From the sequence record OR228459.1: a stretch of DNA of 64,000 bases; one strand, written 5' to 3'. This stretch comes from Klebsiella phage fENko-Kae01. Both the position numbers and the translations under genes were made by a program. Within the stretch, counting starts at the first letter, position 1. Each line of letters starts with the position of its first letter. Shown piece by piece: positions 1 to 64,000 of the stretch. The notes under the pieces were generated by a model. The model did not search any database and was not told the origin of the DNA. It saw only the letters and a list, made by a program, of their open reading frames with translations.

Positions 1-384
1 ACCATTGAAAACATTTGTCCTAATCCGGGATGGAAAATTCAACTATACGGAATCAACGATCCAATTGATGTAGATTTTGATATTATTACTCAAAAAATGG
101 AATTAGTTGAACCTGAAAAGGTACTAGAATTCTTCGACCCAGCAGGAGTTAGCGTCGATGTACTACCTGAAACCATTCGTCTAAACACCATTTATGGTGC
201 ATTACACTTCCAGCGTGGTAGTGGTATGGTTTCCGAAAGTTATGTAAAATCTTTACTTGGTGACAAGCCACAGCTTGACAATACTCGTTTGAGTGCTATA
301 CTAGGTGAAGACTATGATGTGCTAAGATCTGGTCAACAGTATATCGTAGGAAATCGTACAGGTCAATATATTGTACTTCGCTAA
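1..384 (+). CDS. hypothetical protein (5' partial, frame open from window start)
   Basis: ORF open from nt 1 in frame 1, stop at 382-384. Confidence 0.5.
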   Translation, partial: TIENICPNPGWKIQLYGINDPIDVDFDIITQKMELVEPEKVLEFFDPAGVSVDVLPETIRLNTIYGALHFQRGSGMVSESYVKSLLGDKPQLDNTRLSAILGEDYDVLRSGQQYIVGNRTGQYIVLR

Positions 385-1181
385 TGAGAGTACTAAACAC
401 TTTATTAGCACTACATGAAACAACAAAATGCAGTAATCAAAAATCTGGTAGAGTTGGACTTAGTAAACGTTTATACGTTCGAACCTATGAAATAAATCGT
501 ATAGGTAAAGGATATGATAATATTAAACGTTTAGATGTTGGCACTGAATTAATTCTCAAAGCCTATCTTGCACGTAAAGTCTATATAAATGAAAAAAACC
601 TACGAAATGGATTCTTCTTCGAGATTGAGGATTATCATAACGAAGTAGAGTTCACAAAAGGTCTTTGGAAGATCTTTTGTATTGAAGTGTTTGGAACATA
701 CATGCCAGAATTACCCGTTCCTGAAACCTATTCAGAGTTAGAGAAAATCTTTCGTAATGATGAATTGTACTTTTCATTTTCATTGTACAAAACGGTGAAG
801 GAAGCAGTAATACACAACCAGATAAAGAACTCAAAACATTTCCAGACTATTAAGGACTTTGATTTGTTTTGTTCATTACCGGGTATTCCCGGATGGACTG
901 CACAGCAACATGGTGCTATGTTGGCTGATGGTAGAGTAGAGGCACCACAAAGACTAATGCAGGTTGCATTAGGTATGTTCAAACTTGAACACTTAGGATG
1001 CCCAGAACCGTACCAGTACTTTTGGAAAGAACGTGCAAACGCAGCAATGAATAAAGCGATTGCAGTACTACAAAAGTCATATATAGTAAAATTTAGAAAT
1101 GCCACAATGTATGATAAATCAGTCTTACCAGAAAGATTTGAACCAATCGAGACATTTGTATGGAACAAGAAAAGAGCGTAA
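384..1181 (+). CDS. hypothetical protein (265 aa)
   Basis: ATG overlaps upstream stop (TAATG); + strand tiling; terminator follows. Confidence 0.55.
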   Translation: MRVLNTLLALHETTKCSNQKSGRVGLSKRLYVRTYEINRIGKGYDNIKRLDVGTELILKAYLARKVYINEKNLRNGFFFEIEDYHNEVEFTKGLWKIFCIEVFGTYMPELPVPETYSELEKIFRNDELYFSFSLYKTVKEAVIHNQIKNSKHFQTIKDFDLFCSLPGIPGWTAQQHGAMLADGRVEAPQRLMQVALGMFKLEHLGCPEPYQYFWKERANAAMNKAIAVLQKSYIVKFRNATMYDKSVLPERFEPIETFVWNKKRA

Positions 1182-1203
1182 AAAATTACGCTCTTTTTGT
1201 TTT
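1173..1203 (+). terminator. intrinsic terminator
   Basis: hairpin agagcgtaa/ttacgctct followed by T-run. Confidence 0.6.
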
Positions 1204-1204
1204 T

Positions 1205-1240
1205 AGGGGTTGACAAGCCAACCAGATATAGATATAATTA
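1205..1240 (+). promoter_or_regulatory. sigma70-like promoter
   Basis: TTGACA-N17-TATAAT (ttgacaagccaaccagatatagatataat). Confidence 0.5.
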
Positions 1241-1300
1241 TCTCACTTTATTGAAGTACACACTTTTACTATCGAATAATCAAAAAGAGGGAAATCTCAC

Positions 1301-1735
1301 ATGACAGCTAAAATCGAATTCTTCTATACCCACGGTCACCACTACACTGCATCTGGCGTTATTGATGACAGCATTGTAACTGATGGTGATATTCTATCAT
1401 ATTCTTCTACTATTGAAAAAGAAAACCTTGACATTCGTACTATCGGTGTTACTGAAGTTAAAATGAAAGATCTTAAATTTGCCATTGTAACTTATAGTGC
1501 TGGTTCAATGTATGAAGGTTGTACTCAAATCATTCACGGTCTAGTTGAGAAGTTCGATATTATGGCAACTTTCACTGAAGCGGAAAAGATTCGTAAGCTA
1601 GAAGAATCCGAGCGTGAAGCTGAAGAACGTGCACAGTACCGCCGCCAGCGTGAAGCAGAGAAGTACGTAGAACGCCGCAAAAAACGTGCTGCTGAACGTA
1701 AAGCAGAACGTACTAAAAATGGTGCATCTAACTAA
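1301..1735 (+). CDS. hypothetical protein, highly charged Arg/Glu/Lys-rich C-terminus
   Basis: ORF 144 aa, RBS agaggga upstream. Confidence 0.55.
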   Translation: MTAKIEFFYTHGHHYTASGVIDDSIVTDGDILSYSSTIEKENLDIRTIGVTEVKMKDLKFAIVTYSAGSMYEGCTQIIHGLVEKFDIMATFTEAEKIRKLEESEREAEERAQYRRQREAEKYVERRKKRAAERKAERTKNGASN

Positions 1736-1740
1736 AAAGT

Positions 1741-1772
1741 ATTGACACCGTTTTAGTACTGACATATAATAC
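1741..1772 (+). promoter_or_regulatory. sigma70-like promoter
   Basis: ttgacaccgttttagtactgacatataat, TTGACA-N17-TATAAT. Confidence 0.5.
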
Positions 1773-1823
1773 TGTCATCAAGGGGAGCATCGTGCTCCCT
1801 TATTAATCAACAAAGGAATCGAA

Positions 1824-2957
1824 ATGAAAGGCAAATACTTTTTTATTGAAAACAGAAAAGAAATTGAAATTGCAGAATTTGATTACAAATATGTGCGGAA
1901 CGCCTTTCTAAAAGAATATGATCGTTCTGCAAACCGCAAATACTGCTACACAGTTATTGTAAGTCGTACATACGATCCAACTGGTGAACCAATTTTTGAT
2001 GTTCGGGTTCTAGACCTCAATGACATTTACTTTGACAATACTCGCTTACGTATGTTGGAAGTGATGATTGACGAAATTGGTTTTGCTAATAAACCTGAAG
2101 ATCGTCGTATTCAAAATCTTCCTATGCCTCCACTCCAGAAAGAATATCAGGAGTACTTGGAAGGTAAAAAGCGTAAAGCTGTAGTAACTGAAGTTTCTAA
2201 TCAGCTTATCGAGGTTCCACCTCCACCAGAACTTAAACGTGTTCCAGTGGCAGAAGATGATTCTCGCATCATGGCAGTGGAAGCTATGTTTTCTGATAAT
2301 GATGTAGAAGTTAAACCATTAGTAGTGCTAGATTGGGTTGATAACTTCCCTATTGCTAATCATGAAGTTACGGTTAAAATGCGTAACATGACTGAAAAGC
2401 AAATCAAAATGGCATCATCTATTAGTGCACATAGCGAGTACTTACATGGCGTTATGAATAATATCGGTTCAGTACTTGAAGAGATTTTTCCTGTTAATCC
2501 GGGGTTCTTCAAGAAAGTGTTCGGGAATACTGATTTTAAAATCGAAAAAAAGAATGTTGATTCTGTCATTGAACGTTTGACTAATGCTGTTAAAATCGAC
2601 TCTCGTCGTTTTGCTGGTTTACAGACGAATTTTGATGAAATCAAAGAAATGGCATCTGAAATCAAAGAAAACCTTGAGCAAGGTGTTATGGGCTGTAAGT
2701 TTGCCGTGGCAAGCATTGAAGATGCATACGAATTTGACATTCGTGAAGAACGTCTCATGAAAATGGGTATCGTGGCAAACCAGACACGTGCATCAATGAT
2801 GGAAGCTGAAATGAAGTTCAACATGGATATGGAACGTTTTAACGAAATCCAAACTGTGTTGCTTCCAATCCTAGTGATTCGCATTCAGTCCAGTGCAAAT
2901 TCCAAGTTGGATGATGATACGGTTAAGATTATTCGTAACATTGCAAAAAAAGATTAA
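1824..2957 (+). CDS. hypothetical protein (377 aa)
   Basis: long ORF, RBS aaggaa upstream. Confidence 0.6.
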   Translation: MKGKYFFIENRKEIEIAEFDYKYVRNAFLKEYDRSANRKYCYTVIVSRTYDPTGEPIFDVRVLDLNDIYFDNTRLRMLEVMIDEIGFANKPEDRRIQNLPMPPLQKEYQEYLEGKKRKAVVTEVSNQLIEVPPPPELKRVPVAEDDSRIMAVEAMFSDNDVEVKPLVVLDWVDNFPIANHEVTVKMRNMTEKQIKMASSISAHSEYLHGVMNNIGSVLEEIFPVNPGFFKKVFGNTDFKIEKKNVDSVIERLTNAVKIDSRRFAGLQTNFDEIKEMASEIKENLEQGVMGCKFAVASIEDAYEFDIREERLMKMGIVANQTRASMMEAEMKFNMDMERFNEIQTVLLPILVIRIQSSANSKLDDDTVKIIRNIAKKD

Positions 2958-2964
2958 AATTGTA

Positions 2965-2996
2965 GTTGACACCATTTTGTAGTGCTGTATAATGTT
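2965..2996 (+). promoter_or_regulatory. sigma70-like promoter
   Basis: ttgacaccattttgtagtgctgtataat. Confidence 0.5.
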
Positions 2997-3046
2997 TACA
3001 TCAAGACAAGCAGCACTACTTATTAACTAAACATGAGGAATACATA

Positions 3047-4189
3047 ATGTCCGAAAAAGATATCACTCCAGCAACTAAACCTGTTCGCAAATCTGCTACT
3101 CGTAAAACTACTACCAAAGCGAAAGCGAAAGATAAAGTAGTTGTTCAGAGTGATGTTATCGAACAATCTGAAAAGCAGCTTCCAGCACTCGTCACTTCCA
3201 AAGGTGAGAAAATGGAACTAACTATCTCTAATATTCATCAGTTTGGTATGGATGCAGGTGCAAGCATTTCTACCCTAAACGACCAAATCCTTAACCGTGT
3301 TAAAGTTGCGGATAGTGGTGAATTTGGCGAGAGCGTGAATAACATTCTTGCATTGACTCGTAGTGTTGATATCGAATCACTTGGTACACCACGTAAAGGT
3401 ATTGTTGGAAAATTCCTTGGTTTTTTCCGTGATGCAAAACGTCAAGTTACTGATCAGCTTAACACCAGCTACGATCAAATTCAGGAAATTGTTAAAACCC
3501 TTGATGGTGGCGTAGCTCGTATGGAAGATGAATCACGTTGGCTTGAGCGTGTATACAATGCAAACATCGAAAACCTTCATGAATTGAAAGCATCGCTTGC
3601 TAGCATTGAAGACGTAAAAGGCCCACAAGAAGAACTGCTCAATCAAATGCGTTTGAATGATGATATTGAAGTTGAGAAGTTTGAAGAACAAAAACTAATC
3701 GTTGAAGCACTAGATAAACAAGCTGATAAGGTACGTCGCTTGATTACTCTATCTCAACTCATGGCACCACAGATTATGTCCATGCGTAAAGTTAACACCA
3801 ACACGCATGAGAAGTACCAGACTCTAATCACCACGACTATTCCAGCGTGGAAAACACAGATGAGCCTTGGTCTAATCAGTGATGCACAACGTAAAGATAA
3901 CGAGCTTTCTGATAAGATTGACAACCAGACTAACCTACTACTATCTACCAACGCAGATACTGTAGCTAAGAACATGGTTGATTCTGCGAAAGCTAACCAA
4001 CGTGGGGTGGTTGATTTGGATACACTACGTAAAGTACAGAACACTATGCTCAAAGGTATTACCGATACCATTGCAGTTGAACAAAGTGGTGCTGCTGAAC
4101 GTGAAAAAGCAAAACTCGAAATGGAAGCAATGGATCGTGATTTGAAAAATGCTCTATTAGAGATTGCTGAAAAAACTCACAAGAAATAA
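3047..4189 (+). CDS. hypothetical coiled-coil protein (380 aa), basic N-terminus
   Basis: long ORF, RBS gaggaa; strong terminator follows; weak resemblance to TelA-like toxic-anion-resistance proteins, not verified. Confidence 0.55.
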   Translation: MSEKDITPATKPVRKSATRKTTTKAKAKDKVVVQSDVIEQSEKQLPALVTSKGEKMELTISNIHQFGMDAGASISTLNDQILNRVKVADSGEFGESVNNILALTRSVDIESLGTPRKGIVGKFLGFFRDAKRQVTDQLNTSYDQIQEIVKTLDGGVARMEDESRWLERVYNANIENLHELKASLASIEDVKGPQEELLNQMRLNDDIEVEKFEEQKLIVEALDKQADKVRRLITLSQLMAPQIMSMRKVNTNTHEKYQTLITTTIPAWKTQMSLGLISDAQRKDNELSDKIDNQTNLLLSTNADTVAKNMVDSAKANQRGVVDLDTLRKVQNTMLKGITDTIAVEQSGAAEREKAKLEMEAMDRDLKNALLEIAEKTHKK

Positions 4190-4196
4190 TAAAATA

Positions 4197-4222
4197 AAGG
4201 AGGCGAAAGCCTCCTTTTTCGT
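4197..4222 (+). terminator. intrinsic terminator
   Basis: aaggaggc-gaaa-gcctcctt GNRA hairpin plus T-run. Confidence 0.7.
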
Positions 4223-4233
4223 AGGAGAAAAAA

Positions 4234-4932
4234 ATGGAAAGACGTGATGTAACAATTGATATTGAAACATGGGGTACTCCAGAGAATAGTGGATATAACA
4301 TTATTATCCCAAACTATGCATTAGTTGTAGTACCTGAAGAACCAAGAACATATGATCTAGAATGGATGTATGTTCAAATGCCAATTCAACCACAAATCAA
4401 TAAAGGTTTATCCCTAGATGCAGATGCACTTTCTTTCTGGCACGATATGTGTGCAAAAGAATATTCACGTGCCTATGAGGAAATGAAAAAATCTCTTACA
4501 TTGAATACGTGTGAGATTCGTACACGCAACTATGCACCAACTGCTAGTAAAGGTGATAGTCCGATGAAAGTGAATGACCCTACTACTATGGTAGAGTTCT
4601 TTATTTCCAACTACAGTAGAAATACTGGCAAACTATGGGGTAATGGTTGTAACTTCGATTGCAGCATTCTTCAAGAGAATCACCGTGTAATGTACAATAA
4701 CGGTAAAATGTGGCGATATGACGCACCACAGAACGCTAGGAGCCTTAAAGACCTTCTAAGTGATGAAGAACGTGCTGAAATGGATAGCATCGTACAGGAC
4801 TATCTAGGACGTTTTGAGACCACTGTTCGTGTGGAATGTGGCTTGACAAATCTTCAATTACACCATCCCCTTTATGATGCAGCACGGGAAGCCCTTCAAG
4901 TTTCATATTGTCGTATGAAGAAAAAAGGTTGA
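4234..4932 (+). CDS. DEDDh-family 3'-5' exonuclease (DnaQ-like, T4 DexA-like)
   Basis: Exo I motif TIDIETWGT, Exo II FDCSIL, Exo III HHPLYDAAREAL. Confidence 0.6.
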   Translation: MERRDVTIDIETWGTPENSGYNIIIPNYALVVVPEEPRTYDLEWMYVQMPIQPQINKGLSLDADALSFWHDMCAKEYSRAYEEMKKSLTLNTCEIRTRNYAPTASKGDSPMKVNDPTTMVEFFISNYSRNTGKLWGNGCNFDCSILQENHRVMYNNGKMWRYDAPQNARSLKDLLSDEERAEMDSIVQDYLGRFETTVRVECGLTNLQLHHPLYDAAREALQVSYCRMKKKG

Positions 4933-4962
4933 CAGTACTAGCAGGGTGGGCTATAATCTTAG
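4930..4962 (+). promoter_or_regulatory. sigma70-like promoter
   Basis: ttgacagtactagcagggtgggctataat. Confidence 0.45.
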
Positions 4963-4987
4963 CTCACCCAAATTAAGAGGATAAATC

Positions 4988-6085
4988 ATGCTTGATTTCG
5001 CCATTCTCTTCATACCAGCATTTCTTGTTATGGTTGGTATGAAGATGCTGTACGATCATAAGATTACACCAAAAGAATTAGGTATTCATTTAGCTGCAAT
5101 CATTGTTGGTGCTGCTGTTATATTAGGAATCAACTACTACTTTCTGTATAGTGATTTACAAGATATTGAAGTACTGAACGGTGAAGTAACAGGTAAGTAC
5201 AAACATACTGAAATTTGTTCTGAATATAGTTCTTGTAAGAATTATCATTACAAAGAAAAATGCAGAACTACCTACGACAGCAAAGGACGTTCGCATCGTA
5301 GTTGTGTATCATATAAAGTTTTTGACTACCCAACTGAATACGATTGGTACGTTACTACTTCAATAGGTGAAATTGAAATAAAGCGTGTTAACCGCCGGGG
5401 TGATGTAATGCCGGATCGCTATCGTATCGCAATGATTGGTGAACCTGCATCAGTACCACATCAATACACAAACTATCTTTGGGCTGATAAACATTCTTTG
5501 TTTGCACCTGAAGACTTTGAAACAAAGTATCCAGATGATTACAAGAAAGGAATTCCAAGTTATCCATTAGTTTATGATTATTATAGGACTAATCACGTTG
5601 TTAACTTGACCAATATTCCATCATTAGGGTATAATGAATATATATCTGAAGTACTTAAAAAAGCCGGAAAAGACAAACAATTGAATATGACTATTGTTAT
5701 GTACGATAGTTCTGACCATGAGTTTGTTGATGCCACGATGACCAAATGGCGTGGCGGTAAGAAGAATGATGTACTTATGTTCTTTGGTGTTGATAAAGAA
5801 GGTAATGTAAACAAATTCTTCAGCACATCTTTCGCTGGTGGTATGAAAAACGAAATGCTTCACGCAACTATGCGTATTGATGCATTGAGCGAGAAAATGT
5901 CGCTTGACTTATTGAAGAAACAGGTATATACTGTACTTCAGAAATACGAAAGATTACCTAACGAGGAATTCAAGTACATGAAATATAAACTTGAACCTAA
6001 GAAGGAAATCATCGTGGCATGTAGCGTAGTGCTACTACTTATCTCACTGTTTATTGGTTTTTATATGAGGGACAATGATCTATGA
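4988..6085 (+). CDS. membrane protein with N- and C-terminal TM helices (365 aa)
   Basis: hydrophobic segments at both ends; RBS aagagga. Confidence 0.55.
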   Translation: MLDFAILFIPAFLVMVGMKMLYDHKITPKELGIHLAAIIVGAAVILGINYYFLYSDLQDIEVLNGEVTGKYKHTEICSEYSSCKNYHYKEKCRTTYDSKGRSHRSCVSYKVFDYPTEYDWYVTTSIGEIEIKRVNRRGDVMPDRYRIAMIGEPASVPHQYTNYLWADKHSLFAPEDFETKYPDDYKKGIPSYPLVYDYYRTNHVVNLTNIPSLGYNEYISEVLKKAGKDKQLNMTIVMYDSSDHEFVDATMTKWRGGKKNDVLMFFGVDKEGNVNKFFSTSFAGGMKNEMLHATMRIDALSEKMSLDLLKKQVYTVLQKYERLPNEEFKYMKYKLEPKKEIIVACSVVLLLISLFIGFYMRDNDL

Positions 6086-6642
6086 AAAACGCACTTATCG
6101 CCGTTATCGCACTATTCGTCGTGATTGTACTTGGCGTAGCAGGTGTAGTTGGTATGTACAGCAGCAAGCATGATCAGGCTGTTAGTTTCGAAAGTAACAT
6201 TAAACGCTATTACGATGCTTCCGAAAATGATTTGAGTACTTACACACTAACCATCAAAGAGAAAACACAAATTTCCGATATGTATGTTAGTGACCTACGT
6301 TCAGTAATTGGTGAGTACTTTAACGGTAAGCAAGGTGTTACTGAAAAACAAGTAATGTCCTTTATCCAACAACACATTCCAAACTTGGATAGCAAGATTT
6401 ATCAAGAACTAATGGCAACAATTGAAGCGGGACGTAAACAGTTCAGCAATACACAAAAGATGAAAATTGATCAGTGTGCGTCATATGATAAATTCCTAAA
6501 AGGTTTCTGGAACAGTAAGATCGTTGACCGTACACAGTTCCCGTCTGCAAACATTTCTAAGTACTGTGTAGTAGTTTCAGATAAGCAGACTCGTACTGCA
6601 ATGGAAACTGGTATTCAAGAACCAATTAGTTTGAAAAAGTAA
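6082..6642 (+). CDS. membrane-anchored hypothetical protein (186 aa)
   Basis: ATGA overlap with upstream gene; N-terminal TM. Confidence 0.55.
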   Translation: MKNALIAVIALFVVIVLGVAGVVGMYSSKHDQAVSFESNIKRYYDASENDLSTYTLTIKEKTQISDMYVSDLRSVIGEYFNGKQGVTEKQVMSFIQQHIPNLDSKIYQELMATIEAGRKQFSNTQKMKIDQCASYDKFLKGFWNSKIVDRTQFPSANISKYCVVVSDKQTRTAMETGIQEPISLKK

Positions 6643-6650
6643 TTTAATAT

Positions 6651-6680
6651 GCGAGTGCTTAGAGGCACTCGTTTTTTTTA
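6651..6680 (+). terminator. intrinsic terminator
   Basis: cgagtgc..gcactcg hairpin plus T8. Confidence 0.65.
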
Positions 6681-6692
6681 TATAGGTGAAAT

Positions 6693-7289
6693 ATGAAAAT
6701 AAATTTTGATACATGGATGGATTGTACTTATAAAGCTATTCAACTAGTTCAGGATATAGGTCGTAATGTTTTCTATCATAATCCATTTTACAAATCTCCA
6801 CACGTATCGTTTGAAAGAATAGATGGTCGATACCACATTACTATTTCTAGAGAACTTACACGCGAAGAACAATTAGAAAGTGAAAAAGATTCACTTTCAT
6901 CTAATTCAGTTGGATGGGCAATCGGTACTATTACCTCTACTACAATATCAAGTAATACAATCACTTTACCACCTATCATTACAATTAAACTTGTCATCGA
7001 TGGTTGCTGGAGAATACAATCCATTCAATGGATTAAAAAAACTGGTCGTGGGTTGGCGATTATCAACACCTATTCGAGTGAATATGATTCATGGAAACTT
7101 GCAGATGGTGGCGGTGAAATTGTAAACTCTATTCTTTTTATTGAAAAAGGAATTGTTGTAGACGGAAAAGTATATACTGACGAAAACCCAGATGCGTTTA
7201 TGAATGATATTAGTACTGATGAAGTACGATGCTTAGATTTACTTCATATGCGTGAAAAATATAAAGAATCATTGTTTGGAACAGACTAA
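6693..7289 (+). CDS. hypothetical protein (198 aa)
   Basis: ORF, RBS ggtg upstream. Confidence 0.5.
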   Translation: MKINFDTWMDCTYKAIQLVQDIGRNVFYHNPFYKSPHVSFERIDGRYHITISRELTREEQLESEKDSLSSNSVGWAIGTITSTTISSNTITLPPIITIKLVIDGCWRIQSIQWIKKTGRGLAIINTYSSEYDSWKLADGGGEIVNSILFIEKGIVVDGKVYTDENPDAFMNDISTDEVRCLDLLHMREKYKESLFGTD

Positions 7290-7290
7290 T

Positions 7291-7845
7291 ATGAATTTTT
7301 TACCAACTCTTAATAGTATTATGAGAAAATCTCTATATAATAAACTAGAGGCAACTTTAGCAATTATCGAAGCATTTGATTTTAGTGTTTTTGAAAATCT
7401 TGATGAAGAACAATTATCTATTCATGATATTAATATAACAATATCAAAAGAAAATAGATTTATATTTAGTAAGACTTATCGTATTGAAATTGTTTCTGAT
7501 GCTAGTGATCATTATTATCGATATGAAAACCCACATAATCTTTACATAAATGGTAGATATGAACCAATGTTTGTTGATGTGACATTTAAAGCCCTAATCA
7601 ATGATTGTAAATTAAAACGCATTGAAATGCGAATACAAGGCCAGTCATACAACAATGACCGATTGTTGAATATTTTGGTTGGGAAAGAAAAAATCTTGAT
7701 TAACAGCGAATGGTTTGATATAATGGGTCTCGAAGAGAAGATTTTTCAAATGAGTACTGTTAAGTCACCTGAACCATTTGACTTACCATCCATTGGGGAA
7801 ATGTTCAGAAAACTCCACTTATTCAACGACAGAGGCGAAAAATGA
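7291..7845 (+). CDS. hypothetical protein
   Basis: ORF; internal ATG 7291 chosen to avoid overlap; the 7252 start is also possible. Confidence 0.45.
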   Translation: MNFLPTLNSIMRKSLYNKLEATLAIIEAFDFSVFENLDEEQLSIHDINITISKENRFIFSKTYRIEIVSDASDHYYRYENPHNLYINGRYEPMFVDVTFKALINDCKLKRIEMRIQGQSYNNDRLLNILVGKEKILINSEWFDIMGLEEKIFQMSTVKSPEPFDLPSIGEMFRKLHLFNDRGEK

Positions 7846-8219
7846 TTTGGATTGCATTGATAGTTGTAGTATCTCTATATTTTCTATATTTTGTACTACG
7901 CAGTTGTGCAGTACTACAAGGTCTTTATTTCAAAACTGACACTAAATCAGTTGCAGGTTTAATTGGTGACTATCCAAAAATCTGTATTGGTGTCGTAATA
8001 TTCTTTGTACTAATCAACATCTATGATTACAAGAAACACGTAGTCAGTATGTATGATTGTTCAGTACAGAAGACTATTCACAAAGCAGCAAATAGTGAAT
8101 ACTCATGGTATAATGGAGAGTGCAACTTCCAAGATAAGAATGGTGTATTCATTAACATGAAGCGTGTACGTGGTCTACCCGAAGGTACTGCTGACCACGC
8201 AGATGATGATTTACAATAA
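7842..8219 (+). CDS. small membrane protein (125 aa)
   Basis: ATGA overlap; two TM segments. Confidence 0.5.
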   Translation: MIWIALIVVVSLYFLYFVLRSCAVLQGLYFKTDTKSVAGLIGDYPKICIGVVIFFVLINIYDYKKHVVSMYDCSVQKTIHKAANSEYSWYNGECNFQDKNGVFINMKRVRGLPEGTADHADDDLQ

Positions 8220-8228
8220 GGTAAAAAT

Positions 8229-8723
8229 ATGTTTGAATGGGATCAAGAGAAGTACTTTGATCCTACCGAGGACGGTTTAACTCACATCAATACATATAGT
8301 AAAGGAAGAACCGTATTGGGGAGGATGCTATCAAATTTTGCATACTCCCCTTTTGTGTATGAACCATACGGGAAATTTGATTCAGTTGAGGGATTCTGGT
8401 ACTGGTACTTAACTGGACAGAAGCATGAAGACTTGAGAACAGTAAGTGGTTCATATGCTAAAGTACTTGGTAGGAAATATGAAAGTGATAGGGTAGAACA
8501 TTCTCTCACTGAAGAAACAATTGAAGTAATGCAAGGTGCAATGATTAGTAAGATTGCACAGAATAAAGAACTACAGGAAATGTTAATTAGTAGTACTTTG
8601 CCTCTATGTCATTACTATTTCATGTATGGACGTGTCATAAATCCCTTTGATGGTCATGATTGGTTCTCCGAGACATTGGAGGATATTCGGACGGTATTGA
8701 AACTTGGGACAAATGATGTTTAA
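8229..8723 (+). CDS. NADAR/YbiA-like (DUF1768) domain protein
   Basis: motifs LSNFAYSPF, SVEGFWYW, AKVLGRK typical of NADAR N-glycosidase family. Confidence 0.55.
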   Translation: MFEWDQEKYFDPTEDGLTHINTYSKGRTVLGRMLSNFAYSPFVYEPYGKFDSVEGFWYWYLTGQKHEDLRTVSGSYAKVLGRKYESDRVEHSLTEETIEVMQGAMISKIAQNKELQEMLISSTLPLCHYYFMYGRVINPFDGHDWFSETLEDIRTVLKLGTNDV

Positions 8724-8734
8724 TGTGATATAAT
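8704..8734 (+). promoter_or_regulatory. conserved phage promoter TTGGGACAAA-N13-TGTGATATAAT
   Basis: copy 1 of 11; immediately upstream of ncRNA copy A. Confidence 0.6.
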
Positions 8735-8787
8735 ATGTGTAGATATAACAATTGTGGCTGCTTTATGCAGACGTACTAAAACCGAAA

Positions 8788-9232
8788 CCCTTGAAAACGT
8801 AAAGGGACGATGAGCATGACCACACATGCGAAGTGCAGATGAAACCCGCTCGGCGGCAATGCGGCACTATAAAAGGACACGTAAGGCACGTTAAGTCCTC
8901 TTGATAGACATATGAGGTCACTCACCAAAATGCTAAGGGAGACGTTTATACGTCGCATATAGAGCTTGATCGAATAGGCTTTGTATGATGTGGACTAAGA
9001 CCCCGACCGTTGCATATGACTGTGATAGAGAGAAACAGAGCAACCCGCTTTCGTTCTTTGACCAGTTTTAGTACGCTATAGTTGTATCTAAAATTCAGAG
9101 AAATTCACAATTCGATAATTCCGAGGCTACCAGCGTCAGAATCAATAATCAATAATCAGTACTTTAATTAGTACTTTTTTATTGTCTTCATTCCCCAATG
9201 GGGGGATGAAATTGCCTCTACAAACCTCGTCA
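8788..9232 (+). ncRNA. large structured non-coding RNA-like element, paralog A
   Basis: no ORF; downstream of strong promoter; homologous to 55989-56375 with compensatory stem changes. Confidence 0.55.
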
Positions 9233-9345
9233 GGAATAAAAGTACAATATGAATTGAGTTACGATAATACGAACGTAGTGAGTATTAAGAGTAACGAAAA
9301 TTCTTAGACAATCGTAGATTGGCTAATTAGACAATAGGAACAATA

Positions 9346-10311
9346 ATGAATAAATTAAACAGATCACAAGGTTGTTTAATGGGACTAGCTGTAGGTGATG
9401 CAGTAGGAACTACCTTAGAATTTAAACAAAGAGATTCAGAGAATATCACTGATATGGTAGGTGGTGGCCCATTCCAATTAGAAGTAGGTCAATGGACTGA
9501 TGATACCAGTATGGCATTATGTTTAGGCTATGCATTGCTAGAAGATCATAAAGTAGAAACTTCTGATTGGTCTAGATTGCAATTAGTTAATTACGTTGAT
9601 TGGTACAAAAATGGTTATTGTAGTTCTAATGGATACTGCTTTGATATTGGCGGTACTACTAGTAATGCATTACTAAATTTCATCCGTAATGGTACACTTG
9701 TTAACAACGATCATTTTCTTGATTCTGGTAATGGTAGTTTAATGCGTTTAGCTCCAATCCCAATCTATTATAATACTGGTGCTGATGTTGATAAGTTCAC
9801 CTATTTGTGTTATGCAGCCGATATGAGCAGTTCAACTACACATGCAAGTACTTTATGTCGTCAGTCATGTGTTGCGTTTGCTGTACTACTTAATCGTGCT
9901 TTAAATGGCCCGATTGAATTAGAAAATGTTGAACATGATGTATTACAATCAAAGCGTTCATTACTTTCTTTCCCAGAAAAAGTTTGGGAAGGTCTTGTGA
10001 GTGAACCTTTAGTACTAGAAATCATGAATGGTTCTTATAAGAATAAGTCACGTGATGAAATTAGTTCTAGTGGGTATGTTATTGATAGCTTAGAAGCCGC
10101 TCTATGGTGCTTCTGGAACACCGAAAACTTCCGTGACGCAATCCTATTAGCTGCTAACTTAGGTGACGATGCAGACACCGTAGCGGCAATTACAGGGCAG
10201 ATTGCAGGTGCTTTCTATGGTCTTGATGGTATACCAGATGAATGGGTACAGAAGATTGCCAAGAAAGATGAAATTTTACAATTAGCAGAGGACTTGACAG
10301 ATGGGAATTAA
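9346..10311 (+). CDS. ADP-ribosylglycohydrolase family protein (DraG/ARH3-like)
   Basis: N-terminal GCLMGLAVGDAVGTTLEF and QWTDDTSMAL signature motifs. Confidence 0.85.
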   Translation: MNKLNRSQGCLMGLAVGDAVGTTLEFKQRDSENITDMVGGGPFQLEVGQWTDDTSMALCLGYALLEDHKVETSDWSRLQLVNYVDWYKNGYCSSNGYCFDIGGTTSNALLNFIRNGTLVNNDHFLDSGNGSLMRLAPIPIYYNTGADVDKFTYLCYAADMSSSTTHASTLCRQSCVAFAVLLNRALNGPIELENVEHDVLQSKRSLLSFPEKVWEGLVSEPLVLEIMNGSYKNKSRDEISSSGYVIDSLEAALWCFWNTENFRDAILLAANLGDDADTVAAITGQIAGAFYGLDGIPDEWVQKIAKKDEILQLAEDLTDGN

Positions 10312-10522
10312 TATGTCATATTGCATGTTCGAGAATACATCGGCTGCAATGCAAGAAATTATTGACAAAATGTATGAAGATGACTTTGATCCAAACGAAC
10401 TATCTTCATACGAAAAACGTGCTTTCGATGCTCTATACGATCAAGTACAAACAATTAAAGACCGCCTAGATGAGCTAGAAGAACGTGAATGGTTAGATGA
10501 GGATGAAGACAGTGAAGAATGA
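10301..10522 (+). CDS. acidic small protein
   Basis: ORF 73 aa overlapping upstream stop. Confidence 0.45.
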   Translation: MGINMSYCMFENTSAAMQEIIDKMYEDDFDPNELSSYEKRAFDALYDQVQTIKDRLDELEEREWLDEDEDSEE

Positions 10523-10715
10523 TGAACTACCATATATTGTAACAGAACGAACTGTTATTGATTTAGCATATAACCCAAACTATGGAGATAATCGTCTTTG
10601 TACGTGCGGTCATTCATATCATCGCCATTTCGATTCATATGAAGATATGGAACCAGTAGGTTGCAAATATTGTGGTTGCTTTGAATTCGTAGAAAAACTT
10701 GACAACGACAAATAA
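10497..10715 (+). CDS. Cys-rich small protein (zinc-binding candidate)
   Basis: CTCGHSYHRH and CKYCGC motifs. Confidence 0.45.
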   Translation: MRMKTVKNDELPYIVTERTVIDLAYNPNYGDNRLCTCGHSYHRHFDSYEDMEPVGCKYCGCFEFVEKLDNDK

Positions 10716-10727
10716 AGAGGATATAAT

Positions 10728-10919
10728 ATGCATCCAATATTAAAAATTATTTTTGTTATAGTTATTTTTAATACTATTATGGGTGCTATTAATGTATTTT
10801 TCATTGATAACATCGAAATCAAAACAACGTTGAACGTTATCATGTTTGTACTCATAGGTATTGAACTCATCCTATGTAGTATTTGTTGGCATTCACCACT
10901 CGGAGAGAAAATAAAATGA
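10728..10919 (+). CDS. small membrane protein
   Basis: 63 aa, two hydrophobic helices, RBS agagga. Confidence 0.45.
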   Translation: MHPILKIIFVIVIFNTIMGAINVFFIDNIEIKTTLNVIMFVLIGIELILCSICWHSPLGEKIK

Positions 10920-11410
10920 AATATTACATGGTAAATGAAACGGATGCTAGTGGTGCTGGACGCACGAACTTCACATACTATAAACTTTCAGATTCCAGCA
11001 CTTTAGAAGATGCTAAAGAAATTTACACTGATGAAAATCCTTGGGTTAAGTATCAAGAATGTTCTCGTATGAAAGCCTTTGAAATTGATGAAAGTACTTA
11101 CAACGCTGGTTTAGCTTTCAATCGTTACAATGAAGTATGTAACGAATCATACAATCGTGAGTGGAAAGAAGGAACTAAGCAATACCACAATGGTTATCTA
11201 GCAGAACATTATAACTTCTTTGCTACTCGCAAATGGGCCGAAATGTTTGCTAATCCAAATAAGATTGTGCGTATTGGTTATCCTAAATTACACAATGTTT
11301 ATAAAATGGATGAAAACCGTAATTTACATTTCGTCTATCATTACTGTAATGATATAGATTTTCGTGATGATACACGTGGTCGTGAAGTAATAAGCTGGTA
11401 TAAAAAATGA
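10916..11410 (+). CDS. hypothetical protein
   Basis: ATG 10916 with RBS ggagagaaaa; the track start at 10883 overlaps the previous ORF. Confidence 0.5.
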   Translation: MKYYMVNETDASGAGRTNFTYYKLSDSSTLEDAKEIYTDENPWVKYQECSRMKAFEIDESTYNAGLAFNRYNEVCNESYNREWKEGTKQYHNGYLAEHYNFFATRKWAEMFANPNKIVRIGYPKLHNVYKMDENRNLHFVYHYCNDIDFRDDTRGREVISWYKK

Positions 11411-11607
11411 AAAAAGAACCTGTTTACGAACAGAAACTTTATTGTCCTCAATGTAAGAATGTGTACCAGTACAGAACGAATGAATGTGAAGTCTGTGGCT
11501 TCGCTATTCACAATCATTTTTGGGTCGATGAACGGTTTAAGGAATTACGCTCTTTCCGTGCTATCCGCTCAATGGAAAAATACATGGAAAATATGAGGAA
11601 CGAATGA
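11407..11607 (+). CDS. zinc-ribbon small protein
   Basis: CPQC..CEVCG. Confidence 0.45.
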   Translation: MKKEPVYEQKLYCPQCKNVYQYRTNECEVCGFAIHNHFWVDERFKELRSFRAIRSMEKYMENMRNE

Positions 11608-11984
11608 ATATTACAGAACAAATGAAAACCATCCCATTTTTAAGTACTCGTATCTTCATTGAGGATGGTTATGAAAAAACTGTGAGTATTATCGCTTACC
11701 GTGATAGTGAAGATTCACCATATAGTAATATTATTGCATGTCCACAATGCAATGGTATTGGTGCAATGGTAACTCTATTCACGAATGGTTGCATGGTCAA
11801 GTTAGATATGAATAAACTAATAATCACTGTTAACATTCCCGGTGATGAACCGTCTATTGCAACCTTTCCTCTTAATGTTGATGAGGGTGGCTTTTTCCAA
11901 GAAACAGTACTTCATGATTTCAAGGATATTACGTTCGAGCACCTAAAGGCTGTTCGTGATGTAGTGGAACTATATAATGACTAA
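11604..11984 (+). CDS. small protein, FQxS-motif paralog family member (zinc ribbon CPQCNGIG)
   Basis: C-terminal GGFFQETVLHDF. Confidence 0.5.
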   Translation: MNITEQMKTIPFLSTRIFIEDGYEKTVSIIAYRDSEDSPYSNIIACPQCNGIGAMVTLFTNGCMVKLDMNKLIITVNIPGDEPSIATFPLNVDEGGFFQETVLHDFKDITFEHLKAVRDVVELYND

Positions 11985-12411
11985 TTCTGAAAAGTTAAAC
12001 AAGATGTTGTATACATTCTTTTTAGCTGATGATGGGATTTACAATGAAGAACGTATCTTTTCTTACATGTCTTGTAATGCAACGAGATCAAAAGAATCAT
12101 TTGACACATTCTATTATATGGATGCAAGATGTTCATTGAATTTTGATTGTATTGAGGGTGTATTCAATAAGTTAATACTTTATCCTGATAGTTATAATTC
12201 AGACGTACCATTTTTGAGTATTGATAGGGATGGTATGATTATTGGTGGTTGTGCAGGTAATGATAAAGATCTTTTCTTTTATAAAGATTGCATTCCTACC
12301 AGTACTGAATTAAAGAAAATTGGTATGAATTGCGAAACATTGGATTTACTTAATTTCATATTGATTAAATTCAAACCAATCATGGATAGGATACAGAAGA
12401 AATTTAAATAA
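11977..12411 (+). CDS. hypothetical protein
   Basis: ORF 144 aa. Confidence 0.5.
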   Translation: MTNSEKLNKMLYTFFLADDGIYNEERIFSYMSCNATRSKESFDTFYYMDARCSLNFDCIEGVFNKLILYPDSYNSDVPFLSIDRDGMIIGGCAGNDKDLFFYKDCIPTSTELKKIGMNCETLDLLNFILIKFKPIMDRIQKKFK

Positions 12412-12414
12412 ATC

Positions 12415-12446
12415 TTGGGACAAACTAGGATTTATGTGATATAATA
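12415..12446 (+). promoter_or_regulatory. conserved phage promoter TTGGGACAAA-N13-TGTGATATAAT
   Basis: copy 2; precedes tRNA. Confidence 0.6.
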
Positions 12447-12453
12447 TAATTAC

Positions 12454-12544
<91 letters not shown>

Positions 12545-12562
12545 TTTTAAAACGAGGTTTAT

Positions 12563-13834
12563 ATGGGTAGCTTTAATGCATCATGTGCAGTAAGTAAGTG
12601 TAGTATTAACCCCGGAGATCGTGTAAAATTGATCCCAATTGTAAGTACCACATCATTGAATACCGAATATAGCTCCCAAATGCATTTAGGTTTTGGATGC
12701 TATTGTTATGATTATTTCAAATTCTTAGGTTTACCTATGGATGCGACATATGAAGATTATGGTAATTTTGATGTATTACCGGGATTTGCATCGAACTACA
12801 ATTTGAGTATTATTAAACAAAATTATACTCAAACGCCATTACCAACAGATGCAGAAGAACGTAGATATCTCGATCGTGAACCATATGAAACCACGGCTGA
12901 TGATTTAGATTGGGAAACTATTGGTAAGATGATCCATTACGGAACTATCTTCCTTGATAGCAATCAAGATTTTTCCCGTCGCAAACATCTAGGGTTTTTT
13001 CCTATTCTAGAATGCGTATACAACGTTATGATGGAACGCACACACGAGATGTACTTTGACAACCATTATTCTCGCGTAACACTAGATCAGTACTACGAAA
13101 GTCAAGTACAAGAACTTTCTGGATTCTCAAAAGAACTTGAAGCTAAGATTTCTGAATATATGGAACTTTTTGGTGATAGTATTGGTGAGATTGGTAAATC
13201 TGGTAAGGTAATCACTGCCGAAGAGATTTATGAAAAAGCTGTACGCATGGCAGAGTTTAGTATTGGTAGTCATACCAATCGTGATGAGTACTCATATAAG
13301 AATACGTCAAGTATGACAACTATCCGTGAATCATATCAAGATTTGTACTCAAAACCATTGACTGATAATGAAGAACTTGCTATCATTAGACTTAAGGTTG
13401 AATTGCTTTTTGTGGTATGTGCACTAAATGCATTCCAGATTCCAATTCTACCTCCTATGACAGCAGGACAGCAGTACGATAAAACTGAACATGCATCTTT
13501 CTTGATTCGTATTGGTCAAGAGATTATGAACATGCAAAATAAAGACAATGATGAATCCGAGTTCAACGAATGGGAATTCAACACCACTGTTTCAGCGGTA
13601 GTTCAGGTTTCTTTGCAGAAATTGAGAGCACGTGCTGATAATGATTATCAGAATGAACGTGGTAAAAAAGCACTTGAACTAATTGATGATTTCGTGTTAG
13701 AATACCCTAATGGTATGGAAATGAATACTTCTGAACTTATGAACAGTAAGTATGCATTATTCACTGAGTACTTTGAAAGTAACCTACTTAACTTCAAATT
13801 CATTGTTGACTTAACTGATGAAGATGGGGTATAA
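12563..13834 (+). CDS. hypothetical protein (423 aa)
   Basis: long ORF, RBS acgaggtt. Confidence 0.6.
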   Translation: MGSFNASCAVSKCSINPGDRVKLIPIVSTTSLNTEYSSQMHLGFGCYCYDYFKFLGLPMDATYEDYGNFDVLPGFASNYNLSIIKQNYTQTPLPTDAEERRYLDREPYETTADDLDWETIGKMIHYGTIFLDSNQDFSRRKHLGFFPILECVYNVMMERTHEMYFDNHYSRVTLDQYYESQVQELSGFSKELEAKISEYMELFGDSIGEIGKSGKVITAEEIYEKAVRMAEFSIGSHTNRDEYSYKNTSSMTTIRESYQDLYSKPLTDNEELAIIRLKVELLFVVCALNAFQIPILPPMTAGQQYDKTEHASFLIRIGQEIMNMQNKDNDESEFNEWEFNTTVSAVVQVSLQKLRARADNDYQNERGKKALELIDDFVLEYPNGMEMNTSELMNSKYALFTEYFESNLLNFKFIVDLTDEDGV

Positions 13835-13839
13835 TAAAT

Positions 13840-14193
13840 ATGAAAGTCGGTGAACTTTTAGAGATTTTGAAACAATTACCACCACAAGCTGAGGTTGTAA
13901 TTCCAGTAAAATCCACATTAGATACTATTGGGCCAACCCCAAGCACTAAAATACATGCTGTATATAATGGTTTTGATTGGGATTCTGGGACTGTTCAAAT
14001 TTGGACTGATGACGTTTTAGTACGTTTCACACCAGAGCAGCTTGAAGCATTCAAAGTAATGCAAAATGAAGCTCGTATGGTACGCCGTTCTGCATGGGCT
14101 GAGGCTCGTAATAAAGGTACAGACTATAATGCGGCAATGCATGACACAGAAAAAGATGTACACCCGTTGTTCAGGGTAACAAAGGATAAGTAA
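13840..14193 (+). CDS. hypothetical protein
   Basis: ORF 117 aa. Confidence 0.5.
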   Translation: MKVGELLEILKQLPPQAEVVIPVKSTLDTIGPTPSTKIHAVYNGFDWDSGTVQIWTDDVLVRFTPEQLEAFKVMQNEARMVRRSAWAEARNKGTDYNAAMHDTEKDVHPLFRVTKDK

Positions 14194-14735
14194 TGGTAAA
14201 AGATATTCAACAACTAATTTCTCAGATTGAAGAATTCCTTAGTGATAAAGAAGGATTCAGTACTGAAGTAACAAATAATAAATGTGTAATTAAGATTACC
14301 AATCCCGGTGATCGTGAAGTTCAATATGATGGTTATGAACTACTACTTTACACACTAGGTACACGTAAACTTGGAAGTGATATTGAACTAAATATTCATG
14401 ACACTGAAGATGGTAAGGTATTTGCAATTAATACTGAAGCTAAACTTGACCTACGTCAATATATGGCTGATGTGAATGCTGAACTATGCACAATTGATGA
14501 TGAAGACGTACAAAGTATTGTTGTATGTGATCAAACTGCGGAAGTTCCCCATCCTTATTGTGTACTAACGATTTTCAAAAACGGGAATTGGCTACGTCAA
14601 GACTTGACTATGGCAGAACTACTTTATGCAGCAACGCATGAACTTGTCGTTGAGAAAGTTGATGGTGCGTATGTTTATCCTAAACTACGTGAGCTAGCAA
14701 ATCGTGTGATTTCCGAAGTCCAAGAAAATAAATAA
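14193..14735 (+). CDS. hypothetical protein
   Basis: ATG overlaps upstream stop. Confidence 0.5.
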   Translation: MVKDIQQLISQIEEFLSDKEGFSTEVTNNKCVIKITNPGDREVQYDGYELLLYTLGTRKLGSDIELNIHDTEDGKVFAINTEAKLDLRQYMADVNAELCTIDDEDVQSIVVCDQTAEVPHPYCVLTIFKNGNWLRQDLTMAELLYAATHELVVEKVDGAYVYPKLRELANRVISEVQENK

Positions 14736-14742
14736 AAAAAAC

Positions 14743-14773
14743 TTGGGACAAATCACTGAAAATGTGATATAAT
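14743..14773 (+). promoter_or_regulatory. conserved phage promoter TTGGGACAAA-N13-TGTGATATAAT
   Basis: copy 3; precedes tRNA-Thr. Confidence 0.6.
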
Positions 14774-14820
14774 ATAATTATGATAAGGAACGTGTTTGTG
14801 TTATTATCCTTATCATTTTC

Positions 14821-14896
14821 TGCTGCAATAGCTCAGTAGGTAGAGCAACTCACTTGTAATGAGAAGGTCGCGGGTTCGATTCCTGCTTGCAGCACC
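14821..14896 (+). tRNA. tRNA-Thr (anticodon TGT)
   Basis: cloverleaf: acceptor gctgcaa/ttgcagc, anticodon loop cttgtaa, T-loop ttcgatt, CCA encoded. Confidence 0.8.
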
Positions 14897-14963
14897 AATA
14901 TCCAGCGTTGTTTAGTTTTTTCTCCTTTTTAGGCTAAACAACATTCCCTTTAATTTTGTTATT

Positions 14964-14993
14964 GACTTTTGCCCGAACATGTGTTACAATATG
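14964..14993 (+). promoter_or_regulatory. sigma70-like promoter
   Basis: ttgacttttgcccgaacatgtgttacaat. Confidence 0.45.
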
Positions 14994-15017
14994 AACGGGC
15001 TTTCTTTTGGAGAAAAA

Positions 15018-15203
15018 ATGTCAAATATGATGAAGAAGTGGCTTGTAGGATTCTGTATTGTTCTTTACGTCCTACTCGTAATGTTTAACGTAGTACCCGG
15101 AATGATATCGGCTCCCGATACTCTCCAAAACGTGCTCGGAAGTGCAATCTTTGTATTCAGTTTCCCAGCAATCTATGTAATTATCAAGAAGGTATTCAAA
15201 TAA
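15018..15203 (+). CDS. small membrane protein (possible NfeD/YqiJ-like SPFH partner)
   Basis: 61 aa, two TM helices, directly upstream of and overlapping the SPFH gene. Confidence 0.45.
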   Translation: MSNMMKKWLVGFCIVLYVLLVMFNVVPGMISAPDTLQNVLGSAIFVFSFPAIYVIIKKVFK

Positions 15204-16042
15204 TGTTCAAGAAAATTCTACTAGCAGTTGGTCTTATGGTTGGTGCACTAACCCTATCAGGTTGTGACCGTGTTGAACCGGGTTTTGTTGGTATTAAAGT
15301 CAACAAACTAGGTGATGATAAAGGTGTTGGTGAAGTTGTTGGTGTGGGCCGTGTATGGACTGGTATTAATACTGACCTATACGTTTTCCCAATGTTCAAA
15401 CAAATGAAATCATATGATGATGTGTTTACTTTCCAAATGCGTGACGGTACTACAATCGGTTATCATATTGGCGTTTCCTATAAAGTTGACCCAACTAAAG
15501 TTAAAACTGTTTTCCAAACGTATCGTAAAGGTGTAGATGATATTACCGATACTGACCTACGTATGAAAATCAGTGATTCACTAACTAGCCTAGCTAGTAA
15601 AATGACTACTGACCAATTTATCGACGGTGGTAAAGCTGCACTACTAGACGATGCACTAAAAGCTCTACAAGCTGAAATGAATCCAATTGGTATTCAAATC
15701 ATGAGTCTATCTTGGATTGGTAAACCAGAGTATCCACCAAGTGTTATTGATTCTATCAATGCTAAAGTAACGGCTAACCAGAAAACGCTACAACGTCAGC
15801 AAGAAGTACAGCAACGTGAAGCGGAAGCTAACATGAAACGTGCTGAAGCAGCAGGTGAAGCAGATGCTAAACTACGTCTAGCACAAGCGGAAGCTAAGAG
15901 TATCGAGATTCTAGGTGAAGCACTACGCCGCAACCCAGATGTTAAAGAACTTAAAGCTATTGAGAAGTGGGATGGTAAGCTACCCGGTATGATGGGTTCC
16001 CAAGCTGTGCCATTTGTACAAATTCCAAATTCTGCTAATTAA
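15203..16042 (+). CDS. SPFH/Band-7 (stomatin-prohibitin-like) lipoprotein
   Basis: lipobox LTLSGC; SPFH-like core; Ala/Glu/Gln-rich coiled-coil C-terminus. Confidence 0.6.
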   Translation: MFKKILLAVGLMVGALTLSGCDRVEPGFVGIKVNKLGDDKGVGEVVGVGRVWTGINTDLYVFPMFKQMKSYDDVFTFQMRDGTTIGYHIGVSYKVDPTKVKTVFQTYRKGVDDITDTDLRMKISDSLTSLASKMTTDQFIDGGKAALLDDALKALQAEMNPIGIQIMSLSWIGKPEYPPSVIDSINAKVTANQKTLQRQQEVQQREAEANMKRAEAAGEADAKLRLAQAEAKSIEILGEALRRNPDVKELKAIEKWDGKLPGMMGSQAVPFVQIPNSAN

Positions 16043-16108
16043 CAATTTGTGAATTCCTAAGCTCCTTCAGATGAAGGGGCTTTTATTTTACCCATAGGAA
16101 ATAACCTT

Positions 16109-16501
16109 ATGTTTGATGTGGAAAATTTTATTAGTTCTCTTGAAGTTTTTGCTAGTCAAGAATCAATCAATTATACTATGATGAAAAAGAGTTTTGATTG
16201 TACTAAACATCTAGAAATTGATTCTTTCTCATCTAAAATGAAAATACGAATTAAAAAAAATGATCCAGAACTAGAGTATGAGTTGATCTATGACCCAGAT
16301 ATGGATTGGATTATATATGGATGTAGAAAAACACGATATATTTCCATTTATGGGGATTCAAGAAATATAGTATGTAGAAAATATTTTAAACAGATTAGTA
16401 CTAAACATTATGAATATGTTCCACCTGCGATCATAGAACTAATCAAACAACTTCATGAGCATATTATTATTTCAATTAAACTTAGGGAAAGAAATGGATA
16501 A
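16109..16501 (+). CDS. hypothetical protein
   Basis: ORF 130 aa. Confidence 0.5.
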   Translation: MFDVENFISSLEVFASQESINYTMMKKSFDCTKHLEIDSFSSKMKIRIKKNDPELEYELIYDPDMDWIIYGCRKTRYISIYGDSRNIVCRKYFKQISTKHYEYVPPAIIELIKQLHEHIIISIKLRERNG

Positions 16502-16919
16502 ATTTAAACAATATACAATACAACTATATAATAACTGTACAGAATTAATAGCCGATGTTCATCGCGGTCGTCGTAAATTTAGAAATATTTACGAATCAAC
16601 ACAAAAAGTGATCTTTGAAGACTTAGCTATGCGTACAGTGCAATTATCATCTAACGAGTTAGTACTTAAGTTTGAAAATATCTCAATATATTTCAGGGAT
16701 AATATCATTCAGTTTTGTCTTAATCAGATTTCTTATGTTCATGATGTAATATACATACCGAACAACAAAGATTTTTCTTTTTATGAAATTTATAGCGAAT
16801 GTGATCTATTTCAGTTAAGTACAGTAGTGGATACTAAATTAATCCGTTTCGAAGATATTGATTTATTGAATCGCATCAAATCATATTTTGAATACCGCCA
16901 TTTAGAAAATAATATTTGA
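16494..16919 (+). CDS. hypothetical protein
   Basis: ATG 16494 overlapping upstream stop. Confidence 0.45.
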   Translation: MDKFKQYTIQLYNNCTELIADVHRGRRKFRNIYESTQKVIFEDLAMRTVQLSSNELVLKFENISIYFRDNIIQFCLNQISYVHDVIYIPNNKDFSFYEIYSECDLFQLSTVVDTKLIRFEDIDLLNRIKSYFEYRHLENNI

Positions 16920-16965
16920 TTATACCCGGCACATATGCTATAGTGTATGAAAAAAGGAGATATGT

Positions 16966-17424
16966 ATGAATATGCAAGAATACATGAAGTTGTTTACTGA
17001 CGTTGATTTTTCAGCGTGGACAATATTGAGAAATCGCAATAATAATATTATTTGGCTAAATCAGAATATTGATGGTTTAAAAATTCATATCAACCTCGCT
17101 AATGAACCGAGTGTCCGTTTTTATCAATTTAAAAAAGATGAAAAGAATGTCAGTACTGAACGTATGACAATAACAAACAACTATATCAGATTTGAGGAAA
17201 TGGTTGTTCACTATAATGAAGAAACTAAAAAACACACTAGTGAAGAAAACATTATTGCATACGTACCTAAGTACAAAGAAATATTTTCAGAAGAACAATT
17301 CTTCCAAGAAAGTCTAGTTAATGATTATGGTGATTTGGGATATAACGACATTCTAGTATTATCAGATCTAAGAGACCGTGCGGTTGATATTGCTAAGAAG
17401 GAATTAGAAAATGTCGGAGCATGA
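16966..17424 (+). CDS. FQxS-motif paralog family member
   Basis: RBS aaaggagat; EEQFFQESLVNDYGD. Confidence 0.55.
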   Translation: MNMQEYMKLFTDVDFSAWTILRNRNNNIIWLNQNIDGLKIHINLANEPSVRFYQFKKDEKNVSTERMTITNNYIRFEEMVVHYNEETKKHTSEENIIAYVPKYKEIFSEEQFFQESLVNDYGDLGYNDILVLSDLRDRAVDIAKKELENVGA

Positions 17425-17959
17425 TATTATCAAAATGATTCCTAGTACTGCTAAAACTCTTCTCCGTAATATTTCATTCAAGAAGATGAAACGTACTACC
17501 CGTCAAAAAGGCCGTTATTATTATCGTGGGAAACTATATGATTGTTTACGTGTAATTATTGATGTAAATGAACACACGATTAAGTTTGCTCGTGAGTTGA
17601 AAGTTGGTTATGGTATGCGTAATGAATCATTGACATATGATTATAAGAATGGTACAGTACTAAAATACTTTCATGAACCATCAGCCTATGATGCTGATTA
17701 TAATAAAGTACAATACCCTTTTATTGATGATGAAGCCATGCATTTTATGGAAAGCACAATGCAAGATAAGTACTTTCCAACGGTAGAAGACTTTGCTAAA
17801 ATAAAAGAACTTAAAGAACATTTTTATGAGGATGCAAAAGCATGGGAGAACGAACTTTACCAGAAAGAACAGGAACGACGAAAGAAGAGTTGGAACGAAT
17901 GGCAAGCCAAATTAAAAGTAACCCAGAAGAAATCATCGGGAAAGCATACATCCTTCTAA
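17411..17959 (+). CDS. hypothetical basic protein
   Basis: ORF 182 aa. Confidence 0.5.
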   Translation: MSEHDIIKMIPSTAKTLLRNISFKKMKRTTRQKGRYYYRGKLYDCLRVIIDVNEHTIKFARELKVGYGMRNESLTYDYKNGTVLKYFHEPSAYDADYNKVQYPFIDDEAMHFMESTMQDKYFPTVEDFAKIKELKEHFYEDAKAWENELYQKEQERRKKSWNEWQAKLKVTQKKSSGKHTSF

Positions 17960-18288
17960 GGAAAGATTTGGAAATGCCTGAAGGTAAACTTGCTGCTCAA
18001 GCTGGACACGCTATGGATCTGCTATGGGATTATATGCGTACTGACGCCAGTGATGAAGAAATTGAAGAGTTTGATAAATGGCATGATTCAGGTCGTCGTA
18101 AAATTATCTTGCGTTTAAAAGACGAAAGTGATATGATTAAGATTAATAATAAACTCATCGAAGAAGGGTTTAAACCGCATTTAATCTACGACTACGGAAT
18201 CAACTTCTTTGATGGTTTGACATTCACTGGTTTAGTACTACTCAGTACTAAAGAAGTTAAAACTTTAAAACGTGTGAGGGTTTACTAA
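17899..18288 (+). CDS. peptidyl-tRNA hydrolase, PTH2 family
   Basis: KAYILLRKDLEMPEGKLAAQAGHA matches PTH2 signature (VVRxDLxMxxGKxAAQxxHA). Confidence 0.6.
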   Translation: MASQIKSNPEEIIGKAYILLRKDLEMPEGKLAAQAGHAMDLLWDYMRTDASDEEIEEFDKWHDSGRRKIILRLKDESDMIKINNKLIEEGFKPHLIYDYGINFFDGLTFTGLVLLSTKEVKTLKRVRVY

Positions 18289-18662
18289 TGAGACTTGAAC
18301 GTCATGGCGGTTTTTTTATTGGGTTTCTTTTAGCAATTTGGGTAGTTGGTAACTTGGCACATTATGCAATTGATGTATTAGCACCAAATGAGGAATTGGT
18401 TAAAAAAGCTGAACGTGAAAACAAACAGTTTGAAACATTACGTAATGATAGTGGTTTGTACGCTGAAGTACTAGAGCTAATCAAAACATGTAATGTTAAT
18501 GTTGAAGAAAAGACTGGTAATAAATTTTATATTTGTCCTAATGGTGAAAAAATTACCCAAATTAATTGGGAACGCGATCAAAAGACACGTGTCGGTGTAG
18601 TAACACGCTATTATGATAATAAAGGTAATTTACGTTTAATATACGGGCATCCAGACGATTAA
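18288..18662 (+). CDS. membrane-anchored hypothetical protein
   Basis: N-terminal TM. Confidence 0.5.
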   Translation: MRLERHGGFFIGFLLAIWVVGNLAHYAIDVLAPNEELVKKAERENKQFETLRNDSGLYAEVLELIKTCNVNVEEKTGNKFYICPNGEKITQINWERDQKTRVGVVTRYYDNKGNLRLIYGHPDD

Positions 18663-18671
18663 GGATAACAT

Positions 18672-18965
18672 ATGTTTAAAGAAATTAAACACAACACAAA
18701 AGAACACATTAGTGAAAATTTACTATATCATCCAGCAGAAGTTATGGTCAAAACTACATCTGGTTATAAAGTACTACCACTATATGTACGGGAAAGCAAT
18801 GGACATGTTTACGCAAAGAATGGTCAATTTTACATTGCACTTATGAAGCAAAGCATCACAAGCAACTCAAAAATTACATGGGTTGAGCTAGATGGGCTTG
18901 ACGAAGTGTATGAAAAATGTTATCTTGTATATAAATCTGACAAAGGCGAAGCAGTTAAGGAGTGA
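18672..18965 (+). CDS. hypothetical protein
   Basis: ORF 97 aa. Confidence 0.5.
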   Translation: MFKEIKHNTKEHISENLLYHPAEVMVKTTSGYKVLPLYVRESNGHVYAKNGQFYIALMKQSITSNSKITWVELDGLDEVYEKCYLVYKSDKGEAVKE

Positions 18966-19156
18966 GTATGAAAAAGATTCAAAGTACTGAAAAGTACACG
19001 CTAAATTGCAATGAGCTTGATGAATTACTTCGTGAAAAACACTTTACAGACCTAGCACCAAATGCTAAAATAACCATCGAACCGGAATATGATTCGTATT
19101 ATGATGCTAATGTTTTCCGTGGCCTTAAAATCACAGTAGTAACCGAAGGAGAGTAA
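18962..19156 (+). CDS. hypothetical protein
   Basis: ORF 64 aa. Confidence 0.4.
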   Translation: MSMKKIQSTEKYTLNCNELDELLREKHFTDLAPNAKITIEPEYDSYYDANVFRGLKITVVTEGE

Positions 19157-19158
19157 TA

Positions 19159-19410
19159 GTGGCTAACGTTGTTCGTGCTCGTAAAATGATAAGTGGTGAT
19201 GATCTTCGTATTCTTAACAATTATCGTGCCATCTTCCAGAAACTTTGTGCTGGTGTTCATATGACAATTGTTACTGATACGGCACAAGAACCTGAAGCAG
19301 TGTTTGGTAACTATGCTAAAGTGTTCAATATGTATATCAAGCGTGGACAACTTGACCTTATTACAATTGCTGAAGCACCAGACGATTTAGAAAACTTTTT
19401 CTTCCTGTGA
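19159..19410 (+). CDS. hypothetical protein (GTG start)
   Basis: RBS ggagagtaa. Confidence 0.4.
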   Translation: MANVVRARKMISGDDLRILNNYRAIFQKLCAGVHMTIVTDTAQEPEAVFGNYAKVFNMYIKRGQLDLITIAEAPDDLENFFFL

Positions 19411-19472
19411 GGATATTATGAAAGAACCGTTAGACCGTGATGACGATTTCCTTGATGAACGTTATGGAGAAG

Positions 19473-19964
19473 ATGATGAGTAAATTACTAACCTTACCGG
19501 AAGTTCTGAAAGAATTTAATAATTACTTAGATTCTAACCCATCATTTGAAAAACATTCAAATGGTAACATTTCTGCTTTTTTGAAAAATAGTTCCATTTT
19601 TAAAGGATATGATGATATAGTTGAAGTGTTTGGGTGTGACAGATATATGCGTATTAAATTACGTAATCCAGAAATTCTAGTAGAATATCAATTAGATATG
19701 ATGCCTTGGAGTAATGGATTTAATTTTAAATGTTGGCACGATGGTTCTGATAGTGAATGTCCGTGGACACCAAAAACCAATCCAAATCGTTCGTCCTTCT
19801 ATATTGAAACGGAAGAAGAATACTTTCAATTGAGTACCTTAAAAAATCTCAAAGATTTAACATTGGAAACTATTACTTCAGTTAAAAAGTTACAAGATCG
19901 GTTATTTGAATATTACAACATTGTACCTGATACCACAATTTATGGAGACAGTAATGGAAAATAA
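19473..19964 (+). CDS. FQxS-motif paralog family member
   Basis: TEEEYFQLSTLKNL; RBS ggagaag. Confidence 0.5.
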   Translation: MMSKLLTLPEVLKEFNNYLDSNPSFEKHSNGNISAFLKNSSIFKGYDDIVEVFGCDRYMRIKLRNPEILVEYQLDMMPWSNGFNFKCWHDGSDSECPWTPKTNPNRSSFYIETEEEYFQLSTLKNLKDLTLETITSVKKLQDRLFEYYNIVPDTTIYGDSNGK

Positions 19965-20337
19965 ACCGGAGTGGTTAAAAAAGGCACTGGAATATATTGA
20001 TAGTTTAAGTCCAGAAGAACTTTATGAAAGTGTATATGGATTTAAAAAAGATGACTTTGAACAGTACTGTACGGATAAAACCTATGAGTTTGAAGCACAG
20101 TATGTGATAGATGCCATGAATAAACTTGGTGTTAAAGAAATTAATATTTATAATGGTGATATTCAGCCACCAAGTAACATGTTTTTCCATTACCTACGTG
20201 AGTTTGCTGAAAGTGGAACTGATTTGGAGTTCTGGAATGGTTGGGGTGCTGATACGCTAGATGTTCCCGGCTTCAACCTACGTTACCTTTGGGTCAATGG
20301 ACAAGGTACAGAGCATTTCTTTCAGATAATTGAATAG
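19954..20337 (+). CDS. hypothetical protein
   Basis: RBS ggagacag. Confidence 0.5.
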   Translation: MENKPEWLKKALEYIDSLSPEELYESVYGFKKDDFEQYCTDKTYEFEAQYVIDAMNKLGVKEINIYNGDIQPPSNMFFHYLREFAESGTDLEFWNGWGADTLDVPGFNLRYLWVNGQGTEHFFQIIE

Positions 20338-20345
20338 GGGTTGAT

Positions 20346-20705
20346 ATGGAACTACACGATGAACATGTTATCGCTTATAGTATTGAAAAATTAAAACAAA
20401 TGTTTGGTGGTAAAACCCCATATGAACACAAACAGGATTCACTCTTTCGTCAATCTAAAGCGGAGAAAGAATTTTGGGATACCGAACCGACTGTAGGTGA
20501 ACGTGTTCATTTCCGTAGTAAGAGTGTAGTGAATGATAGTGTATTTGAAGGGTATGGGGAAGTACTAAGTATTATTGTAAAAGACTATTTCACTCATTAT
20601 GCACTTTATAGAATTAAAGCAGATCATGGTATGAATTATGAAGCGTACTTAAATGATCCAAATGACGTAGAACCAAAGGAGTTTATTAAACATGCCGAAA
20701 AATAA
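20346..20705 (+). CDS. hypothetical protein
   Basis: ORF 119 aa. Confidence 0.5.
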   Translation: MELHDEHVIAYSIEKLKQMFGGKTPYEHKQDSLFRQSKAEKEFWDTEPTVGERVHFRSKSVVNDSVFEGYGEVLSIIVKDYFTHYALYRIKADHGMNYEAYLNDPNDVEPKEFIKHAEK

Positions 20706-20901
20706 TGTATATTTTGTAGGGTACAACACTCTTAATAAAGAAGTGTTTAAAGAAACCATGAATACATATCGTGCAGATACCGAAGATGCCATGCAAAAAG
20801 AATTTGGTTCAGATTGGAAAGAAGTACGTCCGTATCTAATTATTACAAAATGCAAGGTGGTAGTTGATGAGCAAAGTGAAGATAAAGGGAACAGTAACTG
20901 A
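20692..20901 (+). CDS. hypothetical protein
   Basis: ORF 69 aa. Confidence 0.4.
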   Translation: MPKNNVYFVGYNTLNKEVFKETMNTYRADTEDAMQKEFGSDWKEVRPYLIITKCKVVVDEQSEDKGNSN

Positions 20902-21199
20902 AGTTAAACCAGTAGAAATTGATATTTATATTGGAGAATTAGTTAAATCTGCTATTCCTCATATGACAATTGAAGATGTAGAAAAAGTATTACGCATCTT
21001 AGTTGAACAAAAATTTCGTGAAAATGATCCTACGATCCCAAAAGATGCAGAAATGAATCTTTATTTTAAATTGTGGGAAAAATATAGCTTCACCGATTAT
21101 CATAAGAATGAAGATGTATATTCCACTGTTCGTAAATTTAACGAAGAAGAATTGCAGTACTTGATTGCTATTGAAGCTGTAATGTCTGTATTCAAATAA
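20864..21199 (+). CDS. hypothetical protein
   Basis: ORF 111 aa. Confidence 0.45.
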   Translation: MMSKVKIKGTVTEVKPVEIDIYIGELVKSAIPHMTIEDVEKVLRILVEQKFRENDPTIPKDAEMNLYFKLWEKYSFTDYHKNEDVYSTVRKFNEEELQYLIAIEAVMSVFK

Positions 21200-21221
21200 T
21201 GCCGCTATGCGGCATTTTTCT
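21198..21221 (+). terminator. intrinsic terminator
   Basis: aatgccgc-tat-gcggcatt plus T-run. Confidence 0.6.
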
Positions 21222-21251
21222 TGGGACAAAATCAGGTTCATGTGATATAAT
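21221..21251 (+). promoter_or_regulatory. conserved phage promoter TTGGGACAAA-N13-TGTGATATAAT
   Basis: copy 4. Confidence 0.6.
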
Positions 21252-21260
21252 ATAATTATC

Positions 21261-21346
21261 GGGGCGTATCTCAACGAGCTTCTAACTCGTCTTTAATCGA
21301 GTAACTGGAGTATGCGGGTTCGAGTCCTGCCGCCATCGCCCAGCCA
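21261..21346 (+). tRNA. atypical tRNA-like element (canonical T-arm, anticodon-like hairpin cgag-CTTCTAA-ctcg, poor acceptor/D pairing)
   Basis: gcgggttcgagtcctgc T-arm; no clean cloverleaf by eye; possible pseudo-tRNA or unusual tRNA. Confidence 0.4.
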
Positions 21347-21354
21347 AACCGGTA

Positions 21355-21605
21355 CTGAAGCCATGCAAATAAAACGTGAACAAACGAATTTTGATGATGA
21401 TAAGTTTAAGCTCGTGAAAATATCATTATCTCATGATAATGATGTACTTGACAGGCGTGGTATGTGTGCTACAATGTACCCACTTTACGAGAAGTGTATT
21501 ACATTAAAACTAAACTCAGCAGGTCTAGGATTTACACTTAATGTTGATGAAGCCAATGACTTATTGACATTATTAACTACTGCCCTTAACGAATTCAAGG
21601 AGTAA
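21355..21605 (+). CDS. hypothetical protein
   Basis: ATG just after tRNA-like element. Confidence 0.45.
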
Positions 21606-21608
21606 CCT

Positions 21609-21770
21609 ATGTTTAAACGTGTCCTAAAATCTTTTATCACCCCATTCGAAGAAGCACTGAAAGCATGGGATGTTCGTACTGAACAGTCCATCAAAGCTGG
21701 TGGTACTACTCCGGTATATGATCGTTATGACCCTGCTCACGGTCTTCATTCGGAGTCTAACCGTGACTAA
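21609..21770 (+). CDS. small hypothetical protein (53 aa)
   Basis: strong RBS aaggagtaacctATG; not in ORF track because under 60 aa. Confidence 0.45.
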   Translation: MFKRVLKSFITPFEEALKAWDVRTEQSIKAGGTTPVYDRYDPAHGLHSESNRD

Positions 21771-21960
21771 GGCTGAACTTATTGCACAACTAGAAGACTA
21801 TCCCGATGATGCAATAATGGAAGTGGTTCAATGTGGGGAACACTATGACATTACGTGCGTTGTACCATATGATGATCATGGTGTTCCAATTCTTGAATTG
21901 GGTATCTATAAACCCAAAACAGTACCGGAATCAACAAAGAGGACAAATAATGTCAATTAA
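21763..21960 (+). CDS. small hypothetical protein (GTG start)
   Basis: RBS ggagtct; replaces track ORF 21670-21960. Confidence 0.35.
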   Translation: MTKAELIAQLEDYPDDAIMEVVQCGEHYDITCVVPYDDHGVPILELGIYKPKTVPESTKRTNNVN

Positions 21961-22090
21961 GATTGATCCAGAAACTGATAAAGCAGTAGACCCGCAAAGC
22001 ATTGGGAAGGATATGTCTAAACGTGCTATTCTTGCAGTAATTGCGGTATGTGTTTTTGTGGCTGTTTGGAAATTTATGAAATATATGTAA
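21949..22090 (+). CDS. small membrane protein
   Basis: RBS aagagga; C-terminal TM. Confidence 0.4.
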
Positions 22091-22094
22091 TTAT

Positions 22095-22126
22095 GCTTGA
22101 CAAGCATCCCTATTTCTAGTATTATA
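22095..22126 (+). promoter_or_regulatory. sigma70-like promoter
   Basis: ttgacaagcatccctatttctagtattat. Confidence 0.45.
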
Positions 22127-22154
22127 CTCACATACACAAAAATGAGGTAATCAT

Positions 22155-22367
22155 ATGAAAGCTCAGATTCTATTTTCCATCGATGATGTTACTGGACAAA
22201 ACAATAACGTTAATAAAAATATAATCAATCATTTTTACAAAAATGCTGCTGGTATCGAAATGCGTACAAAAGTTGTAGTAAAGGACAATGTTATTAAACG
22301 TCTTCGTCCACGTGGAAAAGCATATTTCAATATGTGGATTACTCAGGTTGACAAACACGGTCTTTAA
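22155..22367 (+). CDS. hypothetical protein
   Basis: RBS gaggtaa. Confidence 0.45.
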   Translation: MKAQILFSIDDVTGQNNNVNKNIINHFYKNAAGIEMRTKVVVKDNVIKRLRPRGKAYFNMWITQVDKHGL

Positions 22368-22415
22368 TGGTATTATACTCTCATCTTGTGATGAGAGTTT
22401 TTAAGAGGAAATATA

Positions 22416-22598
22416 ATGAAACGTTACACTCCATTCTTGGAACTTTGTGATTATACTGGTGAACCTGATGCTAGTATGAAAGTACATCCTTTTGGGGATT
22501 GGGTGCGTTATGAGGGTCATCAACAGACAGTACTAGATCTTCAAAAAGCACAAGAACGTATCAAAGAATTGGAAGCTAAATTACAGGAGCATAAATAA
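22416..22598 (+). CDS. hypothetical protein
   Basis: RBS aagagga. Confidence 0.45.
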   Translation: MKRYTPFLELCDYTGEPDASMKVHPFGDWVRYEGHQQTVLDLQKAQERIKELEAKLQEHK

Positions 22599-22753
22599 TG
22601 GGTCTGGTATATTTCAGAGTACAATATTCGGTTGACGGCGAAATGCGTGATGAACGTATTGCTGGTATGAATAAATATGATGTAGCTGCAAATCTAGGTT
22701 CTAAGTACTACAAAGGTAACGAACTGGTAATTTTCAATATCCAGCTAGCATAA
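22598..22753 (+). CDS. small hypothetical protein (51 aa)
   Basis: ATG overlapping upstream TAA. Confidence 0.35.
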   Translation: MGLVYFRVQYSVDGEMRDERIAGMNKYDVAANLGSKYYKGNELVIFNIQLA

Positions 22754-22763
22754 ATAACAAATA

Positions 22764-22839
22764 GGGCCAGTAGCTCACGTGCGGTTAGAGCAGACCCCTC
22801 ATAAGGGTAAGGTACGGTGTTCGACTCACCGCTGGCTCA
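22764..22839 (+). tRNA. tRNA-Met/Ile2 (anticodon CAT)
   Basis: acceptor gggccag/ctggctc, anticodon loop ctcataa, T-loop ttcgact. Confidence 0.75.
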
Positions 22840-22874
22840 CTACATAACATTATATACAATTTGAAGAATCAATA

Positions 22875-22898
22875 AGGAAAGCAATTGCTTTCCTTTTC
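22875..22898 (+). terminator. intrinsic terminator (ggaaagcaattgctttcc family)
   Basis: hairpin plus ttttcttt; related copies at 38949 and 41208. Confidence 0.6.
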
Positions 22899-22919
22899 TT
22901 TTAACTATGGAAAACTACA

Positions 22920-23321
22920 ATGCGAAAGAATGCACTAATCAAAATGCTACAAGAGATTGAAGGTAATCCAGAGATCGTTATCTGGAATGGTTATGTAGAT
23001 GATTACATGAACATCGATAAAGAAACCTTCAAAATCACTTTAGTGAAAGAAACGGAAGAATTTATATTCAATGCTCTCAAGTATGAATGGTGTCAAATGA
23101 ATAATACATTTGATGTACCAGAAGAACAGTTAGCGAAGATTGCTGAACGTGCTAAAGAAGTACACAAAAAACGGGAGTATGATTTCGCCAATCCACATGT
23201 AACACCTGAAGAGTACGAACAATGGTACGGTAAAAAGACCTTGACAAAATATGTTATTTCCCCTAAACTACGTGGTAAAACATCATTAGGTGTATTCAAC
23301 GCCGCTGACTTAGAATACTAA
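22920..23321 (+). CDS. hypothetical protein
   Basis: ORF 133 aa. Confidence 0.5.
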   Translation: MRKNALIKMLQEIEGNPEIVIWNGYVDDYMNIDKETFKITLVKETEEFIFNALKYEWCQMNNTFDVPEEQLAKIAERAKEVHKKREYDFANPHVTPEEYEQWYGKKTLTKYVISPKLRGKTSLGVFNAADLEY

Positions 23322-23330
23322 GAGGTTAGA

Positions 23331-23738
23331 ATGAACGAACTGATTGACAATTGGATGAAAAATGTTAAAACTTACCCGCCTTCTGAAATTTTCTATGCTA
23401 AGTATGGCAAAGAAGCAAAGGCTGAAACACGCATTCAGAACATCTGTGAAGACCTTTATCGTTTTTGCTATCCAGAGGGTGAAGTTAACGTTTTATCTGA
23501 ACTAGGAGCTTCCTATCGCGAATTTGAGGTGCTATGCATCATGGGTTTGTCTGAGATTAAGCCTGAACGTGTATTAGAAGTAAGTACTAAATTCTTGAAT
23601 TGTGCAAAAGTTGCCTGTACTGCATTAGAAAAAATGCACAAGAAAGATCAACTACTAAACGAGTACTACAAGTCTTGGAAGGTTAAGTATCAAGATATTA
23701 GTACTGAAGTTTATAAACTAACTAAGGAGTTCCGCTAA
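23331..23738 (+). CDS. hypothetical protein
   Basis: RBS aagaggtt. Confidence 0.5.
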   Translation: MNELIDNWMKNVKTYPPSEIFYAKYGKEAKAETRIQNICEDLYRFCYPEGEVNVLSELGASYREFEVLCIMGLSEIKPERVLEVSTKFLNCAKVACTALEKMHKKDQLLNEYYKSWKVKYQDISTEVYKLTKEFR

Positions 23739-24283
23739 TGCCTGAACTATTCCGTCCGGGAGCACATATTCCAAAAGGTTATACTGTTTGTATTACATCA
23801 TGGGAAAATGATGGTGATGATTACGACAATAACTTTATTCGTGGTATTCAAACAAAAGAAGAAGTAAATCAATTGCTTCATATCATGACTTGGTTTAGTC
23901 ATCGTGAAGAAGATATGGGTAATGAAGATATTCAACATGAAGAAATCCTAGAACGCTTGCATCAAGGTCACATTGATGGTATCTTTACACCAGAATTTGT
24001 TAATAAACACTTTGATCTAGAACTTCCCGCAGTTGATTGTACTGATGAAGAATTCGATGATTGGTTAGATTCCGTTGTGTCGAATAACGGATACAATGAT
24101 GTTGAAGATTTTATTCATCAAACACTTGGTTATCCAGTACAATACGATTCTGACTTTGCACGTATGGTAGAACGTGTTCATGTTTATTTCTTTGAAGAAG
24201 ATTTGCATATTCCTGATGCACCAAAACCTATTACCACATTTGATGGTGCATATCGTGCTGATAAAGTAGACTGGAAAATGTAA
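23738..24283 (+). CDS. hypothetical acidic protein
   Basis: ATG overlaps TAA. Confidence 0.5.
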   Translation: MPELFRPGAHIPKGYTVCITSWENDGDDYDNNFIRGIQTKEEVNQLLHIMTWFSHREEDMGNEDIQHEEILERLHQGHIDGIFTPEFVNKHFDLELPAVDCTDEEFDDWLDSVVSNNGYNDVEDFIHQTLGYPVQYDSDFARMVERVHVYFFEEDLHIPDAPKPITTFDGAYRADKVDWKM

Positions 24284-24298
24284 TATAGGAGAGCACTC

Positions 24299-24994
24299 AT
24301 GATAAAATATATTAAAGAAAATTTGTATATTCCCGTGGGTGCTCTTTTAGTACTAATGTTATTAACTATAATAATTAATGGGATTTATGCTGGATATGTT
24401 CAGTATAGTGAAAATGAGGATACTACTATGTATGGCTTAATGTATGTTGGTTCTGATGGAGAACGACTATATGTAACTAATACCGGGCGTGGAACAACGT
24501 CTGAGGATATTAGCAACATTGCTGAATTAGCACAGCATAAAACGGCGGTAACTGCTGCTAAAGCATTACTAAAGAATGGTTGGCTTGATGACGATGATGG
24601 TGAACTTTATGTTGTTGAAATTGCTAAAGTGGCAGTGAATATTGAGAAGATGGATAAACCTAAAAAGAAAGAAGGTTTCTTTATTTGCTATGATGTTTAC
24701 GATAACAATGGGAAGTTAGTAACTGAATACTATCGTGGCCCACAAAACCGAGAATATTATTCTAGTAATGAGTTTACTGATTCAATTACCCCAAGTACTG
24801 CTTTCAAAACTGAAAAGAAAGCATTAGCTGCATGGGAACGTATTTTTAAATCCATGAGAGAATCAGAAGGTTATTACAACGATAATATGAAACGTTGGGG
24901 TCGTCCATACAGCAATAACTACAAAGATTACACCGAACGTAATGATCACATAGAAAGAACAGCTAGGATTTTAAACTATGCGTCGTGTAATTAA
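24299..24994 (+). CDS. membrane-anchored hypothetical protein
   Basis: RBS aggagag; N-terminal TM. Confidence 0.5.
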   Translation: MIKYIKENLYIPVGALLVLMLLTIIINGIYAGYVQYSENEDTTMYGLMYVGSDGERLYVTNTGRGTTSEDISNIAELAQHKTAVTAAKALLKNGWLDDDDGELYVVEIAKVAVNIEKMDKPKKKEGFFICYDVYDNNGKLVTEYYRGPQNREYYSSNEFTDSITPSTAFKTEKKALAAWERIFKSMRESEGYYNDNMKRWGRPYSNNYKDYTERNDHIERTARILNYASCN

Positions 24995-25193
24995 TTTCTT
25001 GACATTCTGTACTGTATCAATTATAATGATTGCATTAACATTGATAGTTGGTTTTATTCCACTAGCACTATCTTCCTTCTTCGGGTATTCTGAAATAGAG
25101 ATGGTTGCTAGATTGCTGGGATGTGTTTTAGTAATCCCAATGCTCCGATTAACATTTAAAGCAATCGACTATACATTTGATAAAACTCATTAG
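24978..25193 (+). CDS. small membrane protein
   Basis: two TM helices. Confidence 0.45.
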   Translation: MRRVINFLTFCTVSIIMIALTLIVGFIPLALSSFFGYSEIEMVARLLGCVLVIPMLRLTFKAIDYTFDKTH

Positions 25194-25201
25194 GAGAACG
25201 T

Positions 25202-25645
25202 ATGCAAAAGGGTGTGTCTATTTTTTACGAATTTCACGATCAAGGCTGTCCACATGTGATAGCTGGTATCTATTCCCCGTACATGAAAACAGAAGAAGAA
25301 ATGCGTACTCAATTGTTGAGTCTCATTGGTCATGACTCTTTTCATGAACGTGATGAACCAATCTTCGTTAATCATACTCATGTATATGCTAAATCTCTAT
25401 TGGGTGAAGAAATGGATAAGGAACTAACTAACTTATTCAATAAGTTCTTCCCACAAGCACTAAATCCTAACGAACTACCAGTATCCCCAATGAAATTCTA
25501 TCATACTGAAGTGGGTGCATATGAGTTCATTTGGAATAATCGTTACAGTACTGAACTACATGAGCACCGTGTTGAATTACAAAGAAAAGCAGCGGAAGAA
25601 TATCGCCGGAAACGGGCAGAACGTAAACGCCAAGAAGGTGAATAA
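25202..25645 (+). CDS. hypothetical protein
   Basis: RBS aggagaa. Confidence 0.5.
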   Translation: MQKGVSIFYEFHDQGCPHVIAGIYSPYMKTEEEMRTQLLSLIGHDSFHERDEPIFVNHTHVYAKSLLGEEMDKELTNLFNKFFPQALNPNELPVSPMKFYHTEVGAYEFIWNNRYSTELHEHRVELQRKAAEEYRRKRAERKRQEGE

Positions 25646-26463
25646 TGTTAGAAGAACATATTATCAAACGAATACAAATCAGTATCAATAATTCTGAACG
25701 TGAAGTACAACGCATGATTAATCATGCGTTGGAACGGTCTAAGTACATTTTAGTATTTCCGGTATCTTCGAATGAAGAGGAAGATGATCCGGTATACGAT
25801 AGTGTCTATGTGAGTTTCGATATTGATAATGAGAAAGTACCTAAATTTGTTCCTAAACATAGACCAAATGATATTTGGCATTATGAACTAAACGATAATT
25901 GTACTTTTGATATGGATTGGTGTGATATTGCTGTACACATGCAAGGTTCAGTATGGATTGAAAGTTCTCGTATTAAAAAACCAGAACTGGAACATGTTCC
26001 ATTCACAGTACTTGATGATATACCAGTACTCAAACGTGGAGATAATTCCCTATTTGCATCAACTATTATGACATACTTACGGATGTATGATAATGAATCT
26101 TATGAGATGGAAGAAACTATTTGTAATTATCTAGATTCACTACCTCCAGAAGATATGAGTATTGATAATGTGTACATTGATGTCACTGATGATGATATTC
26201 CATATGGTCGCATTAGCAGTGTAATTCGTGTAAATGGAGAAACAATAGGGTATATGTCTCAGAGAGGTCGTGAATTACTTGATGTAAGAATTTATGCTTA
26301 CGACAACAAAAAATGCGTAAAATTCATTGAAGATGTTATTGACAAACTCAAGTTACGTGATAAAATGATATTCGATTCAATCAATGATATTGATCCGAAT
26401 TCTGATGCTGATGAATTTTTACCAGTACCGGGATATACTACAAAAAGACATGAAGGTAATTGA
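25645..26463 (+). CDS. hypothetical protein (272 aa)
   Basis: ATG overlaps TAA. Confidence 0.55.
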   Translation: MLEEHIIKRIQISINNSEREVQRMINHALERSKYILVFPVSSNEEEDDPVYDSVYVSFDIDNEKVPKFVPKHRPNDIWHYELNDNCTFDMDWCDIAVHMQGSVWIESSRIKKPELEHVPFTVLDDIPVLKRGDNSLFASTIMTYLRMYDNESYEMEETICNYLDSLPPEDMSIDNVYIDVTDDDIPYGRISSVIRVNGETIGYMSQRGRELLDVRIYAYDNKKCVKFIEDVIDKLKLRDKMIFDSINDIDPNSDADEFLPVPGYTTKRHEGN

Positions 26464-26464
26464 C

Positions 26465-26725
26465 ATGAGTAAAATTATTGTGTTACAATGTTTTTCAGAT
26501 AGCGGATTCAGTACTGATCATATTTTTGAGGGAAATGAATTTTCACGCGATCCAGCAGATATGATTCAGTTAATAAGTGAGCAATTTACTTGTACAGAAA
26601 GTAATGGACACCTCCATGTTCTTCATGATACAATAAATTGGTCACCAAAAGTATCTGAAGATGTTATTCATGTACTCCGTAAAAACGGGTATGTACTTCT
26701 TAATCCTAAGAGGGTCATAGTATGA
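26465..26725 (+). CDS. hypothetical protein
   Basis: ATG 26465 after upstream stop. Confidence 0.45.
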   Translation: MSKIIVLQCFSDSGFSTDHIFEGNEFSRDPADMIQLISEQFTCTESNGHLHVLHDTINWSPKVSEDVIHVLRKNGYVLLNPKRVIV

Positions 26726-26952
26726 AACTATATTCCATTAATGGGAATGTATATGCTAGTACTGATGAACATTTAACGGATTATAAAATAATTCAACACA
26801 TGATGAACCGTACAGGTTCATCAGTTAGTACATCACATGAGAGTGTTGAAATTTTAAGTCCATATGTTAGTTTGTATGATGTAGAAAAAGCATTGAAGGA
26901 ACTTGGTTTAGAACAAGTTTCTATCATCACTATCAACAAGAAAGGGGTTTAA
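26722..26952 (+). CDS. hypothetical protein
   Basis: ORF 76 aa. Confidence 0.45.
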   Translation: MKLYSINGNVYASTDEHLTDYKIIQHMMNRTGSSVSTSHESVEILSPYVSLYDVEKALKELGLEQVSIITINKKGV

Positions 26953-26953
26953 T

Positions 26954-27118
26954 ATGATTCAGGCAATTCTAGTAATCGCGGTTCTTGGTATTCTTGCAGC
27001 CATCGGACAAATTGGTTTTGCGATTTGGATGGGTATGGCAGTCGCAGTTGTTCTTGTAATTAAGCGTGGTGTGGCTTCGTATGAAGCATCAAAATCACAA
27101 GAAGAAATCGTAGAATAA
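26954..27118 (+). CDS. small membrane protein (54 aa)
   Basis: RBS aaagggg; hydrophobic. Confidence 0.4.
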   Translation: MIQAILVIAVLGILAAIGQIGFAIWMGMAVAVVLVIKRGVASYEASKSQEEIVE

Positions 27119-27129
27119 ATTTAAAATGG

Positions 27130-27182
27130 CGATCTGGTTGACAACCGATCTGGTTGACAACATTATAACAATCCCATATAAT
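27130..27182 (+). promoter_or_regulatory. tandem 16-bp direct repeat cgatctggttgacaac x2 overlapping a TTGACA-N17-TATAAT promoter
   Basis: two perfect tandem copies, each with its own TTGACA. Confidence 0.5.
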
Positions 27183-27218
27183 AAACGTCTGGTTAATTAT
27201 AAAAGGTATATTTAAATA

Positions 27219-28436
27219 ATGAAAAAAGCTATTCTGGGAATTACAATTGGTATCGTACTATCATCCACTAATGTTTATGCAAATGACAATAATAACACAT
27301 ATAATTATGGGGATTTAACAGGTTCAGCAGTTTTCAACAATAAAAATAATACTGAAATTAATGTGAATGGAAATGTATCTGGTTCTGTTGCAATTTACGG
27401 CGATAAAGTAACTGTCATTGAGCGTGGAGAGAAAGGCGAAACCGGGGCTAATGGTAAAGACGGTAAAGATGGTCTTAATGGCAAAGATGGTAAAGACGGT
27501 AAAGATGCAGACATGACGATCGTCAATAATAAAGTTGATAAAAGTGATTACGATGTAGATCAAAAACGCCATGAAGAAAATTTAAATACATTAAAAGACG
27601 GAATTGAAACATGGAATAATTGGGCTTCTCATGATTCTAAAGAACAATGGGATTCTATTATTGATTTAGAAGATAATAAAGCTAATAAAAAAGATCTTGA
27701 GTCAGAAACACAAACACGTGTAAATGAAAATAAAAAATTACATGAAAAGATTGATAATTCTATTGAAAATCAATCATCGCGGGACAATGAACAAGATATT
27801 CTAATTAGTAATAAAGTGGATAAATCAACTTTTGAAAATGAATCAACACTCATGAAGGATGTAATTGACACTAAAGTAGATAAAACATCGTTTGAAGATG
27901 AAATCATCATTATCAAAAAGAGAAATAGCGAAAGTCAAAATAACATTGATAAAAATAAAAATGAACAAGATTTCATTAATAAAAATCAAAATGTAAGTAT
28001 TAAAAATAATACAAATGCAATTGAGGTTGAACGTGAAGAACGCAAGCAATCTATTTCTTCTGTAAATACAAAATTGAATAATCATGAATCACGTATTGAA
28101 TCAAATACTCAAAGAATCAATACAGTGGAAAAAAGAACCAATGAATTTATGCATTCAACAAATAAACGGTTTTCTGAAATGAATAAAAAAATCGACGAAA
28201 ATCGTAAAATTTCCAGTGCTGGTATCGCTAGTTCCGGTGCAATGGCAAACATTCCACAATTATCTAAATATGGTGATTTTTCAATTGGGGCAGGTGTTGG
28301 TGGATATGATGGTCAAGAAGCAATTGCAGTAGGTTTTAGTGCACGGATTTCTGAAAATGTATCAACTAAAGCATCCGTAAGTACTAATACTCAATCTGAA
28401 GTATTGTGGGGTGCTGGTGTAGGAATTGAATGGTAA
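27219..28436 (+). CDS. trimeric-autotransporter-adhesin-like protein: signal peptide, collagen-like G-x-D-G-K repeats, coiled-coil stalk, YadA-like C-terminal anchor
   Basis: MKKAILGITIGIVLSSTNVYA signal; GKDGKDGLNGKDGKDGKD; C-terminus SSAGIASSGAMANIPQ...GAGVGIEW. Confidence 0.75.
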   Translation: MKKAILGITIGIVLSSTNVYANDNNNTYNYGDLTGSAVFNNKNNTEINVNGNVSGSVAIYGDKVTVIERGEKGETGANGKDGKDGLNGKDGKDGKDADMTIVNNKVDKSDYDVDQKRHEENLNTLKDGIETWNNWASHDSKEQWDSIIDLEDNKANKKDLESETQTRVNENKKLHEKIDNSIENQSSRDNEQDILISNKVDKSTFENESTLMKDVIDTKVDKTSFEDEIIIIKKRNSESQNNIDKNKNEQDFINKNQNVSIKNNTNAIEVEREERKQSISSVNTKLNNHESRIESNTQRINTVEKRTNEFMHSTNKRFSEMNKKIDENRKISSAGIASSGAMANIPQLSKYGDFSIGAGVGGYDGQEAIAVGFSARISENVSTKASVSTNTQSEVLWGAGVGIEW

Positions 28437-28446
28437 TATAATAAAT

Positions 28447-28465
28447 GGGGGTTGACATTGCCCCC
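28447..28465 (+). terminator. GC hairpin gggggttgacattgccccc (terminator-like, embeds TTGACA)
   Basis: perfect 5-bp G/C stem; no strong T-run. Confidence 0.35.
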
Positions 28466-28480
28466 AAAATTAAGTAAAAT

Positions 28481-36904: not shown

Positions 36905-37383
36905 ATAATAAAATATATGTCATGCCTGATAAAGTTATTGAATTAATTTGGGAAAAGGTTGAGTACTATAAGGCATTGGAAATACTTTCATATGACCAAG
37001 TTGTTTTTAACAATCGTGGGGTGAATAATGAGATTTATACTAGCAAGAAGTTCCACGACTTAGAATGTTTTCAGAATCCAAAAACAGGTGAATATAGCAT
37101 TACAATACTAAGTAATGCACTCATGGAACTATACTTCTTTGCAAATCAACTAACAGAAGAACCTGATAATGGTTATTATCTAGAAATAGAGTATAGATAT
37201 AATACAAATTGGGTACGAATGTCTACACACATTTATGAGTCAGAAGAAGAGTACTTTATGCAAAGTACTGTAGAAAATTTACAACTAAGTATCGACCGTA
37301 ATTTTAAAGTTGCTAGCTTTATGGCACAACTTAAAGAGTTGATCAGATTGAGGGCTATTGAACATGGAAAATCAACATCGTAA
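36901..37383 (+). CDS. FQxS-motif paralog family member
   Basis: SEEEYFMQSTVENL. Confidence 0.55.
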   Translation: MNNKIYVMPDKVIELIWEKVEYYKALEILSYDQVVFNNRGVNNEIYTSKKFHDLECFQNPKTGEYSITILSNALMELYFFANQLTEEPDNGYYLEIEYRYNTNWVRMSTHIYESEEEYFMQSTVENLQLSIDRNFKVASFMAQLKELIRLRAIEHGKSTS

Positions 37384-37588
37384 AATCAAAGGTTATCGAG
37401 AGCTAACCGAAGATGAAATTAAAAACATGAATGACGTTAAAGAGCTTGCTGCACAAGTTGGTGAACTAATTGAACGGCTAGGGGATTCCCCTGATATCGA
37501 CCGCCGCTGGTTGAATATCGCTAAGACCGATTTACAGAAAGGTTTTATGAGTGCTGTACGCAGCATTGCAAAACCAGATTCATTCTAA
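37364..37588 (+). CDS. hypothetical protein
   Basis: ORF about 74 aa. Confidence 0.45.
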   Translation: MENQHRKIKGYRELTEDEIKNMNDVKELAAQVGELIERLGDSPDIDRRWLNIAKTDLQKGFMSAVRSIAKPDSF

Positions 37589-37664
37589 AACAACACTTGA
37601 CTTACATCCTTCACTAACGTATAATTAGTGAAGGTTTTTTAATTGAGAAATTGATGGAGGGGAA

Positions 37665-38150
37665 ATGAAATTTGATCCAGAAAGGTTATTACTGTTATTG
37701 CAAGTTCTATCGATCCCAACAAATACAAGTATGGTTAGTTTCAATCCAGTAAAGCCAATGAATCTTAAAAATGGAGATTCTGTTAAATATCCTAGTATGT
37801 CATTTGGCATCAACAAATCTCATAACTTTACTAGTACTGATATGTATTGCATGTTGATTGTAAAAAATGATTCAACATCAGATTATTGTTGTACTTGGTG
37901 GTTTACTAATGATAAGTTCATGTTATCTCTTATTGATAATGATGACAACGAAGATCCAGAAATGACAAGAAATATTTCTGATACTGTAGCTATGGGTAAT
38001 TTCCATAAATCAGAAGAAGAACATTTCCAAAAAGACTGTTTATCAGGAACTCCTATTACTTGGGAACTTGAGGTGACAGTAAAAGAATGTCTTTCTAATC
38101 TAAAATCTTTTTATAATGCAGCATTAGCCGAATGGAATGGTGTACTATGA
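37665..38150 (+). CDS. FQxS-motif paralog family member
   Basis: SEEEHFQKDCLSG. Confidence 0.5.
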   Translation: MKFDPERLLLLLQVLSIPTNTSMVSFNPVKPMNLKNGDSVKYPSMSFGINKSHNFTSTDMYCMLIVKNDSTSDYCCTWWFTNDKFMLSLIDNDDNEDPEMTRNISDTVAMGNFHKSEEEHFQKDCLSGTPITWELEVTVKECLSNLKSFYNAALAEWNGVL

Positions 38151-38593
38151 ACACAACATTGATAAGACCTGAAGTACTGAAACATGTAAAGGGAAGATAT
38201 AAGGGAATTTCCAAAAATGATTTAAATTCATTTCCAGAAACCGAATTACTTGATAGTGAACAATTACTTTCTTACGGGGATCAAAATCACGGTTATTACT
38301 TTGACTTAGGTATTGATATGGGTAGTAACAAGGAAATTGGTTTTGAAGGTTCAATCACTCAATTTGAATTCAAACTTGTTGAGTACACGCAAATTGACAC
38401 TAAACCAAATTCGTTTAAGATTGATTTAACTTTATTTGATGGGGCATTAACCGAAGAAGTCTTTTTTCAATTCAGTACTATAGAAGATTTTTATGGCTTG
38501 ACATTCGAACAGCTTCGGGTTATCATAGAAATACGTGATGAAATTAAAAATCGCATTCCTCATTGGGGTATTAATCCTAAAGAAAAACTTTAA
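38147..38593 (+). CDS. FQxS-motif paralog family member
   Basis: TEEVFFQFSTIEDF. Confidence 0.5.
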   Translation: MNTTLIRPEVLKHVKGRYKGISKNDLNSFPETELLDSEQLLSYGDQNHGYYFDLGIDMGSNKEIGFEGSITQFEFKLVEYTQIDTKPNSFKIDLTLFDGALTEEVFFQFSTIEDFYGLTFEQLRVIIEIRDEIKNRIPHWGINPKEKL

Positions 38594-38597
38594 AAAG

Positions 38598-38628
38598 TTG
38601 GGACAAACTTAGAAAAATGTGATATAAT
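38598..38628 (+). promoter_or_regulatory. conserved phage promoter TTGGGACAAA-N13-TGTGATATAAT
   Basis: copy 9; drives leader plus tRNA-Leu. Confidence 0.6.
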
Positions 38629-38753
38629 ATTATTATCAGGACGGTAAGATATTCTGGTAAAATTTAGTTGAGTAGCTTAAGGGAGAGCAGCAGGTAATAA
38701 CGATAAGATCACCTGTCAGTGTGGATTTAAACACCACCTCAACAACACAATTT

Positions 38754-38808
38754 AGAATCCAACAGCAATTTTATTCAATCGATTATATGAAAACAAAATG
38801 GATTCTAG
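38754..38808 (+). repeat. tRNA spacer module
   Basis: agaatccaacagcaatt...gattatatgaaaac...ggattctag. Confidence 0.5.
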
Positions 38809-38812
38809 CTTT

Positions 38813-38895
38813 GCGGGTATGGGGGAACTGGTAGACCCGACGTGCTTAAAACACGTTTCGCAAGAGTGAGGATTCGAATTCCTCTACCCGCACCA
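38813..38895 (+). tRNA. tRNA-Leu (anticodon TAA)
   Basis: acceptor gcgggta/tacccgc, loop cttaaaa, long variable arm, CCA. Confidence 0.8.
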
Positions 38896-38948
38896 CATTT
38901 TATAAGAAACCACCACGTGGTTATTGGATGAAAAAATGATAAGTTTTA

Positions 38949-38975
38949 GGGAAGCAAATGCTTCCCTTTTCTTTT
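38949..38975 (+). terminator. intrinsic terminator (gggaagcaaatgcttccc family)
   Basis: hairpin plus ttttctttt. Confidence 0.6.
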
Positions 38976-38986
38976 GAGGATGAAGT

Positions 38987-39409
38987 ATGAAATTCAGTGA
39001 AAAAGAAATTGAATTCGTTCGTAAGTTAATTAAAACAATCAACAGGAACCCCGAAAGTGAATATTCACGAGGGGGTTATCGTTATAATTTTTGGACATGT
39101 ACAGGTGAACAAACAGAGAGAAAAAATTGTCATAATATAACATTATACAGCGAAGATGATTTATGGGGAGCTAATTTCGATATATACACAGATCGGATAG
39201 AAATCATTGTAGACTATGAAGATCATAGATGGGATCACACAATATATACTACGGAATTTAGTACTGTATCAGAAGAAGAATTATTCCAACAAAGCATTAT
39301 TCAAGATTTTTCTATGTTTGATGAATATCCTGATGTATTAGAACACTTATTAAAATACTCGGTTGAAGTGAGGTCTAATCTTGAAAAAGCCAATGCAATA
39401 CTCCAGTGA
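38987..39409 (+). CDS. FQxS-motif paralog family member
   Basis: SEEELFQQSIIQDF. Confidence 0.55.
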   Translation: MKFSEKEIEFVRKLIKTINRNPESEYSRGGYRYNFWTCTGEQTERKNCHNITLYSEDDLWGANFDIYTDRIEIIVDYEDHRWDHTIYTTEFSTVSEEELFQQSIIQDFSMFDEYPDVLEHLLKYSVEVRSNLEKANAILQ

Positions 39410-39896
39410 ATTAGATAAGAAGCAACGTGAGGTAATACTTCGGCAGTACTTTGATAATGCAATAAAAACTGCTGAGTACATGATTAGTACTGGAACTGAT
39501 GTAATGAATAATAATGAACAAACAACTTTAGAAGAAGCAAAGTTGTGGTGTTTATTACATAAGAATCATTATGCGATAACATTTTATGATAATGACATTG
39601 GAAGTCAAGATATAAGAAAAGCTACTAACTTTGCTATTGAGTTCCCAGAAGATGAAGTATTTGAACGTAGTGCTGCTGTTATTGATGTATTTCCTGACCG
39701 TATTCTTTTATGTAACGAACTATGTGATGATGTACCATTGTCAGAAATTGACATTTCGTTCAATGAACTTGATGAAGGGTATCATTTTCAGATGGAAGCA
39801 ACGCTTGAAATATTTCCATTTACATTTGAACAATTCAAGACGTTATTTGGTATAGCAAAAAAACTAAAACAGCCATTGACAAAATTGGAATCCTAG
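39393..39896 (+). CDS. hypothetical protein (possible weak paralog: PEDEVFERSAAVIDVF)
   Basis: ATG 39393. Confidence 0.45.
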   Translation: MQYSSELDKKQREVILRQYFDNAIKTAEYMISTGTDVMNNNEQTTLEEAKLWCLLHKNHYAITFYDNDIGSQDIRKATNFAIEFPEDEVFERSAAVIDVFPDRILLCNELCDDVPLSEIDISFNELDEGYHFQMEATLEIFPFTFEQFKTLFGIAKKLKQPLTKLES

Positions 39897-39938
39897 TGTA
39901 TCATGGTATAAAATGATAAACATCAATAAGGAAAACGA

Positions 39939-40268
39939 ATGTCTAAACATATTGAACCACATGAATTAGCAATGCGTCTTGTAAAATCCATTGTCAAACG
40001 TGATTTAGGTGATCCAATTCTGGATGAGTACTACGAACATGGAATTGATAAATTCACGGAAATATTAAGCCGGATGCATAATAATAAAGAAGAAGATATT
40101 CGTGCGACTTTATATGATATGGTTAAATTCAATAAATTATTTGACATGCAAGAAGAATACGAAAAAGAAAATGTAATATATTGGATGTTAGTAATTACCT
40201 TTGGTAATGGATTTGATTTGGAATATTTTGATGAAGGTATTCTATGCAATTCTCGTGCAGAGGTATAA
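39939..40268 (+). CDS. hypothetical protein
   Basis: ORF 109 aa. Confidence 0.5.
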   Translation: MSKHIEPHELAMRLVKSIVKRDLGDPILDEYYEHGIDKFTEILSRMHNNKEEDIRATLYDMVKFNKLFDMQEEYEKENVIYWMLVITFGNGFDLEYFDEGILCNSRAEV

Positions 40269-40269
40269 T

Positions 40270-41202
40270 ATGATTACTAAAGATGATTTTTATGAATTTC
40301 TGAAAGCGTTTTATAATAAGTTCAGGTCAGCGGGTGAATATTTCAATGTTCACCCATATAATGAATTTCAAAGAAAAGAAAAGGAATATCATAACTTATG
40401 TGATGAATTGGGATTTTATGCTCGTGTTAGTTATAACACCTCCCCTCATGCACACAACATATATGGAATGTACGGAATTGATTTTCGTGATTTAATAACA
40501 TTAGGGTATATTCAAAATAAAGAATATTATTTAGAAATTCGCAATGATGAAGAAAATCCAACTTACTTAACACCAGACGACAGTACTTTTGAAAAGATAG
40601 CTAAAGCATTTATTTATGGTCAAGGAAAATTCACTATTCTTCCAGATGATGTTATTACAATTGGTGATGTGTCTTTAACAGTTTTTGAAATCCATAAAGC
40701 AATTGAAGAATATTCAGTACCACATCGTCTTAAAAAAATAGCAATCGATGATTTGTATGTTTTCCCATCAAAGGGTGACGATTACTCCTTTGGGGTTGGG
40801 GAACGTTACACGGAAGAATATTGTGATATGGTAGAAGATATTGATACACGTTTATCACCTTATTTCTTTTCTGCTGATGGAATAGTGAATGCTGATATTT
40901 CTCCTGAACATCAACGGTACTCATGGGATACATTCAAAGATAAAATAGTTGACGATATTACTGATATGGATGCCGTTTGGATTTGTAAAACAAAACCAGA
41001 TGTTCAATTTAATGTTAACATTGATACTTTAAAAAACTTGATTTCTTCTTTAGTAAAATCTAAAAATCCAGTAGCAGGATTATTAATGATACGTGTATTG
41101 ACACAAAACAAAATCACTATAAATTACACTGATGTTCCAGAATTCAAAGTATTTGTGGAACAACATGGTCAAATAATGCGTGAATTGAGAACAATGCACT
41201 AA
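40270..41202 (+). CDS. hypothetical protein (310 aa)
   Basis: ATG 40270, RBS gaggtataat. Confidence 0.5.
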   Translation: MITKDDFYEFLKAFYNKFRSAGEYFNVHPYNEFQRKEKEYHNLCDELGFYARVSYNTSPHAHNIYGMYGIDFRDLITLGYIQNKEYYLEIRNDEENPTYLTPDDSTFEKIAKAFIYGQGKFTILPDDVITIGDVSLTVFEIHKAIEEYSVPHRLKKIAIDDLYVFPSKGDDYSFGVGERYTEEYCDMVEDIDTRLSPYFFSADGIVNADISPEHQRYSWDTFKDKIVDDITDMDAVWICKTKPDVQFNVNIDTLKNLISSLVKSKNPVAGLLMIRVLTQNKITINYTDVPEFKVFVEQHGQIMRELRTMH

Positions 41203-41207
41203 TATAT

Positions 41208-41233
41208 GGGAAGCAATGCTTCCCATTTTCTTT
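41208..41233 (+). terminator. intrinsic terminator (gggaagcaatgcttccc family)
   Basis: hairpin plus attttcttt. Confidence 0.55.
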
Positions 41234-41244
41234 AAGAGAATTTT

Positions 41245-41655
41245 ATGAATTTAGAAAAAACATTAAAATACATTGATGATAATTTTGAAAAACTGTATTC
41301 AGAAAAAAGTAAATCAAACACTAGAATTGATATTGAAAACAGTTTTATGGGTATTATTTTTGATTGGGATTTTTCTACTAAAGATACAGTACTGAAACTT
41401 GAATGGTTTCCGCATCAATATAAGTATTCTATTATCATTGAACTTTATAGTGAGACCGAATTTATATTAAACACATGGAATTCTAGAAGTTATTTGTGGT
41501 ATGAAGATTTTATTATAGATTTTGATATTGAACGTGGTTATTTTGATTGTTTAGATACTGTATATCCTATGGCATCTAACTTCAAATTTAAGTACTTAAA
41601 AATACTGAAAAGTATTTCTGTGAAATACATGATTAAGAAGGGTATAAACAAATGA
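41245..41655 (+). CDS. hypothetical protein
   Basis: ORF 136 aa. Confidence 0.5.
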   Translation: MNLEKTLKYIDDNFEKLYSEKSKSNTRIDIENSFMGIIFDWDFSTKDTVLKLEWFPHQYKYSIIIELYSETEFILNTWNSRSYLWYEDFIIDFDIERGYFDCLDTVYPMASNFKFKYLKILKSISVKYMIKKGINK

Positions 41656-41662
41656 GGTGAAT

Positions 41663-41905
41663 ATGAAAACCGATAAAGCTATTGAAAAGATGCGTCGTAA
41701 TAAGCGTAATTGGACTATCCCTAAACTGAAAGTAATCGCCGCACGTTGTGGTATTTCGTGCGTGTCGAATGGCAGTACTCATCACGTTTTCAGGTTAGAG
41801 GGTGTTGTAGAACATTTGTCAATTCCATTCAATGGTAAGGACATTCACCCTGATTATATAACTAAATTTCTACGCCTAATAGATAAGGCAACAGGAGAGA
41901 AGTAA
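41663..41905 (+). CDS. hypothetical basic protein
   Basis: RBS gaggtgaat. Confidence 0.45.
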   Translation: MKTDKAIEKMRRNKRNWTIPKLKVIAARCGISCVSNGSTHHVFRLEGVVEHLSIPFNGKDIHPDYITKFLRLIDKATGEK

Positions 41906-43140
41906 TGATTTCTGAATACATGGCAATGTTTTCAAAAATGATGAATGACTATCCGTGGATGATGGGTCTTTATTCATTATATGGAATGGCAGTAATAACG
42001 TATCTAACAAAATTCATTCCTAAGATTTGGAACTTTATCTACAGTCAAAGTATTACAACATTAGAATTGAATAATGCTGGTTGGTCTGGAAATGAAGCTC
42101 ACTTTTTGGCATTTATGGAATGGTACTTAAAAAGTCCATATGCTAAGTGGTCACGCTATCTTTCACTAGATGGTAAATTTCACAGATGGGAAGATGATGA
42201 ACCTACGAATAAAACTTATGTAATTGGTGCTGGTTATGGTACACACTTCTTCTTTTACAAGAAGCGTCTATTTTGGTTCTCTAAAGGAACATTACAAAGT
42301 TCGGGTTCGGAGAAAGAAAAACAAAATATTGTAATTAAAACACTAGGACGCACACAGAAACCATTAGTAGATTTAGTTGCTGATTTTGCAGTTAAACCTA
42401 AAGAAACTGATATTAGTATCTTTAACTATAAAGATGATTGGGAACAGATTTCATCAGTAACTAAACGTCCACTATCATCAGTAATTCTACGTAAAGATAT
42501 TAAAGATGAATTGGTTGGAAATCTTGAGTACTTCTATGCTAATCGTGAATGGTACGTGTCACGTGGTCTAGCATATAAACAAACTTATATCCTACACGGT
42601 TTACCCGGTACAGGTAAAAGTAGTACTATCAAAGCACTAGCATCACACTTCAAAAAGAATATCTGTATCATTGATATTACTACAATGAGTAACATGGCAT
42701 TCGAAAAAGCAATGGCATCCGTTCCTCGTGGTTCAATCGTTCTAATCGAAGATTTTGATTCGTGTCGTGCATTACATTCACGTGAAGATAGTGAAGATAA
42801 TACAAATGGGATGGCTGAATTGGTCGAAGTACTCTCACTATCTAAAGTACTAAATGTTCTTGATGGTGTAGTTAGTCTAGATGATACTGTGGTATTTTTG
42901 ACCACCAACCACCTAGAGAAGATTGACGCTGCAATGACACGTAAAGGCCGGGTTGATTATTGCATCGAGATTCCACACCTAGAAGATGCAGAAGTGAAAG
43001 AATATATTCATCTTATGTATCCAGATAAAGAAATTCCACAAAAAACATTTGACACCATCGCGGGTTGTGATATACAATCTCTTTACCTCGAACATAAAGA
43101 AGATTTCAACAGCTTCATTGGAAGTCTAAAGGAGAAATAA
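41905..43140 (+). CDS. AAA+ ATPase, BCS1-like
   Basis: N-terminal TM; Walker A ILHGLPGTGKSS; Walker B IVLIEDFD; sensor/arginine-finger region. Confidence 0.7.
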   Translation: MISEYMAMFSKMMNDYPWMMGLYSLYGMAVITYLTKFIPKIWNFIYSQSITTLELNNAGWSGNEAHFLAFMEWYLKSPYAKWSRYLSLDGKFHRWEDDEPTNKTYVIGAGYGTHFFFYKKRLFWFSKGTLQSSGSEKEKQNIVIKTLGRTQKPLVDLVADFAVKPKETDISIFNYKDDWEQISSVTKRPLSSVILRKDIKDELVGNLEYFYANREWYVSRGLAYKQTYILHGLPGTGKSSTIKALASHFKKNICIIDITTMSNMAFEKAMASVPRGSIVLIEDFDSCRALHSREDSEDNTNGMAELVEVLSLSKVLNVLDGVVSLDDTVVFLTTNHLEKIDAAMTRKGRVDYCIEIPHLEDAEVKEYIHLMYPDKEIPQKTFDTIAGCDIQSLYLEHKEDFNSFIGSLKEK

Positions 43141-43550
43141 TGGCTGAACTTAAACTCAAGTTGCGTGAGCGTTGGGTTAATGTTAGCGATAATACGGTAA
43201 TTCAAAGTCTCGTCACTGAGGAAACTATTCACATTGATGATGACTTAGATTTTGAAGAAATGGCACATTATTATATGTGCCTCCGTGTTGGGTCGAGTAT
43301 TGTAGATGGTGTCCGTCATGAAGTTTCAGTTTATGACGGTTCATTGACAAAAGAAGAAATGTTTGATTTCATTCTAAACAATACAGTAACATTATCTCCT
43401 GATGGATCTACTTGGAAGAAACATAATGAAGACGGTACTGAAGAAAAAGTAGTACTGAAATATAATGTATCAATTAATGGCTGTAGTATGAGTGGTTATG
43501 ATTTAGAAGATGCTATTAATCACTACGTTAAGGAGATTCAAAATAAATGA
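43140..43550 (+). CDS. hypothetical protein
   Basis: ATG overlaps TAA. Confidence 0.5.
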   Translation: MAELKLKLRERWVNVSDNTVIQSLVTEETIHIDDDLDFEEMAHYYMCLRVGSSIVDGVRHEVSVYDGSLTKEEMFDFILNNTVTLSPDGSTWKKHNEDGTEEKVVLKYNVSINGCSMSGYDLEDAINHYVKEIQNK

Positions 43551-43870
43551 TTTCAGTAATGTGTGTAATTTGTGCTACTATCGTAATTTGTACTTTTATT
43601 AAGTACCGTTGCATTTGGAAATGTCAGCAACAAGAATACAAATTATATCGTGAGAAAAACAAGAAATCACCGTTTGTTATTCGTCCACATTTATATAAGC
43701 ATCCACATGATGCATCTAAACATTATTGGGGTTATGTAGTATTCAATACTGACACTGACCACCCATATACTGGCATTGATAAAAACAATACATCTTTTAC
43801 TGTATATCGCGAAAAGGCCGATGCAGATAAGCGTCGTAAAGAATTGGATGAATTATATGAATACAATTGA
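43547..43870 (+). CDS. hypothetical protein
   Basis: N-terminal hydrophobic segment. Confidence 0.45.
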   Translation: MISVMCVICATIVICTFIKYRCIWKCQQQEYKLYREKNKKSPFVIRPHLYKHPHDASKHYWGYVVFNTDTDHPYTGIDKNNTSFTVYREKADADKRRKELDELYEYN

Positions 43871-44048
43871 TTATAATGATGCCATAAAATTGATGGAGAA
43901 ATTCATCAATACTTACAAAGTAAAAGGAAAATTAAAAGGGTATTCTTATTCATTCAGTTCACGTAAGATAGAATTACGAGACAATAGTACTTCCGAATCT
44001 GTTATTATATGCAACGATCGTCTGATATATGTACAATCAATAACCTGA
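43857..44048 (+). CDS. hypothetical protein
   Basis: ATG 43857. Confidence 0.4.
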   Translation: MNTIDYNDAIKLMEKFINTYKVKGKLKGYSYSFSSRKIELRDNSTSESVIICNDRLIYVQSIT

Positions 44049-44214
44049 TTCAAAACTACATCCTTTAAACGTTACTTATGTGAAGAAGAATGTTTTCAGG
44101 ATTCTTGTATTGGTGAAGTCGGTTGCGATGAAAAGATGGAGTTGCTTATCAAAGAATGTGTTGACGTGTACTACCAAAGTGTGATAAACTCGCTTAACAT
44201 AGGTGGTTGGGTTG

Positions 44215-44613
44215 ATGAGTGAAAATGTTGTTAATCGTAATAAACTATTAGAACGAGGTTTAATGTTGATAGTTGGTGCTACTATGTCATTAGAAGATAC
44301 TGGTAGTACTGGTCAATACCTCGTGAAAATGGGTACAATGAAGTTAGTACTATCTAGAAACTTTACAGAGGTTGCTATTTCAAAACACTATGTAACTATT
44401 AGATGGATGAGTGAAAGTATTGTATTAAGTCGGGCAACATCAGAAGAAGATTATTTTCAGAAGATGTGTCTTGATGATTCGTATTGTGATGAAGAGTACG
44501 AAAAAGGTATTAAAGAATTTTTTGATTTATATATGAAATCCTTGTATCGCAATTTTGCAATAGGGGGTTTCCTAGAAGGTGCTTATGCAGAAGATATCGA
44601 AAACGATCAGTAA
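44215..44613 (+). CDS. FQxS-motif paralog family member
   Basis: SEEDYFQKMCLDDS. Confidence 0.5.
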   Translation: MSENVVNRNKLLERGLMLIVGATMSLEDTGSTGQYLVKMGTMKLVLSRNFTEVAISKHYVTIRWMSESIVLSRATSEEDYFQKMCLDDSYCDEEYEKGIKEFFDLYMKSLYRNFAIGGFLEGAYAEDIENDQ

Positions 44614-44914
44614 GTATCTCGCTGGTTTGAGTAAGTTTAAACAAGGCGAAGAATACGAAAGTAACAACATAAAATATAGGATTATGTTTGATCCACAATC
44701 CTATGATCAAGTACTATTATTTTTCAGTAAAGAGAATGGGCGAGAATCAATCCAATTTGCTTGTACTGAATTTGGTATTTACATTCGTGAAGAAGATAGT
44801 GATTCACCATCTCACTATTACTATCACACCCTTATGTACACACGTGATTTTGGATTTACCCTTTACGATCTAGCCAATGTGTATCACATTTTCAAAGAAA
44901 TGAAAAAATCTTGA
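44585..44914 (+). CDS. hypothetical protein
   Basis: ATG 44585. Confidence 0.4.
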   Translation: MQKISKTISKYLAGLSKFKQGEEYESNNIKYRIMFDPQSYDQVLLFFSKENGRESIQFACTEFGIYIREEDSDSPSHYYYHTLMYTRDFGFTLYDLANVYHIFKEMKKS

Positions 44915-44941
44915 GACAAATCTTAGCTTTTGTGATATAAT
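44910..44941 (+). promoter_or_regulatory. conserved phage promoter (TTGAGACAAA variant)-N13-TGTGATATAAT
   Basis: copy 10. Confidence 0.55.
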
Positions 44942-44969
44942 AACGAGAGTCAATCAATGGAGATAAAAT

Positions 44970-45830
44970 ATGTTTACTAAATTTCACAATGTAAGTTTCA
45001 TCACTTCAACTGTCACTGGTCTAGAGGTCGAAGGCAATCATCTAGTGATTCACACAACTGGTAGTTCTTACGAAGTTCCTTTCAAGAGTGGGGCTGAAGC
45101 AAAATCTGGTCTAGATGAACTAACTGATATTCTAAACAATAATAATATTAATACCAATAAAAAAGAAGAAACCGCATCCAAGACCGATGATATTCTAAAT
45201 CTTGCACAGGAAGCCGTAGAATCGCTTCAAGGCGTTCTAGGAACCCTACGTAGTGCTGCTACTTCTAAAGTGGCTGACGTAGCAGTTAAAAGCGTTTTAG
45301 ACCGTATTGATGGTCGTCTATCTTCTGTACTTGATGCAAAAGATGATCTTATTGCCAAAGCTAAGAGCATCTTTGAACATGCGGAACCAGAAAATAAACC
45401 AAAAGCACAACCAAAAACTAAAGAAAAGTCAGTAGTAAAAGAACCTAAGAACAGCGATGTATCAGTAGGTGATAACATTTTTGGTGATATTCTAAATGAT
45501 ATCTTCACTGGTACTTCTTGTGTGGATGTTTCACATGAGCATGGTGCTAAGAAAATCACAGTGGACGAATTCAAACAAGTATTTGGTACTGAGTCTGAAC
45601 CACTAATCGGTGATCTAACCGATAAACAATTACGTGAGTTCATTTCTGAGTTTGTTGATGGTGCACTAGAGAATGAGCGTGTACAAGTACTATTCAATAA
45701 TATCAAAGAACAATTTGGCGTTGAAGAAGCAGAAAAAGCAATTGAAGGATATAAGAAACTAATTCATACATTCTGTAACCAAAATGTTGAGATGACACTA
45801 TCTCAAGTAATTGCTCGTTACTTCTCCTAA
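44970..45830 (+). CDS. hypothetical protein (286 aa)
   Basis: RBS atggagat. Confidence 0.55.
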   Translation: MFTKFHNVSFITSTVTGLEVEGNHLVIHTTGSSYEVPFKSGAEAKSGLDELTDILNNNNINTNKKEETASKTDDILNLAQEAVESLQGVLGTLRSAATSKVADVAVKSVLDRIDGRLSSVLDAKDDLIAKAKSIFEHAEPENKPKAQPKTKEKSVVKEPKNSDVSVGDNIFGDILNDIFTGTSCVDVSHEHGAKKITVDEFKQVFGTESEPLIGDLTDKQLREFISEFVDGALENERVQVLFNNIKEQFGVEEAEKAIEGYKKLIHTFCNQNVEMTLSQVIARYFS

Positions 45831-45831
45831 T

Positions 45832-45866
45832 AAAAAAGGCGACCGAAAGGCCGCCTTTTTTGTTTT
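45832..45866. terminator. bidirectional intrinsic terminator
   Basis: aaaaaaggcgaccgaaaggccgcctttttt, A- and T-runs on both sides; sits between convergent genes. Confidence 0.7.
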
Positions 45867-47007
45867 AGTCTTTACCAACTATTACAATTTTACCAGTTAA
45901 TTCAATATTGCTATGTAGAATTATTTCTTCATCACTTTCTAAATCTACTTCAAGCATAACTACGTTATTACCTTCGTACACAGTAAAGGAAATATTCTTC
46001 TTACCATGTTCAGACGCTGCGATGTTCATCAAGAATTTTTCACCTGATGCAGTCCACGCTAGAGGTGCTACATATGGAGTTGTTTTGAGAGTTTTACCAA
46101 TAATTACAGCACGATATGGAGTATCATCGTATTTGGTTACTGTAATATTCCCATTCACTACTGATACGTCTGCATCATAAAGTACAAAATTAGTTTGATC
46201 TAATGATTGAAGTTGGATTACAATATCATTACCACGTCCATGAACAGAAGCAGGTATGGTTGATACGAATACATTACCAGATTGTTGTTGTTCTGAACTT
46301 GGAATTGAAATTGACGTAACATAATCTGAGTCTTGGTCATCCATGATAATTGGAACTGTTACTGACTTGTCATTATAGTTTGGAGAGGTTACTTTAATAG
46401 TAACTGTACCCGGCCCTACTATTGGGGTAACAGTGTCGATAACGAATGAACCATCTGGATTTACAATACCGGTTACTTCTCTACCATCTGGTAGTGTTGC
46501 TGTTATCACCATACCATTAGTGTTTACTGTTCCACTAGGAACTGTTATCACACCGGTAATACTGGTATCACCATTTTTAATTGGATTTGCTATGATATTA
46601 GAAATATCAATGGGTGGAATTCCACATTCAGGAATGTACATATCATAAAGTACTTTTCCGTTACTTAGAATCTTTTTATTAGTTAAGAATCTGATTACAA
46701 AACCTTCAATTGTGTGTTGCGGGTTATAGCCACGAACAAAGAAAGTATTTCTTGGAATCATATTAACTAATTGCGAATCGGATAACGAATAATCTAAAAA
46801 TACGCCTGTTACGTCTACGCCTGTTAGTAATAGCTTTTGGTATACAATTTCAGTACTTGGATCAATTAAGTCAAACATTACATCTGAACGTTGTTTGTAG
46901 ATGCGAAGGTTTGTAGTCTTAGTGTGATCGTGGAAGTGTACACCGTTAGCAATATACCCACAGACACCGTAAGGATATTCATTAATTCCAGCTATCGGTC
47001 TTGCCAT
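45865..47007 (-). CDS. Ig-like/beta-sandwich repeat protein (surface or virion decoration candidate)
   Basis: only convincing minus-strand gene; RBS aagggggaaaaATG; repeated beta-rich segments TATLPDGREVTGIVNPDGSFVIDTVTPIVGPGTVTIKVTSPNYNDKSVTVPI. Confidence 0.6.
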   Translation of the reverse strand: MARPIAGINEYPYGVCGYIANGVHFHDHTKTTNLRIYKQRSDVMFDLIDPSTEIVYQKLLLTGVDVTGVFLDYSLSDSQLVNMIPRNTFFVRGYNPQHTIEGFVIRFLTNKKILSNGKVLYDMYIPECGIPPIDISNIIANPIKNGDTSITGVITVPSGTVNTNGMVITATLPDGREVTGIVNPDGSFVIDTVTPIVGPGTVTIKVTSPNYNDKSVTVPIIMDDQDSDYVTSISIPSSEQQQSGNVFVSTIPASVHGRGNDIVIQLQSLDQTNFVLYDADVSVVNGNITVTKYDDTPYRAVIIGKTLKTTPYVAPLAWTASGEKFLMNIAASEHGKKNISFTVYEGNNVVMLEVDLESDEEIILHSNIELTGKIVIVGKD

Positions 47008-47067
47008 TTTTCCCCCTTAAACATGAGTGTTATATCAATATTTACCTCAAAGAATAAAAAATTGACA

Positions 47068-47097
47068 CCATACATGATTTACGGTATAATGTGTTTT
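47068..47097 (+). promoter_or_regulatory. sigma70-like promoter
   Basis: ttgacaccatacatgatttacggtataat. Confidence 0.5.
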
Positions 47098-47146
47098 GTT
47101 GATTGGGAGACCGATTGATCTCAAATTTATAAATTCAGGAGTTGTT

Positions 47147-47719
47147 ATGAGTCGTTTAATTATTAAGAATAACAAGATGACAGTTCGCTTGCACAATGAT
47201 GAGGCTGATTCGTTCATGGCTAAAGCTATTGCGAAATCAGAAAAATTTGAACGCATTGCGTCAGCAGCGAAGTCACCTTATGGTTTCAATCATCCACACG
47301 CTCATTTCGTTGGGATGGTTGCAGAACACGCTTCATGGATTCTGTTTAATAGTATTGAAGAACTAACCGGGAATGACCTGAAAATTGATCCTGCATATCG
47401 CGATGAGAACCGTGAGGCTGAATGTGACCTGTACGTTAACGGATTACGTATTGAAGTTAAAGGTATTAAGTATGGGTCGTGGTTAAACTTCGGGCCATGT
47501 ATTAGCTCTCGTCAATTGAAAAAAATTGAGAAAAAAGCTGACATTGTTTTGTGGGCGTTGTATAATGAACGTCGTCAGGAATTTTCATTCGAAGGATTTA
47601 ACTACGTTAAAGATATTCGTTCTATTCCTACTGTAGTTACAGGTGCAGTGGGTCGTCCACAAATCGAAAATCATCCAGTACTGGATATTCTTAAACCACT
47701 TCAGGAGCTTGCACTATGA
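47147..47719 (+). CDS. hypothetical protein
   Basis: RBS caggag. Confidence 0.5.
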   Translation: MSRLIIKNNKMTVRLHNDEADSFMAKAIAKSEKFERIASAAKSPYGFNHPHAHFVGMVAEHASWILFNSIEELTGNDLKIDPAYRDENREAECDLYVNGLRIEVKGIKYGSWLNFGPCISSRQLKKIEKKADIVLWALYNERRQEFSFEGFNYVKDIRSIPTVVTGAVGRPQIENHPVLDILKPLQELAL

Positions 47720-47925
47720 AAGCATGGGTATATGTTGATGGATATGCAAAAGTAGAAGCTGATTTCCCAGAACTACCACGGGTGGGAGATGAAATCTCTA
47801 TTAAAAGCATGACCGACTCATTTGGAACTAAGTACATTGTTGATTATGTACAGCATGAAATTCGCCACGGCGATCTAACAACTAAAGTAACTATTAATAT
47901 CTACACAAAGGAGGTTCCACTATGA
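47716..47925 (+). CDS. hypothetical protein
   Basis: ORF 69 aa. Confidence 0.45.
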   Translation: MKAWVYVDGYAKVEADFPELPRVGDEISIKSMTDSFGTKYIVDYVQHEIRHGDLTTKVTINIYTKEVPL

Positions 47926-48395
47926 TTCTCTCGTGTATTGCAATTTTAATTCTATTCTGTGTGATTCTTTCTTGGACTGATTTACATTCACACGTAGGGT
48001 ATGCTTTCTATGTAGCAAAGAATGAAGGATGGCATCTATTTCCAATTGTTTGGTTTCAATCATTCTTTCTACCTACAGCATTTTTACGTAGTGGTAAGTC
48101 TGCTTTTGATTATACTGAATTGTCCAAATTGGAACGTACACTAAGGGCGTACTTTAGTAACGAGGAAGGAATCGAAGCAGAATGGGAATCACGGCGTGGA
48201 CAGTATTTTGAAATCAGTCGTAAGGGATTTAAAGGAATTCGTTTCCATATACCAAAAGATGATAGTGTTTCAATCAATGGTTATGATCGCTTAGTTCCAC
48301 CACGCCTAGCATTTTTGATGCTAGCATGTGCTAAACAGATTGTAAACGATCATAAAAAGAAAAAAAATACGAGTGAAAAACCACTTTTCAGTTGA
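47922..48395 (+). CDS. membrane-anchored hypothetical protein
   Basis: N-terminal TM. Confidence 0.5.
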   Translation: MILSCIAILILFCVILSWTDLHSHVGYAFYVAKNEGWHLFPIVWFQSFFLPTAFLRSGKSAFDYTELSKLERTLRAYFSNEEGIEAEWESRRGQYFEISRKGFKGIRFHIPKDDSVSINGYDRLVPPRLAFLMLACAKQIVNDHKKKKNTSEKPLFS

Positions 48396-48448
48396 CAGAT
48401 TGGTAATACCTAGATATAATACTTTCACTAACTAAGGAGATAATTTGT

Positions 48449-48931
48449 ATGAATATCGTAGCAACTAAACTCTCAAGTTCAATGAGTAAACGTCAAGGTT
48501 ATCTTTCAATCTCTGATGCAATGGAACCAAATCTAAAAAGCTATACATTCAGCCATTGCCTTAAACTCAAAAAAGATGCACTCGGATTTACAAAATGGGT
48601 TCTATATTGGGATGATACCGATTTCGTAGTAGTATTCACTGTTATTACCACTGTTCTCAGTACTGGTTATATCAAAGCAACTATAATTGATCGTGAATTG
48701 ACTGATGTGCAAACTGTTGGTGCTTACACTGGTAAAAACTCATTCACTGAAGTTCATCTTGTACAAGGAAAATATCTAAGTACTAAAGAACGTGCGAACG
48801 CTATAAGTACTGCTCTTAGTACTCATGATTTCCGTGGGAATAACACTTCAACAAAAGAAGATCCCGAAAAACTACAAGCACAGATTGACGCCATTGCTGA
48901 ATCTTGGGGAATTAAACCCAAAAAATCATAA
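48449..48931 (+). CDS. hypothetical protein
   Basis: RBS aaggagat. Confidence 0.5.
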   Translation: MNIVATKLSSSMSKRQGYLSISDAMEPNLKSYTFSHCLKLKKDALGFTKWVLYWDDTDFVVVFTVITTVLSTGYIKATIIDRELTDVQTVGAYTGKNSFTEVHLVQGKYLSTKERANAISTALSTHDFRGNNTSTKEDPEKLQAQIDAIAESWGIKPKKS

Positions 48932-48975
48932 CCAGTTCAGGCCACTCAGTGGCCTTCTTTAAGGAGTTGATAAAA

Positions 48976-49419
48976 ATGATTACTTCAAAATTTTTCAAAT
49001 ATTATGTAGCATTTTATTTTTGTCTTTTATATTTGTTTGTAGGGTATTATACTAATATCATTACATGGGAAACTCCGTCACATTTACGGATTCTTATGAG
49101 TATTATTCTTAGTCTTGGAACATGTTTCTTTGCTGCAATGGTATTATCTTGTATGGCAGAAGATATGATGGCTGCTAAAGAATCATTCAGTATTTTTGGA
49201 AAGAAAAAACTATTTCGCATTTGGCAATACTTAGCAGCACCAATTTTCATTTGGGAAATTTATAAATGGGAACATTTCGGAATTATTATTCCATCATTAT
49301 TGATGTACATGGGTATGAAAGCACTAATCACTAATCACAATAATCATGTTGAAGCATTCAACGAAGAAGAACTTAAACGTAAAGCACGTCAGGAACAAGC
49401 GGAACAGGTGACATTATGA
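48976..49419 (+). CDS. membrane protein
   Basis: RBS aaggagttg; multiple TM helices. Confidence 0.5.
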   Translation: MITSKFFKYYVAFYFCLLYLFVGYYTNIITWETPSHLRILMSIILSLGTCFFAAMVLSCMAEDMMAAKESFSIFGKKKLFRIWQYLAAPIFIWEIYKWEHFGIIIPSLLMYMGMKALITNHNNHVEAFNEEELKRKARQEQAEQVTL

Positions 49420-49829
49420 TCAAAGGTCTTTATATTTTCTTTTCAGTACTGATCGGTATTAAAGTACTAGAAGGAATTCCATTTCTAGATGTATTATCAG
49501 GTTCGTGGCATATTGTAAGTACTGTTGCATTACGTTCTTTTATGTTTTTAGCACTTTTTCTGGTTGCTTTTAACACCGCAGCGTTTATGGAAGAAAAAGA
49601 TAACCATGACAGTTCTTTTGTGCAATTTTATCTACGCCAGTTCATAGGTCTTAAATTATTACCATTATGGCCTTTGTACTTTTGGTTTGGGGCAGCAGCA
49701 TTTCAAGTACAAGTGAATAACGTTATCGATGCAGTAGCAATTTTCATTATTACTTTACTAGCAACAAGCGTTGTTCTTGTTCAGAATGGCTTGTATAAGC
49801 GGTTCCTAATGGAAGAAGTAAAAAAGTAA
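49416..49829 (+). CDS. membrane protein
   Basis: multiple TM helices. Confidence 0.5.
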   Translation: MIKGLYIFFSVLIGIKVLEGIPFLDVLSGSWHIVSTVALRSFMFLALFLVAFNTAAFMEEKDNHDSSFVQFYLRQFIGLKLLPLWPLYFWFGAAAFQVQVNNVIDAVAIFIITLLATSVVLVQNGLYKRFLMEEVKK

Positions 49830-49835
49830 ACATAA

Positions 49836-49860
49836 TCATTGACCGCCTAGGCGGTCATTG
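49836..49860 (+). terminator. hairpin terminator-like
   Basis: tcattgaccgcc-tag-gcggtcaatg style inverted repeat. Confidence 0.45.
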
Positions 49861-49897
49861 TTATAATATATGCATACAAACAAAAGAGGAAATAAGA

Positions 49898-50320
49898 ATG
49901 TCTTGGAAACATGTTGACCGTGCTGAACTGAACCAATTTGATATCTTTGCTTTTGTAAATCTCAAACAAAATGTAGTGATGAAAGGTCGTGTTTTCACAG
50001 GTTCCGATTTAGTTACTAAAGTGCTAGTAATGGATAGTGAAGGTGAAATTCAAGGCGTACTCGATCTCCCTGATTGGGCCTATTACAGTACTGAAGATGC
50101 CATGCTTAAAGCATTCTATGAAGAAGTTGGAGCACTTCCTGGGGGTGACTTCAAGAATAAAGTATGGAACATGACGCATAATAATTATCGCATGGAACAA
50201 CTTTCGGCAATGATTCAGCGTCTTACTGACATTGCATTTGAAACACCAGAAGCAATCATTTTAAAATACGTTCCCGATTTGACCATTACTGATTCAATGC
50301 TTGAGCAATTCAAGTTCTAA
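49898..50320 (+). CDS. hypothetical protein
   Basis: RBS agagga. Confidence 0.5.
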   Translation: MSWKHVDRAELNQFDIFAFVNLKQNVVMKGRVFTGSDLVTKVLVMDSEGEIQGVLDLPDWAYYSTEDAMLKAFYEEVGALPGGDFKNKVWNMTHNNYRMEQLSAMIQRLTDIAFETPEAIILKYVPDLTITDSMLEQFKF

Positions 50321-50333
50321 TAGAAAAAAAGCA

Positions 50334-50365
50334 GTTGACGTTTAATACGTTGGCTGCTATAATTT
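50334..50365 (+). promoter_or_regulatory. sigma70-like promoter
   Basis: ttgacgtttaatacgttggctgctataat. Confidence 0.5.
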
Positions 50366-50393
50366 CTATACTTAATCAAAGGAGAATAATATC

Positions 50394-50750
50394 ATGAGAC
50401 ACCGTTCCGAATTCATTCGCAACCGTACTGAATATCTAATGAATAAAGGCATAGATGTAGATACTGCTTCCAAGCAAGCAAATCTTGATTTCCGTAGTAT
50501 GACTGAGTTGGCGGCTGAATGTGTAATGACTTGTGCTGATGAAGAACTTCCCGGTAAAGGTAATACTCGTTGTAATCGTACAGCTTGTCAAAGTGATAAG
50601 CATGTGTTATTTTATAATTTCGTTATGGGAAAGAATTATTGCGTCAATTGTGCAACTGATATTCGTTTCTGTAACAATCTTAACAAATTAGATTTATACC
50701 CTGAGTACAATAAATCTTTGGATAAACTGTTAGAGGACAATGCAAAATGA
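50394..50750 (+). CDS. Cys-rich hypothetical protein
   Basis: RBS aaaggagaa; multiple CxxC-like pairs. Confidence 0.5.
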   Translation: MRHRSEFIRNRTEYLMNKGIDVDTASKQANLDFRSMTELAAECVMTCADEELPGKGNTRCNRTACQSDKHVLFYNFVMGKNYCVNCATDIRFCNNLNKLDLYPEYNKSLDKLLEDNAK

Positions 50751-50995
50751 GTCAAGCTGAAATCACCGCAGACATTATCATCACTGAACAGCAACACATT
50801 GAAGAACTCCGTATGCACATCAAAGACCTGTACCAGCAAGTTTCTGATGGTCTAATGGAAAGTGGTAATGTAGTTACTAAGGCTATTGAAAATCTGTACA
50901 AAGAGATCGATGCATCCTTTAATAAAAAAAGTAAGTACGAACAGAACGTACTAGCACTTAAACGTCAAATCTTCAAAGAATTGGGAGTACTGTAA
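50747..50995 (+). CDS. hypothetical protein
   Basis: ORF 82 aa. Confidence 0.45.
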   Translation: MSQAEITADIIITEQQHIEELRMHIKDLYQQVSDGLMESGNVVTKAIENLYKEIDASFNKKSKYEQNVLALKRQIFKELGVL

Positions 50996-51286
50996 ATGTT
51001 CAAGAGCTTTGCCCCTTGGGATAAAAAACCAGAAGAAAATGGTGCATACATCGTTGTGGTCTATTCTCGTGATGGTGTACCAGTGATGCGTATTGCATTT
51101 TATGATGTTGAGTCAAATACGTGGACACAGCAGCATATTGAAGAATATGGGTATTCCACTACTTCCAAACTTAACGACAACATTATTTCTTATTATAAGA
51201 AAATTGATGGTGTTTCTTTTGAGGTAATCCCTGAATCCTATAAGATCAAAATGGATGGGGTTAAACTTAACGAAGATGACGAATGA
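50996..51286 (+). CDS. hypothetical protein
   Basis: ORF 96 aa. Confidence 0.45.
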   Translation: MFKSFAPWDKKPEENGAYIVVVYSRDGVPVMRIAFYDVESNTWTQQHIEEYGYSTTSKLNDNIISYYKKIDGVSFEVIPESYKIKMDGVKLNEDDE

Positions 51287-51786
51287 CAACAATCTACGTT
51301 AACCACAAATTGGGTGTCGTAATGACCGACACCCGTACTACAACTACAGTACAAGAAACATTTCTAGGTATCCCAATAGCAACGTATGATACATTCAATG
51401 ATGATGGTGTAAAAGCTATTAATGTACATGATCGTATCTTTGTTGAAAGTGGTTCATGTGAAGAGAGTACTAAAATTCTTCAGTACTTAGCACATGGAAC
51501 ACCGATTAAACCTGCACCAAAAAAGTATAAACTTCTAAGTAATTGTTTTCTAGTGGATAAGAATTGGCTACTCCAAATTTATATCCAGAAAGGTAAGGTA
51601 CATAAGCGTTTCCACGTTGTAAAAGAAGACTCTTGGTATTGCACTGGAAGCGGTAGCAATGCGTTGTATGAAGCATTAAAGGTTTATGACTTTAAGCCAA
51701 CGTTAGAAGAAGCTATATCGGCCTTTAAGACCGTTCATTTCAGTGATCGTTTTACAAGCAATCAGGTACTGATTTACAAAATCTGA
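51283..51786 (+). CDS. hypothetical protein
   Basis: ORF 167 aa. Confidence 0.5.
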   Translation: MTTIYVNHKLGVVMTDTRTTTTVQETFLGIPIATYDTFNDDGVKAINVHDRIFVESGSCEESTKILQYLAHGTPIKPAPKKYKLLSNCFLVDKNWLLQIYIQKGKVHKRFHVVKEDSWYCTGSGSNALYEALKVYDFKPTLEEAISAFKTVHFSDRFTSNQVLIYKI

Positions 51787-51847
51787 TTGACACAAATTTT
51801 AAATATTAGTATTATAGATGCCAGCAACAAAGCTGGCATTTTTTTAT
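51787..51847 (+). promoter_or_regulatory. sigma70-like promoter overlapping intrinsic terminator
   Basis: ttgacacaaattttaaatattagtattat; hairpin gccagc-aacaa-agctggc plus T7. Confidence 0.5.
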
Positions 51848-51864
51848 CAAATTAGGAGTTATGC

Positions 51865-52833
51865 GTGAAAAAACTAAATCTAGAATCTATCCACGATGAA
51901 GTACTAGACGAATGTTTCCACAATGAGAACAATACTGTAAAAAGTTTGCTTCAAAGTTCGGCTGATGATATTGATGATGAAAGCACCGCAGTTGTAAGCA
52001 GTGAAGCATACAATACAAAAGAACGTTTGCCAGCAGGTTTGACCAACGAAATTCTTATTGACCGCATTAACAGCGGTATTGATGTGGCTAAAAACATGGA
52101 CATGCTAGTACGTTGCAACAGTGGTTTAGTTTATGCAATTGCTCGTAAATGTACTTGTAACATTCAATTCCAAGATAAAGTACAATATGGTTTCGAAGGA
52201 TTGATACATGCAATCCGCAAATTCGATACTTCTAAAAAAACCAGCTTTAGTACTTATGCTACTACTGCAATCAGGCAGACTATGTATAACTACGGTAACG
52301 AAGAGTCTCGTATGGTAGCACTACCCAAGTATCAATCAGTTAACAACGTAACGATTCAGAACTTCATTGAGCGTTTCATTGCAAACAACGGTCGTAACCC
52401 AACGCATGAGCAGATTTCAGAAGGTACTGGTATTGACCTAACTTCAGTATCTCGTGTAATGAAATACACAAGCAATGCAATCAGTCTTGATACACCAGTT
52501 AATGAAGATGGGTCTGTAATGCTTCAGGACGTGATTAAAGGTGAAAGCGAAGACTTCCATTTAGATCCGGGTCTAATCACCGATGAGAGCATTATGAACG
52601 AACTTTTGGAAGTAATTTTTCATGACCTATCGCCAGATGATCGTGCATTAGTTGAAGCAGTACACGGCTTGAATCACGAAGATGAAAAATCTTTTTGGAC
52701 TCTAGCATCGGAAGGTTTTGTTTACACTGATAGTAAAGGGCGTCAATATTCTTCACGTACCTCTTTACATCGCTGCTACAATGATGTAGTATCACGTATT
52801 CGTCGTCATATGAATGAGCGTGGTATCAAATGA
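51865..52833 (+). CDS. RNA polymerase sigma factor, sigma70 family (GTG start)
   Basis: region 2 motifs LVYAIARKC, GFEGLIHAIRKFD, STYATTAIRQTM; RBS aggag. Confidence 0.65.
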   Translation: MKKLNLESIHDEVLDECFHNENNTVKSLLQSSADDIDDESTAVVSSEAYNTKERLPAGLTNEILIDRINSGIDVAKNMDMLVRCNSGLVYAIARKCTCNIQFQDKVQYGFEGLIHAIRKFDTSKKTSFSTYATTAIRQTMYNYGNEESRMVALPKYQSVNNVTIQNFIERFIANNGRNPTHEQISEGTGIDLTSVSRVMKYTSNAISLDTPVNEDGSVMLQDVIKGESEDFHLDPGLITDESIMNELLEVIFHDLSPDDRALVEAVHGLNHEDEKSFWTLASEGFVYTDSKGRQYSSRTSLHRCYNDVVSRIRRHMNERGIK

Positions 52834-53159
52834 AAATAGATGCGTTGGGTGTTGGTATTGTGTTAGCAGTGGTAGGAATACTTTCCATGCCATTCTGGAA
52901 GCCACCACTTGATAAGATTGTGTTGAATGCACTTGATAATCCATATAAGTGCAATATGATTGTTGCGAAAACCGATGGTGAAGTAGTTAGTTCTCATGAA
53001 ATCATAAAACGTTCGACATTGGTTGAATATAAATCCAAAAAGAGTGTATTAGATGGTGTGAATCTATATCCTTATTTGGAATTTAATGACACATTTAGTA
53101 CTAATGCAGTACCGAATGCGTCTATTCAATCAGCGTTGGTATTGTGTTCAAAGGTTTAA
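52830..53159 (+). CDS. membrane-anchored hypothetical protein
   Basis: N-terminal TM. Confidence 0.45.
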   Translation: MKIDALGVGIVLAVVGILSMPFWKPPLDKIVLNALDNPYKCNMIVAKTDGEVVSSHEIIKRSTLVEYKSKKSVLDGVNLYPYLEFNDTFSTNAVPNASIQSALVLCSKV

Positions 53160-53164
53160 AAATA

Positions 53165-53200
53165 AAGGGTTGACTTCGGTCAGCCCTTTTGTTATTATAT
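53165..53200 (+). promoter_or_regulatory. fused terminator-promoter module (UUCG-loop hairpin embedding TTGAC -35; -10 TATTAT)
   Basis: agggttgac-ttcg-gtcagccct plus tttt, then tattat; copy 1 of 4. Confidence 0.55.
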
Positions 53201-53229
53201 GTCTACACCAACTGATGAGGATTAATTAA

Positions 53230-53556
53230 ATGAAACATTCGACTTTTGACAAACAAGAAATTATGTCTCTTTTGTTCAACAATGAACAAGTCTATATCGA
53301 GCTACCATTCAATGACCATAGTGGTATGATGATCTCACGTACCATCTCTCACTTCCACGGATATAAGAAGCAACCAAATATTGAAGTTCGTTTTTATGAA
53401 AAAGACGGGAATTATATGTCATATGCAACAGAATACTTCAATGTATATAATATTGAAAACGCCACTGATGCAGTTCTTTCTCGCTATTACAGTGAAGATC
53501 CATTAGTGTATTCAAAATATAGTACTGATTTCGAATCAACCTTTGTGAAAGAATAA
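53230..53556 (+). CDS. hypothetical protein
   Basis: RBS tgaggatt. Confidence 0.45.
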   Translation: MKHSTFDKQEIMSLLFNNEQVYIELPFNDHSGMMISRTISHFHGYKKQPNIEVRFYEKDGNYMSYATEYFNVYNIENATDAVLSRYYSEDPLVYSKYSTDFESTFVKE

Positions 53557-53576
53557 CACGACAAGGAATCATAATA

Positions 53577-53852
53577 ATGCAAGTAATAAAAATTGAATAT
53601 GAAGTAACTGACCATAAACTTGGTGGCAATTATCATTTCACTGAAATTGCAGCGAATGTTGATGCGGCGGTCACATACTTAGAAAAGAACTTCACTGGAC
53701 TAGTAGATGTTACTACTAATATGGTAGATTATAGTGATAATCCACCAGTAAGAGTATACCATCATACAAAAGAACGTGTAGATGAAGACGGTGATTGGGA
53801 TTACCCACGCGAAACAAAAATCGAATTATACTTTGAAGAGGTTATCGAATAA
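53577..53852 (+). CDS. hypothetical protein
   Basis: RBS aaggaat. Confidence 0.45.
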   Translation: MQVIKIEYEVTDHKLGGNYHFTEIAANVDAAVTYLEKNFTGLVDVTTNMVDYSDNPPVRVYHHTKERVDEDGDWDYPRETKIELYFEEVIE

Positions 53853-54139
53853 TGAAAGGTATCAAAGAAGATGACCAATTACGTTCAGTACTAGAAAAAG
53901 ATTATAATGATATTGTAAACTTTAAGTACTGTGGTGATGAGTACAAAAAGAATACAAAAATACGTGATTTCTTGAATAATATCTTTACAGCTAATATCAA
54001 AGCGGTGTATACTGTCAATTCCAAGACTAACATTGATAATGGATGGGATTGGAGCGGGGAAATCGTTATCATAGTTAATGGTAAAGGTAAAGTAATTATC
54101 ATGTCTAATTCTGAATGGTCTTCTATCCGCTTACTTTAA
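53852..54139 (+). CDS. hypothetical protein
   Basis: ATG overlaps TAA. Confidence 0.45.
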   Translation: MKGIKEDDQLRSVLEKDYNDIVNFKYCGDEYKKNTKIRDFLNNIFTANIKAVYTVNSKTNIDNGWDWSGEIVIIVNGKGKVIIMSNSEWSSIRLL

Positions 54140-54148
54140 GGAATTAAA

Positions 54149-54460
54149 ATGAAAGGTACTACAATCATAATCAGCATTTTATTTGTATTATTCGGAATTG
54201 GTGTTAAAACTGTTGTACAGAAAGCAATGGTTCAAGATTTAAATTGTGAAGTGCGTGTAATCTACGATGATTATCGTATTAATGTAAACACCGGAACATT
54301 CCAGTCAGATGAACTTGATAAAATTGTTGAATATGGTGGTGCTATGCTCGGTGAACACATCAATGATTTGAAGAAAGTCAATAAAGGTTTGTATGCTGGA
54401 TCAGGTAAGAAACATGATGATGTATTGGCATCGGTCGTAACATGTAAAAAAGTAGAATAA
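54149..54460 (+). CDS. signal-peptide/TM hypothetical protein
   Basis: N-terminal hydrophobic segment. Confidence 0.45.
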   Translation: MKGTTIIISILFVLFGIGVKTVVQKAMVQDLNCEVRVIYDDYRINVNTGTFQSDELDKIVEYGGAMLGEHINDLKKVNKGLYAGSGKKHDDVLASVVTCKKVE

Positions 54461-54469
54461 ATTAAAGCA

Positions 54470-54506
54470 AAGGGTTGACTTCGGTCAGCCCTTTTGTTAT
54501 TATATC
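54470..54506 (+). promoter_or_regulatory. fused terminator-promoter module (UUCG loop)
   Basis: aaagggttgacttcggtcagcccttttgttattatat; copy 2. Confidence 0.55.
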
Positions 54507-54535
54507 TACAACGAAACGAATATTAAGAGGAAATC

Positions 54536-54961
54536 ATGTCAGCCCTTAAAACTAAAGATGGCATTGCACCCGGTAAAATTATGTACCACGTATACGGTAC
54601 AGTACTTGCAAAAAGAAGACATAAACTTACTGAAGATAATATCGACGTTCACATTGAACGTTGTATTATTACGTCTTTCCCGAAATATTATCATTACAGC
54701 TTAAGTACTCGTACTGATAGTTTGTTCGTTGATTGTATTATGTTTGGGACGATGGGAGAGTTTCGGAGTGGGTTTAGTCTTAAAGATTGTGGTATTGGTA
54801 ATAAAAAGAATTACAACCTAAATCGGCTGTTCACTTCAATTGGTGATGCACGTGAATTCATTGGTGAAATCATGGAGGGAAAGTTCTTTGACGTTGAAGA
54901 ACAAATGTTGTATAATGAAGAAAAATACTATTATGACATTTGTAATAGCATTACACTTTAA
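54536..54961 (+). CDS. hypothetical protein
   Basis: RBS aagagga. Confidence 0.5.
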   Translation: MSALKTKDGIAPGKIMYHVYGTVLAKRRHKLTEDNIDVHIERCIITSFPKYYHYSLSTRTDSLFVDCIMFGTMGEFRSGFSLKDCGIGNKKNYNLNRLFTSIGDAREFIGEIMEGKFFDVEEQMLYNEEKYYYDICNSITL

Positions 54962-54970
54962 GGAGAAATT

Positions 54971-55264
54971 ATGAAATATGATGTTATCATTCGTACTGAA
55001 CAGACTATCCCATCTTTGAAGTACATCCATAAAGATGACCAATTTGATGAAGAACGTAGTCAAGAATTAGAACGCAGTATTCTACGTATTTTCAATAAGG
55101 CATATCGCCCACATGGTATCGAATTAGTACCACATGAGGTTGAGTACTTGCACTTTACTATTCGTACTCTAAACTATGATGGTGAATGTAAGACGGATGA
55201 ACTACGTATAGCGTATCATTTCTTCACTGGTATCTGTGAAGCCTTAGAACTTAAAGTTGCATAA
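54971..55264 (+). CDS. hypothetical protein
   Basis: RBS aaggagaa. Confidence 0.45.
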   Translation: MKYDVIIRTEQTIPSLKYIHKDDQFDEERSQELERSILRIFNKAYRPHGIELVPHEVEYLHFTIRTLNYDGECKTDELRIAYHFFTGICEALELKVA

Positions 55265-55286
55265 ACCAGATAAATGAGGATTTAAT

Positions 55287-55616
55287 ATGCCTATTCCATT
55301 ATTCCATGAAACAAATACATTCACCGTATATAAAAAGAATGAAGAACTAAAGAGAATCAACTTCACTGGTCACAAAGTTGGTTTGTATTATAAATTATAT
55401 TCAGTACTAAAAAAGAAGCATGACTACCATTTACAAACATCAACAGTGCGTGATATTACCGGACGTGTATTAATGAATGGTAATTTCATAGATATCTTAA
55501 TGCGGTTGATTGAAGAACTTAAGAAAAAATATAAGTACTCAATCATTAGTTACAAAGGGAAGGTATTGAAGTCTATCATTGGTATGATGACGAAGAAGGT
55601 GTTGCCTCACAACTAA
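55287..55616 (+). CDS. hypothetical protein
   Basis: RBS tgaggat. Confidence 0.45.
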   Translation: MPIPLFHETNTFTVYKKNEELKRINFTGHKVGLYYKLYSVLKKKHDYHLQTSTVRDITGRVLMNGNFIDILMRLIEELKKKYKYSIISYKGKVLKSIIGMMTKKVLPHN

Positions 55617-55900
55617 TGAATTTAAAAGAGAAGTATACTAAAAGTGGTGATCCACGTTTATTCCGCAAAGTACAAGTACTTGACAACGAATCCCAACGTA
55701 GTACGTATGAAAGTCTTGATGATCTAATTGATATGTTCCGAACTACCAAAGATGCTAAAGAACCAGAATTTGGTGTATACCTTAGCTTTGAAGAAGTACT
55801 AGAAGATATGCGTCCATTTATTGTTAATGGTTCAGACAAAGAAAAGATTGAAGCTAAAGCAATCTTGGCTTATGTTGCTGCTAAACTAGCGGAGAAATAG
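55616..55900 (+). CDS. hypothetical protein
   Basis: ATG overlaps TAA. Confidence 0.45.
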   Translation: MNLKEKYTKSGDPRLFRKVQVLDNESQRSTYESLDDLIDMFRTTKDAKEPEFGVYLSFEEVLEDMRPFIVNGSDKEKIEAKAILAYVAAKLAEK

Positions 55901-55931
55901 TTGGGACAAACATGAATTAATGTCCTATAAT
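55901..55931 (+). promoter_or_regulatory. conserved phage promoter (TTGGGACAAA-N-TGTCCTATAAT variant)
   Basis: copy 11; immediately upstream of ncRNA copy B. Confidence 0.55.
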
Positions 55932-55988
55932 AAGATATAAACCGATTACGGGGAGTCCAATGGACTCCCTGATGTTGTTATTCCTGAT

Positions 55989-56375
55989 CCACTTGAAAAT
56001 GTAAAGGGCAGATGAGTTGATAATCGCAACGAAGTGCAGATGAAACCCGCTCGGCGGCAATGCGGCACTATAAACGAGAACGTAAGGCACGTAACCTCGC
56101 TAGATAGACATATGAGAGTACTCACCAGATTGCTAAGGGAGTTTATTAAAGGGTTAGTCACACCCATAATAAACACATTCTATCGTGGACTGTATCGCGT
56201 TAGAATGAGTGTAGTAGGACTACGACCGTTGCATAGAACAGAGATAGGGAGAAACAGGGCAACTCGCTTCCGTGTCATTGACAATTCTCTATACAGTAAA
56301 GCCGATGCCACCAGCGTCAAGTTTTAATTCTTCCTCCCCAGCGGGGGGATGAAATTGCCTCTACAAACCTCGTCA
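55989..56375 (+). ncRNA. large structured non-coding RNA-like element, paralog B
   Basis: homologous to 8788-9232; shared blocks gaagtgcagatgaaacccgctcggcggcaatgcggcactataaa, gaccgttgcata, ccagcgtca, ggggggatgaaattgcctctacaaacctcgtca. Confidence 0.55.
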
Positions 56376-56475
56376 ATATAAAAGGTTGACATAATCAAAT
56401 AAATGAATTACACTGAACGAAGTGAAGAGTAATTCCGTTGCTATCGAAGATAGTAACGTTTGATAGGAGTTCAAA

Positions 56476-57342
56476 ATGATCCACCTAAAATTATCAATTC
56501 CAGATATGGATTATGCCAATCTCAATCCTGATTTTTATCCATACATTGACTGGAATAAATTGCGAGATACAGAAATCTCATTAATGCCGAAAGATGTAAT
56601 TCTATATGCACCAATTCGTAAAATCATTTCCCATTTAGGTACACAAGAAAAATCAGGTACAAGTGATATCCAAGTACTAGAAGTAATCGCACGTTGCTTT
56701 AATGAATTGAATGAAAAAAAACATTTATTTTCACGCGATGTAGATTTGTTCAACTTCATTAATGAATTTTGTAGTTTTGAATTTCGTAAGAAATATCATA
56801 GACAATTACTTGCTAAACGCCACCCAGAACATACATATCAGTTTGTCTGTACATTGGTCGCAGATTATATTGTTGGTTTGGAGTTTTTAGATAAACTACC
56901 TTACCATAAAATGACAATTGATGTATTCAACAAACTAAAACTGGAAGATATGAGAAAATTAATCTTCAATACTAATTACATTCAAAATACATTAACATAT
57001 CAAGTACCGATGGATGAAGCCGCTTTTGCATTACCATCGTCTGATTTAGAAAAATTAAAAATGCCAGTTCCCCGAAATGTTATGTTTACAAAAACACTAC
57101 AGAAATTATGCACGAGTGAACAGTTTTCGGTAGTTGTAAAACAACAAGAAGAAATTAATTGGGATGAAATGGTTAACTTATACCATAAATGTGAAATAGT
57201 ATACAGTGACTTATTTCTAGTTTGGAAAAAGTTTATTGAAGAAAGTAATGAGGATTATATTCGCGATTCTGAAGAATTTGTAAGAGAATCTTTCAACAAC
57301 AACTTTGATAGAAGTTACTTTAATATTAAGGATTACTTATGA
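56476..57342 (+). CDS. hypothetical protein (288 aa)
   Basis: RBS taggagtt. Confidence 0.55.
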   Translation: MIHLKLSIPDMDYANLNPDFYPYIDWNKLRDTEISLMPKDVILYAPIRKIISHLGTQEKSGTSDIQVLEVIARCFNELNEKKHLFSRDVDLFNFINEFCSFEFRKKYHRQLLAKRHPEHTYQFVCTLVADYIVGLEFLDKLPYHKMTIDVFNKLKLEDMRKLIFNTNYIQNTLTYQVPMDEAAFALPSSDLEKLKMPVPRNVMFTKTLQKLCTSEQFSVVVKQQEEINWDEMVNLYHKCEIVYSDLFLVWKKFIEESNEDYIRDSEEFVRESFNNNFDRSYFNIKDYL

Positions 57343-57635
57343 TTCTAAACATTTTTGTACTAATGATTGTTTTCATCCCTTTTTGGACTTCACTAGTCTA
57401 TAAACACTCAACTTGGATTACTAAAGTAATGGTGTTCATTTGGTGTTCGTTGGTTGCATTTGTATTGTTCATGGTACGGGATGCTTCTATATCACTTGAA
57501 CAGTACGGATATCCAATTGATTGGTTCCCAATAACGTTAATATGTTCTTGGTTTATATTTGGACAATTTATTGGTTTAAAGGCAGTATTATCTGAATTAC
57601 CCCGGTACAATTCTCTAAATAGTACTAATGATTAA
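57339..57635 (+). CDS. membrane protein
   Basis: three hydrophobic helices. Confidence 0.5.
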   Translation: MILNIFVLMIVFIPFWTSLVYKHSTWITKVMVFIWCSLVAFVLFMVRDASISLEQYGYPIDWFPITLICSWFIFGQFIGLKAVLSELPRYNSLNSTND

Positions 57636-57655
57636 ATCTTTTTAGGAGAATTTAT

Positions 57656-58036
57656 ATGGCACACGACCAATGGGATCGCAAAGATCCGTCACATGATGTA
57701 GATGCATCGAAACTAGACGACAAACACAAAACCAAGTACTTTGATGAATTGGGGCTATTGAAGCCAGATCAATCTCTTTCGCATGATCGTCCTTCACGTG
57801 AGAAGTCTTTCAGTCTAGAATCATTAGGCCATGAGCTACGTGAAGTTTTCAGTAATCACCCAATCTATGTGCGTGACATTATTGAAAAACTCAAGGTAAC
57901 ACCAAAAGAACACTTTAAAGCCACAGTACACGCCGCTTTCAAAGCACTACACGAAGCACGTGGCAGTGAGCGTAAGATCCATGCTGCAATCATTGACGCG
58001 ATTGAGTCAGTGAAGCACAAATTTAGTAAGAAATAA
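57656..58036 (+). CDS. hypothetical protein
   Basis: RBS aggagaat. Confidence 0.5.
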   Translation: MAHDQWDRKDPSHDVDASKLDDKHKTKYFDELGLLKPDQSLSHDRPSREKSFSLESLGHELREVFSNHPIYVRDIIEKLKVTPKEHFKATVHAAFKALHEARGSERKIHAAIIDAIESVKHKFSKK

Positions 58037-58041
58037 CACAA

Positions 58042-58077
58042 AAGGGTTGACGAGAGTCAGCCCTTTTTCGTATAATA
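58042..58077 (+). promoter_or_regulatory. fused terminator-promoter module (GAGA loop)
   Basis: aaagggttgacgagagtcagccctttttcgtataat; copy 3. Confidence 0.55.
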
Positions 58078-58111
58078 AGAGTATCGAAACAAAACTATTA
58101 AGGAAATCATA

Positions 58112-59071
58112 ATGCCACATTTCACTTTTGCAGAACCAACACAAACCAGTACTAAAAAGACAAAGGTTAAAACCGACAATGCTGCTGGTTTAATCTACAC
58201 TGCAATGAAGAAATCCAAGGTTCGTAATCCTAAATTTAAACCAGCATTTGTTGCTAGTTTACCACGTCAGCACAACTACTCTAAAACAGTACTTGTACTG
58301 TTGAATATGTATAAATCATCGGGTTCTTTGAAATGTTCCTGCTGTAATTCATCTGAAGCATACTTTGTAATACATGTCGAATGTGGTCGTGCAACATTTC
58401 GTGCTATGGTAGATACTAATAGTGGTCGTCAAGTCCTGACCGTTGACCATGATGTACTGAAATCGTTAGGCGGTAAAGATGAAGAACAAAACTACAATCC
58501 GTTGTGCTATAAATGCAATCAGATTCGTGGTTCTCGTTTCGCTGGATTTAAAGAATTCAAAGAATGGTATGATTCACAAGAAGTAATTGATACCATCAGT
58601 GGTTTACCATCAGCAAACTTCTGTCATATAGATTTTAAAAGTAATCTTAACAATAATATCCATTGTGAAACCATTAATGGTGCAACTGCGTTGCCACCAA
58701 ATATGATGAATGAACTTAAGAAAGAAATGCGTCGTGACCAATATGACATTTTCTCTAAACTATCGATAAAGATTTGGTTGAAGATGGATCGTGATAGTGC
58801 TAATACTATCTTAAATGAATTAGTACTCGAACGTATACAAAAACGTCACAACAAGAAACATATTAAATTACAAAATCATAACTTTTTTAACTACCAGAAG
58901 AATATTACTGATCATCGTAAAATAAAGATGCATATCGAAGAACAATTACGTGCACAGGTTCGCAAGTTACGTAATACACCAGTACATGTCAGTACTGAAG
59001 AAGTTAAAAAAGTCAATACTGCATTTAGTTTTAAAAATATTTGGTCAGCCTTGAAAAATATCTTTGCCTAA
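58112..59071 (+). CDS. HNH endonuclease domain protein
   Basis: VDHDVLKSLGGKDEEQNYNPLCYKCN matches HNH (DH..GG..N..LC..CN); upstream Cys cluster. Confidence 0.55.
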   Translation: MPHFTFAEPTQTSTKKTKVKTDNAAGLIYTAMKKSKVRNPKFKPAFVASLPRQHNYSKTVLVLLNMYKSSGSLKCSCCNSSEAYFVIHVECGRATFRAMVDTNSGRQVLTVDHDVLKSLGGKDEEQNYNPLCYKCNQIRGSRFAGFKEFKEWYDSQEVIDTISGLPSANFCHIDFKSNLNNNIHCETINGATALPPNMMNELKKEMRRDQYDIFSKLSIKIWLKMDRDSANTILNELVLERIQKRHNKKHIKLQNHNFFNYQKNITDHRKIKMHIEEQLRAQVRKLRNTPVHVSTEEVKKVNTAFSFKNIWSALKNIFA

Positions 59072-59074
59072 GTA

Positions 59075-59108
59075 TTGACACGATCAGGGAGTATGTTATA
59101 ATACTCCC
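59075..59108 (+). promoter_or_regulatory. sigma70-like promoter with perfect palindrome gggagtat-gttataat-actccc spanning the -10 (operator candidate)
   Basis: TTGACA-N17-TATAAT; 8-bp inverted repeat arms; second copy at 60381-60414. Confidence 0.5.
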
Positions 59109-59131
59109 ATAGAAAATAAAGAGGACATATC

Positions 59132-59458
59132 ATGAATTATCAACTAGTACTTGCTGCATTAAATGAACTTAAATCTGGTCATATTGAAGACACCAGTAAA
59201 GGTATTTGTTTCAATCTAGCATGGAAACTTGATATGGATCGTAACAATCCATTGAACATGAGTACTCATTTCATTGAGGAAGCATTTACTTCAATTTTTG
59301 GTTCAGTACTGACTTCTCCAGTTGAAGGTGATATTATTTCGTATTTGAACAACAAAAATAAATGGGATAAAGAAACAGAAATGGGCTTGCGTCGTTTTGA
59401 TTTACTTGATAAAATGATTGCATACGCTGAAGAACAACTCAACAAAGAGGAAGCATAA
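59132..59458 (+). CDS. hypothetical protein
   Basis: RBS agaggac. Confidence 0.5.
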   Translation: MNYQLVLAALNELKSGHIEDTSKGICFNLAWKLDMDRNNPLNMSTHFIEEAFTSIFGSVLTSPVEGDIISYLNNKNKWDKETEMGLRRFDLLDKMIAYAEEQLNKEEA

Positions 59459-59459
59459 G

Positions 59460-59624
59460 ATGAAATACTTAATCGCATTTGCACTGATTATTGGTTTGGC
59501 TGGTGGTTTCTGGATTGGTAAAGCAACTTATCAGGTCAAACTCACTGCTGGTTCTTGTCTCGATGCAACTACTCAAAGCATTGGAGAAAGTATCGATAAC
59601 TTTATTAGCAACATTAAGGGGTAA
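59460..59624 (+). CDS. small membrane protein
   Basis: ATG 59460, RBS gaggaagc. Confidence 0.4.
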   Translation: MKYLIAFALIIGLAGGFWIGKATYQVKLTAGSCLDATTQSIGESIDNFISNIKG

Positions 59625-59627
59625 CAT

Positions 59628-59915
59628 ATGATTCAATACTTCCAAACTCGTCGTATTTCTGACATGACTGAAGGCTGTGGTCACATGGTTAATGACCGTG
59701 CTTTTACGGAATGGCAATATGCAGCAGATTATATTAACTCCCAACCGGGCGTAATGGGTCGTCGTGTGAAATGGACAGAAGAAAAATATGCTGGTGATTG
59801 GGATATCCAAACCATTAATGTATATGATTCTCCATTTGATCCAGAAGCAGAAGCACGTGCAAACGCACTTGCTAAACTAACACCACAAGAACGCAAACTA
59901 TTGGGGCTTGAATAA
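59628..59915 (+). CDS. hypothetical protein
   Basis: ORF 95 aa. Confidence 0.45.
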   Translation: MIQYFQTRRISDMTEGCGHMVNDRAFTEWQYAADYINSQPGVMGRRVKWTEEKYAGDWDIQTINVYDSPFDPEAEARANALAKLTPQERKLLGLE

Positions 59916-60127
59916 TGAGTGTAGAACTTACTACCTTCAATGAAGGTAATAAAACTTACTTAGCTGTCGGTTTCATTGAAGATCGTGGTTTTGATGATTC
60001 TAATGTATGTCAGTACCGTTGTGTTGATGCTCAAGGTTATGAGTTTTACACTGATGATCACGGTGAAGCAATGGAATTTATCAGTAATGGTCTAACACAG
60101 CCTAAGAACACATGGACGCTTCCATGA
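59915..60127 (+). CDS. hypothetical protein
   Basis: ATG overlaps TAA. Confidence 0.45.
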   Translation: MSVELTTFNEGNKTYLAVGFIEDRGFDDSNVCQYRCVDAQGYEFYTDDHGEAMEFISNGLTQPKNTWTLP

Positions 60128-60384
60128 AGTACATAATGATTGTACTGGCTATGCTTTTCCTAAGTGCATGTGATGATGAACCAGTGATCGATGCCAAGTA
60201 TTTGGCTATGCATGAGTGCGTCTACACTGGTAAATCATTTCAAACTGATGAAAAGACGTGGATTTCTAACGGGCGTGGTGGTTCATGGAAAGATGTAACT
60301 AATCGTTACTATGTCTATGATTGTCCACCGGGAAAGCAAAAAACTTTATCAACTGTTAGGCTTGTTATTGATACTGAGCATTGA
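60124..60384 (+). CDS. small lipoprotein
   Basis: MKYIMIVLAMLFLSAC lipobox. Confidence 0.5.
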   Translation: MKYIMIVLAMLFLSACDDEPVIDAKYLAMHECVYTGKSFQTDEKTWISNGRGGSWKDVTNRYYVYDCPPGKQKTLSTVRLVIDTEH

Positions 60385-60414
60385 CAACATTCGGGAGTAT
60401 GTTATAATACTCCC
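60381..60414 (+). promoter_or_regulatory. sigma70-like promoter with palindrome gggagtat-gttataat-actccc (copy 2)
   Basis: identical 22-bp palindrome to 59087-59108. Confidence 0.5.
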
Positions 60415-60437
60415 ATATTAAGAAAACAGGAGCTACA

Positions 60438-60596
60438 ATGGAAAATATTTACGTTAATGCATTTAATGGTTTAGTTCGTAAGTTCGTTGGTGGTAAAGGT
60501 TTCAATTTGCAAGATGATGGAACATGGGTTAAAACCGGCATATCTGAGAAATTGATTAAAAATCTTCCTTACTATAAGTTACAGGAAAACAAATAA
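60438..60596 (+). CDS. small hypothetical protein (52 aa)
   Basis: RBS caggagct; first ORF after palindromic promoter. Confidence 0.4.
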   Translation: MENIYVNAFNGLVRKFVGGKGFNLQDDGTWVKTGISEKLIKNLPYYKLQENK

Positions 60597-60886
60597 TGAA
60601 AGTAGATATCCATTATACTAGTTTTAATATGCGTAAAGATACTGAAAGTATTGTGGCTACTTCTGGTGCAATTGCATTTTTTAATGATCACGACATTCCT
60701 TATGTTCTTGAAGAACATGATAGGTTCGGCGGCGGTAAGAAAGAAATGATAACTTGGCATGAAAGTGCAACACCAATCGAACTTGTTGATTTCTCTATTG
60801 ATGTTATGCATGAATACGCTCAACGCTATAATCTCATTTTCCAGATTGGTAAAGAAACCGTAGTTATTAAATTCGATGAAAAATAA
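60596..60886 (+). CDS. hypothetical protein
   Basis: ATG overlaps TAA. Confidence 0.45.
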   Translation: MKVDIHYTSFNMRKDTESIVATSGAIAFFNDHDIPYVLEEHDRFGGGKKEMITWHESATPIELVDFSIDVMHEYAQRYNLIFQIGKETVVIKFDEK

Positions 60887-60895
60887 GGAATTCTT

Positions 60896-61543
60896 ATGTT
60901 AAAAGATCCTAACTTTGAACCAATGGATTTATTTTTTAAGAATAAAGATCACGGTTTGTATTTCTCTTACATTATGGTTAAGAGTCCTATTGATGGACGT
61001 ATTATCCCTGCCATGAGTGGATACACTGATCCTTCTCATGAACGCTGGGAAGGTGAAAAGAAATCTATTAAGGTATTTTTAACAGCACGTCATGCACCGG
61101 GAATCTATTTGGGTTTTCCAATGGAAGACATGCTCGCATTGAGTCCCACCCGCCATATTGAAAGTGTTGGAAATTTCGACTTGAGTACTGGTATGTACTA
61201 TACATATGAAGAAATGAAAGAACAATTCAATCGTGGTTATCATTTACAGAATGAACCATTAAGTACTGGAAAACCAGCAGCACATATGAATTCAATAGCC
61301 AATCCATATGGGTTAGCTGATAACATCTCTCAAGTACTAAAATATTACCGGAAGGTTGTGACTAATCCCAATGTTAATGTCGTCCTGCATGTACAGCAGC
61401 ACGATAAGACTAAAAATACAGTGGGGATGCGTTGGCATAAATCCGGTAAGTATATCGGTAATCATAATCCAAAGCATGAATATATTAATGATGAAGAAGG
61501 GTTTGATCGCTTTATTTCTTACCATTTCTATGTTATAGAGTAG
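60896..61543 (+). CDS. hypothetical protein (215 aa)
   Basis: RBS aaggaatt. Confidence 0.5.
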   Translation: MLKDPNFEPMDLFFKNKDHGLYFSYIMVKSPIDGRIIPAMSGYTDPSHERWEGEKKSIKVFLTARHAPGIYLGFPMEDMLALSPTRHIESVGNFDLSTGMYYTYEEMKEQFNRGYHLQNEPLSTGKPAAHMNSIANPYGLADNISQVLKYYRKVVTNPNVNVVLHVQQHDKTKNTVGMRWHKSGKYIGNHNPKHEYINDEEGFDRFISYHFYVIE

Positions 61544-61753
61544 GTGTGTATGGGTAAATTTCTAGTAATTGGATTTGTAATAGGATTTCTAGTAATATTA
61601 GGTATTTTTGGGGCTGTCTTTATGATTACATATTGGGATTCATTGTATCCTGAATGGGATCGCATTGGAACAGATGAAATCGCGAACACCTGTTTAATAT
61701 CATCATTTGGTGGACTAATAGGTATGTTTATAACTCTTTGGATAATTGATTAA
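61544..61753 (+). CDS. small membrane protein
   Basis: two TM helices. Confidence 0.45.
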   Translation: MCMGKFLVIGFVIGFLVILGIFGAVFMITYWDSLYPEWDRIGTDEIANTCLISSFGGLIGMFITLWIID

Positions 61754-62133
61754 TGCATAAAATAATTATTGTAGTACTTCTAATGTTTGGTGTATCATAT
61801 TCTGCATTAGCTGAAAAGATTCTTTGTGTTGATGTGAAGCATAAAGCTCACGTTATTGAATTTGTCACCGATAGTATTGACTTTGTGTATCTAGATGGTG
61901 TAGAATATCAACGTCAACCACATATGGCAAAAATAAGTACTGAGTACTTTACAAGTGATAAGAAAATGTTAACATTTTTCTTTGATCCAAATCCAGAAAA
62001 ACGTGATTGGTTTAATATTTTGTTAACATCAATCCCAAAGAAAAATGAAAAAGTACTTGAAGATTTCTTCGCATTGTGCGATAATGTAAACCTTCTCGAA
62101 GAAGAACAACAACCTCAACTCGTTAAACAATAA
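61753..62133 (+). CDS. secreted/periplasmic hypothetical protein
   Basis: signal peptide MHKIIIVVLLMFGVSYSALA. Confidence 0.5.
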   Translation: MHKIIIVVLLMFGVSYSALAEKILCVDVKHKAHVIEFVTDSIDFVYLDGVEYQRQPHMAKISTEYFTSDKKMLTFFFDPNPEKRDWFNILLTSIPKKNEKVLEDFFALCDNVNLLEEEQQPQLVKQ

Positions 62134-62142
62134 GGAAACTAC

Positions 62143-62475
62143 ATGTTTATTCTATCTCTAGGTTATATTATTTTTGTCGCTACTATGATTATTTCTATCT
62201 TCCGTGTTCACGTTAATAAAGAAGATTTTGATGTAATTGGCTCTTATTTCAATAATACCCCAGAACACAGTAATTTCGCAAAATATGTATATTACTGTCT
62301 TTATGCTTGGGTGATTGCTTGGGGACTATCTCTTATTCTACCAGTACTTGCTATCGTATGTATGGTAATTAATCTAGTACTTTACATTGCAGCTTGGATT
62401 TGGATTTACGAATGTTATAAAGATGGTCACATGGTACGTTGGTTCAACGACATTAAAGCTAAATTAAATCCATAA
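62143..62475 (+). CDS. membrane protein
   Basis: three hydrophobic helices. Confidence 0.5.
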   Translation: MFILSLGYIIFVATMIISIFRVHVNKEDFDVIGSYFNNTPEHSNFAKYVYYCLYAWVIAWGLSLILPVLAIVCMVINLVLYIAAWIWIYECYKDGHMVRWFNDIKAKLNP

Positions 62476-62484
62476 GATGAAAAA

Positions 62485-62520
62485 AAGGGTTGACGAAAGT
62501 CAGCCCTTTTTGTTATAATA
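62485..62520 (+). promoter_or_regulatory. fused terminator-promoter module (GAAA loop)
   Basis: aaaaagggttgacgaaagtcagccctttttgttataat; copy 4. Confidence 0.55.
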
Positions 62521-62545
62521 ATTTCATCAACTAAAGGAGAACTAT

Positions 62546-62968
62546 ATGCCTCGTGCTTCATTTAAAGTAACTGATTGTGATGTAAATCTTATTAGGCGTG
62601 ATATGTTTGAAACAAAAAAATCCTATGAATATTTTCTCATTGGTTTCCACGCAGCACGTGAATTGCAGATGTTGAAAGATTCTGGAAATATTATCATGGA
62701 TTCTGGAACCCCACTTGAATCTAATTGTGATTTTTATATTGCATTTGACCAGTGGAAAGATGAACTATCAATGCCTCGGCTTGGGCCATCGGTAGATGGT
62801 AAGAGTATGACTATGTGGTTTGGTGCAACAATGGGTAACATTCCAAATACCACTTTTGTATATAAACGCGAATTGAAAGATGCGTTTGGTAAGATCACAT
62901 ATGTAGTACCAACAAATCAAAAAAAATTTGAAATAAAAGAGTTGACTGACTACAATTCTATGGTATAA
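62546..62968 (+). CDS. hypothetical protein
   Basis: RBS aaaggagaa. Confidence 0.5.
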   Translation: MPRASFKVTDCDVNLIRRDMFETKKSYEYFLIGFHAARELQMLKDSGNIIMDSGTPLESNCDFYIAFDQWKDELSMPRLGPSVDGKSMTMWFGATMGNIPNTTFVYKRELKDAFGKITYVVPTNQKKFEIKELTDYNSMV

Positions 62969-62998
62969 TAGTAGTACTTAATTGGAGAGAACTCTAAA

Positions 62999-63229
62999 AT
63001 GTTCGATGAAGATATGTCGGAATTACCACCAGTACTAGAAGAAACGCTTGAAGAAATTAACAAAATGGGTAAGAAAGATCTACGTGAGTTTGCCTGTAGT
63101 ATTCTTTTAAACTTAGTAGATCTTCAAGAAAAGCATTTAGAACTTCAACGTCGTTACAATCGTAATCGTGCAGACTATCTTTCACGTTGCACCAGTTCGG
63201 GTGGGATTACTATCCCTCCACGTTTTTAA
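62999..63229 (+). CDS. hypothetical protein
   Basis: RBS ggagagaa. Confidence 0.45.
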   Translation: MFDEDMSELPPVLEETLEEINKMGKKDLREFACSILLNLVDLQEKHLELQRRYNRNRADYLSRCTSSGGITIPPRF

Positions 63230-63239
63230 GGAGTTGTAT

Positions 63240-63569
63240 ATGGTTATTGTACTTAATTCTATTTCTCAAATACTTTGGTTTTTTGTCTCGGTATTCGGAT
63301 TAGTTTCTTTGATCCTTATGTTCTTTAAAAAGAAATCATGGCTAAGACGTATTAATATGGACGAATGGGATTCTCCTTTTTTGGCGTGGGTTTCATTTAT
63401 TGGGGGTATGTTCATTTTTGGTATGCATTTAGTGATGGATGAAAGTGGTGTTTCATTGAATGGTTTTAGTGTCGGTTTTATGATTTCAATAATGCTTATT
63501 GGGTTTTGTTTAGTAGAGTTTTTATTTTCATTAATCTCAGATTGGCGTAAAAATATACCGGAGTCCTAA
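63240..63569 (+). CDS. membrane protein
   Basis: RBS aaggagttg; three TM helices. Confidence 0.5.
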   Translation: MVIVLNSISQILWFFVSVFGLVSLILMFFKKKSWLRRINMDEWDSPFLAWVSFIGGMFIFGMHLVMDESGVSLNGFSVGFMISIMLIGFCLVEFLFSLISDWRKNIPES

Positions 63570-63902
63570 ATGAAACTAGCATTGCAAAATATTTTACTAC
63601 TAATCATCACTGTAAGTATTGCATTTGGCTTTTATTATGTGTATAATAATGCTATGCAAAAACGTTTGGAAAAGCCATACCATTGTTATCTGATTGTTAA
63701 ACCGAAAAATGATTATGGAATAACTGAACGTTTCAATACAACCAGAAAAGAATTGAGTACTCTCTCTGTTGGACAGGTATATCATGGTTACACCGTATCA
63801 AGTATCAATTCAACAATGAGTAAAAGTGTGTACACAATTCGCTACAATCCTGATAATAATTCTGAACTAATTGAAGGTTCAGTGTCATGTTTTGAAGATT
63901 AG
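63570..63902 (+). CDS. membrane-anchored hypothetical protein
   Basis: ATG overlaps TAA; N-terminal TM. Confidence 0.5.
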   Translation: MKLALQNILLLIITVSIAFGFYYVYNNAMQKRLEKPYHCYLIVKPKNDYGITERFNTTRKELSTLSVGQVYHGYTVSSINSTMSKSVYTIRYNPDNNSELIEGSVSCFED

Positions 63903-63910
63903 AGGTTTAA

Positions 63911-64000
63911 ATGAATTTCAGTACTACAACGAAGTCGGGTATGATTCAATACGCTAAAATCGACCCAACTAAAAACATCAACGTCTTAGAAGTCGAGCAG
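63911..64000 (+). CDS. hypothetical protein (3' partial, runs off window)
   Basis: ATG after RBS agaggttt, open to window end. Confidence 0.4.
   Translation, partial: MNFSTTTKSGMIQYAKIDPTKNINVLEVEQ

Follow-up and report, generated by a model that had tools for sequence, protein, structure and literature searches.

Here we show that a 64,000-nt stretch of the genome of Klebsiella phage fENko-Kae01 (OR228459.1; the window) carries two paralogous copies of a large, structured non-coding RNA element whose family had not been classified before and matches no catalogued one. Copy A covers window positions 8741-9326 and copy B positions 55938-56458, both on the + strand, and the predicted ends give RNAs of ~590 and ~520 nt. 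These loci are probably genes for an RNA family that is unique to Rak2-like jumbo phages and acts in trans as a stand-alone molecule.

Two paralogous copies and their promoters

Mean column identity between the two copies is 76% over the promoter plus the element, in agreement with the ~75% reported in the first-pass annotation of this sequence, and the family profile recovers both regions with nhmmer E-values of 1e-99 to 1e-139. These are the only two copies in the window by nhmmer --max and by covariance model; a covariance-model match at 1427-1541 on the minus strand (E=0.4) was weak and taken as chance. Exactly two occurrences of the 22-nt core of the 3' block are present in the window, and none of 100 shuffles produced it. 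The first-pass bounds, 8788-9232 and 55989-56375, lie inside the element, but the element is longer at both ends. On the 5' side it extends to a predicted start near 8741 and 55938 and takes in a variable hairpin; on the 3' side two hairpins, X and Y, carry it to 9326 and 56458, with sequences that diverge between the paralogs and pairing that is kept.

Each copy forms a unit of its own, complete with a match to a sigma-70-type promoter. GGGACA-17-TATAAT promoters lie upstream of both, their -10 hexamers ending at 8734 and 55931. The copy A promoter (8704-8734, + strand) is composed of TTGGGACAAA with the -35-like GGGACA at 8706-8711, a 17-nt spacer, and the TG-extended -10 TGTGATATAAT (8724-8734), and scores 10/12 with TG in a consensus scan. 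The copy B promoter (55901-55931, + strand) again has TTGGGACAAA, GGGACA, and a 17-nt spacer, with the -10 TATAAT at 55926-55931, and also scores 10/12. An extended -10 promoter sits at the matching relative position in each homolog among 24 copies compared, and in all copies the promoters point in one direction relative to the element. The first conserved hairpin begins 53 and 58 nt after the end of the -10, within the 50-80 nt given earlier. By pattern search, the TTGGGACAAA/TGTGATATAAT promoter recurs at 12415, 14743, 21221, 30602, and 38598, and two of these five further sites directly precede tRNA genes, as the first-pass annotation had said of this promoter type. Host RNA polymerase would be expected to transcribe the RNA early in infection.

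The conserved fold

The fold comprises three multi-helix domains, two pseudoknots (PK1 and PK2), a C4/G4 hairpin with a ~35-nt block, and two 3' hairpins. The helices rest on the conserved RNAalifold structure together with pair counts over the homologs; the copy B RNA body covers 55938-56375, and all coordinates are on the + strand. The copy A leader (8741-8786) has a predicted start near A8741, based on the position of the -10, and contains a conserved AGAUAUAAC motif found in the 24-copy leader comparison. The variable 5' hairpin H0 lies at about 8757-8771 in the MFE fold of copy A and at 55949-55971 in copy B.

Domain 1 of copy A (8787-8929), also defined by RNAalifold and pair counts, opens with H1 (8787-8792/8802-8806; conserved loop GAAAAYGUA) and a GAUGAG block (8809-8814), followed by H3 (8814-8818/8825-8829), H4 (8832-8836/8864-8868), H5 (8846-8849/8853-8856), H7 (8874-8879/8894-8899), and H8 (8913-8916/8921-8924). 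Within the domain, the 3-bp PK2 joins AUG 8859-8861 to CAU 8909-8911. In copy B, H1 is at 55989-55994/56004-56008, the H3, H4, H5, H7, and H8 helices occupy 56016-56124, and PK2 is at 56060-56062/56109-56111. Two compensatory differences previously pointed out between the copies are real: H7 has AGGAC/GUCCU in A and CGAG/CUCG in B, and H3 has GCAUG/CAUGC in A and GUUG/CAAC in B. Of the long conserved blocks that had been described as single-stranded, some parts do pair, as in H4, H5, and PK2. RNAalifold additionally drew a 5'/3' closing helix between GAUGA (8809-8813) and UCGUC, which we rejected: it shows no compensatory changes, is broken at two positions in 8 of 36 sequences, and is disrupted by GUUGAG variants and by those of RaK2, L043, and Yen_C.

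Domain 2 (8931-9014) is a four-way junction closed by H10, which pairs UGCUAAGGG (8931-8939) with CCGUUGCA (9007-9014) and is so nearly invariant that covariation offers no proof of it. Inside the junction are H11 (8941-8943/8952-8954), the long hairpin H12 (8956-8968/8975-8987; compensatory change in 10 of 12 pairs), and H14 (8991-8996/9000-9005), and the H12 loop holds the 5' half of PK1 (AUCGAA, 8969-8974). In domain 3 (9021-9137), both H15 (9021-9025/9105-9109) and H16 (GAGAG 9028-9032/CUUUC 9048-9052; loop AAACAGAGCAACCCG) are 100% paired with three covarying pairs each. They are accompanied by H18 with its optional insert (9054-9058/9098-9102), the 3' half of PK1 (UUCGAU, 9111-9116) on the strand after H15 and H18, and H19 (9123-9128/9132-9137). 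The corresponding copy B features are H10 (56131-56139/56226-56233), H12 (56176-56188/56195-56206), PK1 (ACUGUA 56189-56194/UACAGU 56292-56297), and the H14, H15, H16, H18, and H19 helices (56210-56318). Covariance model R1 matches copy A at 9005-9140 with 114 bits, and copy B is matched at 56224-56321 with 103 bits.

Downstream of domain 3, copy A has a terminator-like hairpin, H20 (9158-9183), in which AGUACU-UUAAUU-AGUACU is followed by UUUUUUAUU. H20 is optional, being present in 19 of 37 homologs and missing in the other 18, including copy B; where present, its stem covaries and its U-run is conserved, and it falls under the G-C threshold of our terminator scan. The 3' block follows at 9187-9232 in copy A and, with no H20 before it, at 56330-56375 in copy B. 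It consists of H21, the C4/G4 hairpin (UUCAU-U-CCCC/GGGG-GG-AUGAA, 9187-9210 in copy A), and the near-invariant AUUGCCUCUACAAACCUCGUCAG. The block (H21 plus the ~35-nt stretch) is conserved in all homologs and contains an exact repeat shared by the two window copies, whose C4/G4 hairpins differ in the loop alone, as had been noted. Covariation scans of the homologs gave no demonstrated pairing partner for the near-invariant part of the block; pairing with GAGG or GAGA runs was dismissed as low-specificity purine/pyrimidine matching. The 3' extension of copy A (9251-9326) contains hairpin X (GAAUU 9251-9255, AAUUC 9299-9303), which has an inner hairpin and a conserved ACGAACGNAGUGAG loop, and hairpin Y (UUAGACAAUC-GUA-GAUUGGCUAA, 9304-9326), identified by paralog comparison. 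In copy B (56405-56458), X pairs GAAUUAC 56405-56411 with GUAAUUC 56429-56435 and Y is CGUUGCUAUC-GAA-GAUAGUAACG (56436-56458), both hairpins also appearing in the MFE fold. The motifs of the 3' extension are unique to the element within the window. Downstream of copy A, the ATG of an ADP-ribosylglycohydrolase gene lies at 9346; downstream of copy B there is an RBS and then the ATG of a 288-aa ORF at 56476.

Comparison of the homologs strongly supports the earlier reading, in which the element is a functional fold of RNA and not the remains of a gene. Pairing in the 111-pair structure reaches 93.0% over 26 sequences and 89.8% over 37 distinct homologs, and only 37-43% when partners are slid by 1-3 columns. 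Both sides have changed in 65-66 of the 111 pairs, versus 22-40 with slid partners, and none of 500 shuffles matched the observed pairing values; since the sequences are kin by descent, the shuffles overstate significance and the slid-partner control is the fairer one. RNAalifold alone gives 41 of 84 pairs as compensatory. The 6-bp PK1, which joins the H12 loop to the strand after domain 3, is 99.5% paired, covaries in all six pairs (variants include UCGAAU/AUUCGA, CUGUAU/AUACAG, UCAUAU/AUAUGA, and UUACGU/ACGUAA), and comes out in first or second place when all column-pair runs are scanned for covariation without bias. All three pairs of PK2 covary as well (96-99% paired). Non-Watson-Crick cells number 243 for G-U/U-G against 64 for A-C/C-A, and this excess indicates that selection acts on the + strand RNA; together with the pseudoknots, it contradicts the DNA cruciform that had been offered as an option. 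MFE z-scores are -4.2 for copy A and -3.4 for copy B.

Distribution, genomic context, and role

Homologs were found in 69 of 50,697 phage records, at 183 places. All of these are Rak2-like jumbo phages, all but one of the records being 310-386 kb, and their hosts are enterobacterial (E. coli, Salmonella, and relatives) or Xanthomonas. Further homologs lie on metagenomic contigs, and 185,579 prokaryotic species genomes gave only two matches, both on contigs of about 200 kb. The earlier count of two copies holds within the window, but related genomes have from 1 to about 5 places occupied by diverged paralogs. The association with tRNA clusters that had been suggested is weak: ARAGORN found no tRNA near the element at 25 loci (about 1-10 kb of flank on each side), and within the window copy A is 3.1 kb and copy B 17 kb away from the nearest tRNA.

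In at least one paralog lineage the RNA stands by itself, with opposite-strand genes on either side. In 121Q, copy B has endonuclease VII on one side and gene 595/baseplate hub on the other, each encoded on the opposite strand, and ORF maps of four metagenomic or viral contigs place an RNA copy between opposite-strand genes in the same way. A bidirectional terminator follows the RNA in 121Q and in three of the four contigs, in which a strong terminator comes shortly after hairpin Y. This arrangement favors an independent RNA that acts in trans over a leader, since with only opposite-strand genes and a bidirectional terminator (121Q and three contigs) there is nothing to regulate in cis. The terminal hairpins, H0 at the 5' end and Y at the 3' end, would stabilise the RNA, which would act in trans through its tertiary fold, its invariant junction and loop nucleotides either binding a conserved partner or forming a core that is catalytic or self-assembling. 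Differences between the paralogs would lie mostly in peripheral loops and inserts. Where present, H20 and its U-run could yield shorter transcripts of about 440 nt alongside full-length ones. A bolder proposal, which we put forward tentatively and would sooner doubt than assert, is that the family represents a new class of ornate RNA machine of 500-600 nt with a ribozyme-grade fold. Such an RNA would be made early, from as many as about five diverged paralogous genes, and act on host or phage macromolecules during takeover, by catalysis or by RNA or RNP assembly (alone or as hetero-oligomers of paralogs), with PK1 possibly intermolecular.

Some features fit the stand-alone reading less well. 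Hairpin Y ends 18-20 nt upstream of the start codon of a same-strand ORF in both window copies, and about half of the copies have an internal hairpin and U-run, which would also suit a leader or attenuator. The RNA might accordingly be a cis-acting leader that controls transcription or translation of downstream genes, either as an attenuator or riboswitch-like sensor working through H20 or as a processive antiterminator like the put RNAs of HK022. We regard this as unlikely, though likelier than the other alternatives. Both window copies have a strong promoter on one side and same-strand ORFs on the other, 19 of 37 copies contain a covarying hairpin with a conserved U-run after it, gene order is conserved at the type-A locus (a weak NADAR-like gene, the RNA, then the ADP-ribosylglycohydrolase), and several copies stand at the head of long same-strand gene arrays. 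Conversely, in 121Q and the four contigs the RNA is fully conserved although every gene after it is on the opposite strand, so this lineage departs from the consistent position upstream of a same-strand gene, with an expression platform (terminator or RBS sequestration), that marks riboswitches, T-boxes, and attenuators. The downstream genes are also unrelated between paralogs. H20 is missing in half of the copies, and inspection of the alignment revealed no covarying antiterminator partner; one candidate, AGUAC in the H18 insert, is conserved irrespective of the H20 sequence and is absent in copies that have H20. At 500-600 nt with two pseudoknots, the RNA far exceeds any riboswitch, T-box, or put RNA known to us. 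HK022 putL and putR are paralogous structured RNAs, two copies of about 70 nt with two stem-loops each, that sit right after strong early promoters and modify RNA polymerase strictly in cis. The jumbo-phage RNA resembles them in having paralogs downstream of strong promoters, but it is about eight times larger and has one lineage without same-strand genes downstream.

A role as a transcription-primed replication origin, which the first-pass annotation had raised with T4 oriF/oriG as the example, appears improbable. Under this model the transcript made from the promoter would stay hybridized to the DNA as a persistent RNA-DNA hybrid and prime the leading strand, as in T4 oriF/oriG or ColE1 RNA II. 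T4 has multiple origins, and RNA II is a promoter-driven, structured preprimer of roughly 550 nt that has a conserved fold with G-rich and C-rich elements, needs its specific structure, and is thus selectable at the RNA level. The jumbo-phage RNA shares the transcript size, a conserved fold, a strong promoter upstream of an AT-rich stretch and a G6/C4 element, and several sites per large genome. It differs in that cumulative GC skew climbs monotonically across the two sites without inflecting at either (a weak test for T4-like phages), and in that the elaborate tertiary fold under selection, with two pseudoknots and invariant junctions, exceeds the needs of a T4-type origin. A terminator-like hairpin also precedes the G-run in half of the copies. 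Nothing in the sequence points specifically to origin function, and the T4-type proposal gained no positive support; a structured preprimer of the RNA II kind keeps a small residual probability.

Comparison with known RNAs

Rfam was searched with the window at the gathering score and with both copies at E<=10, and no family matched; the scans returned only tRNAs and chance-level matches (snoRNA, miRNA, CRISPR repeat). At the same thresholds the GOLLD and ROOL covariance models gave no match. There was likewise no Rfam match in the window or copies to group I or group II introns, to RNase P RNA, or to tmRNA, the last also not found by ARAGORN, and none in either copy at E<=10 to a riboswitch, T-box, or hammerhead ribozyme. 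None of the literature that we consulted describes the RNA; the candidates listed by Fremin et al. 2023 (PMC10690425) lay outside this comparison.

A divergent member of a known catalytic or mobile class (group I/II intron, RNase P, tmRNA, a hammerhead-type ribozyme, or a nuclease or reverse transcriptase guide or scaffold) is more improbable still. The size and pseudoknotted architecture are in the ribozyme range, but no Rfam model of these classes matches even at E<=10. The hammerhead core consists of CUGAUGA and GAAA around three helices, and the GAUGAG-H3-CGAA of the element is superficially like it; the positions that correspond to C3/U4 and A13/A14 are variable across the homologs, however, and we rejected the likeness. 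We also set aside a resemblance of CGACCGUUGCA...ACAGAGCAACCCGC to what we take to be part of E. coli RNase P RNA: in the element CCGUUGC pairs upstream, in H10, a topology unlike that of RNase P RNA. Both copies sit between complete genes without flanking exons, and no reverse transcriptase, TnpB, IscB, or Cas gene is present among the annotated genes or Pfam-scanned ORFs beside the examined copies.

The regions are not literally without ORFs, as had been stated, since there is a GTG frame of 97 codons in copy B and a minus-strand frame of 60 codons in copy A. The longest open frames vary in strand, frame, and position among the 37 homologs, and only 2 of 10 indels between copies A and B are multiples of three, so there is no conserved reading frame and the element is not coding. 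A small peptide in the 3' block (MKLPLQTSS) was ruled out by 1-nt indels among homologs. That the element is the decayed copy of a protein gene that had been duplicated, or that it works purely at the DNA level (as a cruciform or an array of protein-binding sites) and has no function as RNA, is hardly credible: automatically annotated short hypothetical ORFs speak for this in some records, but the frames and indels just described, the strand-specific excess of G-U over A-C, pseudoknot covariation incompatible with a cruciform, and the blank left by curators over both regions in Munch all speak against these readings.

Very large bacterial or phage RNAs with tertiary folds proven by covariation are rare, the main examples being OLE, GOLLD, ROOL, raiA, and HEARO. 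ROOL and GOLLD, named in the first-pass annotation as the nearest analogy, are phage and prophage RNAs of roughly 500-800 nt with variable linkers and with pseudoknots or kissing interactions identified by covariation, and they have no known protein partner or function (PMC12286853). The analogy holds in that the jumbo-phage RNA is also phage-encoded, large, and ornate, with many helices, pseudoknots, and variable linkers; its PK1 is a covarying loop-to-strand pairing that, as in ROOL, may be intra- or intermolecular. It does not extend to family membership, there being no sequence or structure homology by Rfam (E<=10), nor to the tRNA-adjacent location frequent for GOLLD/ROOL. The new RNA further differs from them in its occurrence in enterobacterial and Xanthomonas phages and in its 1-5 diverged paralogs, each with its own promoter.

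Closer in lineage, PA5oct, a distant Rak2-like relative, produces ORF-free lncRNAs of 236-619 nt detected by RNA-seq (ncRNA001-004), two of which account for 1-5% of phage reads in each infection phase (PMC7318152). Such phages therefore do make abundant long non-coding RNAs. The ncRNA001/002 locus showed no homology to the element by nhmmer, the ncRNA001, 002, and 004 loci gave no match to the domain 3 covariance model, and the PA5oct RNAs, unlike the family described here, are not reported to have a conserved structure. The pRNA of phi29 is a single-copy RNA of about 174 nt in the packaging motor, with a covarying loop-loop pairing that is intermolecular and ring-forming. The jumbo-phage RNA is likewise phage-encoded with a covarying loop pairing, but it has early-looking promoters, several paralogs, and no link to packaging genes.

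Other large RNAs, once solved, revealed unexpected biology, including RNA nanocages, homo-oligomeric assemblies made of RNA only that are associated with the GOLLD/ROOL kind, and IscB guide RNAs. To our knowledge, several diverged paralogs per genome have not been described for any other large RNA, and they raise testable questions on specificity and hetero-assembly. Carriers of the family are culturable, among them 121Q, PBECO4, phAPEC6, Munch, 7t3, GAP32, CBB, and RaK2, on E. coli, Salmonella, or relatives. As for current records, automatic annotation in some places short "hypothetical protein" ORFs across the element that are spurious, and the curated annotation of Munch leaves both regions unannotated.

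Two copies of a structured RNA and their conserved fold

Copy A and copy B, which the first-pass annotation placed at 8788-9232 and 55989-56375 and proposed to be homologous, align with 76% mean column identity and are the only family members in the window detected by nhmmer and by the covariance model R1. Each is preceded by a strong promoter, GGGACA-17-TATAAT, with -10 hexamers ending at 8734 (copy A, where the -10 is TG-extended) and 55931 (copy B). A pattern search found five additional occurrences of this TTGGGACAAA / TGTGATATAAT promoter in the window, two of them directly before tRNA genes, in agreement with the earlier statement that the same promoter type drives tRNAs. The element reaches beyond the reported coordinates at both ends, and at the 3' end it takes in two extra hairpins, X and Y. 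From the predicted start, approximately 7 nt past the -10, the conserved unit runs to the end of hairpin Y, spanning ~8741-9326 in copy A and ~55938-56458 in copy B, both on the + strand. It opens with a AGAUAUAAC-like motif followed by a variable 5' hairpin. Hairpin X is formed by GAAUU...AAUUC with a conserved ACGAACGNAGUGAG loop, and hairpin Y has a 10 bp stem and a GNA loop; pairing is kept in both although the A and B sequences are wholly different. The three compensatory differences between the copies cited in the first-pass annotation were all correct.

We assembled 37 distinct full-length homologs (pairwise ≤97% identical, mean column identity 53%) from pattern scans of IMG/VR and JGI metagenomes and from annotated phage records. 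With 19 sequences, RNAalifold predicted 84 pairs, 41 of which show compensatory changes. When every pair of columns was searched for covarying antiparallel runs, the nested helices reappeared together with two pseudoknots. In PK1, the loop of the long H12 hairpin pairs with the strand directly after domain 3 (in copy A, AUCGAA at 8969-8974 with UUCGAU at 9111-9116, on the + strand); its counterpart is ACUGUA/UACAGU in copy B and UCAUAU/AUAUGA or UUACGU/ACGUAA elsewhere. PK2, also on the + strand, pairs AUG at 8859-8861 with CAU at 8909-8911 in copy A, and is ACA/UGU or AUA/UAU in other members. The counted structure comprises 111 pairs, both pseudoknots included, and was compared with partners slid by 1-3 columns and with 500 shuffles. 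Across the 37 sequences (values for 26 sequences in parentheses), 89.8% (93.0%) of cells are paired vs 38-43% (37-43%) in the slid controls, 66 (65) pairs are changed on both sides vs 31-40 (22-32), and the covariation score is 0.387 (0.379) vs 0.058-0.083 (0.054-0.069). No shuffle matched the observed values in either set (0/500 each). PK1 is 99.5% paired with six of six pairs covarying, and H15 and H16 are 100% paired (37 sequences). The MFE z-score of copy A is -4.2 and that of copy B is -3.4. The functional RNA fold first proposed is thus upheld, and the element is near-certainly a structured RNA.

The same note had offered a DNA cruciform as an alternative. G-U/U-G cells number 243 vs 64 for A-C/C-A, and the promoter points in the same direction in every copy, so selection acts on the + strand transcript and a cruciform is excluded. 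The element is also not coding. Open frames do exist, contrary to the literal claim that there are none (a 97-codon GTG frame in copy B and a 60-codon minus-strand frame in copy A), but the longest open stretch varies in strand, frame, and position over the 37 homologs, and only two of ten A-vs-B indels are multiples of three.

Because H10 (GCUAAGG/CCGUUGC) hardly varies, it is beyond the reach of the covariation test. Hairpin H20 is found in 19 of 37 copies (in copy A, not in copy B); with its covarying stem and the conserved U6-7 run behind it, it resembles an intrinsic terminator on sequence. It lies 5' of the most conserved 3' block, a C4/G4 hairpin plus AUUGCCUCNACAAAYCUCGUCAG, which has no proven pairing partner in the covariation analysis of the homolog alignment. 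A closing helix predicted by RNAalifold, GAUGA/UCGUC, was rejected, with zero compensatory change and breaks at two positions in 8 of 36 sequences. Just past the 3' block (window 9233-9250 and homologous positions), many copies have a motif of the TATAAA(G/T) type with GTAC behind it; it is similar to ATAAATA, reported as a late-promoter motif in CBB and GAP32 (PMC5259590). At the other end, some copies have a T-rich stretch behind H0, the 5' hairpin next to the predicted start, which gives it the look of an intrinsic terminator. Copy B H0 (region 55949-55981) was flagged in a terminator scan, and the leader of 121Q copy C (L022, ~2800-2890) has AAGGTGAC...GTCACCTTTTTTT. H0 may serve as a clamp that stabilises the 5' end, or it may act as an attenuator.

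Distribution among jumbo phages

The Salmonella jumbo phages Munch, 7t3, SE_PL, and PHA46 (337-350 kb) are 98-99.8% identical to the copy A and copy B regions, which in the curated Munch record are gaps without annotation between genes. More distant matches occur in other Rak2-like or Asteriusvirus-type jumbo phages (121Q, PBECO4, phAPEC6, EJP2, GAP32, CBB, Serratia BF, Yersinia fHe-Yen9, Erwinia pEa_SNUABM and Hallingskeid, Xanthomonas XbC2, and Klebsiella RaK2). Using a 216-nt core as the blastn query, we found the RNA in 69 of 50,697 phage records, at 183 places in total and 1-4 per genome. These records are 310-386 kb, with the single exception of a 22-kb Klebsiella phage record. A different paralog as query gave up to five places per genome, including a third Munch copy at 40,571-41,064 (MK268344.1). 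Relatives of the window's phage thus have extra copies beyond the window, with 4-5 blast places in Munch and 7t3 and four in 121Q (KM507819.1; among them 192826-193341, about 247.5 kb, and about 326.7 kb). Comparison of paralogs among these relatives covered three types, A, B, and C. A scan of 185,579 prokaryotic species, each represented by a single genome, yielded only two matches, both on ~200 kb contigs: CAUSEC010000004.1 (212,681 bp, "uncultured Enterobacteriaceae" MAG) and NZ_JBNDIN010000009.1 (198,618 bp, Serratia sp. 2723 isolate). Both probably represent jumbo-phage DNA that was binned or assembled together with its host. Since culturable coliphages and Salmonella phages carry the RNA, it is open to direct testing.

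In the GAP32/CBB clade (L004, L007, L012, L017, L021, L032), the promoter of the type-A copy, ~75-105 nt before the alignment start, follows a terminator and has a -35-like (A)TGAAACG or TGGAAC box in place of GGGACA. In CBB, TGAAACG is described as the -35 box in a second class of promoters, RpoD-like but divergent (PMC5259590), so the RNA may be expressed with a different timing class in these phages.

Genomic setting and proposed mode of action

The type-A locus, including copy A, is syntenic across genera, with the RNA between a weak NADAR-like gene and an ADP-ribosylglycohydrolase; the neighbours of other paralogs are unrelated. In the window, the upstream gene (8229-8723) has a weak NADAR-domain match under the Pfam cutoff (E=0.006), and the downstream gene (9346-10311) is a clear ADP-ribosylglycohydrolase (E=5e-67). 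ORF clustering recovered both flanks in homologous loci of other Rak2-like phages. These ADP-ribose-linked genes may form an anti-ADP-ribosylation (counter-defence) module.

For some copies a cis role is possible, as an attenuator or put-like antiterminator, and in both window copies a start codon follows the end of hairpin Y by 18-20 nt. Decisive evidence comes from 121Q, whose fully conserved copy B has endonuclease VII on one side and gene 595/baseplate hub on the other, each encoded on the opposite strand. ORF maps of four metagenomic or viral contigs show this arrangement too, and three of the contigs have a strong bidirectional terminator ~65-75 nt past hairpin Y. The RNA cannot be a leader where only opposite-strand genes flank it, which favours a stand-alone, trans-acting RNA gene, a reading we consider moderately supported by the gene arrangement. 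The replication origin also suggested at first has no positive support: GC skew, a weak indicator for T4-like phages, is monotonic through both sites, and conservation follows an RNA tertiary fold. An RNA II-like preprimer is improbable, with nothing in its favour.

Relation to known RNAs and other promoter-linked sequences

Rfam 15 at gathering score returned tRNAs only, and at E≤10 no GOLLD, ROOL, intron, RNase P, tmRNA, riboswitch, T-box, or ribozyme match. Hammerhead-like and RNase P-like strings are superficial, as judged by variable "core" positions and topology. The suggested likeness to GOLLD/ROOL therefore stands in kind (phage-borne, large, pseudoknotted, and of unknown function; PMC12286853) but not as homology. 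Unlike those RNAs, this one has no adjacent tRNA in 25 loci with about 1-10 kb of flank on either side, and it comes as several paralogs per genome, each with a promoter. Four lncRNAs of 236-619 nt are expressed by the distantly related PA5oct (PMC7318152), with no detectable homology by nhmmer (ncRNA001/002 locus) or the domain-3 model (001/002/004 loci). Literature searches turned up no description of the RNA. This family of large structured RNAs is real and strongly supported, has apparently not been described before, and forms a new class inside the known kind of large ornate phage ncRNAs.

Behind a sixth copy of the strong promoter, at 21221-21253, lies a sequence that resembles a tRNA and has a canonical T-arm (GCGGGTTCGAGTCCTGC). 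This region (21221-21345) was called as a tRNA by neither ARAGORN nor the Rfam tRNA model, and the sequence may be an unusual tRNA or a tRNA-derived RNA. In the intervals 30602-30813 and 38598-38812, two further promoter copies each have an ORF-free leader of ~180 nt, preceding tRNA-Ser (30814) and tRNA-Leu (38813), respectively; these could be additional small RNAs or long pre-tRNA leaders.

What the first reader, a model, noticed from the sequence alone, without database searches (positions are those of the whole stretch)
27130..28436. Phage-encoded trimeric-autotransporter-like protein with collagen repeats, preceded by a tandem 16-bp repeat promoter
ORF 27219-28436 has a classic Sec signal peptide and GKDG collagen-like triplet repeats. 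It has a long heptad-rich, Asn/Lys-rich stalk. Its C-terminus is SSAGIASSGAMANIPQ...GAGVGGYDGQEAIAVGFSARISENVST...GAGVGIEW. That matches the YadA-type membrane anchor of trimeric autotransporter adhesins, including the terminal aromatic residue. A TAA inserts into the outer membrane of the infected cell and is not an obvious virion part. In a lytic-looking early region that suggests superinfection exclusion, cell-surface remodelling, or a lysogenic-conversion-type moron. Upstream, cgatctggttgacaac is duplicated in perfect tandem at 27130-27161. That gives two -35 hexamers, one correctly spaced to a TATAAT, and is suggestive of regulator binding or promoter strengthening by duplication.
Basis: partly seen in the sequence, partly recalled or inferred. 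Interest (0 to 1): 0.68.

Follow-up and report, generated by a model that had tools for sequence, protein, structure and literature searches.

The report
Phage-encoded outer-membrane fibre (YadA-type autotransporter)
A lytic jumbo phage carries an early-expressed gene for a bacterial-style trimeric autotransporter fibre that should be planted in the outer membrane of the infected cell. Such genes have been noted in many phages, but their role has not been tested in any paper I could search. The upstream 16-bp repeat is a quirk of this one isolate.

Summary
ORF 27219-28436 (405 aa) has four parts:
- a classical Sec-type signal peptide;
- nine uninterrupted Gly-X-Y triplets;
- a helical, Asn/Lys-rich stalk of about 235 residues;
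- a C-terminal YadA anchor (Pfam E=1.1e-18). The AF2 model's best PDB matches are the Hia, AtaA and YadA anchors.

The protein is 100% identical to CDS_420 of the lytic, flagellum-specific Klebsiella jumbo phage fENko-Kae01. There it was annotated as unknown but detected by LC-MS/MS (47 spectra) in a crude >300 kDa fraction.

It belongs to a large family found almost only on phage-sized contigs: signal peptide, N-terminal cap, collagen, coiled coil, YadA anchor. The family occurs in jumbo, N4-like and other virulent phages. Collagen copy number is a 27-bp VNTR (9 to about 30 triplets among near-identical phages).

The consensus promoter TTGACA-17-TATAAT is conserved in all six relatives. The 16-bp tandem repeat (a 22-bp insertion) occurs only in this window, so a conserved regulatory role is not supported.

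Function is untested. I infer a surface fibre on infected cells. Adhesion/aggregation (about 0.35) and steric exclusion of other phages (about 0.30) are nearly equally likely. It is a new member of a known, already annotated kind.

The parts
27130..27161 (+). Perfect tandem duplication of CGATCTGGTTGACAAC. Relative to all relatives it is a 22-bp insertion that creates a second, distal -35 hexamer (27138-27143).
   Evidence: TRF: 2.0 copies, 100% match. It is absent from Munch, 7t3, SE_PL, PHA46, L006 and L007. No match was found in the viral, genome or metagenome collections.
27154..27182 (+). Consensus sigma-70-type promoter, TTGACA-17-TATAAT, for the TAA gene. In relatives an A/T-rich tract lies directly upstream of the -35. 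In the window that tract is displaced by 22 bp.
   Evidence: 12/12 match. It is one of 11 perfect sites in the window, all on the + strand, against 0.14 expected. It is conserved in all six relatives.
27203..27206 (+). Shine-Dalgarno-like AAGG, 12 nt before the ATG.
   Evidence: Read from the sequence. The Munch record annotates an RBS at the equivalent place.
27219..27281 (+). Sec-type signal peptide, residues 1-21 (MKKAILGITIGIVLSSTNVYA | ND). It has no lipobox cysteine.
   Evidence: rule-based. The same MKK-plus-hydrophobic N-terminus occurs in 121 of 129 homologues.
27282..27425 (+). N-terminal (distal) cap, residues 22-69. It is a degenerate copy of the family's roughly 50-aa cap: the QC...C cysteine pair and about 7 residues are missing.
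   Evidence: Alignments. A cap HMM hits 100 of 129 homologues, always together with collagen. AF2 confidence here is low.
27426..27506 (+). Collagen-like block, residues 70-96: nine G-X-Y triplets made of three 27-bp units. It is a VNTR.
   Evidence: Members of the 90% identity cluster are 405, 423, 432, 441, 450, 459 and 468 aa long, which are steps of 9 aa.
27507..28247 (+). Stalk, residues 97-343. It starts with the conserved collagen-to-helix junction DADMTIVN. Helices run 109-152, 157-199, 202-219 and 222-343, with breaks at KVDK(S/T) motifs. The last helix enters the barrel.
   Evidence: AF2, (pLDDT up to 98). The junction motif is present in 108 of 111 collagen-bearing homologues. KVDK motifs.
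28254..28436 (+). YadA-type membrane anchor, residues 346-405, with four beta-strands (354-363, 366-376, 381-390, 395-403) and the C-terminal sequence IEW, followed by the stop codon.
   Evidence: Pfam PF03895, E=1.1e-18. phmmer against PDB: 2LME 1.6e-10, Hia 1.5e-5. Foldseek top five hits are the Hia, AtaA and YadA anchors, TMt 0.64-0.86.

Best explanation
SHOWN
- The gene encodes a genuine type Vc (trimeric autotransporter) protein.
- It has its own conserved consensus host-type promoter, inside a block of early genes.
- The protein is made in quantity during infection by fENko-Kae01.

INFERRED FROM FAMILY KNOWLEDGE
- Host RNA polymerase transcribes it early and Sec exports it.
- Three chains each contribute four strands to a 12-stranded barrel, inserted by BAM.
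- The passenger threads out C-to-N. The coiled coil forms first and nucleates the short collagen triple helix and the cap.
- The result is a fibre of roughly 40-45 nm on the surface of the infected cell. It is not part of the virion.

INFERRED ROLE, about 0.35
The fibre acts as an adhesin or auto-agglutinin. It would keep the infected cell attached to neighbours or surfaces, so the burst is released among hosts. Steric exclusion of other phages is almost equally likely (about 0.30).

COLLAGEN BLOCK
It is a slippage-prone 27-bp VNTR that sets fibre length.

16-BP REPEAT
It is an isolate-specific insertion or duplication that copies the -35 hexamer. It is not a conserved control element.
For: Identity:
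- Pfam, PDB sequence and fold matches to the anchor.
- Signal peptide.
- All 129 homologues end in W.

Expression:
- The consensus promoter is conserved in six relatives.
- The GAP32 homologue has TTGACT-17-TATGAT upstream.
- CDS_420, 100% identical, gave 47 spectra in Table S3 of PMC11218385.

Not structural:
- The gene sits in a region of tRNAs and small ORFs, far from the structural genes CDS_232-290.
- The N4-like homologue lies between the RNA polymerase and dUTPase genes.
- PMC3728262 notes that the homologues are not near tail genes.
- T4-like phage mutants with deletions of the region holding the YadA homologue ORF145 were recovered as Abi escapers (PMC5449768).

Adhesin reading:
- The family precedent for trimeric autotransporters is adhesion.
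- The distal modules vary while the proximal stalk and anchor are conserved.
- There is a weak match to the collagen-like adhesin Lcl.
- Collagen-bearing bacterial autotransporters (VtaA) are known.

VNTR.
Against: - No experiment addresses localisation or function. The role is inference only.
- No canonical adhesive head or neck domain was detected.
- The window's cap is degenerate and its collagen block is the shortest in the family.
- Nine proline-free triplets may be marginal for a stable triple helix.
- If aggregation were homotypic, only infected cells would clump, and the benefit to the phage is then unclear.
- The MS abundance is comparable to that of the portal protein. Association with particles is therefore not formally excluded.
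- The trimer was not modelled, and heptad periodicity was not significant.
Confidence: 0.6

Rival explanations
1. Same molecule and display, but the selected function is exclusion. A dense lawn of roughly 40-45 nm fibres would sterically mask surface receptors. This would block superinfection by the same or competing phages, and would limit loss of progeny on cell debris.
For: - Early consensus promoter, among host-takeover-type small genes and membrane proteins.
- The gene occurs in at least four or five unrelated virulent phage lineages that probably use different receptors, which argues for a generic mechanism.
- From my own knowledge, early envelope proteins of lytic phages, such as T5 Llp, do this job.
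Against: - There is no direct evidence.
- The primary receptor of fENko-Kae01 is the flagellum (PMC11218385), which an outer-membrane fibre lawn would not mask.
- A passive shield would not obviously need exchangeable distal modules.
- The protein has no lipobox, unlike Llp, Cor and TraT.
Confidence: 0.3
2. It is a conversion-type moron that matters in a carrier or pseudolysogenic state. The phage would persist in bacterial isolates, and the host-promoter-driven adhesin would change the carrier's adhesion, biofilm formation or serum resistance.
For: - Near-identical genes sit on single contigs of 343-352 kb in at least 10 Salmonella enterica isolate assemblies.
- N4-like homologues sit on contigs of 70-72 kb labelled Salmonella enterica.
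- The sigma-70 consensus promoter needs no phage factor.
- From my own knowledge, the prophage-encoded Eib proteins set a precedent. Three ECOR-9 records are among the hits.
Against: - No lysogeny genes were found in fENko-Kae01.
- A phage contig in an isolate assembly may simply reflect contamination or an ongoing lytic infection.
- Nothing is known about expression outside lytic growth.
Confidence: 0.12
3. It is a virion fibre or decoration protein, as several GenBank records ('tail protein', 'tail fibers protein') and the PHROG 'tail' category imply.
For: - Annotations seen.
- PHROG 17426 and 26246 are classed as 'tail'.
- Collagen repeats are common in phage fibres.
- 47 spectra in the fENko-Kae01 particle preparation, similar to the portal protein.
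Against: - A Sec signal peptide plus a membrane beta-barrel anchor is topologically incompatible with assembly of virions in the cytoplasm.
- The gene lies in the early region, far from the structural genes.
- The MS sample was only a 300-kDa ultrafiltrate. It contained many enzymes and membrane proteins, and its authors decline to make structural calls.
- The 'tail' labels most likely derive from the collagen repeats.
Confidence: 0.05
4. The 16-bp tandem repeat is a functional regulatory feature: an operator for a regulator, or a duplication that strengthens the promoter.
For: - The perfect repeat contains a full -35 hexamer.
- The distal copy is 17 bp from CATTAT, a 10/12 match, and now abuts the A/T-rich upstream tract.
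Against: - It is absent from all six relatives, which keep the single consensus promoter.
- No similar motif recurs in the window beyond chance: one site with 3 mismatches, against 0.41 expected.
- The two sites are 16 bp apart, so they would compete for polymerase rather than add.
- The insertion moves the UP-like tract away from the consensus promoter.
Confidence: 0.08

Closest known systems
YadA / Hia / AtaA: trimeric autotransporter adhesins (type Vc secretion)
   Same: - C-terminal anchor with four strands per chain, preceded by a helix.
- The terminal IEW is identical to that of YadA.
- Sec signal peptide.
- Elongated helical passenger.

   Different: - No YadA-like head, neck or Pfam stalk repeats.
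- The passenger is a cap, collagen and a very polar coiled coil.
- It is encoded by a strictly lytic phage rather than by a pathogen's chromosome or plasmid.
'Adhesin' / 'agglutinating adhesin' / 'YadA-like' genes of virulent phages: phiEco32, FSL SP-058/076, vB_SalP_TR2, GAP32 gp424, fHe-Yen9-04 g441; PHROG 17426
   Same: - Homologous anchor and proximal stalk: 31-58% identity, and PHROG E=1e-56.
- Many share the architecture signal peptide, cap, collagen, junction, coil, anchor.
- All lie in early or middle, non-structural regions.
   Different: - The window copy has the fewest collagen triplets (9, against a median of 36), a degenerate cap without cysteines, and the longest stalk among the collagen-type members.
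- GAP32 and Yen9-04 carry other N-terminal modules instead of the cap and collagen.
- No member was found to have a tested function.
VtaA, the virulence-associated trimeric autotransporters of Glaesserella (Haemophilus) parasuis
   Same: A YadA anchor combined with collagen triple-helix repeats in the passenger (PMC6211672).
   Different: - VtaA proteins are chromosomal, much larger and head-bearing.
- Only the domain-level parallel was established. No specific sequence relationship was tested here.
Eib immunoglobulin-binding proteins of E. coli prophages
   Same: They are phage-borne trimeric autotransporters. Three records with host ECOR-9 are among the tblastn hits. That these records are the eib prophages rests on my own knowledge.
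   Different: - Eib proteins come from temperate prophages and are expressed by lysogens.
- They have head and neck domains and Ig-binding stalk regions.
- They lack collagen.
Collagen-like surface adhesins with VNTRs: Legionella Lcl and Streptococcus Scl
   Same: - A charged, proline-poor GKD-type collagen block whose copy number varies between strains.
- A weak NCBIfam match to Lcl (E=2.1e-5).
- That Lcl and Scl have VNTRs rests on my own knowledge.
   Different: They are anchored differently, not through a YadA barrel. The NCBIfam score is far below the family cut-off (23 against 500 bits).

Membership tests
Trimeric autotransporter adhesin (type Vc) | C-terminal YadA-type anchor domain (PF03895) | tested here: met
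   E=1.1e-18, 67.4 bits against a gathering score of 22.7. phmmer against PDB: 2LME 1.6e-10, Hia 1.5e-5.
Trimeric autotransporter adhesin (type Vc) | Anchor fold: a helix entering the barrel plus four beta-strands per protomer | tested here: met
   AF2 strands at 354-363, 366-376, 381-390 and 395-403, after helix 222-343. The Foldseek top five hits are the Hia, AtaA and YadA anchors, rmsd 1.6-2.2 A. This is a monomer model only.
Trimeric autotransporter adhesin (type Vc) | N-terminal Sec signal peptide | tested here: met
   MKK, a 13-residue hydrophobic core and VYA|N. This is a rule-based check; SignalP was not run.
Trimeric autotransporter adhesin (type Vc) | C-terminal aromatic residue (beta-signal) | tested here: met
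   The protein ends in GVGIEW. YadA ends in NIEW. All 129 homologues end in W.
Trimeric autotransporter adhesin (type Vc) | Trimeric coiled-coil stalk | tested here: inconclusive
   A long helix is predicted with high pLDDT. Heptad periodicity did not beat shuffles. No trimer model was possible.
Trimeric autotransporter adhesin (type Vc) | Head and neck domains (Ylhead/Hep_Hag, neck). These are common but not obligatory. | tested here: not met
   No such Pfam family was found at E<=1.
Trimeric autotransporter adhesin (type Vc) | Outer-membrane localisation, SDS-stable trimer, adhesive activity | not testable with these tools
   This needs fractionation, heat-modifiability gels, and adhesion or aggregation assays.
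Collagen triple-helix repeat proteins (PF01391) | Uninterrupted Gly-X-Y repeats that reach the Pfam threshold | tested here: inconclusive
   There are nine perfect triplets, but the score is 23.7 bits against a gathering score of 27.2. Cluster mates with 15-30 triplets carry PF01391 in the precomputed annotation.
Collagen triple-helix repeat proteins (PF01391) | Formation of a stable triple helix | not testable with these tools
   AF2 confidence is low over residues 69-98. CD spectra and melting curves of a recombinant trimer are needed.
Phage cap-collagen-YadA family (informal; PHROG 17426 / 26246) | Signal peptide, ~50-aa cap, collagen, G-x-D-A-D-M-T/S junction, coil and anchor in this order | tested here: met
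   PHROG E=1e-56 and 3e-46. The junction DADMT is present. The cap HMM finds 100 of 129 homologues, including P0125, which is identical to the window protein. The cap is degenerate and has no Cys pair.
Phage tail fibre / virion structural protein | Encoded in the structural module, made in the cytoplasm, present in purified virions | tested here: not met
   - It has a signal peptide and a membrane anchor.
- It lies in the early tRNA region.
- MS detection came only from an unpurified >300 kDa fraction, so presence in the virion remains untested.
Lipoprotein-type exclusion proteins (T5 Llp, Cor, TraT) | Lipobox with an invariant Cys at the cleavage site | tested here: not met
   There is no cysteine anywhere in residues 1-30. 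Similarity of function is not excluded by this.

The most novel reading that the evidence does not exclude
Virulent phages of several unrelated lineages deliberately make their dying host sticky. An early-expressed, length-tunable collagen and coiled-coil autotransporter would glue the infected cell to uninfected hosts or to surfaces, or mark carrier-state cells. The burst would then be delivered at point-blank range, which would be a bacterial analogue of a virological synapse. A side consequence is that 'virulence-gene-free' therapeutic phages would transiently equip pathogens with a YadA-class adhesin.
Probability: 0.2. Interest if true: 0.75.

Novelty: new member of a known kind. Interest (0 to 1): 0.4.

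Why it matters
Three points.

1. Annotation and safety. The identical protein in fENko-Kae01 is filed as 'unknown function', and the phage was declared free of virulence-associated genes (PMC11218385). Yet it encodes, and abundantly makes, a YadA-family outer-membrane protein. Standard screens miss this class.

2. An open biological question. Homologues have been remarked on in virulent phages in papers from 2013 onward (PMC3728262, PMC5449768, PMC10654107). I found no functional test in the held literature, and a 2026 jumbo-phage review does not mention them. The conserved architecture, the early promoter and proven expression make this a tractable model for asking why lytic phages remodel the surface of a cell they are about to lyse.

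3. A practical point. The 27-bp collagen VNTR breaks or opens short-read assemblies (7t3, SE_PL, PHA46). It also provides a natural length series for structure-function work on a transition from collagen to coiled coil.

Tried and rejected
- Cap-domain profile search against 5.8 billion proteins. It returned one 86-aa fragment, so I could not tell whether the cap occurs outside YadA-anchored proteins.
- Exact-pattern scans for the inserted and the ancestral promoter forms in the viral, genome and metagenome collections. All returned nothing, so the insertion could not be polarised beyond the six relatives.
- Exact-protein contig look-up for the window protein. It is not on record, although an identical cluster member exists.
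- Fourier and heptad test for a coiled coil. The peak at 3.55 residues was not above shuffles, so I rely on the AF2 helices instead.
- The GAP32 proteome paper is not held. The Eneladusvirus paper and the jumbo-phage review do not mention the gene.
- Literature searches for a tested function (superinfection exclusion, aggregation) gave only genome-annotation remarks.
- Considered and rejected:
  - Lipoprotein: there is no Cys.
  - Spanin-like lysis role: there is no supporting feature.
  - The repeat as an operator: it is not conserved.
  - The downstream GGGGG/CCCCC hairpin as an intrinsic terminator: there is no U-tract.
Full report
WHAT IS THERE

The window comes from a jumbo myovirus.
- Bases 15001-40000 are 97.7% identical to Salmonella phage Munch over 97% of their length.
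- The 4 kb around the finding is 98% identical to Munch, 7t3, PHA46 and SE_PL.

ORF 27219-28436 (+) encodes 405 aa. It is 100% identical to WNV47523.1, which is ENKO_420 / CDS_420 of Klebsiella phage fENko-Kae01. The window's first eight tRNAs have the same identities as the eight reported for that phage. The window is therefore that phage or a near-identical isolate.

fENko-Kae01 is a 360-kb phage with no lysogeny genes, and it uses the flagellum as its receptor (PMC11218385).

ANATOMY OF THE PROTEIN

- Residues 1-21 form a classical Sec-type signal peptide: MKK, a hydrophobic core, then VYA|ND, with no lipobox cysteine. This is a rule-based judgement, because SignalP was not available.
- Residues 22-69 form a short N-terminal module. 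This is the distal end in an autotransporter.
- Residues 70-96 are nine uninterrupted G-X-Y triplets, proline-free and rich in GKD. The Pfam Collagen match is E=4e-5, just below the gathering score.
- A motif DADMTIVN follows the collagen block.
- AlphaFold2, run as a monomer with a 38-sequence alignment, then predicts helices at 109-152, 157-199, 202-219 and 222-343. pLDDT reaches 98. The breaks fall at the repeated KVDK(S/T) motifs.
- Four beta-strands follow, at 354-403.
- The C-terminal 60 residues match the Pfam YadA_anchor with E=1.1e-18, 67 bits against a cut-off of 22.7.
- phmmer against the PDB finds the YadA anchor 2LME (1.6e-10) and the Hia anchors (1.5e-5). The terminal IEW is identical to that of YadA.
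- Foldseek with the model returns the anchors of Hia, AtaA and YadA as its only five significant hits (TMt 0.64-0.86, rmsd 1.6-2.2 A).
- No head, neck or stalk Pfam domain is present.
- From standard rises per residue, the fibre would be about 35 nm of helix plus about 8 nm of collagen.
- The stalk is strongly polar and rich in Asn and Lys. A crude heptad test was not significant overall, so 'coiled coil' rests on the AF2 helices and on family precedent.

THE FAMILY

A search of 5.8 billion proteins gave 272 hits. Nearly all carry PF01391 plus PF03895 and sit on contigs of about 70-72 kb or about 340-370 kb, which are phage sizes.

tblastn found homologues in 85 phage records:
- jumbo relatives: GAP32, fHe-Yen9-04, Kaldavass, XbC2;
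- N4-like phages: TR2;
- phiEco32-like phages;
- FSL SP-058/076;
- Pantoea and Erwinia phages;
- the 160-kb Salmonella phage SKML-39.

These are variously annotated as 'adhesin', 'agglutinating adhesin', 'YadA-like protein', 'tail protein' or 'hypothetical protein'. PHROG 17426 ('adhesin') matches at E=1e-56.

Among 129 full-length homologues:
- 111 have collagen, with 6-57 triplets and a median of 36.
- 100 have a conserved cap of about 50 aa, and 90 of these carry a QC...C pair.
- The cap never occurs without collagen.
- 108 of the 111 collagen-bearing members share the junction G-x-(D/N)-A-(D/N)-(M/V)-(S/T).
- All 129 end in Trp.

The window's copy is an outlier. It has the fewest triplets, and its cap has lost the cysteines and about seven residues. 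The jumbo relatives GAP32 and Yen9-04 carry other N-terminal modules. The distal end is therefore exchangeable, while the proximal stalk and the anchor are conserved.

Bacterial autotransporters that contain collagen repeats are already known: VtaA of Glaesserella parasuis (PMC6211672).

THE VNTR

- Members of the 90% identity cluster are 405, 423, 432, 441, 450, 450, 459 and 468 aa long, which are steps of 9 aa.
- The DNA shows 27-bp units, each encoding GKDGKDGLN: three in the window, seven in Munch, and nine in two Salmonella-assembly contigs.
- The records of 7t3, PHA46 and SE_PL start or end inside this block. Their copy numbers are therefore unreliable.
- Outside the VNTR, the window and Munch differ by seven non-synonymous changes. 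All fall in residues 223-252. The anchor is invariant.

EXPRESSION SIGNALS AND THE TANDEM REPEAT

The window holds 11 perfect TTGACA-N16-18-TATAAT sites, all on the + strand, against 0.14 expected. It also holds 10 tRNA genes and many small ORFs. This is an early region read by host polymerase.

One of these sites (27154-27182) lies 36 nt upstream of the ATG. It is conserved in Munch, 7t3, SE_PL, PHA46 and two Salmonella-assembly contigs. GAP32 has TTGACT-17-TATGAT in front of its homologue.

The perfect 16-bp tandem at 27130-27161 is real. Relative to all six relatives it is a 22-bp insertion plus one G-to-A change. The relatives read AAAATGG|GGTTGACAGC. The insertion has two effects:
- It creates a distal -35 hexamer 17 bp from CATTAT, a 10/12 match.
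- It moves the A/T-rich tract that abuts the -35 in the relatives two helical turns away from the consensus promoter.

The unit does not recur in the window beyond chance. Neither form was found in other collections. The simplest reading is an isolate-specific duplication or slippage event with unknown, probably modest, effect. A conserved regulatory role is not supported.

EXPERIMENTAL EVIDENCE FROM THE LITERATURE

In fENko-Kae01, CDS_420 gave 47 spectra and an intensity of 4.65e5. For comparison (Table S3):
- portal protein: 52 spectra, intensity 5.3e5;
- tail sheath: 31 spectra;
- major capsid protein: 106 spectra.

This proves expression. However, the phage was purified only by 300-kDa ultrafiltration. 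The sample also contained DNA polymerase, RecA, RNR, kinases and neighbouring small proteins. Among them is CDS_423, a protein of 163 aa, which is the length of the window's membrane-family ORF 29218-29709. The authors warn that virion membership cannot be concluded. Outer-membrane fragments or vesicles would be retained by such a filter.

Earlier papers noted yadA homologues in virulent phages and left the function open:
- PMC3728262 reports that the genes are not near tail genes.
- PMC5449768 reports that the homologue lies in a region deleted in viable escape mutants of T4-like phages.
- PMC10654107 lists it as the commonest 'virulence AMG' of N4-like phages.
- A 2026 review of jumbo phages does not mention it.

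HOW IT MOST LIKELY WORKS

Shown:
- the identity as a type Vc autotransporter;
- its own conserved consensus promoter;
- abundant synthesis during infection;
- a position outside the structural module.

Inferred from established knowledge of type Vc secretion:
- Sec exports the chain.
- BAM-dependent assembly builds a 12-stranded barrel from three chains.
- The passenger is exported C-to-N.
- The coiled coil forms first and nucleates the collagen helix and the cap.
- Because export and a membrane barrel are incompatible with virion assembly in the cytoplasm, the fibre should decorate the infected cell and its debris, not the particle.

The role is inference only. I rank four possibilities:
- Adhesion or aggregation, about 0.35. 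This follows the family precedent, the variable distal modules and the collagen VNTRs seen in other adhesins.
- Steric exclusion of further phage adsorption, about 0.30. This follows the early timing and the gene's presence in phages that probably use different receptors. The flagellar receptor of this phage argues against simple receptor masking.
- A conversion-type role in carrier states, about 0.12. Whole phage contigs recur in Salmonella isolate assemblies.
- A virion fibre, about 0.05.

VERDICT

The finding is a new member of a known and already annotated kind: close relatives carry the names 'YadA-like family protein' and 'adhesin'. The promoter-repeat idea is not supported. The interest lies in the unanswered question of what these fibres do for lytic phages, and in the mis-annotation of a therapeutic-candidate phage.

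Noticed in passing
window 28482-28564 (+): A tRNA-like element lies just downstream of the gene.
- It has a GGTTCGATTCC T-loop, a 7-bp acceptor stem and a long variable arm.
- Its anticodon loop GUUCAUA gives anticodon UCA, which would read UGA.
- ARAGORN and Rfam at gathering threshold do not call it. The best match is a weak tRNA-Sec hit (19.3 bits, E=0.22).
- Its fold energy is no better than that of shuffles.
- It is 100% conserved in Munch, PHA46 and L006.
It could be a pseudo-tRNA or an odd suppressor.
   Followed up: partly
window 1210-60408, + strand: There are eleven perfect TTGACA-N16-18-TATAAT promoters, all on the + strand, against 0.14 expected by chance. They are interspersed with 10 tRNA genes. 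This marks a long early region read by host polymerase.
   Followed up: partly
L006, L007 (GCA_035921345.1, GCA_019551135.1) and cluster members: Near-complete Munch-like phage genomes (contigs of 343-352 kb) appear in at least 10 Salmonella enterica isolate assemblies. N4-like contigs of 70-72 kb with the homologous gene are likewise labelled Salmonella enterica. This suggests a carrier state, pseudolysogeny or contamination.
   Followed up: no
window ~27367-27490; records MK773491, PP191103, MT001829: The deposited genomes of 7t3, PHA46 and SE_PL are opened or broken inside the collagen VNTR. PHA46 annotates a 493-aa 'tail protein' that runs across the record origin. Their repeat copy numbers and annotations are unreliable.
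   Followed up: partly
window 15001-40000: The fENko-Kae01 paper reports less than 31% intergenomic identity to any phage. Yet this 25-kb stretch is 97.7% identical to Munch at 97% coverage. Either the similarity is regional, or the published comparison missed the Munch group.
   Followed up: no
window 27885-27974 (residues 223-252 of the ORF): All seven amino-acid differences from Munch, L006 and L007 outside the VNTR cluster in a 30-residue stretch of the stalk. The cap, the junction and the anchor are identical. This could be a recombination patch or local diversification.
   Followed up: no
window 26954-27118 and 29218-29709: Small membrane proteins flank the gene.
- A 54-aa, very hydrophobic protein lies directly upstream (PHROG 25076, 'membrane protein').
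- A 163-aa protein lies downstream (PHROG 14894, 'membrane protein'). The fENko-Kae01 MS table lists CDS_423, a protein of the same length, with 7 spectra.
   Followed up: partly
window 28447-28465: A GGGGG-N9-CCCCC hairpin lies immediately after the stop codon. Its loop holds the -35 hexamer (TTGACA, 28452) of the next promoter-like site, TTGACA-17-TAAAAT. No U-tract follows, so it is not a canonical terminator.
   Followed up: no

Follow-up and report, generated by a model that had tools for sequence, protein, structure and literature searches.

A pseudoknotted intergenic element of Klebsiella phage fENko-Kae01 and the predicted family of large RNA genes to which it belongs in Rak2-like jumbo phages

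The intergenic element at positions 55989-56375 of the window, the 64,000-nt stretch of Klebsiella phage fENko-Kae01 (record OR228459.1) that we analysed, is almost certainly a functional structured RNA gene. Comparison with its relatives indicates that Rak2-like jumbo phages, to which the genes appear specific, carry about five paralogous genes for a large non-coding RNA, this element (hereafter copy B) among them. Selection acts on the fold of the plus-strand RNA, and neither on the primary sequence nor on any open reading frame. Copy B had been described as the second copy of a structured non-coding element, and this holds: copy B and copy A (8790-9233) are homologous, lie on the plus strand and are both non-coding. 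The two copies align by blastn with 72.5% identity across 295 nt (E 1e-38) plus 86% across 66 nt, amounting to 70% identity over aligned columns, and their nhmmer E-values are 1e-99 and 1e-115. Salmonella phages 7t3 and SE_PL share 99.8% identity with the DNA surrounding copy B, and PHA46 and Munch share 98%; all four are ~350-kb Rak2-like jumbo myoviruses. ARAGORN finds 10 tRNA genes in the window.

Within the coordinates considered originally, copy B measures 387 nt and copy A 444 nt, which agrees with the lengths first reported (387 and 445 nt), but the gap does not arise in a single central variable region as proposed. It traces to three peripheral stems: P7, in which B has 20 nt more than A, and the P12 extension and T1 hairpin, of 38 nt each, both of which are present in A and absent from B. 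Every conserved block is found in the two copies, together with the CCCC/GGGGGG hairpin (56335-56348 in B) whose retention had been pointed out. The bounds 55989-56375, by contrast, proved too narrow, since the conserved RNA of copy B runs from about 55938 to 56458 (~520 nt) and thus extends beyond them on both sides. Copy A (locus 8701-9326, plus strand) has a conserved RNA spanning ~8741-9326, and other members of the family reach up to ~750 nt compared with the ~520 nt of B.

The evidence for the fold comes from an alignment of 48 distinct homologues from Rak2-like jumbo phages. As the single-sequence fold of B was uninformative (z = -0.87), comparative analysis was required. A helix-level screen demanding compensatory changes, combined with a constrained consensus fold, gave 17 helices, and the whole RNA fold comprises ~18. 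Standard pairs fill 95.6% of 4075 cells, compared to 34-44% in controls with the 3′ partners shifted 1-3 columns. Changes on both sides affect 58 of the 88 pairs (716 cells in the 48 copies), and none of 500 shuffles reached any of the observed covariation measures. An all-pairs covariation screen permitting one-sided changes was swamped by noise, and the helix-level screen was used instead. Several helices, P14 for example, vary solely via G·U pairs on the plus strand, indicating that the plus-strand RNA is the selected molecule. At least three pseudoknots (PK0, PK1 and PK2) have formal covariation support.

Copies A and B themselves differ by compensatory changes in PK0 (CGAUUA/UAAUCG in B versus UGUGG/CCACA in A), PK2 (ACUGUA/UACAGU versus AUCGAA/UUCGAU), P10 (AGAGA/UCUCU versus UGUGA/UCACA) and P11 (GGGAG/CUUCC versus GAGAG/CUUUC). 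The original prediction of selection on both copies stands, given that every helix is kept through compensatory changes and that each copy has syntenic orthologues in other genera. About 120 invariant positions are common to all paralogues. The invariant unpaired blocks shared by all of them include GAAAAYGUA, AGAUGAG, AGAAGAAACCCG, CGGCAAUGCGGC, AUAAA and GAUAGACAUAU, to which UAAGGGAG, GACCG, GAUAG, GAAAC and GGGGGGAUGAAA are to be added.

No conserved open reading frame lies over the element: the longest open frames are of 50-103 codons and are inconsistent in frame and strand. The indels between A and B measure 1, 1, 1, 20, 1, 38 and 38 nt and are not multiples of three. The copy B locus is non-coding. 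In most records these loci appear as unannotated gaps of 600-900 nt. The 7t3 record places three minus-strand 'hypothetical proteins' over the B locus, for which copy A has no counterpart, and the 7t3 and PHA46 records annotate short hypothetical ORFs across the region. The spurious 'hypothetical proteins' at these loci in several GenBank records thus call for an annotation correction.

The predicted promoter of copy B (plus strand, 55901-55931; 10/12 in a consensus scan) consists of a -35-like TTGGGACA at 55901-55908 and a TATAAT at 55926-55931, from which transcription would start near 55938, ~7 nt past TATAAT. The TATAAT of copy A lies at 8729-8734. The same promoter type (TGAAACG/TGGAACA/TGGGACA, ~15 nt, then (TGn)TATAAT) precedes all ~50 copies, and the TGAAACG-type motif is also found upstream of tRNA genes in the window. 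A 'divergent RpoD-like promoter' with a TGAAACG -35 was reported in CBB and GAP32, where in CBB it mostly stands ahead of DNA-synthesis genes (PMC5259590). By its motifs, the promoter of the RNA genes is of this same type, and we take it as a putative middle-type promoter. In many copies an intrinsic terminator lies directly 5′ of the promoter or overlaps the start site.

The 5′ leader is tied into the fold by PK0, which pairs 6-8 nt of the leader with the loop of P2 and shows at least nine compensatory variants across the family. Its formal test gave 87% of cells paired and 7 of 8 pairs changed on both sides, against 25-43% for the slid controls. The two strands in B are CGAUUA (55943-55948) and UAAUCG (56021-56026); those in A are at 8753-57 and 8820-24. 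Between the PK0 5′ strand and the linker J0/1 sits the hairpin P0 (55949-55971), which has 10 bp including flanking pairs and an AAU loop. This is the 8-bp hairpin noted before copy B in the original prediction; the hairpin is real, but it is not missing from A, which has CUGC-UUUAU-GCAG at 8758-8770, and a hairpin of unrelated sequence at the P0 position in essentially all copies makes it a family-wide helix. Within J0/1 (55971-55988), UGAUGUUG is complementary to CAGCGUCA (56312-56319) at a 3′ element that we call site 1. A complementarity of 7-10 nt between J0/1 and site 1 or its downstream repeat, site 2, occurs in ~22 of the 48 copies, in registers that are lineage-specific; a pairing of J0/1 with either site is suggestive only.

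All features of the core of copy B are given on the plus strand. P1 (55989-56008) carries a conserved 9-nt loop, GAAAAUGUA, and 5 of its 5 pairs are compensatory. It is followed by the invariant J1/2 segment (C)AGAUGAG (56009-56016), immediately 5′ of P2 (56016-56030), whose loop is the 3′ strand of PK0. P3 joins AGUGC (56033-37) to GCACU (56065-69), with 3 of 5 pairs compensatory and 100% of cells paired; it encloses P4 (56047-50 with 56054-57), and the invariant segments AGAUGAAACCCG and CGGCAAUGCGGC lie in this P3/P4 region (56033-56069). P5 (56075-80 with 56095-99; 6 of 6 pairs compensatory) is linked by the invariant joiner CUAGAUAGACAUAUG (within 56075-56124) to P6 (56113-16 with 56121-24; 2 of 4 compensatory). 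An invariant CCA...GCUAAGGGAG segment and the variable-length stem P7 occupy 56125-56175 and lead to P8 (56176-56207), in which 11 of 13 pairs are compensatory. The entire P8 loop, ACUGUA (56189-56194), forms PK2 with a strand ~100 nt downstream, UACAGU (56292-56297); each of its 6 pairs is compensatory and 98.5% of its cells are paired.

The remainder of the core (56209-56297) contains P9, an invariant GACC, PK1, P10, P11, P12 and the 3′ strand of PK2. PK1, GUUGC (56228-32) with GCAAC (56259-63), has 3 compensatory pairs and crosses both P10 (56240-44 with 56286-90) and P11 (56247-51 with 56267-71), which have 4 compensatory pairs each; with the addition of hairpin P12, which is minimal in B (56273-83), the arrangement is a nested double pseudoknot. 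The paired cells in PK1, P10 and P11 amount to 99.6-100%. A closing helix proposed by RNAalifold between GAUGAG (56011-16) and the CUCGUC of site 2 was rejected, as it shows zero covariation and 10-12 sequences are unpaired at two of its positions.

The order in the 3′ domain is core, P13 ending in site 1 (CGUCAR), T1 in some lineages, a U-rich linker, P14 and site 2 (CAAAYCNCGUCAR). In copy B the first part (56304-56334) comprises the P13 hairpin GAUGC-CACCA-GCGUC, site 1 (CGUCAA, 56315-56320) and the U-rich linker. T1 is an extra hairpin after P13 in lineages G2-G4, copy A included, and is absent from the copies at the ~335-kb position, to which B belongs; in copy A it is a terminator-like hairpin with U6 (9158-9180). 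All copies thus show a hairpin (P13 or T1) and then a U-rich tract after the core, and site 1 is shared with the terminator stem in G2. The second part (56335-56377) contains P14 (UCCCC/GGGGG), the invariant GGAUGAAA and site 2, CAAACCUCGUCAA; in copy A the core to site 2 ends at 9233. P14 is 99.6% paired, its sole variation being C-to-U changes that give G·U pairs, and an invariant run of six G lies close to the RNA 3′ end. Site 2 repeats site 1 in direct orientation, and the two covary (33 G/G, 11 A/A and 4 mixed; MI 0.9 at the Y positions). Alternative pairings among P13, T1, P14 and sites 1 and 2 are possible.

A further module past site 2 (56405-56457 in B) is conserved in nearly all copies. 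It is composed of P16, pairing GAAUUA (56405-10) with UAAUUC (56430-35) around an inner hairpin with the loop GAACGA, and P17, GUUGCUAUC-GAA-GAUAGUAAC (56437-56457), with 8 pairs, 7 of them compensatory, and 94% paired; the equivalents in A are at 9252-9304 and 9304-9326. The promoter match containing TTGACA that had been placed after copy B is present on the plus strand as TTGACA(56386)-N17-TACACT(56414), is kept in the nearest orthologue, L104, as TTGACA-N17-TACAAT, and has a -10 that overlaps the P16 5′ arm; it is a putative sigma-70-like promoter. We also considered the 3′ block in general as a sigma-70 or middle promoter and rejected it: the -35-like box is unconserved, the spacing does not fit that of TGAAACG-type promoters, and many 'TTGACA' boxes near the 3′ block fall within the covarying P17 stem.

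What follows the RNA differs between lineages. Outside the fold of copy B, a Shine-Dalgarno AGGAG (56465-69) and the ATG at 56476 (together 56465-56478) open a 288-aa ORF for which we found no Pfam match. After the RNA in A and G4 come the Shine-Dalgarno and ATG of an ADP-ribosylglycohydrolase gene (ATG at 9346 after copy A). In several lineages, B among them, the fold stops 8-25 nt before the ribosome-binding site of the downstream gene, giving it a leader-like look. In G3 and L016-type copies, a bidirectional terminator and then a convergent gene are met ~45 nt beyond P17; the RNA leads nothing there, and it can therefore be a stand-alone transcript.

To map its distribution, the family was collected by blastn and pattern scans, then nhmmer, from GenBank phages and ~350 kb IMG/VR contigs. 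More than 70 copies were recovered, and 61-70 GenBank phage records carry the RNA, from phages of Escherichia, Salmonella, Klebsiella, Erwinia, Yersinia, Serratia, Cronobacter, Pectobacterium and Xanthomonas. Bacterial assemblies gave one real match among the matches listed, a 68-kb contig binned with a Buttiauxella MAG that is probably phage. The two copies originally counted in the genome become five in complete genomes: GAP32, Serratia BF, Yersinia fHe-Yen9-04 and two IMG/VR genomes have five co-oriented copies each, separated by gaps of 44-86 kb, and four copies were found in 121Q and in CBB. The copies of 7t3 lie at 30.8, 103.3, 162.9, 243.8 and 325.5 kb, all on the plus strand. The chance of so large a minimum gap among five random points on a circle is P ~0.0004-0.02 per genome, these values not being independent because the genomes are syntenic.

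Each paralogue clusters nearer to the same-position copy in other genera than to its genomic siblings, and the positions are syntenic across at least seven host genera, without concerted evolution. Copy A represents the lineage of the ~260-kb position and copy B that of the ~335-kb position. Absence or decay of copy B in close relatives, with no fitness effect, had been named as the outcome that would count against the original reading; every relative examined has its B-lineage copy, and each of these is intact. The suggestion that A and B are two RNAs with distinct partners found no support, because the invariant unpaired nucleotides are the same in both and the loop-loop pairing sequences are not kept distinct among the paralogues of one genome. 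Orthogonal kissing loops, which would build intermolecular homo-oligomers, were likewise rejected, as same-genome paralogues often share an identical loop sequence.

Searches for a known RNA class returned little. With Rfam 15 at gathering thresholds, the whole window yields only 9 tRNAs, and no match to GOLLD, ROOL, OLE, HEARO, raiA, RNase P, tmRNA, group I or II introns or small ribozymes; permissive searches (E ≤ 10) of 55800-56500 and 8700-9350 give only chance-level matches to unrelated small RNAs, and the ARAGORN tmRNA search returns only tRNAs. We found no published description of the element in PMC or bioRxiv, including the RaK2, CBB and PA5oct papers, and a csRNA survey of IMG/VR, whose motifs are ≤151 nt, does not describe it. 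The literature searches likewise turned up no transcriptome of a Rak2-like enterobacterial phage. The PA5oct ncRNA002, a 451-nt, highly expressed RNA accounting for ~5% of phage reads in a related Pseudomonas jumbo phage, resembles copy B in its similar size and its intergenic, plus-strand location in a tRNA-rich terminal region (PMC7318152). It was rejected as a homologue at the level of sequence comparison, nhmmer --max giving no match and the hallmark blocks being absent.

The family does show the structural features that define the descriptive 'ornate' class of non-coding RNAs (OLE, GOLLD, ROOL, raiA), namely a length over ~400 nt, many covarying helices, pseudoknots, conserved unpaired nucleotides and zero coding potential. 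It resembles ROOL and GOLLD in its 500-800 nt, many helices, pseudoknots and conserved junction nucleotides, and in being phage-borne in tRNA-rich regions as its own transcription unit without an ORF (PMC12286853, PMC5737381). Unlike these RNAs, it has no match to the Rfam models and exists as five diverged, evenly spaced paralogues per genome; ROOL and GOLLD assemble via intermolecular contacts, whereas the loop-loop pairings of the copy B family look intramolecular. Likeness to ROOL/GOLLD, to RNA II and the T4 origin transcripts and to the put and EAR RNAs, the last two groups being discussed below, is one of kind only.

We tentatively favour the view that copy B encodes a stable, stand-alone, trans-acting RNA of the ornate type, which could be an RNP scaffold or a ribozyme-like particle. 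The scale of the tertiary structure, the shared invariant junctions, the promoter type in common with tRNA genes and the stand-alone lineages all argue for such a particle. Each RNA gene would be transcribed by host RNA polymerase from the phage middle-type promoter, the pseudoknots would lock both RNA ends into a compact particle, and the invariant junction nucleotides would form a binding or catalytic centre. The RNA itself would be the product and would act in trans, comparable to ROOL, GOLLD or OLE, with the required amount made from several dispersed genes. Divergence between the copies would be tolerated or even favoured, since identical direct repeats would invite recombinational deletion. 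This trans-acting dosage model does not predict five copies at 44-86 kb spacing, nor does it predict syntenic retention across genera without concerted evolution. Even spacing and syntenic retention are a better fit for a cis role at each locus.

A precedent for such a cis role is offered by ColE1 RNA II, a folded ~550-nt pre-primer, and by T4 oriF and oriG, which act through R-loops formed from middle-mode promoters. By analogy, although we consider it unlikely, copy B could be an origin-type RNA: its folded transcript would stay hybridised to the DNA and serve as primer for rightward leading-strand synthesis. The ~350-kb genome would on this view, which is unlikely too, consist of ~70-kb replicons, one for each of five co-oriented origins. 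The pair of origins first suggested gains some weight from the even spacing and the middle-type promoter; none of our results requires it, and it leaves the elaborate fold unexplained. The length of the RNA, similar to that of RNA II, counts for this reading. So do the even spacing of the five co-oriented copies (P 0.0004-0.02 for gaps of 44-86 kb), the hold of each paralogue on its syntenic position across genera, and the invariant G6 run near the 3′ end. The resemblance extends to a promoter-driven RNA of ~0.5 kb in which the fold could matter, to the middle-type promoter and to a regular, co-oriented placement as for origins. The putative middle-type promoter, found in CBB mostly before DNA-synthesis genes, and the T4-like replisome of these phages can be counted in its favour as well (PMC5259590). 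Compared to RNA II and the T4 origin transcripts, however, the copy B family shows no sign of an RNA-DNA hybrid, an RNase H site or an antisense regulator; its tertiary structure and invariant sequence far exceed those of any known primer RNA, and a primer needs neither three or more pseudoknots nor ~120 invariant positions. Hairpins with U-tracts that resemble terminators, located within the RNA or directly behind it, would moreover release it from its template. A GC-skew inflection is absent at A and B, which is weak evidence as nearly all genes are on one strand.

The arrangement of the 3′ domain also brings to mind a cis-acting transcription leader, a reading that we regard as distinctly improbable. 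Copy B would then provide put/EAR-like processive antitermination or control of the hairpin-U-tract after the core; on an equally improbable version, J0/1 would compete with P13 for site 1 and thereby gate read-through into the downstream gene block. HK022 put and Bacillus EAR are similarly structured RNAs present in several copies per genome, promoter-proximal and then followed by a terminator, and EAR RNA is pseudoknotted. The RNA of the copy B family is always promoter-proximal and co-oriented with the downstream genes, often with a terminator directly 5′ of its promoter. The hairpin (P13/T1) and U-rich tract after the core in all copies, the G2 terminator stem that shares site 1, and the complementarity that J0/1 has in many copies to one or other of the two sites are what such a leader might display. 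Moreover, sites 1 and 2 evolve together as though sharing one pairing partner, and the fold ends just before a gene's Shine-Dalgarno and ATG in B, A, G4 and G5. Promoter-proximity and the hairpin-U tract are both present, but the G3/L016-type RNA meets a bidirectional terminator and a convergent gene, with nothing downstream to regulate, and lineages of this kind have no downstream operon. Where downstream genes exist, they are unrelated across lineages (ADP-ribosylglycohydrolase, methyltransferase-like, unknowns), and the B and G5 copies have their own sigma-70-like promoter match after or within the 3′ module. The antiterminator RNAs known so far measure 70-120 nt; those of the copy B family are larger by a factor of five to ten.

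It is highly improbable that copy B belongs, in diverged form, to an established class of ribozyme or intron (a group I intron, a hammerhead, an HDV-like ribozyme or RNase P). P10, P11, PK1 and P12 do follow the strand order (a, b, e, a′, e′, hairpin, b′) known from the nested double pseudoknot of HDV-like ribozymes, and CAGAUGAG-[P2]-CGAAG superficially resembles a hammerhead core. The Rfam ribozyme and intron families nevertheless give no match at E ≤ 10 for either copy, the positions called 'essential' in hammerhead and HDV ribozymes are variable, and the element is intergenic, with its own promoter and without exon flanks. As an HDV-like ribozyme, the core has no P3, its 'P1.1' is 5-bp, the equivalent of J4/2 is an invariant AAU and has no catalytic cytosine, and the first pair of the P1 equivalent, PK1, is G-C rather than G·U in 48 of 48 copies. 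As a hammerhead, the core has A at the position of U4 and, in 10 of 48 copies, U at that of A6; the counterpart of the 15.1-16.1 pair has turned to U-A in 9 sequences, and just two purines lie between stems II and III. A group I intron was rejected because only ~10 nt separate the PK1 5′ strand from P10, P11 closes before the hairpin, the intergenic element has its own promoter, and there is no Intron_gpI match. Finally, the regular spacing of the copies and the short hypothetical ORFs annotated in 7t3 and PHA46 might be taken to indicate a small protein gene or a repeat acting at the DNA level (for protein binding, recombination or packaging), without RNA function. This is scarcely credible: compensatory pair changes and strand-asymmetric, G·U-tolerant variation are RNA signatures, the open frames (50-103 codons) are inconsistent, and the indel lengths do not keep to multiples of three.

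Very few large non-coding RNAs with intricate folds are known, among them the ribosome, RNase P, group I and II introns, OLE, GOLLD, ROOL and HEARO/omega RNA, and every one of them has led to new biology or new structural principles. The copy B family matches no RNA family catalogued in Rfam 15. Its genome-scale regularity, with five syntenic, co-oriented and evenly spaced paralogues, is odd. It could conceivably, though this is somewhat unlikely, represent a new class of very large cis-acting structured RNA that divides a ~350-kb chromosome into ~70-kb domains, as pre-primers or tethered devices, or have a core that is a new natural ribozyme. With RNAs of 0.5-0.75 kb that contain three formally supported pseudoknots and are carried by phages of culturable, genetically tractable hosts, the family has a function that is directly testable.

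A recurring phage promoter motif, consisting of (C/G)TTGGGACAAA followed after approximately 14 nt by TGTGATATAAT, is found in the window at 12415-12446, 30602-30633, 34166-34202, 38597-38629, 8704-8734 and 55901-55931. It lies upstream of tRNA-Ser (12454), of further tRNA clusters, of one protein gene and of both copies of the large pseudoknotted RNA, copy A (8741-9326) and copy B (55938-56458). The motif agrees with the TGAAACG-type divergent RpoD-like promoter described for CBB and GAP32 (PMC5259590).

The borders of the RNA genes repeatedly carry a bidirectional terminator motif, AAAAAAACCAGC-N4-6-GCTGGT(T/A)TTTTT, which is located downstream of the 3'-terminal hairpin P17 at loci L102, L056, L009, L005, L016, L014 and L008, and upstream of the promoters of paralogue lineage G4 at L003, L024 and L137. 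In lineage G1 and in XaC1, a strong hairpin followed by U6-8 stands directly 3' of the promoter and upstream of the leader, the part of the RNA that precedes P1 (L029, L045, L071, L074, L082, L214, L039, L169 and L025). The predicted start site lies at or within the 5' arm of this hairpin, which may stop read-through from upstream while sparing the transcripts initiated at the promoter itself.

The GenBank records of 7t3 and PHA46 annotate three short 'hypothetical proteins' on the minus strand across copy B (L001, MK773491 30773-31301, corresponding to window ~55946-56474). These reading frames are not conserved in the other RNA copies and are almost certainly spurious.

Within the RNA, the 3' domain contains two direct-repeat units of ~23 nt, AAWU-CC...AYC(A)NCGUCAR (window 56312-56321 and 56366-56377; columns 517-538 and 609-636 of A3, the alignment of 48 distinct homologues). 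Both units change in concert across the family, as exemplified by a C-to-U substitution common to the two units in L189 and L192, and they may have a common partner. A module of ~25 nt, UACAAUAUAG(A/U)U(C/G)CGUC(C/U)AAAAUU, recurs in one or the other of the peripheral stems P7 and P12, depending on the paralogue: it is found in the P12 extension of copy A (9071-9096) and in the P7 extensions of many other copies, such as L027 and L009. Its behaviour is that of a transposable tertiary-contact motif.

Copy A is flanked on one side by a weak NADAR-like ORF (8229-8723; E 0.006, under the Pfam cut-off) and on the other by an ADP-ribosylglycohydrolase gene (9346-10311; E 5e-67). The latter is immediately 3' of the RNA throughout the G4 lineage, with N-termini MIDNRDRAIGALVG and similar. 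A connection to the chemistry of ADP-ribose or NAD, for example through an NAD-capped RNA, is pure speculation.

A full-length copy occurs at 2857-3395 of a 68.8-kb contig (L342, DAMALH010000023.1) binned as a Buttiauxella sp. MAG; this contig probably comes from a Rak2-like phage and was mis-binned. The related Pseudomonas jumbo phage PA5oct encodes the highly transcribed, 451-nt ncRNA002 (PMC7318152; L223, MK797984 21951-22401), which is similar in size and setting to the Rak2-like RNA family and has no detectable homology to it.

Complete genomes carry five co-oriented RNA copies separated by gaps of 44-86 kb, as counted in GAP32, Serratia BF, Yersinia fHe-Yen9-04, 7t3 and IMG/VR contigs (loci L003-L421), and each paralogue keeps its synteny across genera. 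The evenness of this spacing has a chance P of ~0.0004-0.02 per genome, these values not being independent as the genomes are mutually syntenic, and is unlikely to have arisen by chance.
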